From the NCBI GenBank assembly GCA_013239625.1, contig MU054925.1, positions 1,000,829 to 1,064,828 on the forward strand: a stretch of 64,000 bases of DNA. Direction: 5' to 3'. This document shows, in pieces, positions 1 to 64,000 of this stretch. Both the position numbers and the translations under genes were made by a program. The notes beneath the pieces are model-generated. The model searched no databases and was not told the origin of the DNA. It worked only from the letters and a program-made list of their open reading frames with translations. The DNA is from Lama guanicoe (Eukaryota). The number at the start of each line of letters is the position of its first letter. Position 1 is the first letter of the stretch.

Positions 1-714
1 CAGGGAGAGAAGGGACAGGAGGGGAGAGGCGGGGAAGGGAAGTGATGGAGGGGCAAGTGACCCGGAGGCAGGAAGAGGCAGAGGCAGAAAGCTCAGTAAA
101 GTAGCCAGTTGCTGGCTGGTAACCTGTTGATTCTGCTGTTTCTACGAATCTGTTAGCTCAGCCTTTCGCCTGAGCAGCCTGGCTTGTTTCTACCCAGTCA
201 GAGGGTGGGCTTCTCCCTTCTTCTCATCCTTTGTTCCTCCCCAATTGCTTTCTGAGTGCTTATGATAAGCCAGGAACAGTCCTCGACACTGGAGAGGCAG
301 GCAGAGCTGAAGCAGGTGGGTTGTTCAGCCGTGGGGAGCCTGTAGGCCAGGGGGAGAGGCAACCCTTCCATCAACAACCACACCAGCAAACACACAGCCA
401 TACCTGGAGGGCAGGGCTGTGGAGGACCAGGAGTTGAGGTGGGGATTGGCGCTTGATGTTACTCTGCCACAAGACTCTTGGGAACTTCTCCCAGGAGGAG
501 AAGTTAGGCTGCAGATGTTAGACTGAAGCTGGACTGGAGGCAGGTGGAGGCAGGGAGACCTGAGGGGAAGAGTGAAGTCCACGTGAGGGCCTGGGAGCAG
601 GTGGGGTCCAAAGTGGTTGGAGTACCATAAGTCAGGACCAGATGGCAGGCAGATCCTGCTGGGCTCTCCAGATGTGATTTCCAGGTTTTGGAAGGCAGCA
701 ATAGGAAGGTCAGG

Positions 715-840
715 TGGGTGTTGAAAAACACCTCTTTGGGAATAGATAATGGTGAGTGTTACACATTATGAATGTAATTAATGCCACTGAATCAACACTT
801 AAAAATGATTCAAGTGGCACATTTTATGTTTTATTTTACT
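715..840 (+). mobile_element. Old L1 (L1M) 3'-end fragment
   Basis: gaatgtaattaatgccactgaat..cacttaaaaatg..attttatgt resembles the L1MA/MB 3' terminus. Confidence 0.7.
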
Positions 841-855
841 CCCTTCATATATGTA

Positions 856-858
<3 letters not shown>

Positions 859-888
<30 letters not shown>
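859..888. repeat. (AC)15 microsatellite
   Basis: Read directly. Confidence 0.95.
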
Positions 889-891
<3 letters not shown>

Positions 892-1159
892 GGCATCTCA
901 CAGATGCCTGGTGTATTTTGGAGGCTAAACCCACAGGTTTTGGGAATGTAGTGGACATGGGGGTTAGGAGATGGAGATTTCTTCTCTTTGGGCCATGTCA
1001 AGTTGGAGGTGCCCGTGAACAGCAACAGGGTGACAAAGCTAAGACCAGGCGGGGGCCGGAGACCTTGGAGAGTCACAGCCATGTATTGACATTAGTATAC
1101 TTGCAACTAAATACTTCAGCAAGCATATCATTAGTTAGAGATCAGTATTTGTTTAAGGT

Positions 1160-1465
1160 TTTTTAACATAAAATTTACACAGAATGAAATATACAAAACT
1201 TAAAAGTCCCATTCAGTGAGCTTTGATAAAAGTGTGCACCTGTGTCAACCAAAACCCACCTGTCAAGAGAGACAATATTGCTGTCACCACAGAAAGTCCC
1301 TTCAGGCCCCATCCCTGTCCATCCTCACCCTCTGCCAGACACAACTGCTGCTCTAATTTTTATCCACCATCAATGAGTTTTGCCTGTTCCAGGTAAATGG
1401 CAGAATGCACTCTTTCGTGTAAGGCTCCTCTCACTCAGCACAGTGGTTTCTGAGCTGCATCCACA
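1160..1465 (-). mobile_element. Old L1 (L1MC/ME-like) 3'-end fragment, antisense
   Basis: cagaaagtccct...ttttgcctgttc...ctcactcagca signature. Confidence 0.65.
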
Positions 1466-4400
1466 TGGCCAACTCTTGAGAAGCTTGGCTGAGAAGGGGA
1501 GGAAGGAGCATGGGCAGTAATGAGGCAAGGTGTGCAGGCAGGAGAGGGTTTCTGAAACGCAAAGGACAGTGGTGTTGTCTGAGTCCTGAGAGGGAAGAGA
1601 TGCCTAGGGATGTGGAAGATCGGGCGTAATTGAAGGAGTGGGGCCCCTGGAAGAGGCAGGTCTGGATCCTGAGTGTGGAGGAGGCATTCTGTTGTGTGGC
1701 ACACTGGAAGCAGGGCCATCATTTGAGCCAGAAGGCAGGGGAAGGTGACAGGCCAGGACAGGGAGGAGAAATTGAACCAGCCGATATGGAGGAAAGCTTC
1801 CTAGAGAGATGGAGTGAGTTAACCGGGCAGCTGTACGGGCCCAGGAGAAGCTAGGACATAAGTTAATTTATAGTGAAGCCCATTTGTCTAGTGCCCATTC
1901 AGCTGTTAGGGTGCAGGCAGGGAGAAAAGGTGTGCAGCTGGATCTGGTTCTGAAGCAGACACAGGTCAAGAGAGCGCAGGGCATTTAGCAGAGTGTGACC
2001 AGAACGACAGACCACAGATTCAGCCGGGTGAGAAGGGATATGAAAGCAGAGGGCCCACGGCCGAGCAAAGCAGAGGCTCGGCAAGGGAGTCTCCACAAGG
2101 CTCTAGGGCTGCTGTTGTCGGGAGGCCTGGGAAATGACCTCAAGGCTGGAAGAGGACAGGCGCGGGGGCGATTTTGGAGGAGAGACCATTTTGGACAATG
2201 GTCAGTTCGAGGGTGAGGCTGAGGGATAGAGGTGTCAGGTGGGTCAGCCACATGGCTGCCATCTGTGGTGACTGTGGGAGTCAGTTCAGTGGAGGCCTGA
2301 GAGGCAAGGGCCAAGGACTTTTGAGAACCGGAGGCCATGATGAAGGGGCCGGGAAGGCAACAGCAGCCAGGAGAGGAGCAGGGTGGGGAAGCCAAAGGCC
2401 GAGCCCCGAGGGTCCCGGGGATTTTGAAGACAGGGTGAACCACGTTCTGGGGTCAGGGGAGCATAGCTTCTCCTGGCGAGGGGACCAAGAGGAGTGTGGA
2501 CTTGGGGTGTGGGGAGTTGACTTGGTCCTGGACAGAAGATTTTATAGGGCACAGTGAACAGGCCAGGGAGGGAGGGAAGGCCCTCTGGAGCAGGGTCAGG
2601 AGAGTTGAGGGATGTCAGAAGGTGGAGAATGATCAGCAAGGGGATGGATTCTCTCCCTTTCACGAAGCTCCAGGCTAATGAGGCCTTCCAGCCCTAAGCA
2701 GCAATTAGGTTTAGCCTCTACTACCGAAATCTTGGCCTCAGATGCTGGGCAGATTCCCAGGGCCTCCCTCAGGGTCCCAACCTGCTGAGATTGTCACAGT
2801 CCTCCCCTGTGGGCCAGGCCTGGCTGACCCAGCTCTGGATCAATGTGCCCTGCCCTAAGGGACCCTGTGGTGCCTACCCCTAAGCCTGAGGTCAGCCAGC
2901 TGATGGGCAAAGCAGGTCAGTAGCAGACTTCGGGCAGCTGGATGCCTGGTGGAGCACATGATGTGCCCAATGCCATGGGCAGTGCGAGGGTGCAGGCCAG
3001 CCCTTGTCCTCGGCTCACAGTGGGTTATGTGCCTCCTGTCGAGGCGTGGCCAGTGATTCATAGCCCGGAAGAGCACGGAGCACATCGGCCAGTGGGGGAC
3101 CCTCCCAAGAACCTCTGGATTTGGCACCAGCAGGGAAGGCTGATTTATAAGCTGGTTCTGTGATGTTTCAACTTGTACAAAAATGGAAAAAAGCATGAAT
3201 GCAGCATCAGGCATGATGTCAGTGCGGTGATCCGACACACTGAGTCCCTGCTGTCCCAGGGAGGGCTGGGCCTTAGAGGCACAAGCCGCTGCTCTCTGCA
3301 GGAAGACAGGCTAAGTGACGTCTTCTTCCTTGCTGGTGGGGAGGTGGGAGGGGACGGTGGAAAGAGAATCTGTTACGGCTGGGGGCCCTCAGCGCTTCTT
3401 GGCAGCAGTGGAGGTGACAGCACTGCAGGCTCCACCCGGGAGGAGAAGCAGATTCCCCGGGCAGCATTCTTTGGGGCCAAATATGACATGCAAGGCTAGA
3501 TCCCACCATTTGGGGCTGAGGCACAGGGTGGCAGTGCCACCTGTGTCCCTGTGGGAAAAATGTAGAAGCCCCCCTTAAGAACTGCCACCACCCCCTTCCT
3601 ACCCCCGAGCCCATTAGAGAGGGAACCACGGGGAGTAACTACGCAGACAAATCATGGCTGACTGCTCATCCAACACATGGTTCACAGAGCTCCCAGCTGG
3701 TCCCCAGGCCTCTGGATTCTCTGGTGCCACCTTAGCTGCCCTTCTACACATTGAACAGTAAGGGAGCAGCTAAGAAGGGCTCTTCTTGAGGAGACAGTCC
3801 CTTCAGAGCCACAGAGCCCACAAGGCCTGCTTTACTGAATCCCTAGCAGGCTCCTGGCAGAGCAGGCAGTGGCTCCCGCTTTCCTGTAGCTTCTGCTTCC
3901 CCCACCTCCAAACCAGCTCTTGGCCTGAGCCTGCCATTCCCTACAACTGCTCAGGCCCCCACTGGGCTGAGATGGCAGGATGGGCCTCCTTACTGGCAGG
4001 AAGGGTCAGCTTGACAAAAGCTAGTGTCTGGCAAAGCCATCCATCTCCATCTCCATCTCTGAGTAAGCCCCGGGAAGCCCCCTTAGCTCCGCATCTGGGT
4101 CTTGGGGCATGAGGTCTATGACCCACCCTTCTCCTGGCCAAGAGACAAGAGGACTTGAGGCAAGGTTCCCTGTTGCACTGGTAGAAGGCCATGCCCTCTG
4201 ATTCTGGTGTCTAGCCGGCTAGGAGGGTGCCCAGAAGCCACAGACACTGTTCAGCCGAGGAAGCCTCTCACTGCTGCTGGTCCCAGGGTTTGGGGGAGCT
4301 GCCACAGGCCTGGTCATGTATACCCAGCCTAGGTGGGCAGGTGGCTGGTGGTGCATAGCCGTCTCTCTCCCTACCCAGTGGGACAGCCTTCATCCCCCTA

Positions 4401-6049
4401 ACACGGGGTGAGGACCTTGGAGAGGGTGAGGGTGAGCTCCTCCCAGCAGGCTCCTGGGGGTCTGTGGGGGAGGCAGAAACAGAAGTCTTACTATGTTCAG
4501 AGAGATCCCCCAGCCAGTGTCCTCCTTGGGAGCCTCGTGTGCTGGGCCTCTCTGCTGGGCCCGAGCCTGGGAGGGGCTGGGGGAGGGCACGGTCAAGGCT
4601 TCTCACTGTCTGGAAGAGGCTGGATAGAAATAGCTGCGCCCATCTGGGAGATGAGTCACTGAGGGGCGTTTTAGCCGTTTCTTGGAGAGGTTCTATTTTA
4701 GGTGAAACGCCTGTGACAGCCTGGGTGACGGGGGCTGTGTAAGGGAAGGTTCTGGTGGTGAGTGCAGGAGTTTTAGCACATGCCCTGGTTCAACCCTGTC
4801 CAGAACCCAAAGGAGGGTCACCCTGAAGTCCCAGGATAAAGAGCCTTACCTCCTAGGTTCCTCTTCTTGGAAATTCCCACCTCAGGGCAGGCCACAGCTG
4901 GTGGGTGCATGACAGACACAGGACCTTGGGTGTAGGCTGGGCACCCACCGCAGGAACTGAATTTGTGGCTGCTGCCCTGGGTCAGGGCCTAGCCTCTCCT
5001 TGGGAGGGTGATCCTCTCAGGGTCCCTCTGAGAGTGAGTAATCAGCTTGCCCCTGGAAGCTCACTTTTGGTGGGAGTGAACCCCCCTCACCCCTGCCAAG
5101 AATGACTCTTCTAAAGGAGTCTTTGGACTGAGTTCCAGGGACGCAAATCGTTTCGTCTGTGGCTTTCTCTGTCCAAAAGTAGATGAAGCTGCCTTGGGTC
5201 TTCAAAAGCATCTAGCTGCGGCGATGGCTTCACACTGTGGTGCTTGGGCATCACTGTTGTTAGGGTTTCTAGAGCTGGGCTTGGTCTTTGAGTTTTGCAG
5301 GGGCAGCTTCTAGATCCATGACCTGACCTATATGAGACTAAGTGGCCTCCAGAAGAGGCAGACATGCAAAAGGCACCAGGCTCCAGGCTGCAGCTCAGGA
5401 GCAGGACAGGGCTGGCAAGGCCAGTCTCGCCAGCAGCACTGCTTCCTGGCTGGGTAATTGCACGAGCTGGTTATGAGCCAATCTAAATCATATTAGATCT
5501 TGGTTTTCTCTACTGTGAAGACAAAATGAAAGAATGCTTGTGAACATGCTCTGTGTAGTGCTGGATGACGGGGTGGATGCACCAAAGTGCAGTCTCCTCC
5601 CCACTCCTCGGATGCTGCTCTTGTGCTTCTGGGAAAGACAGCCAAGCCCAGGCTCCCAAACTGGCAAGTCAGCCCCGGCGGCAGCAGCACAGCCCTACGG
5701 CCTCCAGGCATGGAGCAGGCCTGAGGGACCCCGAGGGTGAACAGAACAGGCCTTCTGCCCCAGGGACCAGACTGGACCTTTCCCTGGCAATGGGGCCACC
5801 ACGGGGCTTTCAAAGACTCTGGCTGCAACCATAGATGAGCAGACTTAGCCTCTGTCCTTGGATCTGGTTGAGAAGGAGGAGCCAGCCTCCTCCTTGTTGT
5901 CCGAATCTCCAATCTCATGGCCAAGGCCTTGGGAGAGCCGTGCCCCTAGTAACGGGTTATCGGGACTAATCCCACAGGGAGCCTGTCTGGAGTGAGCCCT
6001 GCTTCGTGCACACATCACCTCAACAGGAGCTCAGGGACCAGTAGGGAGA

Positions 6050-6490
6050 CAGGAGACACCCAAAGAAACGAAGTAGCGGAAACTTGGGGAAAGAATAATT
6101 ACTGTGAAGAAAATAAACAGGTGATTAGATAAGTACTTCGGAGGTGTTTTAGATCATGTGGCGAGGGAGGGCCCTGATGGGGAACTGGTACTTGGTTGAG
6201 ACCTGCACAGCTAGCTGGGCCTGAGGGCAGAGGGAATAGTGAGTGCAAGGGCCCCGGTTATAGAGGAGAGCTCACAGGACCGCTTGGCAGAACAGGAGGC
6301 CCAGTGCATCTTGGGTGAAGCAGCTCAGGGGAGAGGGGGATAGGCTGGGGTAGATCAGGGGCCTCATGGGCCATGGGAAAGAATTCCCATGGTAAGCATG
6401 ATGGAATCCACTAGAGGGGTTCGAGGAATGTGTGACTGCCTCTGCTCTGCTCCACACACCTGGAAGTGACGTGCTCTGATTTATATGTGG
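6050..6490 (-). mobile_element. L2 fragment (continues at ~7210-7330 after interruption)
   Basis: ggcagagggaatag..tgcaagggccc, gtgac..tctgattt and gatcactgtggctgct resemble the L2 consensus. Confidence 0.55.
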
Positions 6491-6870
6491 ATTTTTTGGA
6501 GGGAAATAATATTGACTTATGTAACTGGAGGTCTGAGGGTAGACTAAAGGCATAGGTGAACCCAGGGAATTAAGTGAAGTCATGAGATCTGCCTGCTCCT
6601 CCTTGTTTTGGCTCCACTTCTGACTGTCTGCTGACTTCATCCTTAGTACCTGTCTGCCTACTGGGCAAGATGGCTACTGACCACTAGAAGGCTACATCCT
6701 TCTGACGAGTGATCCTATCGCCTAACAGTCATCCACCAAGTAACATGGAAGGGCTCTGGTTGGCCCTGTTGACAAGGTCACCTGCCCATCCCTGCACTGC
6801 CCCCTCCCCAGCTGAAAGCAGTGATTGGCCCACCCTGAGTCATGAGCCTGCTTTCCTCAGGGAGGAGTTA
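6490..6870 (-). mobile_element. MLT1-type (ERVL-MaLR) LTR remnant
   Basis: ggctctggttggccc..ggtcacctgcccatccctg..gtgattggccc..gtcatgagcc signature. Confidence 0.5.
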
Positions 6871-7667
6871 ATGACACGTGAACAGCAACACAGGCCTTGT
6901 TTATTCTGGAGGCACAAGTTATCCCATTTTCTTTAAAAAAATTGTCTTCCTTAAGAAAACAAAAGCCTTTTTCATTCTACTTACGTCACTTACATTGCTT
7001 AACTTTGCCTTCACTTCTTTTGCTCTCAAGATTGTTCATATATGTCTTGTCTCCTCAGCTCGACTCCAAGCTCCTCCAGGACAGGAATTATGGTTTCTTT
7101 TTATTCGCTATGCCTCCTTCTCCCACCTGTTTCTCTTTATTCATTCTGCAAGTTTTTTACTGAATACCTACTGCATACCAGGCACTGCTCTAGGGCCATG
7201 CTATCCCTCCTGATTTACGTTTGAGATCACTGTGGCTGCTTTGTGGAAATGGCCTGAAGGGGGCAGCAGGGGAAAGAAAGTGACCAGTTGGAGGCTAAGG
7301 GGTCATCCAGCCAGGAGGATGGTAGCAAGGATTGATGAGGCAGGATGTGGATGGAGATGGATGATACACACAGAGCAGAGGCAGAGCCACTGGATGTGGG
7401 GAGGACCCTGGCAGGCAGTGGGTTGGTAGTTGGGGATGGGGAATGTGTAACTGCCTCTGCTCTGCTCCACACACCTGGCAGCTCCTAGAGGGTAGGGTGG
7501 TGCCATCTGCCCCTTCAGCCCCGCCTCCTGGCAGCCCAGAAACACCTGAGCCAGGCTGGGCGCTCCTGCCTATGCAAGGAGTTGGGCCTGGCTGCTGGCT
7601 GCAGTGACGTGGGCCACGGGCGCCCCCAGTCCTGACCACCCTGATAACCATGATGCTTCCTCCTCAG

Positions 7668-8552
7668 GTGAAGGAGTGGCTCTGTCTGAACTGCCAGATG
7701 CAGAGGGCTCTAGGGATGGACATGACCACTGCGCCTCGCTCCAAGAGCCAGCAGCAGCTGTACTCCCCAGCCCTGTCTCCAGCCCAGTCCCCAGCCAAAC
7801 AGCCCCTGGGGAAGCCAGAGCAAGAGAGATCACGGGGCCCAGCGGGACCACAGCCTGGCCCCCGCCAGGCTGAGACAGCCAGGGCCACCTCAGTGCCGGG
7901 GCCTGCCCAAGCAGCTGCCCCTCCAGAGGTGGGGAGGGTGTCTCCACAGCCCCCTCTCCCCATCAAGCCTTCCACAGCTGAGCCCAGGCCACCTGCAGGG
8001 GAGGCCCTGGCCAAAAGTGCCACCACAGTGCCCTCTGGGCCTGGTGCTGCTGAGCAGACCCAGGAGGGCCTCACTGGGAAGCTCTTTGGCCTTGGTGCAT
8101 CGCTGCTGACCCAGGCAAGCACCCTCATGTCTGTGCAGCCTGAGGCTGACCCCCAGGGCCAGCCTGCCCCCAGCAAGGGGCCGCCCAAGATCGTCTTCAG
8201 CGATGCCAGCAAGGAGGCTGGCCCGAGACCCCCAGGCTCAGGGCCTGGGACTGGGCCAGCACCTGGAGCCAAAACTGAGCCTGGAGCTGGAACAGGTCCT
8301 GGATCAGGGCCTGGAGCCCTGGCGAGAACTGGGGGAACAGCCAGTCCAAAGCATGGCAGAGCAGAACACCAGGCAGTGTCCAAGGCTCCTGCCAAGCCAA
8401 AGACCATGCCGAAGGAAAGGGCCACCTGCCCACTGTGCCAAGCCGAGCTCAACGTGGGCAGCAAGGGCCCTGCCAACTATAACACCTGCACCACCTGCAA
8501 ACTCCAGGTGTGCAACCTGTGTGGCTTCAACCCGACGCCCCACCTGGTGGAG
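7668..8552 (+). CDS. BSN: BSN exon 3 (end of Zn finger 1 to most of Zn finger 2)
   Basis: cctcag|GTGAAGGAGTGG ... GTGGAG|gtaaga; 885 nt; VKEWLCLNCQ...PTPHLVE. Confidence 0.96.
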
Positions 8553-11500
8553 GTAAGAGAGCTGGACCAAGCATGTTCCTTTGGGCCTTGATGAGGGGCC
8601 GAGGCCTGGGGTCATGGGGGCATGGGAGCCAGAAAGGGCTGCGGAAAGCTGGGTCTGTAACAGTCACAGGGCTGCCCCTACACAGCTGCAGAGGGGCTAT
8701 GCTCCCTTATCTGTCCCTGCCCTGGGCCGGTCCTTCCACTCAGAGAATAAACTGGCACAGCGGATGGAATAATCATGCCCGCTGCCTCTGACTGACTGAC
8801 CAGTGCCCTAAGACTGGTCCCAGAGGTAGCCAGGCTCTGGAGGCTCTGAACTGGCCTCCCCATTCCCAGCTTTCACGGGGATGGCCCTGATGGAAGATGC
8901 CAACCACCCCTGCTCATGTAGGACAACCCTGAGGTCCCACCCTGCCCTCAGTCTGACCCTCACAGAGATTAAAGGGCTGTTAGGCAGAGGCCTGTGTCCC
9001 CCACACAGGCTCTAGCCCAGCCAGGCAGTATCCTCCTATCATCCCTTCCTCTGAGGTCATGGGTTTTGATGTCTACTTGTCAAAATCACAGCCTTTGGTC
9101 CACATGTTTTCCCCTGGCTGGGCCTAGTCTCCCCGGGACTATTTGTGGGGATGCGCAGAGATGCTCTTCTTACCCACAGGGAAGTTTGAGAAAGTGCTCA
9201 AGACAGGTTGAGGCCTGTCTTTGCGGTCTCTCTCCCAAGAGAGAGTTCTGGTCACTGTGCAAACCTGAGTGGAAGGGAGTAGGAGGCCTAGTGTTCTCTC
9301 AAAGCCTGGGGCCCAGCCCGGGGCCCAGCCTGGGAGGCTCCGAAGGTGTGGAGGTACCGTGGCAGAGCTGGACGAGCCTGGGCCTGGAGGCTGCTTCTGC
9401 TTACCCACTCCCTTACCCGCTCCGCCCTGCCCAGGGCCATCCATGTGAACCCTTGGCTGCCTTGGGCGTAGCTGGATGTGTCCCCTTTCATGGCGTGCCC
9501 TTGGGGTCTATGACTGACTCCTCTTGGCAGGTGGATGTGCCCCCAGCTGTGTCGTATCAGGAGATGGTCAAGCCAGCCCCCTCCTCCTGCACACAGGGAG
9601 TCACCTGAGTCCTTGGGGCTCCTGGGACGGCAGGAGCATGGGAGTGTGGAGCGCGGACCACCGCTGGCCCAGAAAGCAACAGAGAAGCGCGTGGTGTTGT
9701 TGTGGTCTCTGCAGCACCTTGTTCTGACTTGCCTTGGGCCAACCTCCATGGGAGCAGCCCGTTGCGAAAAGGAAGATAACTTTGGCTGCCACAGGCCATC
9801 TTTTCCAACATGCAGGGAGGGGCAGGCTAAGGGGACAAGCAACCTCATGTGATGCCCATGTGGCCCTCCAGACCCACACTACTACCTCCCAAGCCCTTGG
9901 TCCAGTGGTTTACTGGAGGACAACTGGCCAGAGAGCCAGGTGAACAGAGAGGCAAGGGGACACCAACAGGGTTACCACGGCACCAGAGGCACTCCCGTCA
10001 GAGCCAGGCATGCACTTACTGCTGGGTGGGGTGGCCCGACGCTGAGGGGCTGAGCCCAGTTGGACTGCTGAGCTGGCCCAGCCTGGAGGTCCCTGAGAGA
10101 CCTCTTGGCCTACATTTCCTCATTAAGCAGAATGTGCAGAAAGGAAGGGAAAACTCTCTCTGTCCGGGAGTATAAATGTTCCTGACAGTTCCCTTCAGCA
10201 GCCTCTGGGCCAGGCCAGGGGAAGTGCTGATTCTACCCAAACAGAAGTGTCTCAGTCACATGCTGACTCTGGGGGAGCAGGCTGGATTCTGATCCAAGCC
10301 TCTCACTGCTACTTGGTTGTCACCTCCCTGAATCCCGGAGCTTCTGCCCCTTGATGGCCAGCATTGCCCCCTGCCCCAACCCCTCCATGTCCTCCTGTCT
10401 CCATATCCTGCCCCACTGCCACCTCCTGGGCCAGGACGACCCTTGCCTCCACAGGATCTGATGGGTTCCATGGGCCTGATGGCCATGCTGCTGGGCACCC
10501 TGCTCCTCCTAGCTCCTCCCCACCCGCGGCCCCTGTTTCCCTGCTGCTTGCTCCTAACAGCAGCCAGAAGGTGGCCCAGCTTCTCTGACTCCTTTCTCCT
10601 CATGGCTCTGCTTGTTAATGCTGCCATCCTCAGAGGGCGTGTGGCTGCTTCTGGGGAAGGTGTGGATGGGCAGCCATGATGCCCCCTCCTGTGGTTCCCA
10701 TGGAGACCGTGCCACCATCAACGCTGAGATGCAGGCTGGCAGCCTGGGGTCATCCTCAATTCCCTCTCTCTCACCTCAGCATCCACTCCATGGACCACGC
10801 CCTGCTGGCATTGCCTCCCCACTGGCCTCTGCTCTCCATCCCTGTAGCCATGGCCCTACTCTAAGCCCTTGTCCTCTCTCATCCAATGACCGAAACCTTC
10901 TCGTGGCTTTGCCTGCTTTGGGTCTTGCAAGGGGCTGATGGGGAGGGGCTGGTGCTTGGTCTGTCTCCTTCCCTCACCCTCCCCACCAGCACTGTTGCTT
11001 TCCTTCCCTGAGACTCTTAACCAGGCCACGGGCCACCTCCAATCTCATCTCAGTAAATGGCCACTTGGCTTTGGAGCAATTTTGCTCTTCCCTTTGTGTT
11101 CTTGATAAAAGGCTCCTGATTCTCAGTAGGTGCCCCAGACACATCCTGCCTTGGAAGTGAGGTGGCAGTTCGAGCAGGTTCTTCTGCAGGACTGAGGGGT
11201 AGGTCTGCCCTGGTTGTCTCTCCCACACCTTCCTTGACCAAGGCTGGCCTGTCAGATTGGGCATGATTGTGCTGTCTCTGTGACCATGTGAGGCAGAGGG
11301 ACCTGTGTCTGCATGCAGGCTGGGGGCCCTAGGGCAGGATGGACCAGGGAGCCCCACTGTTTGCTCCCCACAGGCCTGTTGGGCCTGCTGTGGCTCCACT
11401 TGAGGCCAGAGCCTCCTGTCTGAGCTGCCAGGGTGGGAATTACCCTCAATATCTCTGAGCTATAAAAATCTTTTTACCTTTTTTGTGGCCAGGGAGGCCA

Positions 11501-14500
11501 GAGCATACAGTGGAGGAAGCAGGAAAACTAGATCCCTTTTCCCTTTGAAATTTCCTCTGAAAAAATAACCAAAGTGCTGTTTAGTGAGTCATTTCATAAT
11601 TAAGAGTTGTTGATTCCAAATTTCTTACCTATTTATCTTTTTGAAGGATAATAGTACCCTTTGGCTTAATTTTTAATTGGCTTTTGGTTCAAAATAGAGT
11701 TTGTGAAGAAATTAGTGGAATTAGAATTGTTACAGTAACATTGCCAGTTTCTTATCTTATTATAATTGCCAAAATTCCAGCCATGGTCTTGAGAAGACAG
11801 GCCGCCTTGGGCAAAGGGCCTGGCCCCTGTGATATGTGGGTCGGGCTGGGCTTATTTGGGGCGAGGGCAGTAGCCAAGGCATCAGGAGAGAGGCCAGCTG
11901 CGGCTTCGCTCTAGACCTGCCTCAGTCTGCCTCTGGAGGTAGTGATCTCAGGGGGCCTGGTTTCCTCCCATGTGGACTGCGGGCCCTAGTACTCCTGCTT
12001 AGCTTTCTGTGAGAACCAGGTGAGATGCTGTACCTCAGATCCTTGTGCAAAGTCTAACACATAGTCAGCCCTCGAGTCAGGCAATTGGCACCAGAGTGCC
12101 CTAAAAGAGAGTCTCTGTACAGGGAAGAAAGAGTCCCCACCAGCCCCGACTATCTGGGTATGAATTGACCTTGTGGCCAGTGCAAGATCCTGGTCTCATG
12201 AGGGCCGGCCCACAGGGTATGAACACATTTGGTACTGGAGCATGAAGAGAGCGCAGCCCAAACATAAAAGTATATGTTGGGCATATCAGAGAGGATTCCT
12301 CTTGTTGGAGGCAGAGACCCAGAAGGGAGGAGCCTAAGCCTGACCCGGGACAGGAAGGGTAGGGTCACAGAGTCAGAAGAGGAACAGCAGTACCTGTGAT
12401 GGCCATCCCTGTGGTCCAGGGTGCCAGGCTTAGGCTTTTTACATCTGAGCATCCTTTTCACCCTCAGCAGTGTGGCTAGGGAGATGTTGGGCTAGGCAGC
12501 CAGCCTGGTGTCACCGTAACCAGACTGACACCTCGGCCACCTCCACATGCAGAATGCCTATGTTCTGCAGGGTCATTGGGGCAGCAAATGGCAGACAGTG
12601 CAGGGAGGATGCCCAGCTTCCAGTGGAGCCTCTCTGGGTTCTCTTGGCTCACAAGGCACGGCAGCCAGTGGGGTCCCAGAAGGTGGCAGGTCTCACCTGC
12701 CTGTGGGGCGCCCCACCAACTCTCTCAGACAACTCCATTCCCCTATCTCATCCTAGGTGGCAGGTCTCACCTGCCTGTGGGGCGCCCCACCAACTCTCTC
12801 AGACAACTCCATTCCCCTATCTCATCCTAGGTGGCAGGTCTCACCTGCCTGTGGGGCGCCCCACCAACTCTCTCAGACAACTCCATTCCCCTATCTCATC
12901 CTAGGTGGCAGGTCTCACCTGCCTGTGGGGCGCCCCACCAACTCTCTCAGACAACTCCATTCCCCTATCTCATCCTAGGTGGCAGGTCTCACCTGCCTGT
13001 GGGGCGCCCCACCAACTCTCTCAGACAACTCCATTCCCCTATCTCATCCTGAACCCACCTACCTCCATCTGATGGTCTGCGTACCTGCACCTCTTACCGT
13101 GATTAGGCAGTGATTGCCCTTGGGGGATTCCTACCTTCCTGCCCTCAGAAAGGAACTGGACAGAGAAAAGCGAGACAGAAGTGGTCATCAGAGCCTCCCA
13201 TGGTCCATCCCCAGGTCCCAGCTCATTCCCCGCCCACTTGCCAAAGGGGATAGGAAGAGGGGCACACTAGCAGCAGCTCCCCAGGGGCTGGGGCTGGGTG
13301 AGGAAGACTATGAGAGAGAATGTGCAAGTGAATGAATGAATGAGGGAGTCAATACTAAAAGGGGAGAAGGAATAATGAACACGGAATGAATGAGCAGGGG
13401 TGGGGTGGGGGTATGAAGTGGGGGGCAGAACAGCGTGAAAAAAGGAGTCAAGGTCTCAGGCTGCAGCTGCATTCCAGCATCCAGGCTTAGAGAGTCTGCA
13501 GGCCTGCCACCCATGCCATCCCCATCCTCCAGAAGACTTGGGACTCAGCCTGGTCTCTCCGCTCTACCTCTAACGGCCTCAGTGCCCTGGACCCTTCTCC
13601 CCCAACCCCCAGAGGGCTGGGGAAGGGCCTCCAGCAGCCAGGTCAGGTGTTTATTTTTAGCTCTTACCTCACATGCCTCCTCCTGCCCTCCCTCCCTCCC
13701 TTGCTCCCTGCTATAGCAGAGCTGGGAACAAGAGGGCCGACAATTTGGCAGCCCTTTCTGCAGCCTGGCTGCCTCTGTGAGTAAGCGTGGGAAGGAACAA
13801 AGCCCTGGGGAGCATGTGACATGCTCTGCTGAGGGCTGGGCCTCTGGGCTCAGGTAGGAAGGCCACTGCAGGGGTTGGGTCTTAGCTCTTGGCATCAGCT
13901 CTGCCGCCTCCATCCAGTCCACCCTTCCAAGGTGCTCTTACTTTGTTTGGACTGTGGCTTTTGGGGTGGGGTCTGCAGGCTAGAGGTGGAGGTCAGAGGT
14001 TTGCCAAGCCACCAAGGTGAGCCAAAGCAGATGACCTCACCTTGAGAGGCCTAACCTGGGATGGCTGTGTACATGGACCCAAGATGGAGTCAGGGCACTG
14101 TTGCCTTGGGCCAGCCCCCTGTCTAGGCCTGGATCCTAACCACATCATGCTGATCCTGGGACTGGGGAAGTGACTGTTTGCTCATTTCCAGAACTCTCTC
14201 TGAGCCTCTGTCTACCCATCCCACCTCTCTAGGATCTTTTCTCCATCTCACAGTCCTCTCTGTCATGGAGGGATTTCCGTTGTGACCCCAGGTGATGCTG
14301 GGGCACATGTGGAGGGGATTCCTGATTCAGCCCATCCAGCACTCTCCCCCAGCTCCTTTAGGACAGACCCTGTCAGGCACCAAGTGAGTCCAAGGTGCAG
14401 CAAGTGGCCAGCACCCATTGCCTCATAGGAGTTTGTAGAGGGATACATAGAGCATGAGATAAGGTCTAAAGGCGTCAGCACGTGTGCTAGGGCCAGGCCC

Positions 14501-17500
14501 TGCAAGGGATAAGATGAGTATGTGCAGGACCTCTGAAGGCTCCTCCTCCATAGCTGAGCCCCTCTGCCCTGTGTATGGATTTGTATGTGCTGGTCTGGGC
14601 AGAGTTGGAGCTCCAGTCTCAGGGAAGCAGTCTCAAGGCCCTGTGTAACAAGCCTGTGGAGCAGACCTATCTCTCAATAAACACCAAGGCCCTGCCACCC
14701 ACCCCACGTGGCCTCTGCTGGGGCCCAGGGCAGAGAAGGTATGTAGCTCTGTGGGTAGGAAACGAGGGCAAAATCATTGATACCATGGTGTCCTGAGGAT
14801 GCCAGGCTGAGGATAGGCATCCTGGAGGTACCATGCTTCCAATGCTCTTCCAGGTAGGCTAGGGTCTGACTGGGGCCCAGGGGCAGCATGTGAGGTAAGG
14901 GTGCTGAGAATGTGGCCCACTTTGGGCTGGTGAGGGCCAAGAGCCACCTCTTTGCCCTGTCCTTGGCTCTTTGACCGTATGGTTCTGTGTCCTCTGGTTC
15001 TCCTAATGTCCCATCTGAGTGGCCAAGCTGCTGGTGGGAACCTGAGTGTCTGGGCACCCAGATGTGCATCAGCAGGAAGGTGGGACCGCCAAGGCTCTGC
15101 ACGCTGGGGCAAGAGCAGGCACAGGTGTGCACTGTCACTTTCACTCCCTACCCAACCCCTTGTGGGCCAGGGCAGGGACTCAAGTCTTGCCAGAGAGGAG
15201 CACTGTCTCTGGAGGAGGCTCCTGGGAGACAGGCTCCTGCCAGCCTCTGACGTGCTACAGAAATCACTTGCTCAGAGCCTGGGATGCTCAGACCGCACCC
15301 CTGTGCAGACATCTGGAGGTGGGGGACTTAGACTTGGTTGGACACATTAAGACCTGTGTCCATCTTAGTCATGGTTGTGTCTCCAGCCCCCAGCACTGAG
15401 CCTGACACAGACAGGGTGATCCTGAAAGTGTTGATGGTCAAGAATTTGATCCCAGCCAAGCTCTGGAGGAACCAGGGCCCCTGGCCTAAGGGCTGGCAGA
15501 CACAATCCCCATCAGAAGAACAGCCCCAAGCCCTGGGAGCAGGAGGAGGCTTCTACTTGGGAGTCTTTGCTGGCCTTAGACAAGGTGACTTGGGCTGGGG
15601 GGGTGCCAGAGGGGATGGCTCAGCCCCATCCCCAACCTCCAATCAGGGCTTCTCCCAGACAGCCTCCCCTGGAGCCTGCAGCCTCCAGGCACAGCCCTTA
15701 CTTCAGGGGGAGGGATGGTGTCTGATGTCTGAGAGCTAGGAGGCTGGGGTGGGGCAGTGCATCCAGGAGGTGCTCCCTGTCTGATGCCATTCCTGGTCTG
15801 CAGGGGCTCTCACCTGGGGGGCCCTACACCTCTCCCAGGAGCTGTTCCCTCCCTGGGGGTGATCTCCAGCTCCCCCTCTTCCCAGATCCTTGTGATACTT
15901 CTGTAGCCTCCCCTCCCCTATGGGTTCTCCTCCTTTTCTGGCCAAGGGAAAAGCTCTCTATGGGGTAAGGAAGGGACCCTTCTTTTGGGTTTGTCATTTT
16001 AACTCTGTATATATGCATCCAAAGGATGGGGAAGTCTGTCATTTGGGGGCAACAGATCTATCAGTCTTTTTCTCCTTGTGCCTTTAGTGTCATGCTTGGG
16101 AAGACTTTCTCCTCCTTCAGGTTATAGAAATAGTCATGGACAGAATCTGAGTACTTCAGTGTCTTTGTGATTTTCATCAAACTCCCTCCTCTCTTGTTGC
16201 CTTACAGAAAACTGAGTGGCTCTGTCTGAACTGCCAAACTAAGCGGCTGCTGGAGGGCAACCTGGGAGAGCCAACCCCTCTGCCGCTGCCCACCTCACCG
16301 CAGCCCCCTGTAGGAGCCCCTCACCGTGCATCTGGAACAGCCCCTCCAAAGCAGAAAGGGGCACAGGGGCTGGGCCAGCCATTAGGTCCCTCGCCTGCCA
16401 AGGCCAGTCCCCTGCCCACCAAGGCCAGTCCCCAGGCCAAGCCCCTCAGGGCTTCTGAACCCAGCAAGACCCCGAGCAGTGCCCAGGAAAAGAAGATAGG
16501 AGTCCCAGCTAAAGCTGAGCCTGTGCTGAAGCCACCTCCAGAGACTACCCTGCCCCCTGGGACTCCTAAAGCAAAGATGGGGGCGCGGAGGGCTGAACCT
16601 GCCACCCCTGTCGTGAAGGCTGTTCCAGAAGCCCCCAAGGGTGGGGAGACAGAGGTCAGTCCCATTCAATTCCCAGAGATCCTATCTTTCAGGCAGGGCA
16701 GTCTAGGGAAGGGCTTAGCTCCCTGGGGGACTGGGATGTAGGCCTGAGGCAGGCTCCTTGGGACCACAAAGGACAGCTTGGACGCCTAGATGAGGCCCTG
16801 GTGGGCCTGGAGCTTGTGAGTTCTAGGCTGATCCTGTGTCTGACACCTTGTTGGTTGCTTTGCTGGGTTTTGCTACTATTAGATGGAGTTAAGTTTCTCT
16901 GAAAACCGAGGGCAGCTTGGGGTTTGACATGGAATCTGCAAATTATCCAAGGCCAGAACAATGGAGTGGGTGGTGCGCCCTAATCCCTGGGGAGGTGGAG
17001 GCATCCTTTCCCAGGGCCCTGGGATTGACGGAGAGGGCCAGGCTCCCTCACGCACTGTCTGCCATGGGGAATCAGTGTCTGCTTCTCACCCTGCTGCAGG
17101 AGCTGCCGGGCAAGACTTACTCTCAGGACCTGTCTCGGAGCCCACAGAGCCTCAGCGACACAGGCTATTCCTCTGATGGTGTCTCCAGCTCCCAGAGCGA
17201 GATCACAGGCGTTGTACAGCAGGAGGTGGAGCAGTTAGACAGTGCAGGGGTGACAGGGCCACGCCCGCCCAGCCCCTCCGAGCTCCACAAGGTGGGGAGC
17301 GGCATGCGGCCTTTGTTGGAGGCCCGGGGCCCGGCCCCCAGTGGTGAGCGGGGCAAGCCACCTGGCAGCAGTGGTGAGGAGCAGAAGCGGCGGCCCCACT
17401 CCTTGTCCATCATGCCTGAGGCCTTCAACTCCGATGAGGAGCTGGAGGATATCCTGGAGGAAGAAGAAGACTCTCTGGAGTGGGGACGCCAGAGGGAACA

Positions 17501-20500
17501 GCGGGACACGGCTGAGTCCTCAGATGACTTTGGCAGCCAGCTGAGGCATGACTACGTGGAGGACAGCAGTGAGGGTGGCCTGTCCCCTCTTCCACCCCAG
17601 CCCCCAGCCCGGGCAGCAGAACTGAGTGATGAGGAATTCATGCGGCGGCAGATACTGGAGATGAGCGCTGAGGAGGACAACCTGGAGGAGGATGATGCTG
17701 CCACCCCTGGGCACAGCCTGGCCAAACATGGTTCCCAGAAGGGTGGCCCCAGGCCCAGGTCTGAGCCAAGCCAAGAACCAGGGGCGCTGCCCAAGAGGCG
17801 CCTGCCCCACAATGCTACCACAGGCTATGAGGAGCTGCTTTCTGAGGAAGGCCCAGCAGAGGCCACGGACGGCACTGGGGCCCTGCAGGGCGGGCTCCGC
17901 CGCTTCAAGACCATCGAGCTCAATAGCACAGGCAGCTATGGCCATGAGCTGGACCTGGGCCAAGGCCCTGACCCTGGCCTGGACCGGGAGCCCGAGCTGG
18001 AGATGGAGAGCCTGACAGGCTCGCCTGAGGACCGCTCCCGCGGGGAGCACTCCTCCACACTGCCGGCCTCCACGCCCAGCTACACGTCTGGCACCTCACC
18101 CACCTCTCTTTCCTCCTTAGAGGAGGACAGTGACAGCAGCCCCAGCCGCCGGCAGCGGCTGGAAGAGGCCAAGCAGCAGCGCAAAGCCCGGCACCGCTCG
18201 CACGGGCCCCTGCTGCCCACCATCGAGGACTCCTCGGAGGAGGAGGAGCTGCGGGAGGAGGAGGAGCTGCTGCGTGAGCAGGAGAAGATGCGGGAGGTGG
18301 AGCAGCAGCGCATCCGCAGCACGGCCCGCAAGACCCGGCGTGACAAGGAGGAACTGCGGGCCCAGCGGCGGCGCGAGCGCTCCAAGACACCCCCCAGCAA
18401 CCTGTCACCCATTGAAGATGCCTCCCCAACGGAGGAGCTGAGGCAGGCGGCTGAGATGGAGGAGTTGCATCGCTCCTCCTGCTCTGAGTACTCGCCCTCA
18501 CCCTCCCTTGACTCGGAGGCTGAAGCCCTGGATGGCGGCCCCACCCGGCTCTACAAGTCGGGCAGTGAGTACAACCTGCCCACCTTCATGTCCCTCTACT
18601 CTCCAACCGAGACACCCCTGGGCAGTGCCCCTACTCCCAGCTCCGGCCGGCCCCTCAAGAGTGCCGAGGAGGCCTACGAGGAGATGATGCGGAAGGCCGA
18701 GCTGCTCCAGCGGCAACAAGGCCAGGCAGCAGAGGGCCGCGGGCCCCATGGTGGCCCTTCGCAGCCCATAGGCTCCCAGGGCCAGGGTTCCTTTGAATAC
18801 CAGGACCCTGTTGACCATGACTATGGCAGGGCTGCTCAGCCTGCCTCGGAGGGCACCCCGGCCAGTCTAGGAACAGCCGTGTACGAGGAGATCCTTCAGA
18901 CGTCCCAGAGCATTGCCCGCATGCATCAGGCCTCCTCACGGGACCTGGCCTTTGCTGAGGACAAGAAGAAGGAGAAGCAGTTCCTGAATGCCGAGAGTGC
19001 GTACATGGACCCCATGAAGCAAAACGGTGGCCCACTCACCCCTGGTACCAGTCCCACCCAGCTCGCTGCCCCTGTGTCCTTCTCCACCTCCGCCTCCTCA
19101 GATAGCAGTGGGGGCCGAATCATTCCCGATGTTCGCGTTACTCAGCACTTTGCAAAGGAACCTCAGGACCCCCTCAAGCTGCACAGCTCTCCTGCCTCCC
19201 CCAGCTCTGCCTCCAAGGAAGTAGGCCTATCTTTTCCCCAGGGCCCTGGGACCCCAGCCTCCACAGCTGCAGCCCCTTGTTCAGCTGGCCTGCCACGAGG
19301 GTACATGACTCCAACCTCCCCAGCAGGCTCTGAGCGCAGCCCTTCGCCTTCTTCCACAGGCCACAGCTATGGACAGGTCCCAACCACTGCAAACTATGGA
19401 TCCCAAACTGAGGAGCTACCCCAGGCCCCCAGTGGCCCTGCTGTCAGTGGACAGGCTGCCAGAGAGAAGGCCCCAAGTGTGAGTGATGGTGAGAGTGGCA
19501 CCCCCCAGGCCTCCCGGGGATATTCCTACTTTGTGGGCTCCAGCCCCCCTCTCTCCCCATCTTCTCCTTCAGAGAGTCCCACATTTTCCCCTGGCAAGCT
19601 GGGCCCAAGGGCTACAGCTGAGTTCTCTACACAGACACCAAGCCCGACCCCTGCCTTGGACATGCCACGGAGCCCTGGGGCCCCCACCCCGACACCCACG
19701 GTGGCTCAGGGCACACAAACACCACACCGACCCAGCACGCCTCGCCTGGTGTGGCAGCAGTCCTCTCAGGAGGCCCCCTTCATGGTCATCACACTAGCGT
19801 CAGATGCCTCCAGCCAGACCAAGATGGTACATGCCAGCGCCTCCACCTCCCCAGTGTGCTCGCCCATTGACACCCCGCCCACCACCCACAGCTATAGCCA
19901 GACAACGCCTCCAAGTGTGTCTCAGCTGCCCCCAGAGCCACCTGGGCCATCTGGCTTCCCGCGGGCAGCCAGTGCTGGTGCGGATGGGCCCCTGGCACTA
20001 TATGGCTGGGGTGCCCTCCCTGCCGAGAACATCTCCCTGTGCCGGATCTCTTCTGTCCCTGGAACGTCTAGGGTCGAGCCAGGCCCCAGGCTGCCTGGCA
20101 CTGCCGTGGTGGACCTTCGCACGGCTGTCAAGCCCACGCCCATCATCCTCACTGACCAGGGCATGGACCTGACCTCTCTTGCTGTGGAAGCGAGGAAGTA
20201 CGGCCTTGCCCTGGATCCAATCCCAGGTCGACAGTCGACCGCTGTGCAGCCTTTGGTTATCAACCTCAACGCCCAGGAGCAGACCCATGCCTTCCTCAGC
20301 ACTGCCACCACCGTGAGCATCACCATGGCCTCATCTGTGCTCATGGCTCAGCAAAAGCAGCCTGTGGTCTATGGAGACCCCTTCCAGAGCCGGCTTGACT
20401 TTGGCCAGGGTGCTGGTAGCCCCGTGTGCCTGGCCCAGGTCAAGCAGGTGGAGCAGGCTGTCCAGACAGCCCCATATCGCGGTGGGCCCCGGGGAAGACC

Positions 20501-23500
20501 CAGGGAGGCCAAGTTTGCCAGGTATAACCTGCCCAACCAGGTGGCACCTCTGGCCAGAAGGGACATTTTGATCACTCAGGTGGGCACTGCCCAGAGTGTT
20601 GGCCTCAAGTCAGGCCCCGTGCCAGAGCCGGGTGCTGAACTCCACCGGGCCACCCCTGCAGAGCTGCGTTCACATGCCCTGCCAAGTGCCAGGAAGCCAC
20701 ATACAGTGGTGGTGCAGATGGGAGAGGGCGCAGCCGGCACTGTGACCACACTGCTCCCAGAGGAGCCGGCAGGTGCCCTGGACCTCACTGGGATGAGGCC
20801 TGAGAGCCAGCTGGCGTGTTGTGACATGGTCTACAAGTTCCCTTTTGGCAGTAGCTGCACAGGCGCCTTCCACCCCGCCCCCAGTGCACCTGAGAAGAGC
20901 GTAGCAGATGTGGCCCCACCTGGCCAAAGCGGTGGGCCCTTCTACAGTCCCCGGGACCCTGAGCCTCCAGAGCCCCCCACCTACCAGGCACAGGTGGTAG
21001 GGGGGCCCGCGCCCCATGAGGAACTGAGGCCTTACCCACCGGGCCTTCCTGGCAGGCTGTACTCCTCCATGTCTGACACCAATTTGGCTGAGGCTGGCCT
21101 CAACTACCATGCCCACAGGATCGGGCAGCTCTTCCAGGTCCCTGGACGAGACTCGGCTGTGGACCTCAGCTCTCTGAAGCATTCTTACAGCCTGGGCTTT
21201 GCAGATGGACGCTACCTTGGGCAGGGCTTGCAGTATGGCTCATTCACAGACCTGCGTCATCCCACAGACCTCTTGACTCACCCACTTCCCATGCGGCGCT
21301 ATAGCTCAGTGTCAAACATTTACTCGGACCATAGGTATGGCTCGCGGGGAGATGCAGCTGGCTTTCAGGAGGCCAGCCTGGCCCAGTACAGTGCCACCAC
21401 AGCCCGTGAGATCAGCCGCATGTGCGCTGCCCTCAACTCTATGGACCAGTATGGAGGGCGGCATGGCAGCGGTGGTGGTGGCCCCGACCTCATGCAGTAT
21501 CAGCCCCAGCCCAGGCCTGGGCTCAGTGCCCCGCAAGGTCTGGCTCCCCTCAGACCTGGTCTCCTTGGGAACCCCACCTTCCCAGAGAGCCACCCCAGTC
21601 CTGGAAACCTGGCCCAGTACAGGCCTACAGCAGGCCAGGGAACAGCAGTCAGACAGCTACTACCATCCACAGCCACTGTGCGTGCAGCCGATGGCATGAT
21701 CTATTCAACTATCAACACTCCGATTGCTGCAACACTGCCCATCACCACCCAGCCTGCCTCAGTACTGCGGCCCATGGTGCGTGGCGGCATGTATAGGCCT
21801 TATGCAGCTGGTGGGGTCACAGCCGTGCCACTCGCCAGCCTGACACGCTTGCCCATGATTGCCCCCCGGGTACCTCTCGGGCCCACAGGGCTGTACCGAT
21901 ATCCTGTACCAAGTAGATTCCCCACTGCTTCCAGCATTCCACCTGCTGAAGGTCCTGTCTACCTGGGGAAGCCTGCTGCTGTCAAGGCCCCAGGGGCCGG
22001 GGGCACACCAAGGCCAGAGCTGCCAGCAGGGGCTGCTCGGGAAGAGCCTCTTTCCACAGCTCCCCCTGCTGCTGTCAAGGAGGCTGTAGCAGCCCCAGCC
22101 CCAGCCCCACTGGCTGGCCAGAAGCCGTCAGTAGATGCTGCTCCTGGGGGCGGCAGTGGGGCCCTCAGCCGGCCAGGGCTTGAGAAGGAGGAAGTGTCAC
22201 AGGAGGAGAGACAGCGGAAGCAGCAGGAACAACTGCTACAGCTGGAGCGGGAGCGGGTGGAGTTGGAAAAGCTGAGGCAGCTGCGGCTGCAGGAGGAGCT
22301 GGAGCGGGAGCGTGTGGAGCTGCAGAGGCACCGCGAGGAAGAGCAGCTGCTGGTGCAGCGGGAGTTGCAGGAGCTGCAGACCATCAAGCACCATGTGCTG
22401 CAGCAGCAGCAGGAGGAACGTCAGGCTCAGTTTGCTCTGCAGCGGGAGCAGCTTGCCCAGCAGCGCCTGCAGCTAGAGCAGATCCAGCAGCTGCAGCAGC
22501 AGCTACAGCAGCAGCTAGAGGAACAGAAGCAGCGGCAGAAGGCCCCCTTCCCTGTGGCCTGTGAGGCACCTGGCCGAGGGCCTCCCCCAGCTGCCACCGA
22601 GATGGCTCAGAATGGCCAGTACTGGCCACCCCTGACCCACGCAGCCTTCATTGCCGTGGCCGGGCCTGAGGGGCCTGGGCAGCCTCGTGAGCCCATGCTG
22701 CACCGAGGTCTCCCCAGCTCTGCCTCGGACATGTCACTGCAGACCGAGGAGCAATGGGAGGCAGGCCGCAGCAGCATGAAGAAGCGGCATTCCATGCCGC
22801 GCCTGCGGGACGCCTGCGAGCCAGAGTCGGGGCCTGAACCCTCTGCGGTCAGGAGGATTGCAGACAGCAGCGTGCAGACGGACGACGAGGATGGGGAGGG
22901 CCGCTACCTCCTGACGCGGCGGCGCCGGGCACGGCGGAGTGCTGACTGCAGCGTGCAGACGGATGATGAGGACAGCGCCGAATGGGAGCAGCCGGTGCGC
23001 CGCCGCAAGTCTCGTCTTTCCCGCCACTCAGACTCAGGCTCCGACAGCAAGCATGATGCTACTGCCTCATCATCCACTGCCGCCCCTGCCGTGAGGGCCA
23101 CAAGCAGCGTGGGCATCCAGACCATCAGTGACTGCTCCGTGCAGACGGAGCCTGACCAGCCGCCCAGAGTCTCTCCAGCCATCCACATCACCGCTGCCAC
23201 TGACCCCAAAGTGGAGATCGTCAGGTACATATCAGCACCAGAGAAGACTGGGCGTGGGGAGAGCCTGGCCTGCCAGACGGAGCCAGACGGGCAGGCCCAG
23301 GGTGTTGCTGGGCCACAGCTTGTCGGGCCAACTGCCATCAGCCCCTACCTGCCTGGCATCCAGATCGTCACCCCAGGGCCCCTGGGCAGATTCGAAAAAA
23401 AGAAGCCAGATCCCTTGGAGATTGGATACCAGGCCCACCTGCCNNNNNNNNNNNNNNNNNNNNNNNNNNNNNNNNNNNNNNNNNNNNNNNNNNNNNNNNN

Positions 23501-26500
23501 NNNNNNNNNNNNNNNNNNNNNNNNNNNNNNNNNNNNNNNNNNNNNNNNNNNNNNNNNNNNNNNNNNNNNNNNNNNNNNNNNNNNNNNNNNNNNNNNNNNN
23601 NNNNNNNNNNNNNNNNNNNNNNNNNNNNNNNNNNNNNNNNNNNNNNNNNNNNNNNNNNNNNNNNNNNNNNNNNNNNNNNNNNNNNNNNNNNNNNNNNNNN
23701 NNNNNNNNNNNAAAGAGAGGTTCTCCCTCTACCAGCACCAGGGGGGACTGGGTAGCCAGGTATGGGCACAGGGGCTGGTCCAGGGTGGGACAGGGGTCTC
23801 TATCTAGCCTTGGGGACCCCACAGGGAGGGGTTCCTTCTGGGGTGGGGATGGAGTCTCCTCCAGCTCTAGAGGCCCAGAGCTAGGAGATAAGGAATGGAC
23901 CTTTCTCAATGTACATCTGGTGGAACCTGCAGCTCGGCAAGGACACCCTGGGCAAAACACACTCACACATGGCCCCCACAGCCATTCAGACCCTGCTAGA
24001 AACTTCAGCCTCTCCTGGGCAATGCCGCTTCACGGCCCCTATCTAGTCCAATCCCTGCCACCTCCCCTCTTCAGGCCTCCTCAGTTCTGCCCCCGAGTCT
24101 TGACCCCTCCTACTCCATACCTCTTCTGTGGATATTTCCTGACAAAATCAGTAACATGGACCTGGCTGGGCTGCTCCCCACTCCCCAGCCCTGGCCTGGC
24201 TTCCAAAGCCCCAAAGGAAGCCCAAGCCCATCCCAATGGGCTGCAGTGTGCTCTCTGCCTCGTCTTGTCCCCACCTCTATCTGGCCCTCAGCAAATCTTT
24301 TTACACACCTGTCTGCTCTCCTAGTTAGGGGCTTCTGGAGCATAAACTTACCCTTGTCTGTGGCTTTTAGTTGCCAATGATGCCCTGGGGCTATGAGAGG
24401 TAGCCCACTGTGGAGGGAAGATGGGGTCGCTAGGATCTGACGCCAAGCACTTTGAGTGCCAGTCAGAGACGGGTGGGCTCTTCTTAACGGCCCTTGGAGC
24501 TTCTGGATGTTTCAGGCAGATGAGACAGATTAAGATGGGTATCTTAGAAAGCTTCCTGGGCAGCATGTGGACAGATGGGCTGCAGGAAGTGATTGCACAG
24601 TGACCCTAAGGAGAGTGGATAGGAACCAGAGGCGTTGTGACATATATTTCCGTTTTCTGGGTGTGAGGTGGGGCCTTAGGGGATGGGATTGTAGGGGTTA
24701 GTTTGGGTAGTGGAGAGCCCTGGGATGTGCAGGCCAGAGGGGTGGGGGGGGTGAGATCAGGCGTCTGGGCTGACAGAGAAGGCAGGTTAGAGAGGCAGCT
24801 GTCTTGGCTTCACACTAGGGTTGGCACAGTGGTCCCATGGGCTGGCTGTGTGAAGCCATGCCACAATGGGTGCTCGTGGTGTGCAACCAAAATAACAAAA
24901 GACAGACAATGGACAGAAGGAAATTTATTCCATGTCACCAAAGACCCAGCCTTCATCCTGGGGTTTGGGGGCACACTATCATTTCCTTTATGACATACGG
25001 CGAGAGTAGGTGGAAGGTTTTTAGGTAATTTCTTGGCAAGTTAAAAAGTAAGAAGCCTGATGTCAGCCCTCGGTGTATCTTGGGGATTTGGGTGGTCTGT
25101 AAAACCCAGAAACCTTGGGCTTTCTACCAAGGCTAGGAGCTAGAGACAAAGGGAGGACCAAGGGCAAAACTTCCACAATGCGGACTTTGAGGCAATGTGG
25201 AGGCAGGTGAGGAGGGCCCCACAGAGGACATGTTAGGGAGCACTGACCAGGAGCCAGGTAGCCAGAGATAGGGCTGGAGAGGCCCTCAAGGGGCTCTGGG
25301 AGCCACAGAGAGTGGTGGGCTGACAGGGATGTGGAGCAAGCCAGGGGCCAGGCCGAGAGCACAGTTTGGCAGAGTGTGATGCAGGGCCTCAGGAGGAGAG
25401 TGGGCAGGTGTCTGAGTTGCAGATCACTTTAGAGAGGAGGAGGGCAGGAGGCTGAAAAAGACTCAGAGCCTACAGCAACTGACACCCAGGCAGCATGTGG
25501 CCCTTTCTATGATCCTCTAGGGAACTGGGGGGCCCAGGACCCACTCCCCTCCTATCCACGGCCCTTCACTGCCCTTGGCTCCTGCCAGCTGCTAGGACTC
25601 CAACCCAGAGCCAGACCTGTACTGTCCTCACCTTGGTACACTCAGTAGGAGGTGGAGGGTGACTGACCCTCAGAGACCTGCACGGGTTCTCAGAGCCGCT
25701 GTGTGCTAGGCCAGTACTAGACACTAGCACAGAGGGGCATCTGCTCCTTCTTTCCCCTCCCACCTTCCAGAGCTATGGGAAGAAAGCCTGTAAGATGATC
25801 AGAGGCCCTCCCTCTGAGGCCAGTGGGTGGGCAGGTCAGGCCTTGCGGCGGCCTGATAAATCAGGGCGATGACAAACAGCTGTGGAGCTCACCCCTACCC
25901 TAGCCCAGAGCATTTCTCTTCCACCCTGTGCCCCGCCAAGCCACCCACACCTTGGGTCTCAGTGCTGCCCGCCCTTCCCTCTGTCTCAGGTGTCGGCGCT
26001 GCCACCCAACGGCCTGGTCCGCAAGGTGAAGCGGACACTGCCCAGCCCCCCTCCAGAGGAGGCTCACCTGCCCCTGGCTGGCCAGGCTCCCCCACAGCTG
26101 TATGCGGCCAGCCTGCTGCAGCGTGGGCTGGTGGGGCCCACGGCTGTCCCTGCCACCAAGGCCAGTCTGCTCCGGGAGCTGGACCGGGACCTGCGGCTGG
26201 TGGAGCATGAGTCCACCAAGCTGCGCAAGAAGCAGGCAGAGCTGGATGAGGAGGAGAAGGAGATCGACGCCAAGCTCAAGTACCTGGAGCTGGGCATCAC
26301 CCAGCGCAAAGAGTCTTTGGCCAAAGACCGAGGCAGCCGGGACTACCCACCCTTGCGTGGTCTCGGGGAGCATCGTGACTACCTGTCAGACAGTGAGCTC
26401 AACCAGCTGCGGCTCCAGGGCTGTGCCACCCCAGCTGGCCAGTATACAGACTTCCCTGTCACTGCCGCTGCTCCTGCCACCCCTTCTGGTCCCACTGCTT

Positions 26501-29500
26501 TCCAGCAGCCCCGGTTCCCACCTCCAGCTCCGCAGTACGCTGCAGGTAGCAGTGGACCAACTCAGAACGAATTCCCAGCCCACCAAGCACCCACCTACCC
26601 TGGCCCCAGCACATACCTAGCACCTGCCTTTCCTCCTGGTGCCAGTTACCCCACTGAGCCTGGCCTGCCAAGCCAGCCGGCTTTCCATCCCACAGGCCAT
26701 TATGCAGCCCCAACACCCATGCCAACCACACAGAGCACCCTTTTCCCAGTCCCTGCTGACAGCCGTGCCCCCCACCAGAAGCCACGCCAGACATCACTAG
26801 CCGACTTGGAGCAGAAGGTGCCAACCAACTATGAGGTGATTGCCAGCCCCGTTGTGGCCATGTCTTCAGCCCCATCTGAAACCAGCTACAGTGGCCCAGC
26901 AGTAACCAGCAGCTATGAACAAGGCAAGGCCCCTGAGCTGCCACGGGCCAGTGACCGTAGCAGTGTGAACCTGAGCCCAGCCCCTACCTACCCTTCCGAC
27001 TCACACTACGCCAGCCTGGAGCAGAACGTCCCCCGGAACTATGTGATGATCGACGACATCAGTGAGCTAACCAAGGACAGCACCTCCACTGCCTCCGACA
27101 GCCAGCGACTGGAGCCCCTGGGGCCGAGCAGCACTGGGCGTCCAGGAAAAGAGCCAGGAGAACCAGGTGTCCTTGAGGGGCCCGTACTGCCCTGCTGCTA
27201 TGCCAGAGGGGAGGAAGAATCTGAGGAGGACTCTTACGACCCACGTGGGAAGAGCGGCCATCACCGGAGCGTGGAGAGCAATGGCCGACCAGCCAGCACC
27301 CACTATTACAGTGACAGTGACTACCGACATGGGGCTCGAGCAGAGAAGTATAGTCCAGGCCCTGTGGGGCCCAAGCATCCCTCCAAGAGCCTGGCCCCGG
27401 CTGCCATCTCCTCAAAGCGCAGCAAGCACCGGAAGCAGGGAATGGAGCAAAAGATCTCCAAGTTCTCGCCTATCGAAGAGGCCAAGGATGTGGAGTCAGA
27501 CCTGGCCTCCTACCCCTCCCCTGCAGTCAGCAGCAGCCTGGCCTCTCGGGGCAGGAAGTTCCAGGACGAAATCACCTATGGGCTCAAGAAGAACGTGTAC
27601 GAGCAGCAGAGGTACTACGGGGTGTCCAGCCGGGACCTGGTGGAGGAGGATGACCGCATGTGTGGTGGGAGCAGCCGGTCCCGAGGGGCCTCTGCATACA
27701 GTGGGGAGAAGCTGTCCAGCCATGACTTCAGTGGCCGGGCCAAGGGATATGAGCGGGAGCGGGAGGCTGTGGAGCGACTTCAAAAAGCAGGCCCCAAGCC
27801 CTCATCTCTGAGCATGGCCCATGGCCGGGCCCGGCCCCCTATGCGGAGCCAGGCCTCCGAAGAGGAGAGCCCTGTCAGCCCCTTGGGGCGGCCCCGCCCT
27901 GCTGGGGGCACCCTTCCCCCTGGGGACACCTGCCCGCAGTTCTGCTCCAGCCACTCCATGCCTGATGTCCAGGAGCATGTCAAGGATGGACCGCGGGCCC
28001 ACGCATATAAGCGTGAGGAGGGCTACATCCTGGATGATTCCCACTGCGTAGTTTCCGACAGCGAAGGTAATGGCAGCTGGGGGTGATTTTGGCAGATGCT
28101 CAGTACGTGGGGTGCCTGCCTGCCCAAGGGGCCCTGGGCCCTGAGATGTCCCAGTGGGGCCTGGCCTGGTGCCTCATCCAGTGGGCCCTGCTGCAGGGTG
28201 CCCTTCCTGCCTGCTCCACCTGCCCCCTGGCCCCAGTTGTGGGGGGTGGGGGCTGGGGGCCTAGTGTTAAGCTTGTGGCTGTGGCACCCACTCTCTGTTT
28301 TCCTTGCATGGCTTCAGCTGGGCCTCCCCCTGCGGCCAGCCCNNNNNNNNNNNNNNNNNNNNNNNNNNNNNNNNNNNNNNNNNNNNNNNNNNNNNNNNNN
28401 NNNNNNNNNNNNNNNNNNNNNNNNNNNNNNNNNNNNNNNNNNNNNNNNNNNNNNNNNNNNNNNNNNNNNNNNNNNNNNNNNNNNNNNNNNNNNNNNNNNN
28501 NNNNNNNNNNNNNNNNNNNNNNTGAGCCCCCCGAGGAGGGCCTTTGGCCACATGATGAGGGTGGCCCGGGCCGCCATGCCTCAACCAAGGAACACCGGCA
28601 CCACAGTGACCACGGGCGGCACTCAGGCCGCCACGCTGGTGAGGAGCCAGGCCGGCGTGCTGCCAAACCACACGTTCGGGACCTGGGTCGCCACGAGGCC
28701 CGGCCTCACCCTCAGCCCAGCTCCACCCCGGCCATGCAGAAGAAGGGTCAGCCTGGGTACCCTAGCTCCGCTGAATACTCCCAGCCATCCCGAGTCCCGT
28801 CAGCGTACCATCATGCCTCTGAGAGCAAGAAGGGCTCCCGGCAGGCCCACTCAGGGCCCGCTGCACTGCAGCCAAAGCCAGAATCCCAGCCGCAGCCGCA
28901 AGGTCGGCAGGCAGCTCCAGGGCCACAGCAGTCACAGCCGCTTCCATCCAGGCAGACGCCTTCAGCGGCAGCATCTCGCCAGCCACAGACACAGCAGCAG
29001 CAGCAGCAGCAACAGCAAGGCCTTGGGCTACAACCCCCGCAGCAGGCCCCGTCACAGGCTCGGCTGCAGCAGCAGGGCCAGCCAGCTGCTCGGGGCCCGG
29101 CCCCTGCTGCCAGCCAGCCAACAGGGAAGCCTCAGCCGGGCCCCTCAACAGCCACAGGCCCCCAGCCAGCAGGACCGGTAAGTAGGGCTCCAGTACATGG
29201 ACCCTCCCCAGGGTGAATGCTGGGACTGCAGCTGGACAGCTCCTTGGTTCCAGGCTGGGCATGAGCAGAGTTGACGGGGGGTAGCTCAGCTATTGGTTCT
29301 GTGTTGCAGCCACGGGCAGAGCAGGCAAACGGCTCTAAAGGGACTGCCAAAGCACCGCAGCAGGGGAGGCCTCCTCAGGCCCAGCCACTGCCAGGACCTG
29401 GACCTGCAGGTGAGCCTACCCTTGGGCGCCCTTGCCTATGACCCAGAGTAGCTGGGCTGCCATCTCCCTACACTCACTGGCACCCTGAGCCCCCCTGCAC

Positions 29501-30364
29501 CGCGTGCCCTCACTGCTCCCTGAGAACATGCCCAGTGGGCTGCAGGCCTCGCCAGTAGAGATGAGCCTGGGGTTAGAATGAGCCGGTGGAGTCACCAGCA
29601 CTGGGGCCTTAGGGCCCAGGCAGCTCTGGGCAGGGAAGCTGGAAGGGACCGGGGAGCTCTTAACTCTCTCCTTCCTTTCCCTCTTCTCCTCTGCCTTCTC
29701 ATCTTCCTCTGCCCTTTCCTCCCTTTCTCCTTTGTCTTCCTCAACTTCCTTTGTTCTGCTTCCTCCCACCCCTGTTCTGCTTGTTTTTAATCTTTCTTTC
29801 TTCATTCCTCTATCCTCCTCCTCAACCTCCATCTCACAGGGTCCCCGTGTTCAGATTCCCTCGTGACTGCTCTCCCGCTCAGACCCTGAAGAGCCAGGCC
29901 AAGCAGCCTCATGATGATTTCTTTCTCCTTAGGTCTGAAGGCTGGAGCCAAGCCTGGAGGGACCCCAGGAGCTCCTACCGGCCCGCCAGGAGCCGACGGG
30001 GAGAGCGTGCTCTCCAAAATCCTCCCTGGTGGGGCAGCAGAGCAGGCCGGCAAGCTGACGGAAGGTATGCACTGCCTACAGCTGGGGCCATGGTGCATGG
30101 CTGCTCCAGGGCCCTACTCTGGCAGGGGTCAGGTCTGGGGAATGGTTCCGGGCCCCGTCACCCAGGCACGGGCCAGCCCAAGGGCCCACCTGCTGCTGCC
30201 TAGTCGTTCTCTGGGTGGTCCCTGCCCCTCCAGCTGAGCTTGGCTTCACTGTGCCAAATGGCCATGATTAGGAAGGAGTCTAGCCCAATTTTCTGTTGCT
30301 TCTCTCTCTTTTCTATTTCACAGCTGTGTCTGCTTTTGGCAAAAAATTCTCCTCCTTCTGGTGA
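7668..30364 (+). CDS. BSN: Bassoon presynaptic cytomatrix protein, partial gene (coding exons 3-10; exons 1-2 lie upstream of the window)
   Basis: Spliced ORF: 7668-8552, 16208-16654, 17100-23759, 25990-28066, ~28378-29177, 29310-29409, 29933-30064, 30324-30364. Piccolo-type Zn fingers (EWLCLNCQ, CPLC..CTTC..CNLCGFNP), coiled coils, C-terminus AVSAFGKKFSSFW*. All visible junctions are GT-AG and phase-compatible. Confidence 0.98.
12681..13050. repeat. Perfect tandem repeat, 5 x 74 bp (minisatellite) in BSN intron 3
   Basis: Unit aggtggcaggtctcacctgcctgtggggcgccccaccaactctctcagacaactccattcccctatctcatcct starts at 12681, 12755, 12829, 12903 and 12977. Confidence 0.97.
16208..16654 (+). CDS. BSN: BSN exon 4 (end of Zn finger 2, KASP heptads)
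   Basis: ttacag|AAAACTGAGTGG ... ACAGAG|gtcagt; 447 nt; KTEWLCLNCQTKR. Confidence 0.95.
17100..23759 (+). CDS. BSN: BSN giant exon 5 (6660 nt, coiled coils 1-2; N-run 23444-23711 inside)
   Basis: ctgcag|GAGCTG ... AGCCAG|gtatgg; forms the core of the 2296-aa ORF. Confidence 0.95.
25990..28066 (+). CDS. BSN: BSN exon 6 (coiled coil 3)
   Basis: tctcag|GTGTCG ... GAAG|gtaatg; VSALPPNGLVRKVKRTLP...VVSDSE. Confidence 0.95.
28378..29177 (+). CDS. BSN: BSN exon 7 (5' end hidden in N-run 28343-28522; start approximate)
   Basis: Visible part 28523-29177 reads EPPEEGLWPH...PAGP, with donor CCG|gtaagt. Start estimated from the recalled human sequence length. Confidence 0.85.
28992..29018 (+). repeat. 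Coding (CAG)6-CAA-CAG-CAA repeat = Q9 in BSN exon 7
   Basis: Read directly; ORF shows QTQQQQQQQQQGLG. Confidence 0.9.
29310..29409 (+). CDS. BSN: BSN exon 8
   Basis: ttgcag|CCACGG ... GCAG|gtgagc; PRAEQANGSKG. Confidence 0.92.
29660..29835 (+). repeat. Low-complexity CT-rich tract in BSN intron 8
   Basis: ~175 nt, almost all pyrimidine. Confidence 0.85.
29933..30064 (+). CDS. BSN: BSN exon 9
   Basis: ccttag|GTCTGAAG ... GAAG|gtatgc; ...SKILPGGAAEQAGKLTE. Confidence 0.93.
30324..30364 (+). CDS. BSN: BSN exon 10 coding part (stop TGA 30362-30364; exon continues to 30378)
   Basis: tcacag|CTGTG...TTCTGGTGA; donor CAGG|gtgagt at 30379. Confidence 0.93.
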
Positions 30365-30747
30365 CCATGCCCTGCAGGGTGAGTATGAACTGCCTATACC
30401 CAGTTTCCCCCTGGGAAAGGCATGAGGCGCTCCTGTGGGGGCCCTGCAGGGTCTTCTGGGAGGACTGTAGTCTTCAATAGCGGATGATGTGGCCAGAGCT
30501 GCAGTGTCCTTCCTATGAGTGTGGTAGGAGGAGGAGGAAAAGGAGAGACACTGTGCACAGAGGCCCCATTATGGGGCCAACTCAATAGAGATCCCTAGCA
30601 AAGGGAAGCCAGGGCCAATGATCCCTTGTCCTTCTCCACCACCCTGAGCCCCCACAGAGCTCTCATAGCTATGAGTTGACATTGGGTTATAGGTGGGGCC
30701 CCCTATGATGCAGCTCCTTCCAGCCCTCCACTGTAAATACTCCACAG

Positions 30748-30840
30748 GCTCTTGAAGAAATGAAGGGAGATGATATTATTGCTGTGGAAAAATCTCTGGA
30801 GTCAGAGGCCTGGGCGCAGCTCTGGACTCTGCGTATAACA
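30748..30840 (+). other. BSN: Predicted BSN non-coding exon 11 (3'UTR, 93 nt)
   Basis: ccacag|GCTCTT ... ATAACA|gtaagt (consensus donor); human BSN is recalled to have 12 exons with the stop in exon 10. Confidence 0.7.
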
Positions 30841-31761
30841 GTAAGTATCAGGACCAGGGTGGGGGTGGGACCTGGCCTGGCTGACCAAACCCACCCAGTT
30901 CCTACAACGAGGAGGGGCCTGTTGGGCTTCCTGCAGCTGGGATGGGCCCAGCAGCCACTTGGAAGGCAGAGACAACTCAGCTGGCTGAGGTGACTCCAGT
31001 AGTAACCTTGGGGAAGGGCCCAAAAAAGCCAACCACACCCAACTAGGGGTCTGTATGCCAAGAACTGATTCAAAGCCTCATCCCTGAGGTCTGGTACAGT
31101 AGCTTTGCTCCAGACATTCAAATGAAGCCAGAACCCCCAAACCCTGCCGAGCTTAGCAGCCCTTGGTGTGAAGTCAAGATACTATTGACTCAAGACCAGC
31201 AAGAAAGAAAAGCAGAATGATTGGAGAGGCAGACAGGAAAGGGACAAAGAGGACAGGGAGGCACTTGGACAGGAGGATCCAGACCAGGTCAGCCCAGGGA
31301 GAGAGTGGAAGAGCCTCAGGATGGCTCTGTCTGGGCTGCAGTGGCCAAGGCAGGATCAGAAGCCTCTGCCTAGAGCCTTCTCTGGCCCTGGCCCTGCCTC
31401 TGTGGGTGAAGGAGGAAGTGGTGCATCATCAAGGATGGCAGGGAGGAGAGCCTGGTTACTGGCACTGCTCTGCACACAGCCAGGTACCACATCTTCCCGT
31501 TCCATAGCCTTGGGGCCCTCCTCCTGCCCCTTCTTTGCCATTTCTAGGACTAAGAGTATGGAGGTTTGGGTGTTTCTCATGGTGGACAGGCATGTGTGTG
31601 GTAGGCCCCAGCATTCAGCAGGCAAATCACCAGGGAGCGCTGGGGCCAGCAGAGGTCCTTGCTCAGGCCAGGCCTGCTTGTGGGAAGGAGTTGGGTATAG
31701 TGTCAAGAGGGCCACCTGTCTCTGCAGGACCAGTGAGGGTGCTGGAAAGGCCCAGTTTTCT

Positions 31762-32250
31762 ATCCATTTATTCAGCAAATGTTTGTCAGGCTCTAGGTGG
31801 GTGCTGAGCCCTGTTCCAAGTGCTGGGGATATAGCAGAGAACAAGACCAAGTCCCTGCCCTCTGAAGCTGACAGTCCATTAAGAGAGGCAGTGAGCAAAT
31901 AAGTTAAAAAGAATTACTTTACAAGGTAATTTCTGAAGATAATAAGTGTTCTGAAGGCAGGGAAGCAGGATTATGGTGGAAGGGTCTACTCTAAAGAAAG
32001 TGGTCAATACCAGGTAAAGCTCAAGGGAGGAGAAGAGGCTGCTGTGGGAGGTGCCCACGGAAGGGAACAGCACCAACGGAGGCTCTGATGACACAGGTAG
32101 GCCTCAGGGACAGACAAAAGGCCAGCAGAGCCAGAGCCACAGAGGAGGGGAGGTACGGTCAGGGGTGAAGTCAGAGGGGGCGTGAGCCAGCTGGGTTGGG
32201 CTTTGTAGGCAAAGGTAAAAGAGCCCAGAATTTATTCTAATTACAGTAAC
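31762..32250 (-). mobile_element. L2 3' end, antisense
   Basis: atccatttattcagcaaatgttt...tgctggggatatagcagagaacaagac...gtccctgccctc. Confidence 0.75.
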
Positions 32251-32982
32251 CACAGTGCAACACCCCAGCATTCTTCCTTCTCTCACCCCACGACAGTGGG
32301 CTCCCTACCGCTTTCCCACTTAGCCAGATGTTTCCTCTGAGCCGCCCTGGAACAGATGTGAAATTAGAAAGAGTGTTGAAGGGAGGGGAAGGAGGGGCAG
32401 CCCATGGGCCAGGTCCATGGCAGGACCCACCTTGGGTTTAGGGCCAGGGCTGTGTCACTGGGGAGGGAAAGGAACCCCTGGTGTGGCTTTGTTCCATGTC
32501 CTGCCACATGATGTGTGTGGGCCATGGAGACCACTAACTTTGTAGTTAAAAGAATCTCCCTCGAGTTCTGGCATTTGGCTGATGATTGGGCCAAGCGGTC
32601 ATTGCTTCTGTGAGTGTCCATCTCCTGGTGTCTTTTGTGGAAATTTCAGAAGTGGGTTGGGAGGGGCTTGCCATTTTAAACAAAATTCTATCTCCCTCAT
32701 TTTTAAGAGAAACAAAAAGCATCATGTATTAAAGAAATGGCCCTTCCTGGCCAGCCTGATTCTTCTTTCTTCCTGACTTTCTCTTTGTGACCTCAAACCT
32801 GCCTAAGCACCCATCTCCCCATGCCTCAGTCTGGTGGGATCCTGTAGGTGCGGAGGCGCTAGGCCGTCAGCACGGGGCAAACAGCTGGGAGGAGCATGAG
32901 TGGGAAGCAGCTTCCACAGTTCTTGACAAAATCCTTCTGTCTTTCCTTCTTTCCTTCCCCCTCCCTCCTGCCCTCCTCCAAG

Positions 32983-35900
32983 CATCTACAATCTGACAAA
33001 CCCTTGGCCCAAAGACTCACACCAGGTGGGACGTGGCAGGTGGGCCTCAGTTGAGGACAGGATGTTTTCTAACAGCAGCTGCCGGGGTGAAGCATCTGCT
33101 GGAGAAGTGGGACCACTGGCCTGGGGCCACCTGGGAGTGTCTTTTCAGAGACCCTGCTCTCCTCAGGGGGCCGCCTTCAAGGCATAGCCATCGCTGGGAG
33201 GGAGGAACCGTCTTGGGAAACCCTGCCATTTGGTGGTCCTGCTGTTCTTTCCACAGCCGCCTCTCTGCAGCCTGGCCAGCCAGGCTTCTAATGCGTTATA
33301 CGCAGAGTTTGGGCGCACGCTGCCTGTTTCTGATGGACGTCGCCCTCCCTCCACAACGCCAGAAGTTTTTCCACAGCCTTGGAGAGGGGCTTTGACTGAG
33401 GGCTGGGGGCCCCGGGCTCCGTTTCCTTCACATTCCAGCTGGCCCGGATCCCTCTGTGGCCACAGGGCCCTGCTCCCCTCACCCTGCCCTCTGGGTGACA
33501 CCGGAGCAGACTTCTGTGTGGCTAGCGTGGTTTCGGGAGAACTTTAAAACATTAGGACCTAACACTGTCTCATCGCTGAAATAAGAGGCCATAGCACCGA
33601 AAAGCAGCGTGGACGCCGGCTGAGGCTTCTCCCAGCCCATGGGTGGCCGCGTGCTAGCACACCCGCCACCATCTTCAAAGCCATCCCCCCAGTCATCATG
33701 AGCATCCCNNNNNNNNNNNNNNNNNNNNNNNNNNNNNNNNNNNNNNNNNNNNNNNNNNNNNNNNNNNNNNNNNNNNNNNNNNNNNNNNNNNNNNNNNNNN
33801 NNNNNNNNNNNNNNNNNNNNNNNNNNNNNNNNNNNNNNNNNNNNNNNNCTTTACTCTCTTCTCTCTCTCGGCTCAGCTCCTTGCCTCTCCCCTCCACCAC
33901 CACCTTGTGACTGAAGGTTTGGTTTCCTCTCTGCTCTGTCCCTGCTCAGCACAGGGAGAATGTTGACTTAGAAGCAATAGTGGGCAGCAGGCCACCAAGA
34001 GCACAACCCCAGGGCAGGGTCTAGGGAGGCCCCTCAGCCCGCCTCTGTTTACCGTGCAACTCCAGTCCTTCTTAAGCCATCACCAGTGGACGTGCTCAGA
34101 GCAGAGGGGCTAGGGCTTCTGCCAGCCGACGGAAGGGCCCAGAGCCCTGCGTTGGGGAGTGTGGCACCATCCATCCACCCAGTGGACTGGGCGGTGGTCC
34201 TTCCCAAGGCCCTTCCCTTGGGGACCTCCCTTCATCTTGGGCACAGCCGCAAGTCTCATCTCTAACGTTCTATGCAATGAAATATAAACCCTCAAAGACA
34301 ACTGTTAATATTTAATAAATTCCATGTTATGTATAAGGAGTTAATTGCAAACCTGCAATTGAGAAACTGGATAGATATGCTCATATCAAACCCCTCACCT
34401 CCCCACCCACCCTGCCCCTNNNNNNNNNNNNNNNNNNNNNNNNNNNNNNNNNNNNNNNNNNNNNNNNNNNNNNNNNNNNNNNNNNNNNNNNNNNNNNNNN
34501 NNNNNNNNNNNNNNNNNNNNNNNNNNNNNNNNNNNNNNNNNNNNNNNNNNNNNNNNNNNNNNNNNNNNNNNNNNNTGCTTGGAGTTCTTTTTGTCTCAGA
34601 ACCTCTCCTTCAGGAGTTCTTCTAGCTGACTTTTGCACGAGCTAGTGAGGACCCACTGAAATTGCTGCCCGAGCATGCCAGGCCATAGGCCAGGCAGTGC
34701 AAGGCACCACACACCTTGCCGGTTTCTCTGACCAAGATGTCTCTGGAGTAGACGTGCTGGTGGGAGCCTGCACAGGATGTGTGTGCATGAACATTCAGAA
34801 GGTTTGCTGTAGGATTTCCATCTGTAAGTCTTTCCCCCTCTTACACAAGCCCTGAGCCAGAGACATCTGGCCACCCCTTCCTAGCGAGGCACTGCTCAAG
34901 GGCAGAGCTGGGCTGCATCTGTAGTCAGAAAGACAGGCCACGGGCAGAGCCTGGCTGTGTCCTGGGACCCCAGCTCCTGACTGCACCTGCTCCCTGCCTC
35001 TCCTCTCTGGCTGGGAGGCTCAAAGGTCTGTGATCCAGGAGATCTAGGCTGGGGCCAGAGGGTCAGGGAGTGTTCAGGAAGAGTTGGACCTTTGGCATTT
35101 GTGGTGAGGACAGCTGACAGTATCATCTTGGACTGGAGTGAGTGTTCACATAGACCGTGGCTCAAGCTGAGTTTCTTGGGAAGCTTCTCAATAACAAAAC
35201 ATACAGAAGATTCTGTTGTGACACTCTGCATCTGTCCCCAAGACCCAAACTCCCTTCCAGCCCCCGTCTCTGAAGCCTAAATATCCCATTGCTCATTAGC
35301 TTCTCTACAACTGAGCCAAGAGGGCAGCAGGTGGCAGCTGCCTGACCTCTCCAGGCCCGGCCTTCCTCCAGAGTGCTCTGGTCTGTACCATGCAGTTCTC
35401 AGGGGTCCACGTTTCTCATGCTTTCCTGTAAGATCTACACACCCTTCAGAGGGATTCTGGCCCACCTCTGGTAGTCGTGGATAAGATAGGAGGCTGTCAA
35501 CCCCCGTGTTGGGCCCAAGACCCTGTCCTTTGGGATTTGGGCTTCACCCATCCCATGGGACACCTGCCTCATCCCAGAGATCAGGCTTGGGCTGGATGAG
35601 GCCATCTGTGTAAGGGCTGAGGGAGTCCACCATCCAGCACCTCGGACCACCCAGGGCTCAGTCTGTATGGAGATGTGCCTAGTGGCTGGATACGTTGGGG
35701 ACCAAGGCAGTGATCCTTCCCACAAAAGGCCAAGGGATGAGGCCAGGAGCAGGAAACAGGCAGGGAGATGACAGCAGGTCAGCCTCAAATGTTGACTTTC
35801 CAGCAAATCTCCTTTCTGGCCAACCTGATTTTGAAATTTCTGACATCTGCCACTCCCTACCCTGCAGTGTACCCACAGGACACATCTGTACCCATCACCC

Positions 35901-36976
35901 CTTGTGAAGGTGGCTGGAGCAGGCCTCTGGGCCACAGGTGTCCTGGCCCTTGTGTAGATACTGCTGTGGCCAGAGGCTGAAGGACTAGGATTTGGTGGGG
36001 AGCATTGAGCACATCTCTACGTGGGCAAGGCGGTCTCTGGGATGCACTATAGACCTTCTCCACAGCTCCCCACCCCCAGTGTCATGAGCAAGGGCACTGC
36101 CTCCCCTGTCCACTTCAGGGCCCAGTGTATCCACTTCACAGTGACACCTCCCTTCCCCACCATCCACTTAGTCCTTGGGAAGAGAGTGTGGTCTCAGGGC
36201 CTATGATGAGAGGGCAGCAGTGGCAGCAACTATGGCCTGTCTTCTGGAGCCTGTGGGGAGTTTTCCAGGCAGATCCTTTGCCATGGCAGCAGGGTCCTGG
36301 CCTGTCTGCCCCTCCCCTGCCATCATGCTCCCAACCCCCATTCTGTAAATACGCATCATCATGGACTCCAACAGGGTCAGGGGGACAGGCCTGATGAACT
36401 GAAACTCCTCAGAGATATCATTTCTGTCTCCCTGGGTAGCAGCAGCCCTGCTGCCATGTGCACTGGGGTGGCACTGGAGAGCCATGGAAATTGTGAGCTA
36501 TTGTGTGTGTATGCATGTGAACAAGTGTGTGAGTGTGTGTGTGCGCGCGTGTGTGTGCGCACGTGTGCGCACGTCTGCCTCATTTGGCCTCGGATCAAAT
36601 CAGCTCCTTCTCTCTAAGTGCAGTGCCCTGGAGAGTGGTGGCTGCCCAACGCCTTTCCTCTGCTAGCTTCCATGTCTTGTTTTTGCTTTCCCCTCACTNN
36701 NNNNNNNNNNNNNNNNNNNNNNNNNNNNNNNNNNNNNNNNNNNNNNNNNNNNNNNNNNNNNNNNNNNNNNNNNNNNNNNNNNNNNNNNNNNNNNNNNNNN
36801 NNNNNNNNNNNNNNNNNNNNNNNNNNNNNNNNNNNNNNNNNNNNNNNNNNNNNNNNNNNNNNNNNNNNNNNNNNNNNNNNNNNNNNNNNNNNNNNNNNNN
36901 NNNNNNNNNNNNNNNNNNNNNNNNNNNNNNNNNNNNNNNNNNNNNNNNNNNNNNNNNNNNNNNNNNNNNNNNNNNN
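32983..36976 (+). other. BSN: Predicted BSN terminal exon / long 3'UTR (end probably inside N-run 36699-36976)
   Basis: Pyrimidine tract 32931-32980 followed by ag|CATCT; AATAAA at 34314-34319; miRNA seed sites and Pumilio elements. Confidence 0.55.
36502..36573. repeat. Imperfect (TG)n/(GC)n alternating purine-pyrimidine repeat in the BSN 3'UTR
   Basis: tgtgtgtgtatgcatgtg...gtgtgtgtgtgcgcgcgtgtgtgtgcgcacgtgtgcgcacg. Confidence 0.85.
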
Positions 36977-38349
36977 GTTTCTGAAACGGGAAGGCTTAGC
37001 CAGAGGAACAAATCCCCAGGCTGTGACAATCCTGTCTCTTCACAGTTAGGGAAAAGGCAAAGGGGCAGAAGTACTGGCAAGGCCCTGGCTGAGTTTACAC
37101 CAATCTGTCCAAAGACAATGGGCCCCTCCACAAAGTGCCCCAGGACAGGTCCAACATTTGGACCAGGAGGGAGCAGTTAGCTCGCTGCTGGAACTGTTGA
37201 GATACGGTGTCTCCTCCGCCTGTGGGTGTCCGGGCTGCACAGCTTTCTGGGGCCTGGTCCCGGGAAGGAGGTGAGTGGGTGCTGCCCCCTGGTGTTGCCA
37301 ACAAGCCCTACACCTATCTGCCTTGCTGTGTGCCCTCCAACCCCCAAACTCTGGGGAGCTACTAGGTCTTAGCTCTTCCCCAAGACCGGAGAGCCTCCTT
37401 ACCAAAGTAACCCAGAGTTGCTAGAAAACTTGAAAGACACAGGTAAATGAAAAGAGGATCAGCCTCATCTCTGGCCTTTCCCCGAATTAATATCTTGATG
37501 CATGTCCTTCCTATTTGTGCTTTTCTTTTTCATTTTAAACAGAAGCCAGAAGGTACAGTATCTTCTGCTTTCTAGCCTCCTGTTTGTTTCTACATGTTCA
37601 TGCAGTACTTAGATGTTCATACTCCAATGCTCAGCCTCCAGAGAGCTGCATTATGAGTTTACAGCCAGTCTACTGCACGTGCCCTGAAGGACAGGCACCA
37701 TGTTCCCAGTTTTCCTGTTATAAAGAACGCTGAGGAATATCCTAGTTTCCCACTTTCCACCCAGATTGGTGGCTCGGGCCACTCTTTCTGCTCCCAGTTC
37801 TGGCCTTAACAGTCCTGCACACACCAGACACTCACAAATACAAGTGGCCTCAGAAAGTGGAAACTGTTTTTACTTAACTAGTCCGATGTGGTTCATGGGG
37901 AAGGGGAAGCCTCAGGCCAGTCAAGTAGGATCTCACTCAAAGGCTAGGCAGGGCATATGGAGTCAGAACCCTGAGGTATGGAAGACCAGCCAGTCTCAGG
38001 GTATACGGAGGATGGGACATCGATGCTGTCCTGATAGCTGCCCAGTCTCTCCTGCCCTCTTCTGGCAACATAACCCACCCAGTCCAGTGCCACAGTGCCC
38101 AGGGAGCCTGCCTGCCCAGGTTTTTCTTTCCACAGGAAGCTCCCTGGTTCTGGGTGGAGCCTGACCCCACCAAGCCCTCTGCCCCAAGAGCTTGGGCTGA
38201 GGCCTGGGGAGGCAGAGGCCCTTTTGCTCACGATCCCAGCAAGGTGCCACTGAGCGGGGCGGGTGATGGCTGCTGGAACAGATAGCTTCTGGAGTAGGCC
38301 TGGTGGCCGATAAAACCAGGCAACACCCCTGTGAACTTGGCACCGTCCT

Positions 38350-39430
38350 TTGCCCCACACCCCAGAGTTCCGCGCGCTCGGCCGGGAGCGCACCTCCGCC
38401 CTTCTTTTCTCGTTGGCCTGAGAGCCCCTCCAGAGCAGGGCCTGGAACCATCTGGTGAATGTTTGCCTTGTAATGGACCAGAAGGACCGACAGTCAGCCT
38501 CCGGGCTGCGGGAGATCTCTGCTGGGGATGGCATCGGCTCGCACCCCGCTCCTCAGGCCCCGCCCCTCATCTCTCGACTTTACTACCCTCGCTGGACTCA
38601 GTCCTGCCCCGCCCCGCCTCAAGTCCTCGAAGAGCCCTTGGTCCGCAGAGCTCTCAGGCCCCGCCCCCCCAGTGCTTAAGACCCAACAGGCCCCGCCCCC
38701 CGATTGCTTAAGACCCACCCCCGTCCCGCCTCACCCCCTTTCCCGTGGGCCCTGTTGTTCCTCACGGGCCTCCCCCCTCCCTAAAGACCCACTCTTTATT
38801 CTGTTTCCACAGCGCAACCCCTTCTCCTCGGAAATCCCATTCCCGCCGCTCCCAGTAACAGACATGGGAATTGGCCCAAAGAGCCCTCCTCCCACCGACC
38901 TAGTCCGCCCCAAAAGGACTCGCTCCTTCCCTTCAGGACTCTGGGCCGCAGCTCCTTCTTCCTCCCAGGCCCCACCCCCTTCCCGTAGAAGCCCCGCCCC
39001 CTGCTAAGGGTCCTCGCTCATTCGTCGAAGGTCCCGCCCCGCTCACTAAGCGGCGAGGCCGCGACGGAGACAGGCGGGGCCGCTCTCGGCTCCGCCCCTG
39101 GAGTCTCACTTCCGGGCGCCAGCCCGTAATACCACCCGGACCGCCCAGGGCTAACATGGAGCGGCAGGTGAGGGATCGGCTCGCGGTTCCCGTGGTCGTT
39201 GCAGCCCGGGCTGGGCCTGACCCTCGTGTGTCCCCTGCGCAGGTGCTGCTGAGCGAGCCCGAAGAGGCGGCGGCGCTGTACCGGGGCCTTAGCCGCCATT
39301 CCGCGCTGAGCGCCGCCTGCCTGGGCCCGGAGGTCACCACGCAGTACGGGGGCCACTACCGGACGGTGCACACTGGTGTGTATATGGAGAGGAATCGGTG
39401 GCGGGCTCTTTACGGGGCCATGCACTCGAG
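38350..39430. promoter_or_regulatory. APEH: APEH CpG-island, TATA-less promoter with many GC boxes and an ETS site
   Basis: Repeated CCCCGCCC boxes; ACTTCCGG at 39108-39115; CpG-dense. Confidence 0.8.
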
Positions 39431-42400
39431 TGGAGAGGAGGAGGGTGTGAAGGCAGGCTCGCTGCCTGACAGTGCACACGGATGTGTGGAGGAAACTGGG
39501 CTTCTAGAGTGTAGGAGTGGAAGGGTGAATCCCCCAGAGGTCCTTGCACACAGGTGTATATGGGGCTCTTTGGGGTGTTACGGGATGGTGCCAATGGGTG
39601 CAGAGTGTGGGCCTTGTAAGAGTCACCCTCATCATCCTATCCCATATCCACCCTCAAGGTTCTAGAGTGGATGCTTGGGGCAGTAATGGTTACACTCCAA
39701 GATATTGTCAGCTCAGGCTCTGCAGGCCTAGTCTTGAGTTGTGGCCAAGTGATGCCCATCCTGCCCCCAGAATATCTGAAGACAGATTGAGGGAGGTGGG
39801 CTGGGCCTGCTTGGGGTTGGGTAGAGCAGCCTGTGCTGGGACTAGTCAAGTTGAGCAGCCTCGTGCCTCTCCTCGCAGAGTGGATCCAGAGGGACCTGGA
39901 ACGCATGGAGAACATCCGATTNNNNNNNNNNNNNNNNNNNNNNNNNNNNNNNNNNNNNNNNNNNNNNNNNNNNNNNNNNNNNNNNNNNNNNNNNNNNNNN
40001 NNNNNNNNNNNNNNNNNNNNNNNNNNNNNNNNNNNNNNNNNNNNNNNNNNNNNGCCTTTTACAAATGCCCACCATGTGCCTTGGTGTCAGTAGGGCCTAG
40101 AAGGGAGGCTGGGAGCCAGGTTCCTGCCCCTTGGGAGCTCAGGTGGTCTCTAGTGACATGGTCATAAACACTGAAGGCTTGCTCCAAACTTGGGCCAGGT
40201 CTAGAGGCCTTGCTCGAGGGAGGGGATGCAAGGCAGCTGCCATGGTGGCGCTAGAAGGGGTGCAGGGATGGATGTAGGCCAGAGCCTCAAGAATCTTGTC
40301 AAAGAGGTTGTGGCCAGTAAGGGGACAGGATGGGCTATTACTGGGTGGGAGGTAATTCTAACCTGCTACCCCATATCCTCCTTAGGCTGCTGAGCAGAGA
40401 ATCTCCTTCAGGCAGCATGAAAGCTGTGCTGCGCAAGGCTGGAGGCCCAGGCACAGGGGAGGAGAAGCAGTTTTTGGAAGTAAGTCTGCGTGGGACCAGG
40501 TGGTGGGCAAACAGGCTCAGTCCCACAGATGAGGCTCTGTTAAAGGACAGCAACCTCACTCCCAGATGTCCTCAGGTCTGGGAGAAGAACCAGAAGCTCA
40601 AGAGCTTCAACCTGTCGGCGCTGGAGAAACATGGGCCAGTTTATGAAGATGGTGAGGCAGCCGGCTGGTGAGCAGGCAGGGTGGACAGGAGGGGCAGCCA
40701 TAACCCAGGGCTCCCCCTGATCAGCCCTCCTTGCACCCAGACTGCTTTGGCTGCTTGTCCTGGTCGCATTCGGAGACACACTTACTATACGTGGCAGAGA
40801 AGAAGCGTCCCAAGGCTGAGTCCTTCTTTCATACCAAAGCCTTGGACATCAGTGGCAGCGATGACGAGATGGCTAGGCTGAAGAAGCCAGACCAGGCCAT
40901 TAAGGTGCTGTGGCCGTGGCGAGTCCACAAAGGCCCTTCAGGGCAGCCTGGGGCTCGGTCTGCTTTCTACGCACACTGCATCTATCAGAACCAGGGAGGC
41001 ACTGGCTTCTAGAGGGCAGGGCAGGGCAGGGCAGGGTCCTGCAAGACAAGCTGGGCATTGAATGTCTTGTATTCTCAGGGGGATCAGTTCTTGTTTTACG
41101 AAGACTGGGGAGAAAACATGGTTTCTAAAAGCACTCCTGTGCTCTGCGTGCTGGATGTCGAGAGTGGCAACATCTCTGTGCTTGAGGGGGTCCCTGAGAG
41201 TGTGTCTCCCGGACAGGTTAGTGCTGACTCTGCCCACATCACTCCTGGAGTCTGAGGGCCCTGCCTGAGCTACTGCCCCTTATCCACATCTGCCCTGTGG
41301 TCTTGTTTACAGGCATTCTGGGCCCCTGGAGACACAGGTGTGGTGTTCGTCGGCTGGTGGCATGAGCCCTTCCGGCTGGGCATCCGTTTCTGCACCAATC
41401 GAAGGTGAGAACAATCGAAGGGGCAGAGCAAGGGTGCCTTGTAGCTCAGACTGGCCTTGAAGCTGAGTGTCTCTCTGATGGTTCCAGGTCAGCTCTATAC
41501 TATGTGGACCTCATCAAGGGGAAGTGTGGTAAGTGCTGGCATCTACCTGTGCTTTGCTGACACACAATGGCCCTGACAGCCTGCGTGATGCTCACGTTTT
41601 TGTCTCGTCCAGAGCTCCTCTCAGATGACTGTCTGGCTGTCTCTTCTCCTCGGCTGAGCCCAGACCAATGTCGCATCGTCTACCTGCAGTTCCCATCTCT
41701 GGTCCCCCATCAGCAGTGTAGCCAGTTGTGCCTGGTGAGCTGGGGTGGGGTGGGGGGAGGTCAGCAAGAAGAGGGGATGGTGGGTGAGAGCTGAAGGGTC
41801 ACCTTCGTCTCCCCACGGGCCGCTCAGTGGACTTCCTTTCGTGGGTGCAGTGATGGTGTGAGTTCTGCTTATCCTTTCAAGGCAGGGCCCAGAGGCTGAG
41901 AGTGCTGGCATGGTGGCCTCTGCACAACCCAGACTCACCACCTAGAGAGCATCCTCTGTCTACACGAATGCTCCTCCCATTGCTTCTCACCTGCACATGG
42001 CCAGGCTCTGCAAGGGCCTGGGATGTAGCGGGCAGTTACAGAGTCTTTGCCCACGAAGAGCTCTGGGCTCCTAGTGAAAGTCAGAGGCCCCTCGGACAGC
42101 TGGTCCAGGTCACCAGAAAGGAGATACACCGGGCTCCTCTCAGGTCCTCCCCTCCCTTCCCTGAGGCTATGCTAGGCTATCATGGAAGAGGACAGGTGTA
42201 CAGAGCTCCATGCCCTGAGGGTACTGCCGGTCCCTTGGTGGGCCTGACCACTATGTCCTCTTGCAGTATGACTGGTACACCAGGGTCACCTCGGTGGTGG
42301 TGGACGTCGTGCCTCGGCAGCTGAGAGGTAAGGGGTGTGTGGCTGGTTGAGTGCAGTGGAGCCTGCAGCTCTGTTTTCCTGCCAGCTGTTATCCTGGCTC

Positions 42401-45400
42401 AGGGGCAGCCTCCTCAGCTCTTCCTTCCTGGGTTCCTTCTGAAGTCTCCCTCCTGCTGGGCCAGCCCCAGGTTCTGCCTCCTCAGGGGTTGGGGCCATCG
42501 CTGTAGGGAATGGTTCTGATAGAAGGAAGTCAGCTAGACTGAAGCTGAGATCAGAGCAGCCCAAACTGGCTGAGGATTTAGATTGTTTCATTCCCATGCT
42601 GCAGCCCATAGATATTTCTTTTTTTTTTTTAACTTTTAAAAATTTTATCATTTTTTATTGTGGTACAGTTGGTACACAATATTTCAGATGTACAGCAAAG
42701 TGATTCAATTATACATATATATATGTTTTCTTCAGATATTTCTTATTTTTCCAATGGCTGGTTAAAGCCACTGCTCCTTCAAAGGGTCTCAGAAAGTGCA
42801 CTAGGTTGGCAGGTCCTAGTCCAAGGGTGCTCATTCTCCCACTCCCAGCCCACATCCTAGCATTTGTTCAGTCCAAGCCCTTGAGGCAGCGGGGTCTCTG
42901 GGAGGGTGGTCCTTGGCCGACAAGCTCCAGTCAGTCTTGAGTGCTCACAACCCTGCTTGGGATCCTGAACAAGGATGTGAGGGGTGAGTCTCTTTTCCTC
43001 AGGCTGCCTGGTCAGTTCCAGGAATCAAGGACAAGGGATGGTCTCCTTTTCTTCTCTTGGGGTTGCAGGGATGTAGCAGTGGGGACCTGGTCTGAATCTC
43101 AGCTCTGCCCCTTAATAGCTGTGTGTCCTTGGACAGTGTCCTGACCTCCCCAAGCTTCCATTTCTTTATGTGAGAAGGAGGCAGTTATCCCTGCCTTCTT
43201 TGTAGGATGGTAGCAAGGGCTACATGAGGGATGATATTAGAGGGTAGGATTTATTCAGCCTCCTTTGCACAGCACTCTGCTAAGTACGGTAATGGACAGA
43301 CAGGTGTTGTCTTGGTTACAGCATCCAGTGCCCACCAGGGACCAAATAAGAGCAGCTCAGAGGAATGCCAGTGCATTTCTTCTGAGCACCTGTGGTTTCT
43401 CTCAGAAGCTCTCACGTTCCCCCTCTCTTGGGACCTCAGAGGCCTCTGCCCCTCAGCCCCCTCTTCAGGCCATGCCTCATCACCTAGGATGCCCCCATAT
43501 GTGGGGCTGCCATTCTGTCACATTTGGGTGTCCCAGGTGAATTCCCCAGCAACCCAGCCTGCCTCATAGTCTTAAGCCCTCTACACCTCCATTCCTGGAC
43601 GTGGCCCCCAGCCCTCTGCCTTTGCAGAGAACTTCTCTGGGATCTACTGCAGCCTTCTGCCTCTGGGATGCTGGTCAGCTGACAGCCAGAGAGTGGTTTT
43701 TGACTCTGTTCATCGCAGCCAGCAGGTAAGGGGCCCTGACTGTGTTGAGAGGCGGCCCTTGACCAACCCCCAGGAGCTGTGGGCCTGGGACATAGCACAT
43801 GCACATTGCCCAGCCACAAGGTCTCACTGGCTCTTTAAGGCCCTGCCTGCCCCTGTCCTGAACTTGCTTTTCCTTGAGGGGGCTGGCTGCCTGGGTACCT
43901 CACAACAGAGCCCTTGGCCCTTTCTCCTGAGGCAGAGATGCAAAACATCGCCCTTCCTCAGCATTTCCAGCTGGAGGACAAGGGGGCCGCCACTGGGATG
44001 GGCCCCTGAACACCATACAGGGAGCTCATAGAGATGGGACAGTGGCTTTCTCCCAGCGATTGGGTGGGGACAGCACAATATGCCAGGCTCCTTTGGGATG
44101 TGATTTCATTTGATCCACAGTGTAGTTCAAAGGGACTCAGAGTCATTCCTTACCTTACGCAGGGTCATTCAGCAAGTTGTAACAGAGCTGGGATGTGAAC
44201 CCAGGCCCTCAGGCCACTCCCTGCTGCACTGAGTAGCTGTCACCATAGTCCTTCACAGCTCTGGCCTGGCCTGGCCCAAGGTCCCCAAAAGGGTAGAGCA
44301 GAGATGGGGGCAGGACCCACTGGGTTCTGGGATGTGGTACCACACGTGGCCTCCCTTCTGCTTCAGGACCTGTTTGCTGTGGACACTCAGATGGGCACTG
44401 TGACCTCTCTGACGGCAGGTGAGCAGGGCTGGCAAGTGGACCAGCCAGGCCAGGGGTGGGACTAAAGCTTGAGCACATGGGGCAGCGGTCGCACTCTTGG
44501 CCACTCTGCACCACTGACTGCTCCACAGCCTTTACTGACAGTTTCATGGGGACCCTTATCCCACCAACGGACAGCCTTCTCTGCTCCCTGTGTCCTGGCT
44601 CTGCCTCTGTACGGCTCCCACCCTGCTCCTTGAACCCAGAAAATTCTCTCTTGTCAGGATCTGTCAGTCATCCTTCCTCCTCCGCAAACCTCAGGCAGGG
44701 GCACCTCTGTCACTCCAGGGCCCAAGAGAAGCCCTGGATTGGCTCCCTCATCTTCCTCTTACCCAGGCCTGATGATTCTGTCCCTAAAACATGTTTGAGT
44801 CCTCCACCTGCCCTGGCTGTACTCACTCCTCCACAAACATCTCTGCACAGTCGCTGCTTAGGAATCCCGATCTCCTTGGACCCCGCTGCCTAGAATCAGA
44901 GCCCACCCCCACGCCTCGGCCTAGCAGCCGCTGCCCCTGCAGACTGCAGTCCATCAGGTGGTGGGTGGATGTGCCTTGTGGTCTGGTGTGTCCTCAGGTC
45001 TGGCAGTCCCGGGTCACAGCCAGCACCTGCTGGATGAATGGACTGAGCAGGAAGCTCACCCAGAGCTGTGTGTCCCTTTGTGGGTGTCCCTTTGCTTCTC
45101 AGGGTGGAAGGGGCACCTCGCTGTAGAGCCTTCAGGCTGGGACTCTGGCTCTGCAGGGAGGGGTGGGAATGGTGGTGGTATCTGCCTTCTCCAGGGGGGT
45201 CAGGTGGAAGCTGGAAGCTGCTCACAATTGACCGGGACCTCATGGTGGCACAGTTCTCCACGCCCAGCCTGCCCCCAAGCCTGGTGAGTGATGGTGGGCG
45301 TTCGCCCAGGCCAGAATGCAGGGGTTCCATGCAGGCAGAGCTCCCCAGGTCAGGGAAGTGGCCTCAGAGTCTGACTGGCTGGTCAGCATGTGAGAGGCCA

Positions 45401-47925
45401 AGGTGTGGGCCCAGGGTAGCTAGTCCATGAGGGTCTGGCACCATGCGGAGGAACTACTGGGCTAAGGTCTGCTCTATACAGAACAGGGTGTCTGGGAAAG
45501 TGCCCAGTCCCTGGGTATAACAGTATAGGGAGACGGCAGAGCCTAGAAGCTGAGGAGGGAGGGGTACGTATGTGTGGTTACGTGAGTACCTTTGTACATA
45601 TCAGCTTACGACAAGAGTCCATGCTGTACCCTCTGGAGGTGGGCAGACGGCCCACCATAATGAGAGTTGCCCTTTCTCAGAGGTGGAAAGGCAGGGAGGC
45701 AGCCAGGCCTGTGACACACTCTTTTCCCTTGGCAGAAAGTTGGGTTTCTGCCTCCTGCGGGGAAGGAGCAGACAGTATCCTGGGTGTCCCTGGAGGAGGC
45801 CGAGCCCATTCCTGACATCTCCTGGAGCATCCGGGTACTACAGCCACCCCCAGAGCAAGAGCATGTGCAGTATGGTGAGCTGGGCCAAGGGCTGAGGGAC
45901 ACCTTCTCTTGAGTTCCCCAGCATATAGGGTCTGTGGTCACCTTTCTCACCTCCTGTCTCACATTTTGGGGTCTCTTGAGATTATCTCCAAGAGGCTTTC
46001 TGTTCCTCTTGTGGTCAGTCATGGGGAGCAGTGTCTGGGCATCATCAGACCAAATCATCTGTGGTGGGATAATGAAGCCCAAATAACAGTCCTATACAAG
46101 GTCTCTGTGACCACACGCTACCAGGATGTTGTCCCTGCAGACAGTGAGACTCCCTGACTAGGGCAGAAGGAGCATGAGCCTCTTGGGGTCCATGTGTCAC
46201 AGTGTGGGCTACCTTGGCCAGGCCTCTTGTTTCAGAGGTCAGCCCCAGACCTGGATCTACAGCTGAGGCCTTGGCTCGGGAAGCCCCTGGGGATTAGCAC
46301 CGGCCCTGCTGATTGCCTTTCTCCCTGCAGCTGGCCTTGACTTTGAAGCGATCCTTCTGCAGCCCAGCGATCCTCCAGATAAGACCCAGGTGCCCATGGT
46401 GGTCATGCCCCACGGTAGGCAACTGGCTTGAGAGTCCCTGCCTTCCCACCACCCCTCCTATCTGGCTCTTTCACCCTCTCTCTGCTCCCTGTCTGCAGGG
46501 GGACCCCATTCATCCTTTGTCACTGCCTGGATGCTGTTCCCAGCCATGCTTTGCAAGATGGGCTTTGCAGTACTGCTGGGTGAGTGAGCAGGGCCCACAG
46601 CTCTGGTAGGGATGTCGGGTATCAATGGAGTGGATCTGGTTTGTACCACCCTAGTCTCCAGGCCTCTCTGTAGTCTGGACCTGGTAACCACTATCCGAAA
46701 CTGCCCTCGCCCAGCCTCTGGCTCCATGGCATGGTGATAACATGGGCTAAATCAAGACTTCCATGGGAAGGGTGCTGTAGTCACTGGGCTTTCTCAGATT
46801 TCTTAGCCCCTTCCCCTTGAGTCTGTGGTGGCAGCTGGCCTTAAGGCCTACTTCACATATGGGTGAAAGGGTATCCGGGGAGCTAGGAATGCCACTTGAC
46901 TACTCTGTCTGGTCCCTCCCTGGCCTCCAGTGAACTATCGTGGCTCCACGGGCTTTGGCCAGGACAGCATCTTCTCCCTCCCCGGCAATGTGGGCCACCA
47001 GGATGTGAAGGACGTCCAGGTAGCAGGGGCTGGGGCTTCTGGACAGGTTGGAGGGTAGGTTCTTGGGGGTGTGCCTTCATCCTGCTGAGCAGGCAGCCGG
47101 CTGCAGCATGATCTGCCCCACCCTGTAGTTTGCAGTAGAGCAGGTGCTCCGGGAGGAACACTTTGACGCAGGCCGTGTGGCCCTTATGGGTGGTTCCCAT
47201 GGTGGCTTCCTCTCCTGCCACCTGATTGGTCAGTACCCAGAGACCTACGGCGCCTGTGTGGTGCGGAACCCTGTGATCAACATTGCCTCCATGATGGGCT
47301 CTACTGACATCCCTGACTGGTGGGTGTGCCCACAGGTCCCTGCCCTTCTCCCCTCTACCCCATACCCTCATGGAGCTCCCATAGGCCCCAGAACTCCAGG
47401 AGCTGCTTCAGCTCAGTCTCTTGCAGGTGCGTGGTGGAGTCTGGCTTCCCCTACAGTAGCGACTGTCTGCCAGACCTCAGCCTGTGGGCTGACATGCTGG
47501 ACAGGTCGCCCATCAAGTACACCTCTCAGGTACACAGCCCTCCCCCTGCCCGCTGTGCTGCCAGTGTGTCCAGGGCCCCAGACCCTGCTTACAACGACTC
47601 CCCACACATCCAGGTGAAGACTCCACTGTTACTGATGCTGGGCCAGGAGGACAGGCGTGTGCCCTTCAAACAGGGCATGGAGTATTACCGTGCCCTCAAG
47701 GCCCGGAACGTGCCAGTTCGGTGAGTGTGGCACACATCTGGCGACAGCCCTGGGAGCTGGTGAGCAGGTGAGCAGGGGAGGATCCTCCAACCTCAAACAT
47801 CGCTGCCCGATCCTTGCAGGCTCCTGCTCTATCCCAAAAGCACCCATACACTGTCAGAGGTGGAAGTGGAATCAGACAGCTTCATGAATGCTGTGCTTTG
47901 GCTGTGCACACACTTGGGCAACTGA
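39156..47925 (+). CDS. APEH: Acylamino-acid-releasing enzyme (acylpeptide hydrolase, peptidase S9C), complete 22-exon gene
   Basis: [17 protein letters not shown]... Exons: 39156-39167, 39243-39375, 39879-~40005 (end in N-run), 40386-40479, 40576-40651, 40741-40904, 41079-41216, 41313-41404, 41488-41528, 41613-41734, 42267-42327, 43628-43725, 44367-44418, 45195-45283, 45736-45874, 46331-46414, 46499-46579, 46931-47019, 47129-47319, 47427-47529, 47614-47720, 47820-47925. Catalytic triad intact: GGSHGG (Ser 47195-47197), [12 protein letters not shown]. Confidence 0.97.
42621..42733 (-). mobile_element. 5'-truncated cetartiodactyl-type L1 3' end with 11-bp TSD
   Basis: poly(T), then tttattgtggtacagttg..tcagatgtacagcaaagtgattca.ttatacatata; TSD agatatttctt at 42610-42620 and 42734-42744. 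Confidence 0.75.
43080..43235 (+). mobile_element. MIR SINE
   Basis: gacctgg.ctgaatctcagctctgcc.ctt..tagctgtgtg.ccttgg.ca core. Confidence 0.75.
47129..47319 (+). CDS. APEH: APEH exon 19 containing the catalytic serine (GGSHGG)
   Basis: ctgtag|TTTGCA ... GACTG|gtgggt. Confidence 0.95.
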
Positions 47926-48068
47926 AACCCTACCTCTCTGCATGAGCCGGCTGGCATAAGCCGCACTTGGCTCTTGGAGAGCCCCAGGGTCTAGCAGAGA
48001 GGTGAAAGGCATCCTGGGCTCTGGACTCCATGGATGGGTGAGCCGAGGAATGTGGACTATATACTCAT

Positions 48069-48074
48069 AATAAA
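48069..48074 (+). terminator. APEH: APEH polyadenylation signal AATAAA
   Basis: AATAAA 144 nt after the TGA, with a GT-rich element downstream (gtctggttcctgctggt). Confidence 0.85.
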
Positions 48075-48522
48075 TGAGGACACAGAGTCTGGTTCCTGCT
48101 GGTACTTTGTACCAAGCCACCCGTAACCCCAGCCCCACCCTTGGGGTTCAGAGGCCGTAGGCCCTGGGTGTGGCAGCCATAAGGACGGCATCTACTGCCA
48201 ATGTGAGGGGGCAGGGGATAATGAGAGACTGAACCGCTGCCTGTCCTGGACACGTGGGACTCCACCAGGCTAGCTCCCTCTGCTGCAGCCCCTTCTGTTA
48301 GAAACTGCCCTACACCATCCTTCCCCTCCCAAGTTTATCTGGGGGACCAGTGAGGCCCTGCTTTCCACAGCACCTACAGGCTAAGGTAGCCCTCGGGTCA
48401 GATCGCCCAGCCCAGGGTGTGCTGGACTCGAGCCACCCAGGCCCTAATGAGGTGTTGCCAATTCATGCCCTAGAAGCAGAGGCTAAGAAGCACCCTTCAG
48501 AGGCATAAGGAAGAAAGGTGGC

Positions 48523-48528
48523 TTTATG
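48523..48528 (-). terminator. MST1: MST1 variant polyadenylation signal CATAAA
   Basis: Only hexamer-like signal ~50 nt after the TAG on the minus strand. Confidence 0.6.
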
Positions 48529-48578
48529 TCTGACAGATAGCTTCATCCTCCCCAAGGCACACAGGATTGAGGCTGGGC

Positions 48579-53168
<4,590 letters not shown>

Positions 53169-53240
53169 CCTCCTGGCTGGAGGCTGCACTGTGACCCACT
53201 ACAGCCCTATCCGGGAAGTTGTGAAACCTGTCCCTAGGGG

Positions 53241-53300
53241 ATTGGGTGGCTCTGGCTCCACACCTCTACTCTAGGCCTGCTGGGGCCTGACCTGAGACCC
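53241..53300 (-). promoter_or_regulatory. MST1: MST1 proximal promoter: DR1 (HNF4-type) element and CCAAT box
   Basis: Minus strand GGGTCT-C-AGGTCA at 53300-53288 (-120 to -132 from the ATG) and CCAAT at 53245-53241. HNF4 is an established driver of liver-specific HGFL expression. Confidence 0.6.
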
Positions 53301-53869
53301 AGTGGCAGGAATGGGGGTGGGGCCAACGTCAGGGCCCCTAGGTGAGGTGGCAAGGGTCTTCACTTTGGCACAGTTAGCCCCTATGAGGCCTCTCTGTGTA
53401 GTGGACAGTGTTGGAAAGGTTCAGTGGGGGCACATGAGGTGCCCTGGAGTGGGAGTGGAGCCCCCCTGCAGCCTAGGCTTCTCTGAAGGGAAGGACAGCG
53501 TGGACATGGTTGCTGCCAGAGGCAGTGATATTAAAGTTGCCCGAGCCTCAGCTTTCCCCTGTAAAGTGGAGAACGTTCCCTGCTCCAGCCCCAAAACAGC
53601 CTGCCCCTTTTGCTGGAGGCAGGTCTGTCCACGCCCCAGATAGAGGGCCCCCCTCGCCCCGCCAGAGGTGCCATCCCAGGGAAGGTGAGCGAGGCCACCC
53701 GTCAGGCCTGAATGGAGGTGAGGGTGACTGGGAGCAGGGACCCCGCGAGGAGCCGCCTTTCCGACATCCTAGGGGACCTCTGCGTGGGGCCTGCAAGTAG
53801 CTGGTAGGAGTTGAAATAGGCAGCAAAGTCTCCCAGTCAGGACACAGTTGTGACACGGCTGTGCTAGGA

Positions 53870-54400
53870 GCTCCTCTGGCGCAGGCGGGGGTCGGAGGTG
53901 GTTGGGCAGTGGAGCGAGGCGGCCCCGGGAACATCCCGGAGGCCGCGGAGCTCCCCCGCCCCCCCCGCCCCGGCGCAGGCCGTGCGCAGGCTGTGCGCAG
54001 GCTAATGCGCTTGCGCGGCGGGCGCGCGGTTTGGCCCTGGACGGACACCGTAGCCGAGAGGCTGGGCGGATGTTGTGAGCCGGGACGCCGCGGCCGACAC
54101 GGGGTGAGTGAGGGGCGGCTGGGCTCCGGGAGGGGTGGGTCCCCGCGGCTCGCCTTGCGGCCTCGGCCTGTCTAGTGCGAGGGTGCTCGTCGCTCAGGGA
54201 GTCGCAGTCTAAAGTGCGAGACTCCGGGCTGGAGTTGTCCTGGAGGAGCCTCTAGAGCTTGGGGCCGGGCGGGGGCGACTTGGCAGAAACCAGCGCTGCC
54301 CTCACGTCCTTGGGTTCCGAGATGGGGTCGGTTCTGTTCTGAGCCCGGATCCCTCGGCGCGGCTGAATAGGATCGACGTGACAGGGAGCCCCCGAGCAAA
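53870..54400. promoter_or_regulatory. RNF123: RNF123 CpG-island promoter with GC boxes and NRF1-like motifs; non-coding exon 1 ends at 54103
   Basis: Dense CpG; CCCCGCCC boxes 53953-53971; TGCGCTTGCGC at 54006-54016; donor GGG|gtgagt at 54104. Confidence 0.8.
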
Positions 54401-54696
54401 GTCAAAATCTACCTCTCATCTGGGTCTTCAGCACCTGACACCCGGGGTGGATGGAAGGTTTACTCCTCAGATGAGCGACCACGTCTAATCTGTCCTGGAC
54501 CTGTTCTGGAGTGAGAGGGACAGCGATCATGGTTGCCTGCGGTGGGCGGTAGGGTGGGAAGTCACTTTCCCGAGGGGCAGGCGTGGTGCGGACCGTGAGT
54601 GAGCAAGGGTGTGTGGCGGGAGCACTGGACCTGTTTGGGGTGAGATAAGAGAAAAGAGTGCTGTCTAAGGTATTGCTCGAGGGCTAGGCTCTAAAC

Positions 54697-55075
54697 CAGC
54701 TGATAGAACTTTCTGTGATGATGGAAATGTTCTTTATGTTCGGTGTCTTGTCTCATAATCACTGGCCACAAAATCCGTGAAATGTGGTCAATATAATTGA
54801 GAAATTGATTTTTTTTTTGAGTAAAGGTAGGCTTATTTAGAGAGATACATACTCCATAGAGTGCAGGCTTTTTCAGAAGGGAAGAGAAAAGCCACGAGGT
54901 TTGGGGGTTAGGTGATTAGTTTAAAGTAAAAGTAGTTACACACTCCATAGACAGAGTGGGATCTGTTTCACTCAGATGGGAGAGTGCCTGAGAAATTGAT
55001 TTTTAAATTTTTAGAAATTTAATTCAAATTTAAGTAGCCACATGTGGCTAGTAACTACTGTGTTGTACAGCACAG
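54697..55075. mobile_element. MER3 (hAT-Charlie) DNA transposon, split by a later insertion
   Basis: atagaactttctgtgatgatggaaatgttct ... tagccacatgtggctagt..ctac.gt.ttg.acagcacag; 8-bp TSD-like ctctaaac / ctctagat. Confidence 0.85.
54814..54988 (-). mobile_element. Poly(A)-tailed retroposed insert resembling an ERV LTR R-region, with 16-bp TSD
   Basis: TSD tgagaaattgattttt at 54798-54813 and 54989-55004; L1-endonuclease TT/AAAA site; minus strand ends ctctctaaataagcctacctttactc-A(n). Confidence 0.75.
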
Positions 55076-55646
55076 CTCTAGATCTTTGAGGCTGGTACTA
55101 GCAATTTAGTGCAGCTTCTGAAGCAGCTGTAGCAACACCATGATATATAAGGAATGGACAGCAGTGGGAAGACCAGTGGAGTCTTTGAATGGGCAAGGGT
55201 GTTGCTGTGATGGGGTGGGAGACTGTAAGTGCAAACAGGAAAGCTAGCAGGCCTTTGGAATAGAGAAGGGGTGATCCTGGAACTGAGGAAGGGGGTCCTG
55301 GCCTTGGGTGTCAGCAGGACTTGTGGATGGAGATGGACAAGGCCTTGGACAGTGGACTTGGCTTGGTTTGGGTTCTCTCTTCCAGATATGGACCCAGTGT
55401 GGCTTACAACTGAGAAGGATACATGGGCTCTTCCCCTAGGCCACCTCACTTTAGACACTTTGATCTGATTTCCCACTGGGTTGAGGCATTTCATTTAGTT
55501 TAACAAACATATATCTGCCACCTGCTCTGTGTCAGGCCCTGTGTGAGCCCTGGGATGTGCTGGGGCCCTGTAACATGGGCCCAGAACCCCACTCACCCTC
55601 CCTGTGTAGGAAGCTGGAGGCCACTGCTTTCCTGTGCCCTGGGTTA

Positions 55647-55673
55647 GTGTGTGTGTGTGTGTGCGCGCATGCG
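55647..55673. repeat. (GT)8 followed by GCGCGCATGCGC, upstream of RNF123 exon 2
   Basis: Read directly. Confidence 0.8.
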
Positions 55674-55809
55674 CTGGCTTCACCTGCTCCCAAGCCTCCT
55701 GACACCCCAAGACTAAGGTCAGTGTGAGGGCCCTTGACCAGCTTTGAATAGACAGGTTTTGCCTCTGCTTCAGCCCCCAGGACCACTGGCTTCCCACAAG
55801 AGATGAAAG

Positions 55810-58800
55810 ATGGCATCCAAAGGGGCTAGCATGTCTTTTTCCCGCAAGAGCTACAGGCTGACCTCAGATGCGGAGAAATCCAGGGTCGCAGGTGAGGGGT
55901 TGCAGGACTGGGAGGAGGCTCCTTGTGTTGAGGGAAGAAGGAGGAAGAGACAGAGGTGGCAAGGGTCCCAGGTCCAGTGAGTCTCAGGCTTTGCTGCACC
56001 CCTCGTACTGTGAGCCAGCTCTTCCCTGACAGCAGCCGTGGAGCAGGGTACCCAATGTGACTGCTTCTCTGACCCCTGGACCTGGGACCAGGAGCCTCTG
56101 GGGCAACGAGAAGCTGAGAGCCACACTGACCATGTGTCCCTTCCCTCTCTTCTGATCTGTGGCCCAGGCATCGTGCATGAGAAGCTACTGAATGACTACC
56201 TGCAGCGCATCTTTTCCTGTCCTGATCGGGCACCCACGGCAGCCACCAGCAGGTATGGCCGGGGGGATTGCCCCTCCTCTCCCTGCGGGACCAGACCAGA
56301 GGCTGGGAGTGGCATTGTAGGGAAGGGGGCCTGGGCTCTGGGGAGGCTGGCTTGAGCTCTGTTCTCACTCTGCTACTCCTGGCGGTGACATCTGCGGCCA
56401 GAGAGTCTGCCTTCTGGACCCCACTTCTTCTTTTCCCCTGGCAGTGCTAGTACCTTCCTTCTGAGGATGGAGCAGAGGGTAGGGGCGTAGTGGTGTGCAC
56501 TCAGCACTCATCATAGCACTTCACACCTGAGTACTCCCCACTCAGCTTCTGGTCCAGTGTGCACCTGCCCTCACCTCTGCCCCACCCTGGCCCTCTGTAG
56601 CCTCTGCTTGGATCTGTGAAGCACAGACCCCACCAGCTTTTTTCCTTGCTTATGTAATATATTTAAGTTTAGCCTATGTCAAAGTTACAGGTGCACTTTA
56701 GCAGAAACTTAGAAACAGACAAAGAAGAAGCATCTGTCATCTTATGCTAACATGACCATTTGAGCGTGATTCCTTTCTGTTTCCTTTATATCAAGATGTA
56801 TGTCGTTTGGATTGTGCTGTGTGGAAAGTTTGTTAAAACTTTTTGTCAATTTCAGCTCCTTAAAACAAACTTTTATTGAGGAATATTTATACAGTAAACT
56901 ACATGTATTTAAAGTATACTATCCAGTAAGTTTTAATATGGATAACGTGTGAAATCATCACTGCCACAAATGTGTCCCATGAACGTGTCCCTCCAAAAAT
57001 ATTTAGGAAAGTCTTATCTTTGTTATCAGGTGGTGTTCAGAAAATTATAGATTTTCTGTATTACAGTGGCTGGGGCAAGTGGGCATCTTTTAGGGCCTGG
57101 AGTCTGCCGTATCCCTGAGCACTGTCCTGGTTTGGAGGAGCTTTTGTTTTTATGAACAATGCTGTTTGGATGCCCAGGGTTGGAATCATGTGGCTGGAGT
57201 ATCTGAACTGCAATCACTCTTTAGACTGTTGCTGAATTACTTCTCCAGTGGGACCTGTACATTCTTCCTCCCTGCAGTGAGGCATGGGGGTCTCTATAGT
57301 TCAGCCCCCTTGCCAGCCAGGGCTGGTCTGTCACAACCTCTGCCCGCTGGGTGTCGCAACAAAGGGCTGCATTGTTGCCTGTTCCATTTAAGCAGCTGTG
57401 ACGGCCAAGGGTTTCTGCTTGTTCAGGGCTGCTACCCACCTCCGCCACAACCCTAGTCCTGGCCTGTTCCCAGGGCCATCTGATCCCTACCTCATGTGAT
57501 ACCAGAAGCCATCCTGCTGCCGCTGGGGCCGTGGCTGCCAGGAGGGAGAGCAGGTGGCAGAGCCATTAGTCAGGGTTGTGTGGATGCAGAGTCCTGGGCT
57601 GGAATCTAGGCAGTCCAGAAAGGGCAGGCGAGTGCTGGGGTTGGCCGAATGGGCAATGCTGCCGGCACCTAGTGAGGCTGAGTCTCAGGCTGGCCACCCA
57701 TAACTGCTCTTGAGAGCAGACGCAAGACTAGAGTAGCCCTTCCAAGTGTGGGCCTATAAGAAATACTGCTGAGGAAGCCTCCTTTATCTATGGACCCAGT
57801 AGGGTATTCAGAGATGAGGTTGGCTACAGCTTTCCATGCTGCTGGCCTGGCACCCATTTGCAAGCGTGCCCCCTGGCCTTGACCTGGGGCTCAGCAGGAG
57901 TCGGTGGGAGGCTTCATGTATGTCCACTTCTTGCAGCTCCAGGTCATTAGTAGCTCACGGCAGGGGAACATTTGGCCCCTGTGCCGGTTTGAAGCTAGCT
58001 TGCTAGAAAGTTGGGGCTTTGGCCCACCTACGCCCCCTTCCAGAGCCTACTCTGTAGGAGGATCACTGGGGTTGGAGCCGGGATTAGAGATGGAAGAATG
58101 GGTGCCAGCAGTCTGTGGACTGGATCCAGATGGACATCGGGCCTCTGCTCTTTGATCCCTGCTAGTTACTGACACCCAATTCCCTGCTATTCTTAGCAGC
58201 TGAACTCAGGACTGAGCTGGCCGACATTAGACAGAGCCTTTTTTCCTCCGGGCATGTGTGCTGGGAGGATAAGGGAGTCACTCAGACAGATTTTCCCAGC
58301 CCCTTTGGCTGGGGCAGGTGGCAGGCCGTGTGCTCTCCTCTCCTATAGAGATGAGTACAGGACCGAGCCAGCCAGCAGCTAAGAGGGCTGAGCTCTTCAT
58401 CCTCCCAGGACGTGTCTGGGTCAACACACAGGCTTCCCTGGCTGGGACCACACACCAGGGGTCAAGGACTGGACTGGTTGATCTTGGTACTGACCATCTT
58501 GGGCATCAGCACTTCTCCCAGCCTTCCTCGCCCACCTTCAAGAGTGGGCAGGTTATGGGCTACGCAGGGAGCATTATTCCTTGGAATCTTCATAGCACCT
58601 CTGACAGACAGCTGTTTTTCCATTTTTATAGATTAAGGGATTAAGCCTTAGAAAGGCACCCCGCCCCCCTTTTTTTAATAGTCCTGAAGTGCACCAAATT
58701 GGGTTGGTCATAATTTTTAATTTAGCAGATATTCCAGTCTTCTGACCCCCAGCATGCCAGAATCTGGGACTGGCACAACCCTTTTTCTGGGGTCTGGGTA

Positions 58801-61800
58801 GCCACTCTCTGAGGCTCAGGGGAAAGGGAATGGGAGAGGGGTTTGTGTCATCTGGCTGGTTTCAAGGACTTTTGGGCCCCTCGCAGCCTCTTACTCTCCC
58901 CAGGAAACTCCTGAACTTCCAGAACCTGCCAGAGCATCTGGAGCAGCTGTTGCATGTGGACAATGAGGATGAAGAGAGCCAGGGTATGTAATAGCTTCTG
59001 GAATGTGGTTGGGGAGCCAGGGCTGGGCCCTAGGGGACCTGGGGCTGCCGCCCTGGGGGGCTCAGTGCACTCTGCATCTGTCAGACTCTGTGCTGTGTGC
59101 AACCCACACCCACCTCTCTCCTTTTCAGGACAGGTTGAAGGGCGGCTTGGTCCATCTACTGTGGTCCTGGACCACACAGGTGGCTTCGAGGGGCTTCTTC
59201 TGGTGGATGATGACCTCCTAGGGGTGAGCGAGAGCAAAGCGTTCGGATCCAAGTTCCTCCTGACACAGCCCCTAGATCCTCCTAATGTGGCCCTGGTCTC
59301 TCTATCTTTCTCGATGGGGCTGTAGCCGCAAACCCCTCCTGATGTGGCCGATTGCATCCCTGGCCCCCAAACCTTCGTAACATAGCCCTGAAACCCTCTT
59401 GGTGTGACCCCATCCCCAGGGTCTTCCCAAAACAACTATGAGCCCCTCCTCTCATGCTCCTGGCCCAGAATCCTTCCTGACACAGGCCTAGGCCCTCCTG
59501 CCATGTTCAGGCACAGTGCAGCGTGGGCTACAATGGGCACCACCACCAAGGCGAGCTGACTTGGGATGGGGCTATTCTCCCTTGGGGAGGCACCCTGTGT
59601 GCCTGGGAGGACGCTCACCACCCCTGCTCTTTACCCAGGTCATTGGACACAGCAACTTTGGTACTATCCGCTCCACCACGTGCGTGTACAAAGGTGAGAC
59701 CGTGCCCTGCTGTGGCCTGGGGAATGGGAAGGAAGTTTGAGGGCCCAGACCCGAGGCAGGAGGCAGTCTTTGTCTCCCTGCTGGGTCTGACGTGCCTTTT
59801 TCCAGGGAAATGGGTCTACGAGGTGCTCATCTCCTCCCAGGGGCTCATGCAGATTGGCTGGTGCACAATCAACTGCCGCTTCAATCAGGAGGTGCGTGTG
59901 GGAGGGGCCCCCCCAGGGAGACCTTCCCCTGCACCCAGCCTCCTCGGGGCTTAGGCAACCCCTCAACCCCAGCCCACATAGGGTCTGCTCAGCACCCTAA
60001 CCTGTACTACTTTCTGGAGGAGGGATGTGTCCCACCCCATCCCAGGGCAACCCAGCCCAAAACAGCTCCATTTTTCCCCTCAGAGCATCAGCCCCATTCT
60101 GTAGAGCCATGGGGGTTCAAGGTTGGTGGCTGGCAGGCTCTGGCTCTGCCCCCTCCACCTCGCCCAGACCTCACGGACACTTCTCCCTAGGAGGGGGTTG
60201 GAGATACACACAACTCCTATGCCTACGATGGCAACAGGGTGCGCAAGTGGAATGTGACCACCACGAATTATGGCAAGGTGAGGGCGGAGCCCCTGCAGCC
60301 CACGTGCCCTGTGTCCATCCCCACAGCTTGGCAGGAACCCCTGGGCAGCTGTGAGGGAGTGTAGGGCATCAGGGAGGGGATGGGACTCAGGTCCTCTGCA
60401 CTTATGGCCGGTCTTCCCTGAGTGGTAGTGGAGACACAGCTCTGGGGGCAGAGTGGGCAGGCTGCTGGGCTTCTGCACATCTATAAGGCCTCCTCCCCTG
60501 GCAGGCGTGGGCAGCGGGGGACATCGTGAGCTGCCTGATCGACCTGGATGATGGCACTCTGTCCTTTTGCCTGTAAGTCTCCTGCCTCTATCCACAGGCC
60601 TGGCCTCTGGGGCCTCCCCAAGCTGCCCTCAGTTTCCTGGACCCTGGAAGGGGGCTAGGCTGGTTTTGGTCACCTGAGGGTGGGCAGCCCCAACAGGCCA
60701 GCTCACAGGTCCATTTCGGCCACATTCTTCTTAGAAATGGTTCACAGGCCCTCCCTTCTGCTCCAGGAATGGTGTGTCACTGGGCACCGCCTTTGAGAAC
60801 TTATCCAGGGGTCTGGGCATGGCCTACTTCCCAGCCATCAGCCTCTCCTTCAAAGAGTCCGTGGCCTTCAACTTTGGCAGCCGTCCCCTGCGATATCCTT
60901 TTGTGAAGAAGACTGTGGGCTGCTGGGAAGCTGGGACTGGGGGCTCCCTGCTCCAGGATCTCTGTGAGCAGGTGGTGGGCCCTGCTGCCATGAGGAGTGA
61001 GTAGGGTACAGCTTAGGCAGGTGCCAGGGGCGATTCTTGCAGCAACCTTGTTAGGCGGGTACCATTACTGTTTCCATTGGACAGGTGAATGTGAAGCGGC
61101 AGGAGAAGTTTCATTCCGCAGAGAAGTGGGAGAGTTGTGGTGTGAACCAGGCCCTGCCCTAGAGTCCAGGCCCCACCCCAGGGGTCTTGGAGGGAGGGGT
61201 GGGTGTTCTGAGCCACAGATCAGGCATTGCTGGCTTAACTCTGTGGCACCTACCCGGTGGCGGGCTACCGGCCCCTGCAGGACCCACCGTGCACTGACCT
61301 GACGCGGGCGCAGAAGTTGCTGGGCTGCTTCCGGGCAGTGCTCAGCGTGGAGCTGGACCCCGTGGTGAGCCAGAGTCTGGGCCAGCTGAGCTGGGGGCTT
61401 ACTACTGCCCTCTGCCCCTCACAATCCTCCCTCCTCCTTCATACACAGGAAGGGCAGCTGGTGGAAAAGGAAATCTCTGAGTGGCAATTGCAGGGACAGC
61501 CCACCATCCTCCTCACACTGGCCCACATCTTCCATCACTTCGCACCTCTCCTGGTGAGGGGCCACGGTGTGGTGGGGGGCAGGCCGCGGTAGAAATGCCT
61601 GTGCTGGAGGCTGGGATGCTGAGGCGTGTGACAGAACCATCCCCTGTCGGGGGCCCCTCAGGCTTCAAAGATGTCACCAAGGGAATGAGGAGACGCTTCC
61701 AGCTGAGGGTGTCAGGGGACATCCTGGAAAGAAGATCAAGGGGTGATGAGATCACAGGCCATGGGAACTGCATGTGAAAAAGCCCCAGGAGGGCTGTGGG

Positions 61801-63954
61801 ACAGTGGCCTTTCTTGTGTCTCAGTCAGACCCTGGAAGGGCTCATCTATGTCTTGAGGCTGCTTGAAGGGGCCCAAGAGTCCTTGGCCGCCAGCCAGGGC
61901 AGGGGGACCCTGAGTGGGGCAGAAGGCCACCGCCTCACCAGTGCCCACCCTTGGTGCAGCGCCAGGTGTACCTGGTGGAGGCTGTGCTTGTGAGCTTCAT
62001 GTTGGGCATCGTGGAGGCAGGCACCCCAGCACAGGCGCAGACGCATTCCGTGGTGCACCAGGTCCTGGACCTTCTGTGGCTCTTCATGGAGGTGAGGCGT
62101 CAGACCTCAGGCCCCAGGCTGGGATGTCAGGCTCCACTGAGAGGGGGAGGTACAGGGAGGGTGCTGGAGAAGGCCCCACCGATGGCTTTCCCGGAGCCGG
62201 CCCTCAGCATAGGTGTGCAGCCCGGCCTCCCCCTTCTAGGACTATGAGGTACAGGATTGCCTCAAGCAGTTGATGATGTCCCTGTTGCGGCTGTACCGAT
62301 TCTCACCCATCGTCCCAGACCTGGGCCTGCAGGTAGGAGCTCCGGCCTCTGCCCTGAGCTCCCTGGGCCTCCCCAGCCCATTCTGAGCACCCTCTCCCCA
62401 CAGATCCGCTACCTGCGGCTCACTATCGCCATCCTGAGTCATCAGAAGTCCCGCAAGTTTCTGCTTAACAACGTCCTGTATCCTCCCCTTGCTGCCAGGC
62501 AGGCCAAATGTGTGGTGCCCTCTGGGGTCAGCAGAGGCCAGGGAGGGTGGTGTGCCTCTGGCCACGGGTCCCTGTTGAGGCTCAGGAGGACAGAGCCACC
62601 CAAGATGTGAGTTCTTGTTCCAAGACCGAGCCTTCCCAGCACTTTCTCTCCAGAGCAGGAAGGGTAGAGCAAAGGACCCAGCTGGCTGGCCAGCCTGAGC
62701 AGGGATTTCCAGATGGCTGCAGGCTCTTGAGCTGCACGGAGGTATGGGGGTGCCGCCAGGACCTACCCTCTTCAGCCAAAGCGCTGCACTTTTATCTGGT
62801 TCCACGGTGAGGGTTCCTACGAGATCTTTAAGGAGTCAGCTCCTGTTTCCCAAAAGTGTGGAGAACTGCAGGAGTAGGAGGGAGGGCAGAGCTTCAGGCC
62901 CCTGGCTGGAAAGCCTGTGCTAGCTGCTGTCTTTTCTCTTGGGGTCCTCAGCCTCCAAAAAGCAGAAACCAATGGAGAGGCTGCTGGGCCCTCTCCAGCC
63001 TGTACCACAGTCATCTGTTCCTGTGACAAGCTTTTCTTGTGTCCCTGCTGGGAATTGGGCTTGGGGGTTTGGCGGCCACAGCTCTTTCTCCAGGTTCACC
63101 GTCAGGGATACGGGCACAGAGCAGCAGTGGCACCCTGGGGAGTGGGAGAGCCATGGTGGGCACACCCAGAGGTGGGCAGGTTTTGGGAGGGCTTCCCAGG
63201 GAAGACTCATGAGGGGGCGTGGGGCATCTGTAGTGAGCAGAGCTCTTCCTTGACGACCACCAGCTTCGATGTGCTCCGGTCCGTTGTCTTCTTTTATATC
63301 AAGAGCCCCCTGCGTGTGGAGGAGGCTGGCCTGCAGGAGCTCATCCCCACCACCTGGTGGCCCCACCGCTCCAGCAGGGAGGTGGGCAGACCTGAGTGGG
63401 GTGGGCCACGGTCACAGCGAGGGCCAGCCCAGGGTATCTGAGCTGCCTGGCACTCAGTCCGTGAGGCCCCTTCCTGTTCTGGGGGAGGGAGTAGGGGGTG
63501 TTTTGCCTGACATAGACCTGGGTAAGCCCTGGCTGAGTCTTGCCGGCTTCCATCCCACTACCTCTGCTCCTGCCCAGGGCAGAGAGAGTAAGGAGGTGAA
63601 GGATGAGACAGCGGAGGAGCGGCTCCGGCGGCGCGCTTATGAACGGGGCTGCCAAAGGCTCAAGAAGCGCATTGAAGGTCAGCCGCCTGCCTCGGGCACT
63701 GGGTAGAGGGTGGAGGATTTGTGTGCACATGTACTTGGGGGCACCTGGTAGTCCCTGTGCTTAGGTTGGGCTCAGGGAACCCTGGTGGTAGAGCCCTGGT
63801 CTAAACCTGCTACCCCTTCCCATCCCTGGGAGCCTGAAGGCCAGGCCCTGCCTAAGGTGGCTGTACTGTTCCCTACCCTACTCAACCCTCAGTGGTGGAA
63901 GAACTACAGGTCCAGATCCTAAAGCTACTGTTGAACAATAAGGATGAAAATGGG
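55810..63954 (+). CDS. RNF123: E3 ubiquitin ligase RNF123 (KPC1), partial gene (coding exons 2-18, SPRY/B30.2 domain; continues past the window)
   Basis: [26 protein letters not shown]... Exons: 55810-55891, 56168-56252, 58904-58983, 59129-59223, 59639-59693, 59806-59891, 60191-60277, 60505-60572, 60767-60892, 61250-61364, 61449-61553, 61960-62091, 62240-62332, 62404-62477, 63264-63381, 63578-63677, 63893-63954. SPRY motifs [44 protein letters not shown]. Confidence 0.96.
56650..57000 (-). mobile_element. Old L1 fragments (AT-rich) in RNF123 intron 3
   Basis: aacttttattgagg.ata.tt..tacagtaaa...tttaaagt.tac signature at ~56868-56960. Confidence 0.55.
60893..61249 (+). other. RNF123: U12-type AT-AC intron (RNF123 intron 10)
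   Basis: 5' ATATCCTTT, branch GCTTAAC 61233-61239, 3' CAC; splicing restores ...PLR|YPVAGY. Confidence 0.92.
62478..63263 (+). other. RNF123: U12-type GT-AG intron (RNF123 intron 15)
   Basis: 5' GTATCCTC, branch TTCCTTGAC 63246-63254, no polypyrimidine tract, CAG at 63261-63263; splicing restores NNVL|FDVL. Confidence 0.88.
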
Positions 63955-64000
63955 GTGAGTGACTGACTCCCAGACCCCTGCCTGGGTCCCTGGTGGGAAG

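What the first reader, a model, noticed from the sequence alone, without database searches (positions are those of the whole stretch)
30362..33054. Stop-restart ORF behind Bassoon: a Kozak ATG 2 nt after the BSN stop opens a 58-codon ORF running in frame through both 3'UTR splice junctions
Seen: ...TGG TGA cc ATG... The A of the stop codon is the -3 purine (ACCATG). With the predicted junctions 30378|30748 and 30840|32983 the ORF reads MPCR|ALEEMKGDDIIAVEKSLESEAWAQLWTLRIT|HLQSDKPLAQRLTPGGTWQVGLS*. The first junction falls on a codon boundary, exon 11 is exactly 93 nt and stop-free, and the stop is reached only in the last exon (TGA 33052-33054). The same frame is also open through the whole of exon 10 upstream. 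Inference: termination-reinitiation (or a -1 slip at GGC AAA AAA) could clear the downstream exon-junction complexes and shield this synaptic mRNA from NMD, and/or make a micropeptide. Alternatively these are vestigial coding exons. Caveats: a 58-codon open frame can arise by chance in GC-rich DNA, and the exon 12 acceptor is inferred.
Basis: partly seen in the sequence, partly recalled or inferred. Interest (0 to 1): 0.72.

Follow-up and report, generated by a model that had tools for sequence, protein, structure and literature searches.

The report
Bassoon's 3'UTR introns and small ORF
Bassoon's mRNA has two introns after its stop codon, which likely marks it for decay once it is translated, and the short reading frame that starts just behind the stop is real but is most likely a by-product of conserved RNA sequence, not a working shield or a micropeptide.

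Summary
In detail: TGA 30362-64, CC, ATG 30367, 58 codons over junctions 30378|30748 and 30840|32983. ORFs called in other mammals' assemblies cross both junctions at the same residues. Human and mouse annotation put the last junction 104 and 107 nt after the stop (window: 107). So BSN has two 3'UTR introns, like ARC; this is already in annotation. For it: a second lineage has the same stop-NN-ATG spacing, only this frame is open through exon 11 (shuffle P 0.096), and the one indel seen in that exon is 3 nt. Against it: a third lineage has Val at the ATG; amino-acid changes in exon 11 look neutral (9 of 23 conservative, 34% expected); exon 12 shifts frame in both relatives that use this acceptor; there is no TURBS core, slippery heptamer or stimulatory structure; BSN is absent from a 7,264-ORF Ribo-seq table. 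The -3 purine and the open frame in exon 10 come almost for free. Best reading (0.6): a conserved non-coding exon that leaves an EJC and an incidental ORF. Selected reinitiation that clears the EJC: about 0.2. No brain Ribo-seq, RNA reads or DNA alignment could be examined.

The parts
29933..30064 (+). BSN exon 9 (coding). The -1 frame is also open here; UGGGG at 30030-30034 lies 73 nt before the stop in the mRNA, one letter off the TURBS core
30324..30378 (+). BSN exon 10: last coding exon plus 14 nt of 3'UTR
   Evidence: ten coding exons in mouse
30340..30346 (+). C-AAA-AAA run proposed as a slip site; not a canonical X XXY YYZ heptamer, no stable structure 3' of it
30362..30364 (+). BSN stop codon TGA
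30367..30369 (+). ATG of the downstream ORF (-1 frame relative to BSN); Met in P0009/P0014/P0018 and P0019, Val in P0020
30379..30747 (+). First 3'UTR intron (GT-AG), 14 nt after the stop
   Evidence: crossed by P0009, P0014, P0018, P0019
30748..30840 (+). Exon 11, 93 nt, conserved 3'UTR exon; open only in the ATG frame; 90 nt in the P0014 lineage
30760..30762 (+). Second in-frame ATG (exon 11 codon 5), a possible back-up start; Met in 9 of 11 representatives that cover it, 2 of the 9 being called starts and so uninformative
30841..32982 (+). Second 3'UTR intron, 107 nt after the stop (distal class); retained in P0009
32983..33054 (+). Start of exon 12 (AAG acceptor) to the ORF's TGA at 33052-33054; frame not kept in relatives
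33257..33547 (+). Alternative exon 12 acceptor (CAG|33257), used by P0013/P0019; the ORF would run 131 codons to a stop at 33545

Best explanation
BSN has a conserved 93-nt exon between two introns in its 3'UTR; splicing of the second likely leaves an exon junction complex about 80 nt behind the stop, which is predicted to couple the mRNA's decay to its translation as in ARC, and the 58-codon frame is likely a by-product of nucleotide-level conservation. Shown: the two introns, their distances (14 and 107 nt), the ORF, conservation of exon 11 across mammals, loss of the ATG in one lineage, loss of frame in exon 12. Inferred: EJC deposition, NMD sensitivity, and that the constraint on exon 11 is on RNA (splicing signals or protein-binding sites). 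The terminating ribosome would clear the first EJC by itself. Skipping of the AAG acceptor or retention of the second intron could tune the output.
For: Annotation: human BSN 12 exons, farthest 3'UTR intron 104 nt; mouse 107 nt; zebrafish bsnb 527 nt; all carry the same Type code as ARC (PMC7310861 S3 Table). Exon 11 changes in 13 representatives: 23 distinct, 21 single-base, 9 conservative and 11 radical against 34% and 47% expected with no protein selection (binomial P 0.66 and 1.0). Conservation continues where the ORF cannot explain it: into the first intron codons of all 10 representatives that read into the intron, and in P0014 exon 12 matches 12 of 13 residues in the ORF frame and 12 of 13 in another frame after an indel. 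P0020 has Val at the ATG, yet its exon 11 differs from the window's at 1 of 31 residues. P0014 leaves the frame after 13 codons of exon 12 and P0017 after 3. No UGGGA in 120 nt upstream, no canonical heptamer, folding z-scores 0.0 to +0.9. No BSN row among the 7,264 Ribo-seq ORFs; controls found.
Against: Stop-NN-ATG spacing is the same in a lineage whose intron differs clearly from the window's (P0009/P0014/P0018). Only the ATG frame is open in exon 11 (P 0.096). The single indel seen in exon 11 is 3 nt, and 104, 107 and 527 are all 2 mod 3. No stop gain was seen against 1.8 expected (P 0.16), though the search could only return open frames. The lineage without the first ATG keeps Met at exon 11 codon 5. 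The substitution test has only 23 changes, ignores the tree, and has no synonymous sites. I found no data showing that BSN is an NMD target, and non-PTC 3'UTR introns were reported as mostly not NMD-sensitising in a cancer line (bioRxiv 2024.01.10.575007).
Confidence: 0.6

Rival explanations
1. Selected stop-restart. A fraction of ribosomes that finish Bassoon reinitiate at the ATG 2 nt on (or at the second ATG in exon 11), translate towards the last junction, strip the distal EJC and so spare the mRNA from NMD. The act of translation matters, not the peptide.
For: Same spacing in two distant lineages; exon 11 open only in this frame; back-up ATG kept where the first is lost; loss of frame in exon 12 and a neutral-looking peptide are what this model allows. 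Precedent: the SRSF7 split ORF, as described in PMC9661723.
Against: Reinitiation after long ORFs usually needs a special element and reaches 3-20% even with TURBS (PMC10275272); none was found. Reinitiation after uORFs did not much reduce NMD in one study cited in PMC9661723. ATG is Val in P0020. Rough joint chance for one gene is 0.01-0.05 (ATG nearby times open frame), and human has 489 distal-intron genes, so several such cases are expected by chance. No BSN row in two ORF tables.
Confidence: 0.22
2. The ORF encodes a functional micropeptide, or exons 11-12 are remnants of a longer coding C-terminus.
For: The 3' two-thirds of exon 11 is nearly invariant as protein (12 invariant columns in 14 rows); the 3-nt indel keeps frame.
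Against: Neutral substitution spectrum; C-terminus and length vary (58 here, 59, 133 and over 203 residues in relatives); no Pfam family above cut-off in 6 proteins and no PDB match for P0014; none of the cluster members of the 13 hits carries a name.
Confidence: 0.08
3. The ORF is translated weakly as an ordinary dORF and raises Bassoon translation, without effect on mRNA stability.
For: Translated dORFs enhance main-ORF translation regardless of peptide, and only 6 of 1,406 human dORF peptides were conserved (PMC7459409).
Against: That paper proposes new ribosome recruitment on the spacer, and the spacer here is 2 nt; BSN does not occur in its 9 supplementary files (no control gene run).
Confidence: 0.06
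4. A programmed -1 frameshift at GGC AAA AAA gives Bassoon an extended C-terminus that runs through exon 11.
For: The -1 frame is open from exon 8 (stop at 29336) to 33052 (8% of recodings for exons 9+10), and is also open in exon 10 of P0020.
Against: No X XXY YYZ heptamer in the last 90 codons; no stimulatory structure (z 0.02 and 0.90); exon 10 openness is expected in 60% of recodings; no relative found for the exon 9 -1 frame (a weak search).
Confidence: 0.04

Closest known systems
ARC-type distal 3'UTR-intron mRNAs (EJC-dependent NMD of normal transcripts)
   Same: [quoted passage not shown]
   Different: ARC's junction is 742-757 nt away and its decay is shown; BSN's is 104-107 nt away and I found no test of its NMD sensitivity. 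BSN also has an ATG 2 nt after the stop.
SRSF7 split ORF (reinitiation removes downstream EJCs; seen as a passage of review PMC9661723)
   Same: A start codon behind a stop whose translation would clear EJCs.
   Different: There the stop is a premature one in an alternative exon and the effect was tested; here it is the normal stop of a very long ORF and nothing is tested.
TURBS termination-reinitiation (caliciviruses, influenza B)
   Same: Stop and start within 20 nt and out of frame (PMC10275272).
   Different: No UGGGA core (motif letters recalled; nearest is UGGGG at -73) and no unusual structure upstream.
Translated dORFs (Wu et al. 2020, PMC7459409)
   Same: Small ORF in a 3'UTR with a poorly conserved peptide.
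   Different: Translation not shown for BSN; spacer only 2 nt; the ORF spans splice junctions.

Membership tests
Distal 3'UTR-intron genes | [quoted passage not shown] | tested here: met
   107 nt, two introns; junctions crossed by relatives' ORFs; human 104, mouse 107
Distal 3'UTR-intron genes that are NMD targets (ARC type) | mRNA rises when UPF1, UPF2 or EIF4A3 is lost | not testable with these tools
   Supplements searched held no usable table: no data rows; no hit even for control genes
TURBS reinitiation | Stop and start within about 20 nt, out of frame | tested here: met
   2 nt apart, -1 frame
TURBS reinitiation | 18S-complementary core (UGGGA, recalled) upstream of the stop | tested here: not met
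   0 exact matches in 120 nt of spliced mRNA; one UGGGG at -73
TURBS reinitiation | Structured element presenting the core | tested here: not met
   z +0.38 against 300 shuffles for the 105 nt around the stop; pseudoknots not modelled
Programmed -1 frameshift | X XXY YYZ heptamer (definition recalled) | tested here: not met
   None in the last 90 codons; best is C AAA AAA
Programmed -1 frameshift | Stimulatory structure just 3' of the site | tested here: not met
   z 0.02 (60 nt) and 0.90 (90 nt)
Translated dORF | Periodic ribosome footprints in frame | tested here: inconclusive
   No BSN row in PMC10032668 file 2 or PMC7459409 supplements; I take these sets to be mostly non-neuronal (recalled); the human-brain set was not held
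Conserved micropeptide | Start, frame and stop conserved | tested here: not met
   Val at the start in P0020; exon 12 frame lost in P0014 and P0017
Conserved micropeptide | Purifying selection on amino acids | tested here: inconclusive
   9 of 23 changes conservative against 34% neutral; no DNA for dN/dS

The most novel reading that the evidence does not exclude
A cellular mRNA uses termination-reinitiation behind its normal stop, after a reading frame of some 3,900 codons and without a TURBS, to sweep a distal EJC off its own 3'UTR. The rate of reinitiation, with a back-up ATG in exon 11, would then act as a tunable switch between NMD and survival for a dosage-sensitive synaptic gene.
Probability: 0.2. 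Interest if true: 0.8.

Novelty: new member of a known kind. Interest (0 to 1): 0.38.

Why it matters
BSN is loss-of-function intolerant (pLI 1.0, PMC10439262) and its mRNA is enriched at presynaptic terminals (PMC11446172). Its normal transcript breaks the 50-nt rule in human and mouse, so how it copes with NMD is a real question, and variants in exon 11 or its splice sites could change dosage. The two introns are already in annotation. The stop-adjacent ORF is not described in the papers I searched. If reinitiation there protects the mRNA, it would be a rare cellular case of stop-restart after a long ORF, testable with one reporter.

Tried and rejected
RNA runs: 24 listed, 19 holding part of 32983-33700; none could be laid on the region, so they are no evidence. 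Metagenome scans found nothing (0 matches; 592 pattern hits, 0 confirmed). Word-index protein searches: one search was run in a non-BSN frame of exon 7 by mistake (4 hits); exon 9 in the -1 frame gave 0 of 28 candidates; the exon 12 piece gave none. Exact look-up of the unspliced ORF: not in the collection. ESM Atlas gave no result. Rfam over 29900-38000: 0 matches. Mouse translatome supplement: 0 Bsn hits in one file, no control gene, uninformative. NMD-target supplements were uninformative. Mudge 2022 and Duffy 2022 were not held; bioRxiv supplements are closed, and the human-brain ORF table could change the verdict. Earlier findings of the scan: none. One search used an exon 9 end that was 1 nt off, so its frame table upstream of exon 10 is wrong; one search corrects it. 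Rejected as evidence: the -3 purine, the 3n length for the NMD model, and the open frame in exon 10.
Full report
Observation. The stop is TGA 30362-30364, followed by CC and ATG 30367. With junctions 30378|30748 and 30840|32983 the ORF is 58 codons and ends at TGA 33052-33054. The junctions lie 14 and 107 nt after the stop. In the spliced mRNA the ATG frame is the -1 frame of BSN; it is the only frame without a stop in exon 11, and it has a second ATG at 30760.

Are the junctions real? First, annotation: S3 Table of PMC7310861 (supplement rows and text passages seen) lists human BSN ENST00000296452 with 12 exons and the farthest 3'UTR intron 104 nt from the stop, mouse Bsn with 107 nt and zebrafish bsnb with 527 nt. 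All three have Type 2, as ARC does. [quoted passage not shown] The mouse gene was described with at least 13 exons, ten of them coding (PMC2133055, passages). Second, a phmmer search of 1.84 billion representatives with 30 residues (23 from exon 11, 7 from the intron) gave 13 hits, all unnamed ORFs from Logan or ENA assemblies. Of the 13, P0014 crosses both junctions at the same residues, P0009 crosses the first and retains the second intron, P0017 crosses the second, P0013 splices to a second acceptor at 33257, and 9 read from exon 11 into the intron with no sign of splicing. The P0014 lineage has an exon one codon shorter, which fits 104 nt. The organisms are not named.

Chance. Among 261 ATGs in the window's BSN introns and UTR, 47 open 58 codons or more, 82 open 35 or more and 144 open 18 or more. 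Dinucleotide shuffles of exon 11 stay open in this frame in 9.6% of 5,000 trials. An ATG within 6 to 12 nt of a stop has P 0.09 to 0.16. The joint chance is roughly 0.01-0.05 per gene, and human has 489 genes of this class. The -3 purine is forced by the stop codon. Openness of exon 10 in the -1 frame occurs in 60% of synonymous recodings (8% for exons 9 and 10 together). To satisfy the 50-nt rule at the last junction an ORF needs only about 18 codons, so the 3n length and the crossing of junction 2 are not predictions of the NMD-shield model.

Conservation of the start. The ATG site can be read in 5 proteins from 4 clusters. P0009, P0014 and P0018 (same N-terminus, probably one lineage) and P0019 have Met; P0018 and P0019 begin two codons earlier, which fits the same stop-NN-ATG spacing. 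P0019 matches the window at 31 of 31 exon 11 residues and 96% further on, so it is a near relative and not independent. P0020, an unspliced read-through, has Val there with the same four codons to the donor. That is Met in 2 of 3 lineages, the window's included. The second ATG is Met in 9 of 11 representatives that cover it (Val in P0006, Leu in P0011); two of the nine are called starts and could be GTG or TTG. P0020 keeps it.

Conservation of the peptide. Exon 11 is well conserved (82-100% over the matched stretch). I scored the 13 representatives against the window: for P0009 and P0014 only the last 22 codons, to skip the indel, and for six others only the 19 or 27 codons they cover. This gave 23 distinct changes, 21 reachable by one base; 9 are conservative and 11 radical by BLOSUM62, against 34% and 47% for unselected missense changes (P 0.66 and 1.0). 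About 1.8 stop gains would be expected and none was seen (P 0.16), but the search returns only open frames, so misses cannot be counted. Conservation runs on into the first intron codons in all 10 representatives that read into the intron. In exon 12, P0014 matches 12 of 13 residues in the ORF frame, then 12 of 13 in another frame; P0017 leaves the frame after 3 codons and runs to 203 residues. The simplest reading is constraint on nucleotides. Pfam (6 proteins) and PDB (P0014) gave nothing that would tie the peptide to a known domain.

Mechanistic signals. Reinitiation after long ORFs usually depends on extra elements, and reaches 3-20% with TURBS (PMC10275272, section 9 read whole and passages). 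There is no UGGGA in the 120 nt before the stop (motif recalled; UGGGG at -73), no X XXY YYZ heptamer, and no region folds better than its shuffles (z 0.02 to 0.90). BSN has no row in the 7,264-ORF table of PMC10032668, where 565 dORF entries and the control gene MIEF1 were found (supplements searched), nor in the supplements of PMC7459409 (no control; text passages). I recall these sets as mostly non-neuronal, and the brain data set was not held, so this is weak. A review (PMC9661723, passages) gives the SRSF7 split ORF as a case where reinitiation removes EJCs, and also cites a study in which reinitiation did not protect from NMD. A preprint (2024.01.10.575007, abstract and passages) reports that true 3'UTR introns are mostly not NMD-sensitising in HCT116 cells. 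I found no direct test of BSN as an NMD target (searches; supplements 58 and 61 uninformative). Other papers seen: PMC10439262, PMC11130481 and PMC11446172 as passages; PMC8216458, PMC10804635 and PMC8597091 as supplement searches only.

Verdict. The architecture is real and conserved, and already in annotation: BSN is a distal 3'UTR-intron gene like ARC. I put 0.6 on a nucleotide-constrained exon whose EJC couples decay to translation, with the ORF incidental; 0.22 on selected reinitiation that clears the EJC; 0.08 on a micropeptide or vestigial coding exon; 0.06 on a translation-enhancing dORF; 0.04 on a -1 frameshift. The ORF itself did not turn up in my literature searches. An unbiased mammalian DNA alignment, neuronal Ribo-seq and one reporter series would settle it.

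Noticed in passing
window 33257: Second 3' splice site in the last exon, 274 nt after the AAG acceptor at 32983; used in a near relative (P0013/P0019).
   Followed up: partly
P0009; window 30841-32982: A form spliced at the first 3'UTR junction but retaining the second intron; it would lack the distal EJC. The first five intron codons' worth of sequence is conserved across relatives.
   Followed up: partly
window 12607-13050: Tandem repeat with a 74-nt period, most copies 100% identical, upstream of the large exon 5.
   Followed up: no
window 28087-29181: A non-BSN frame over exon 7 stays open for hundreds of codons (364 listed, part masked) and has called ORFs in relatives at 64-76% identity; probably a shadow of the GC-rich coding frame.
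   Followed up: no
window 34314: The only AATAAA between 33000 and 38600 lies about 1.3 kb into the last exon, while the annotated human UTR is 4,060 nt; a proximal poly(A) site is possible. Parts of the region are N.
   Followed up: no
window 1-64000: No dispersed repeat family of 40 nt or more with many copies was found in 64 kb, unusual for a mammal.
   Followed up: no
window 38904-39665 and 50878-51538: A further gene seems to start near 39 kb, and a 62-nt duplicated stretch lies near 51 kb; APEH and MST1 follow BSN in human (recalled, not tested).
   Followed up: no
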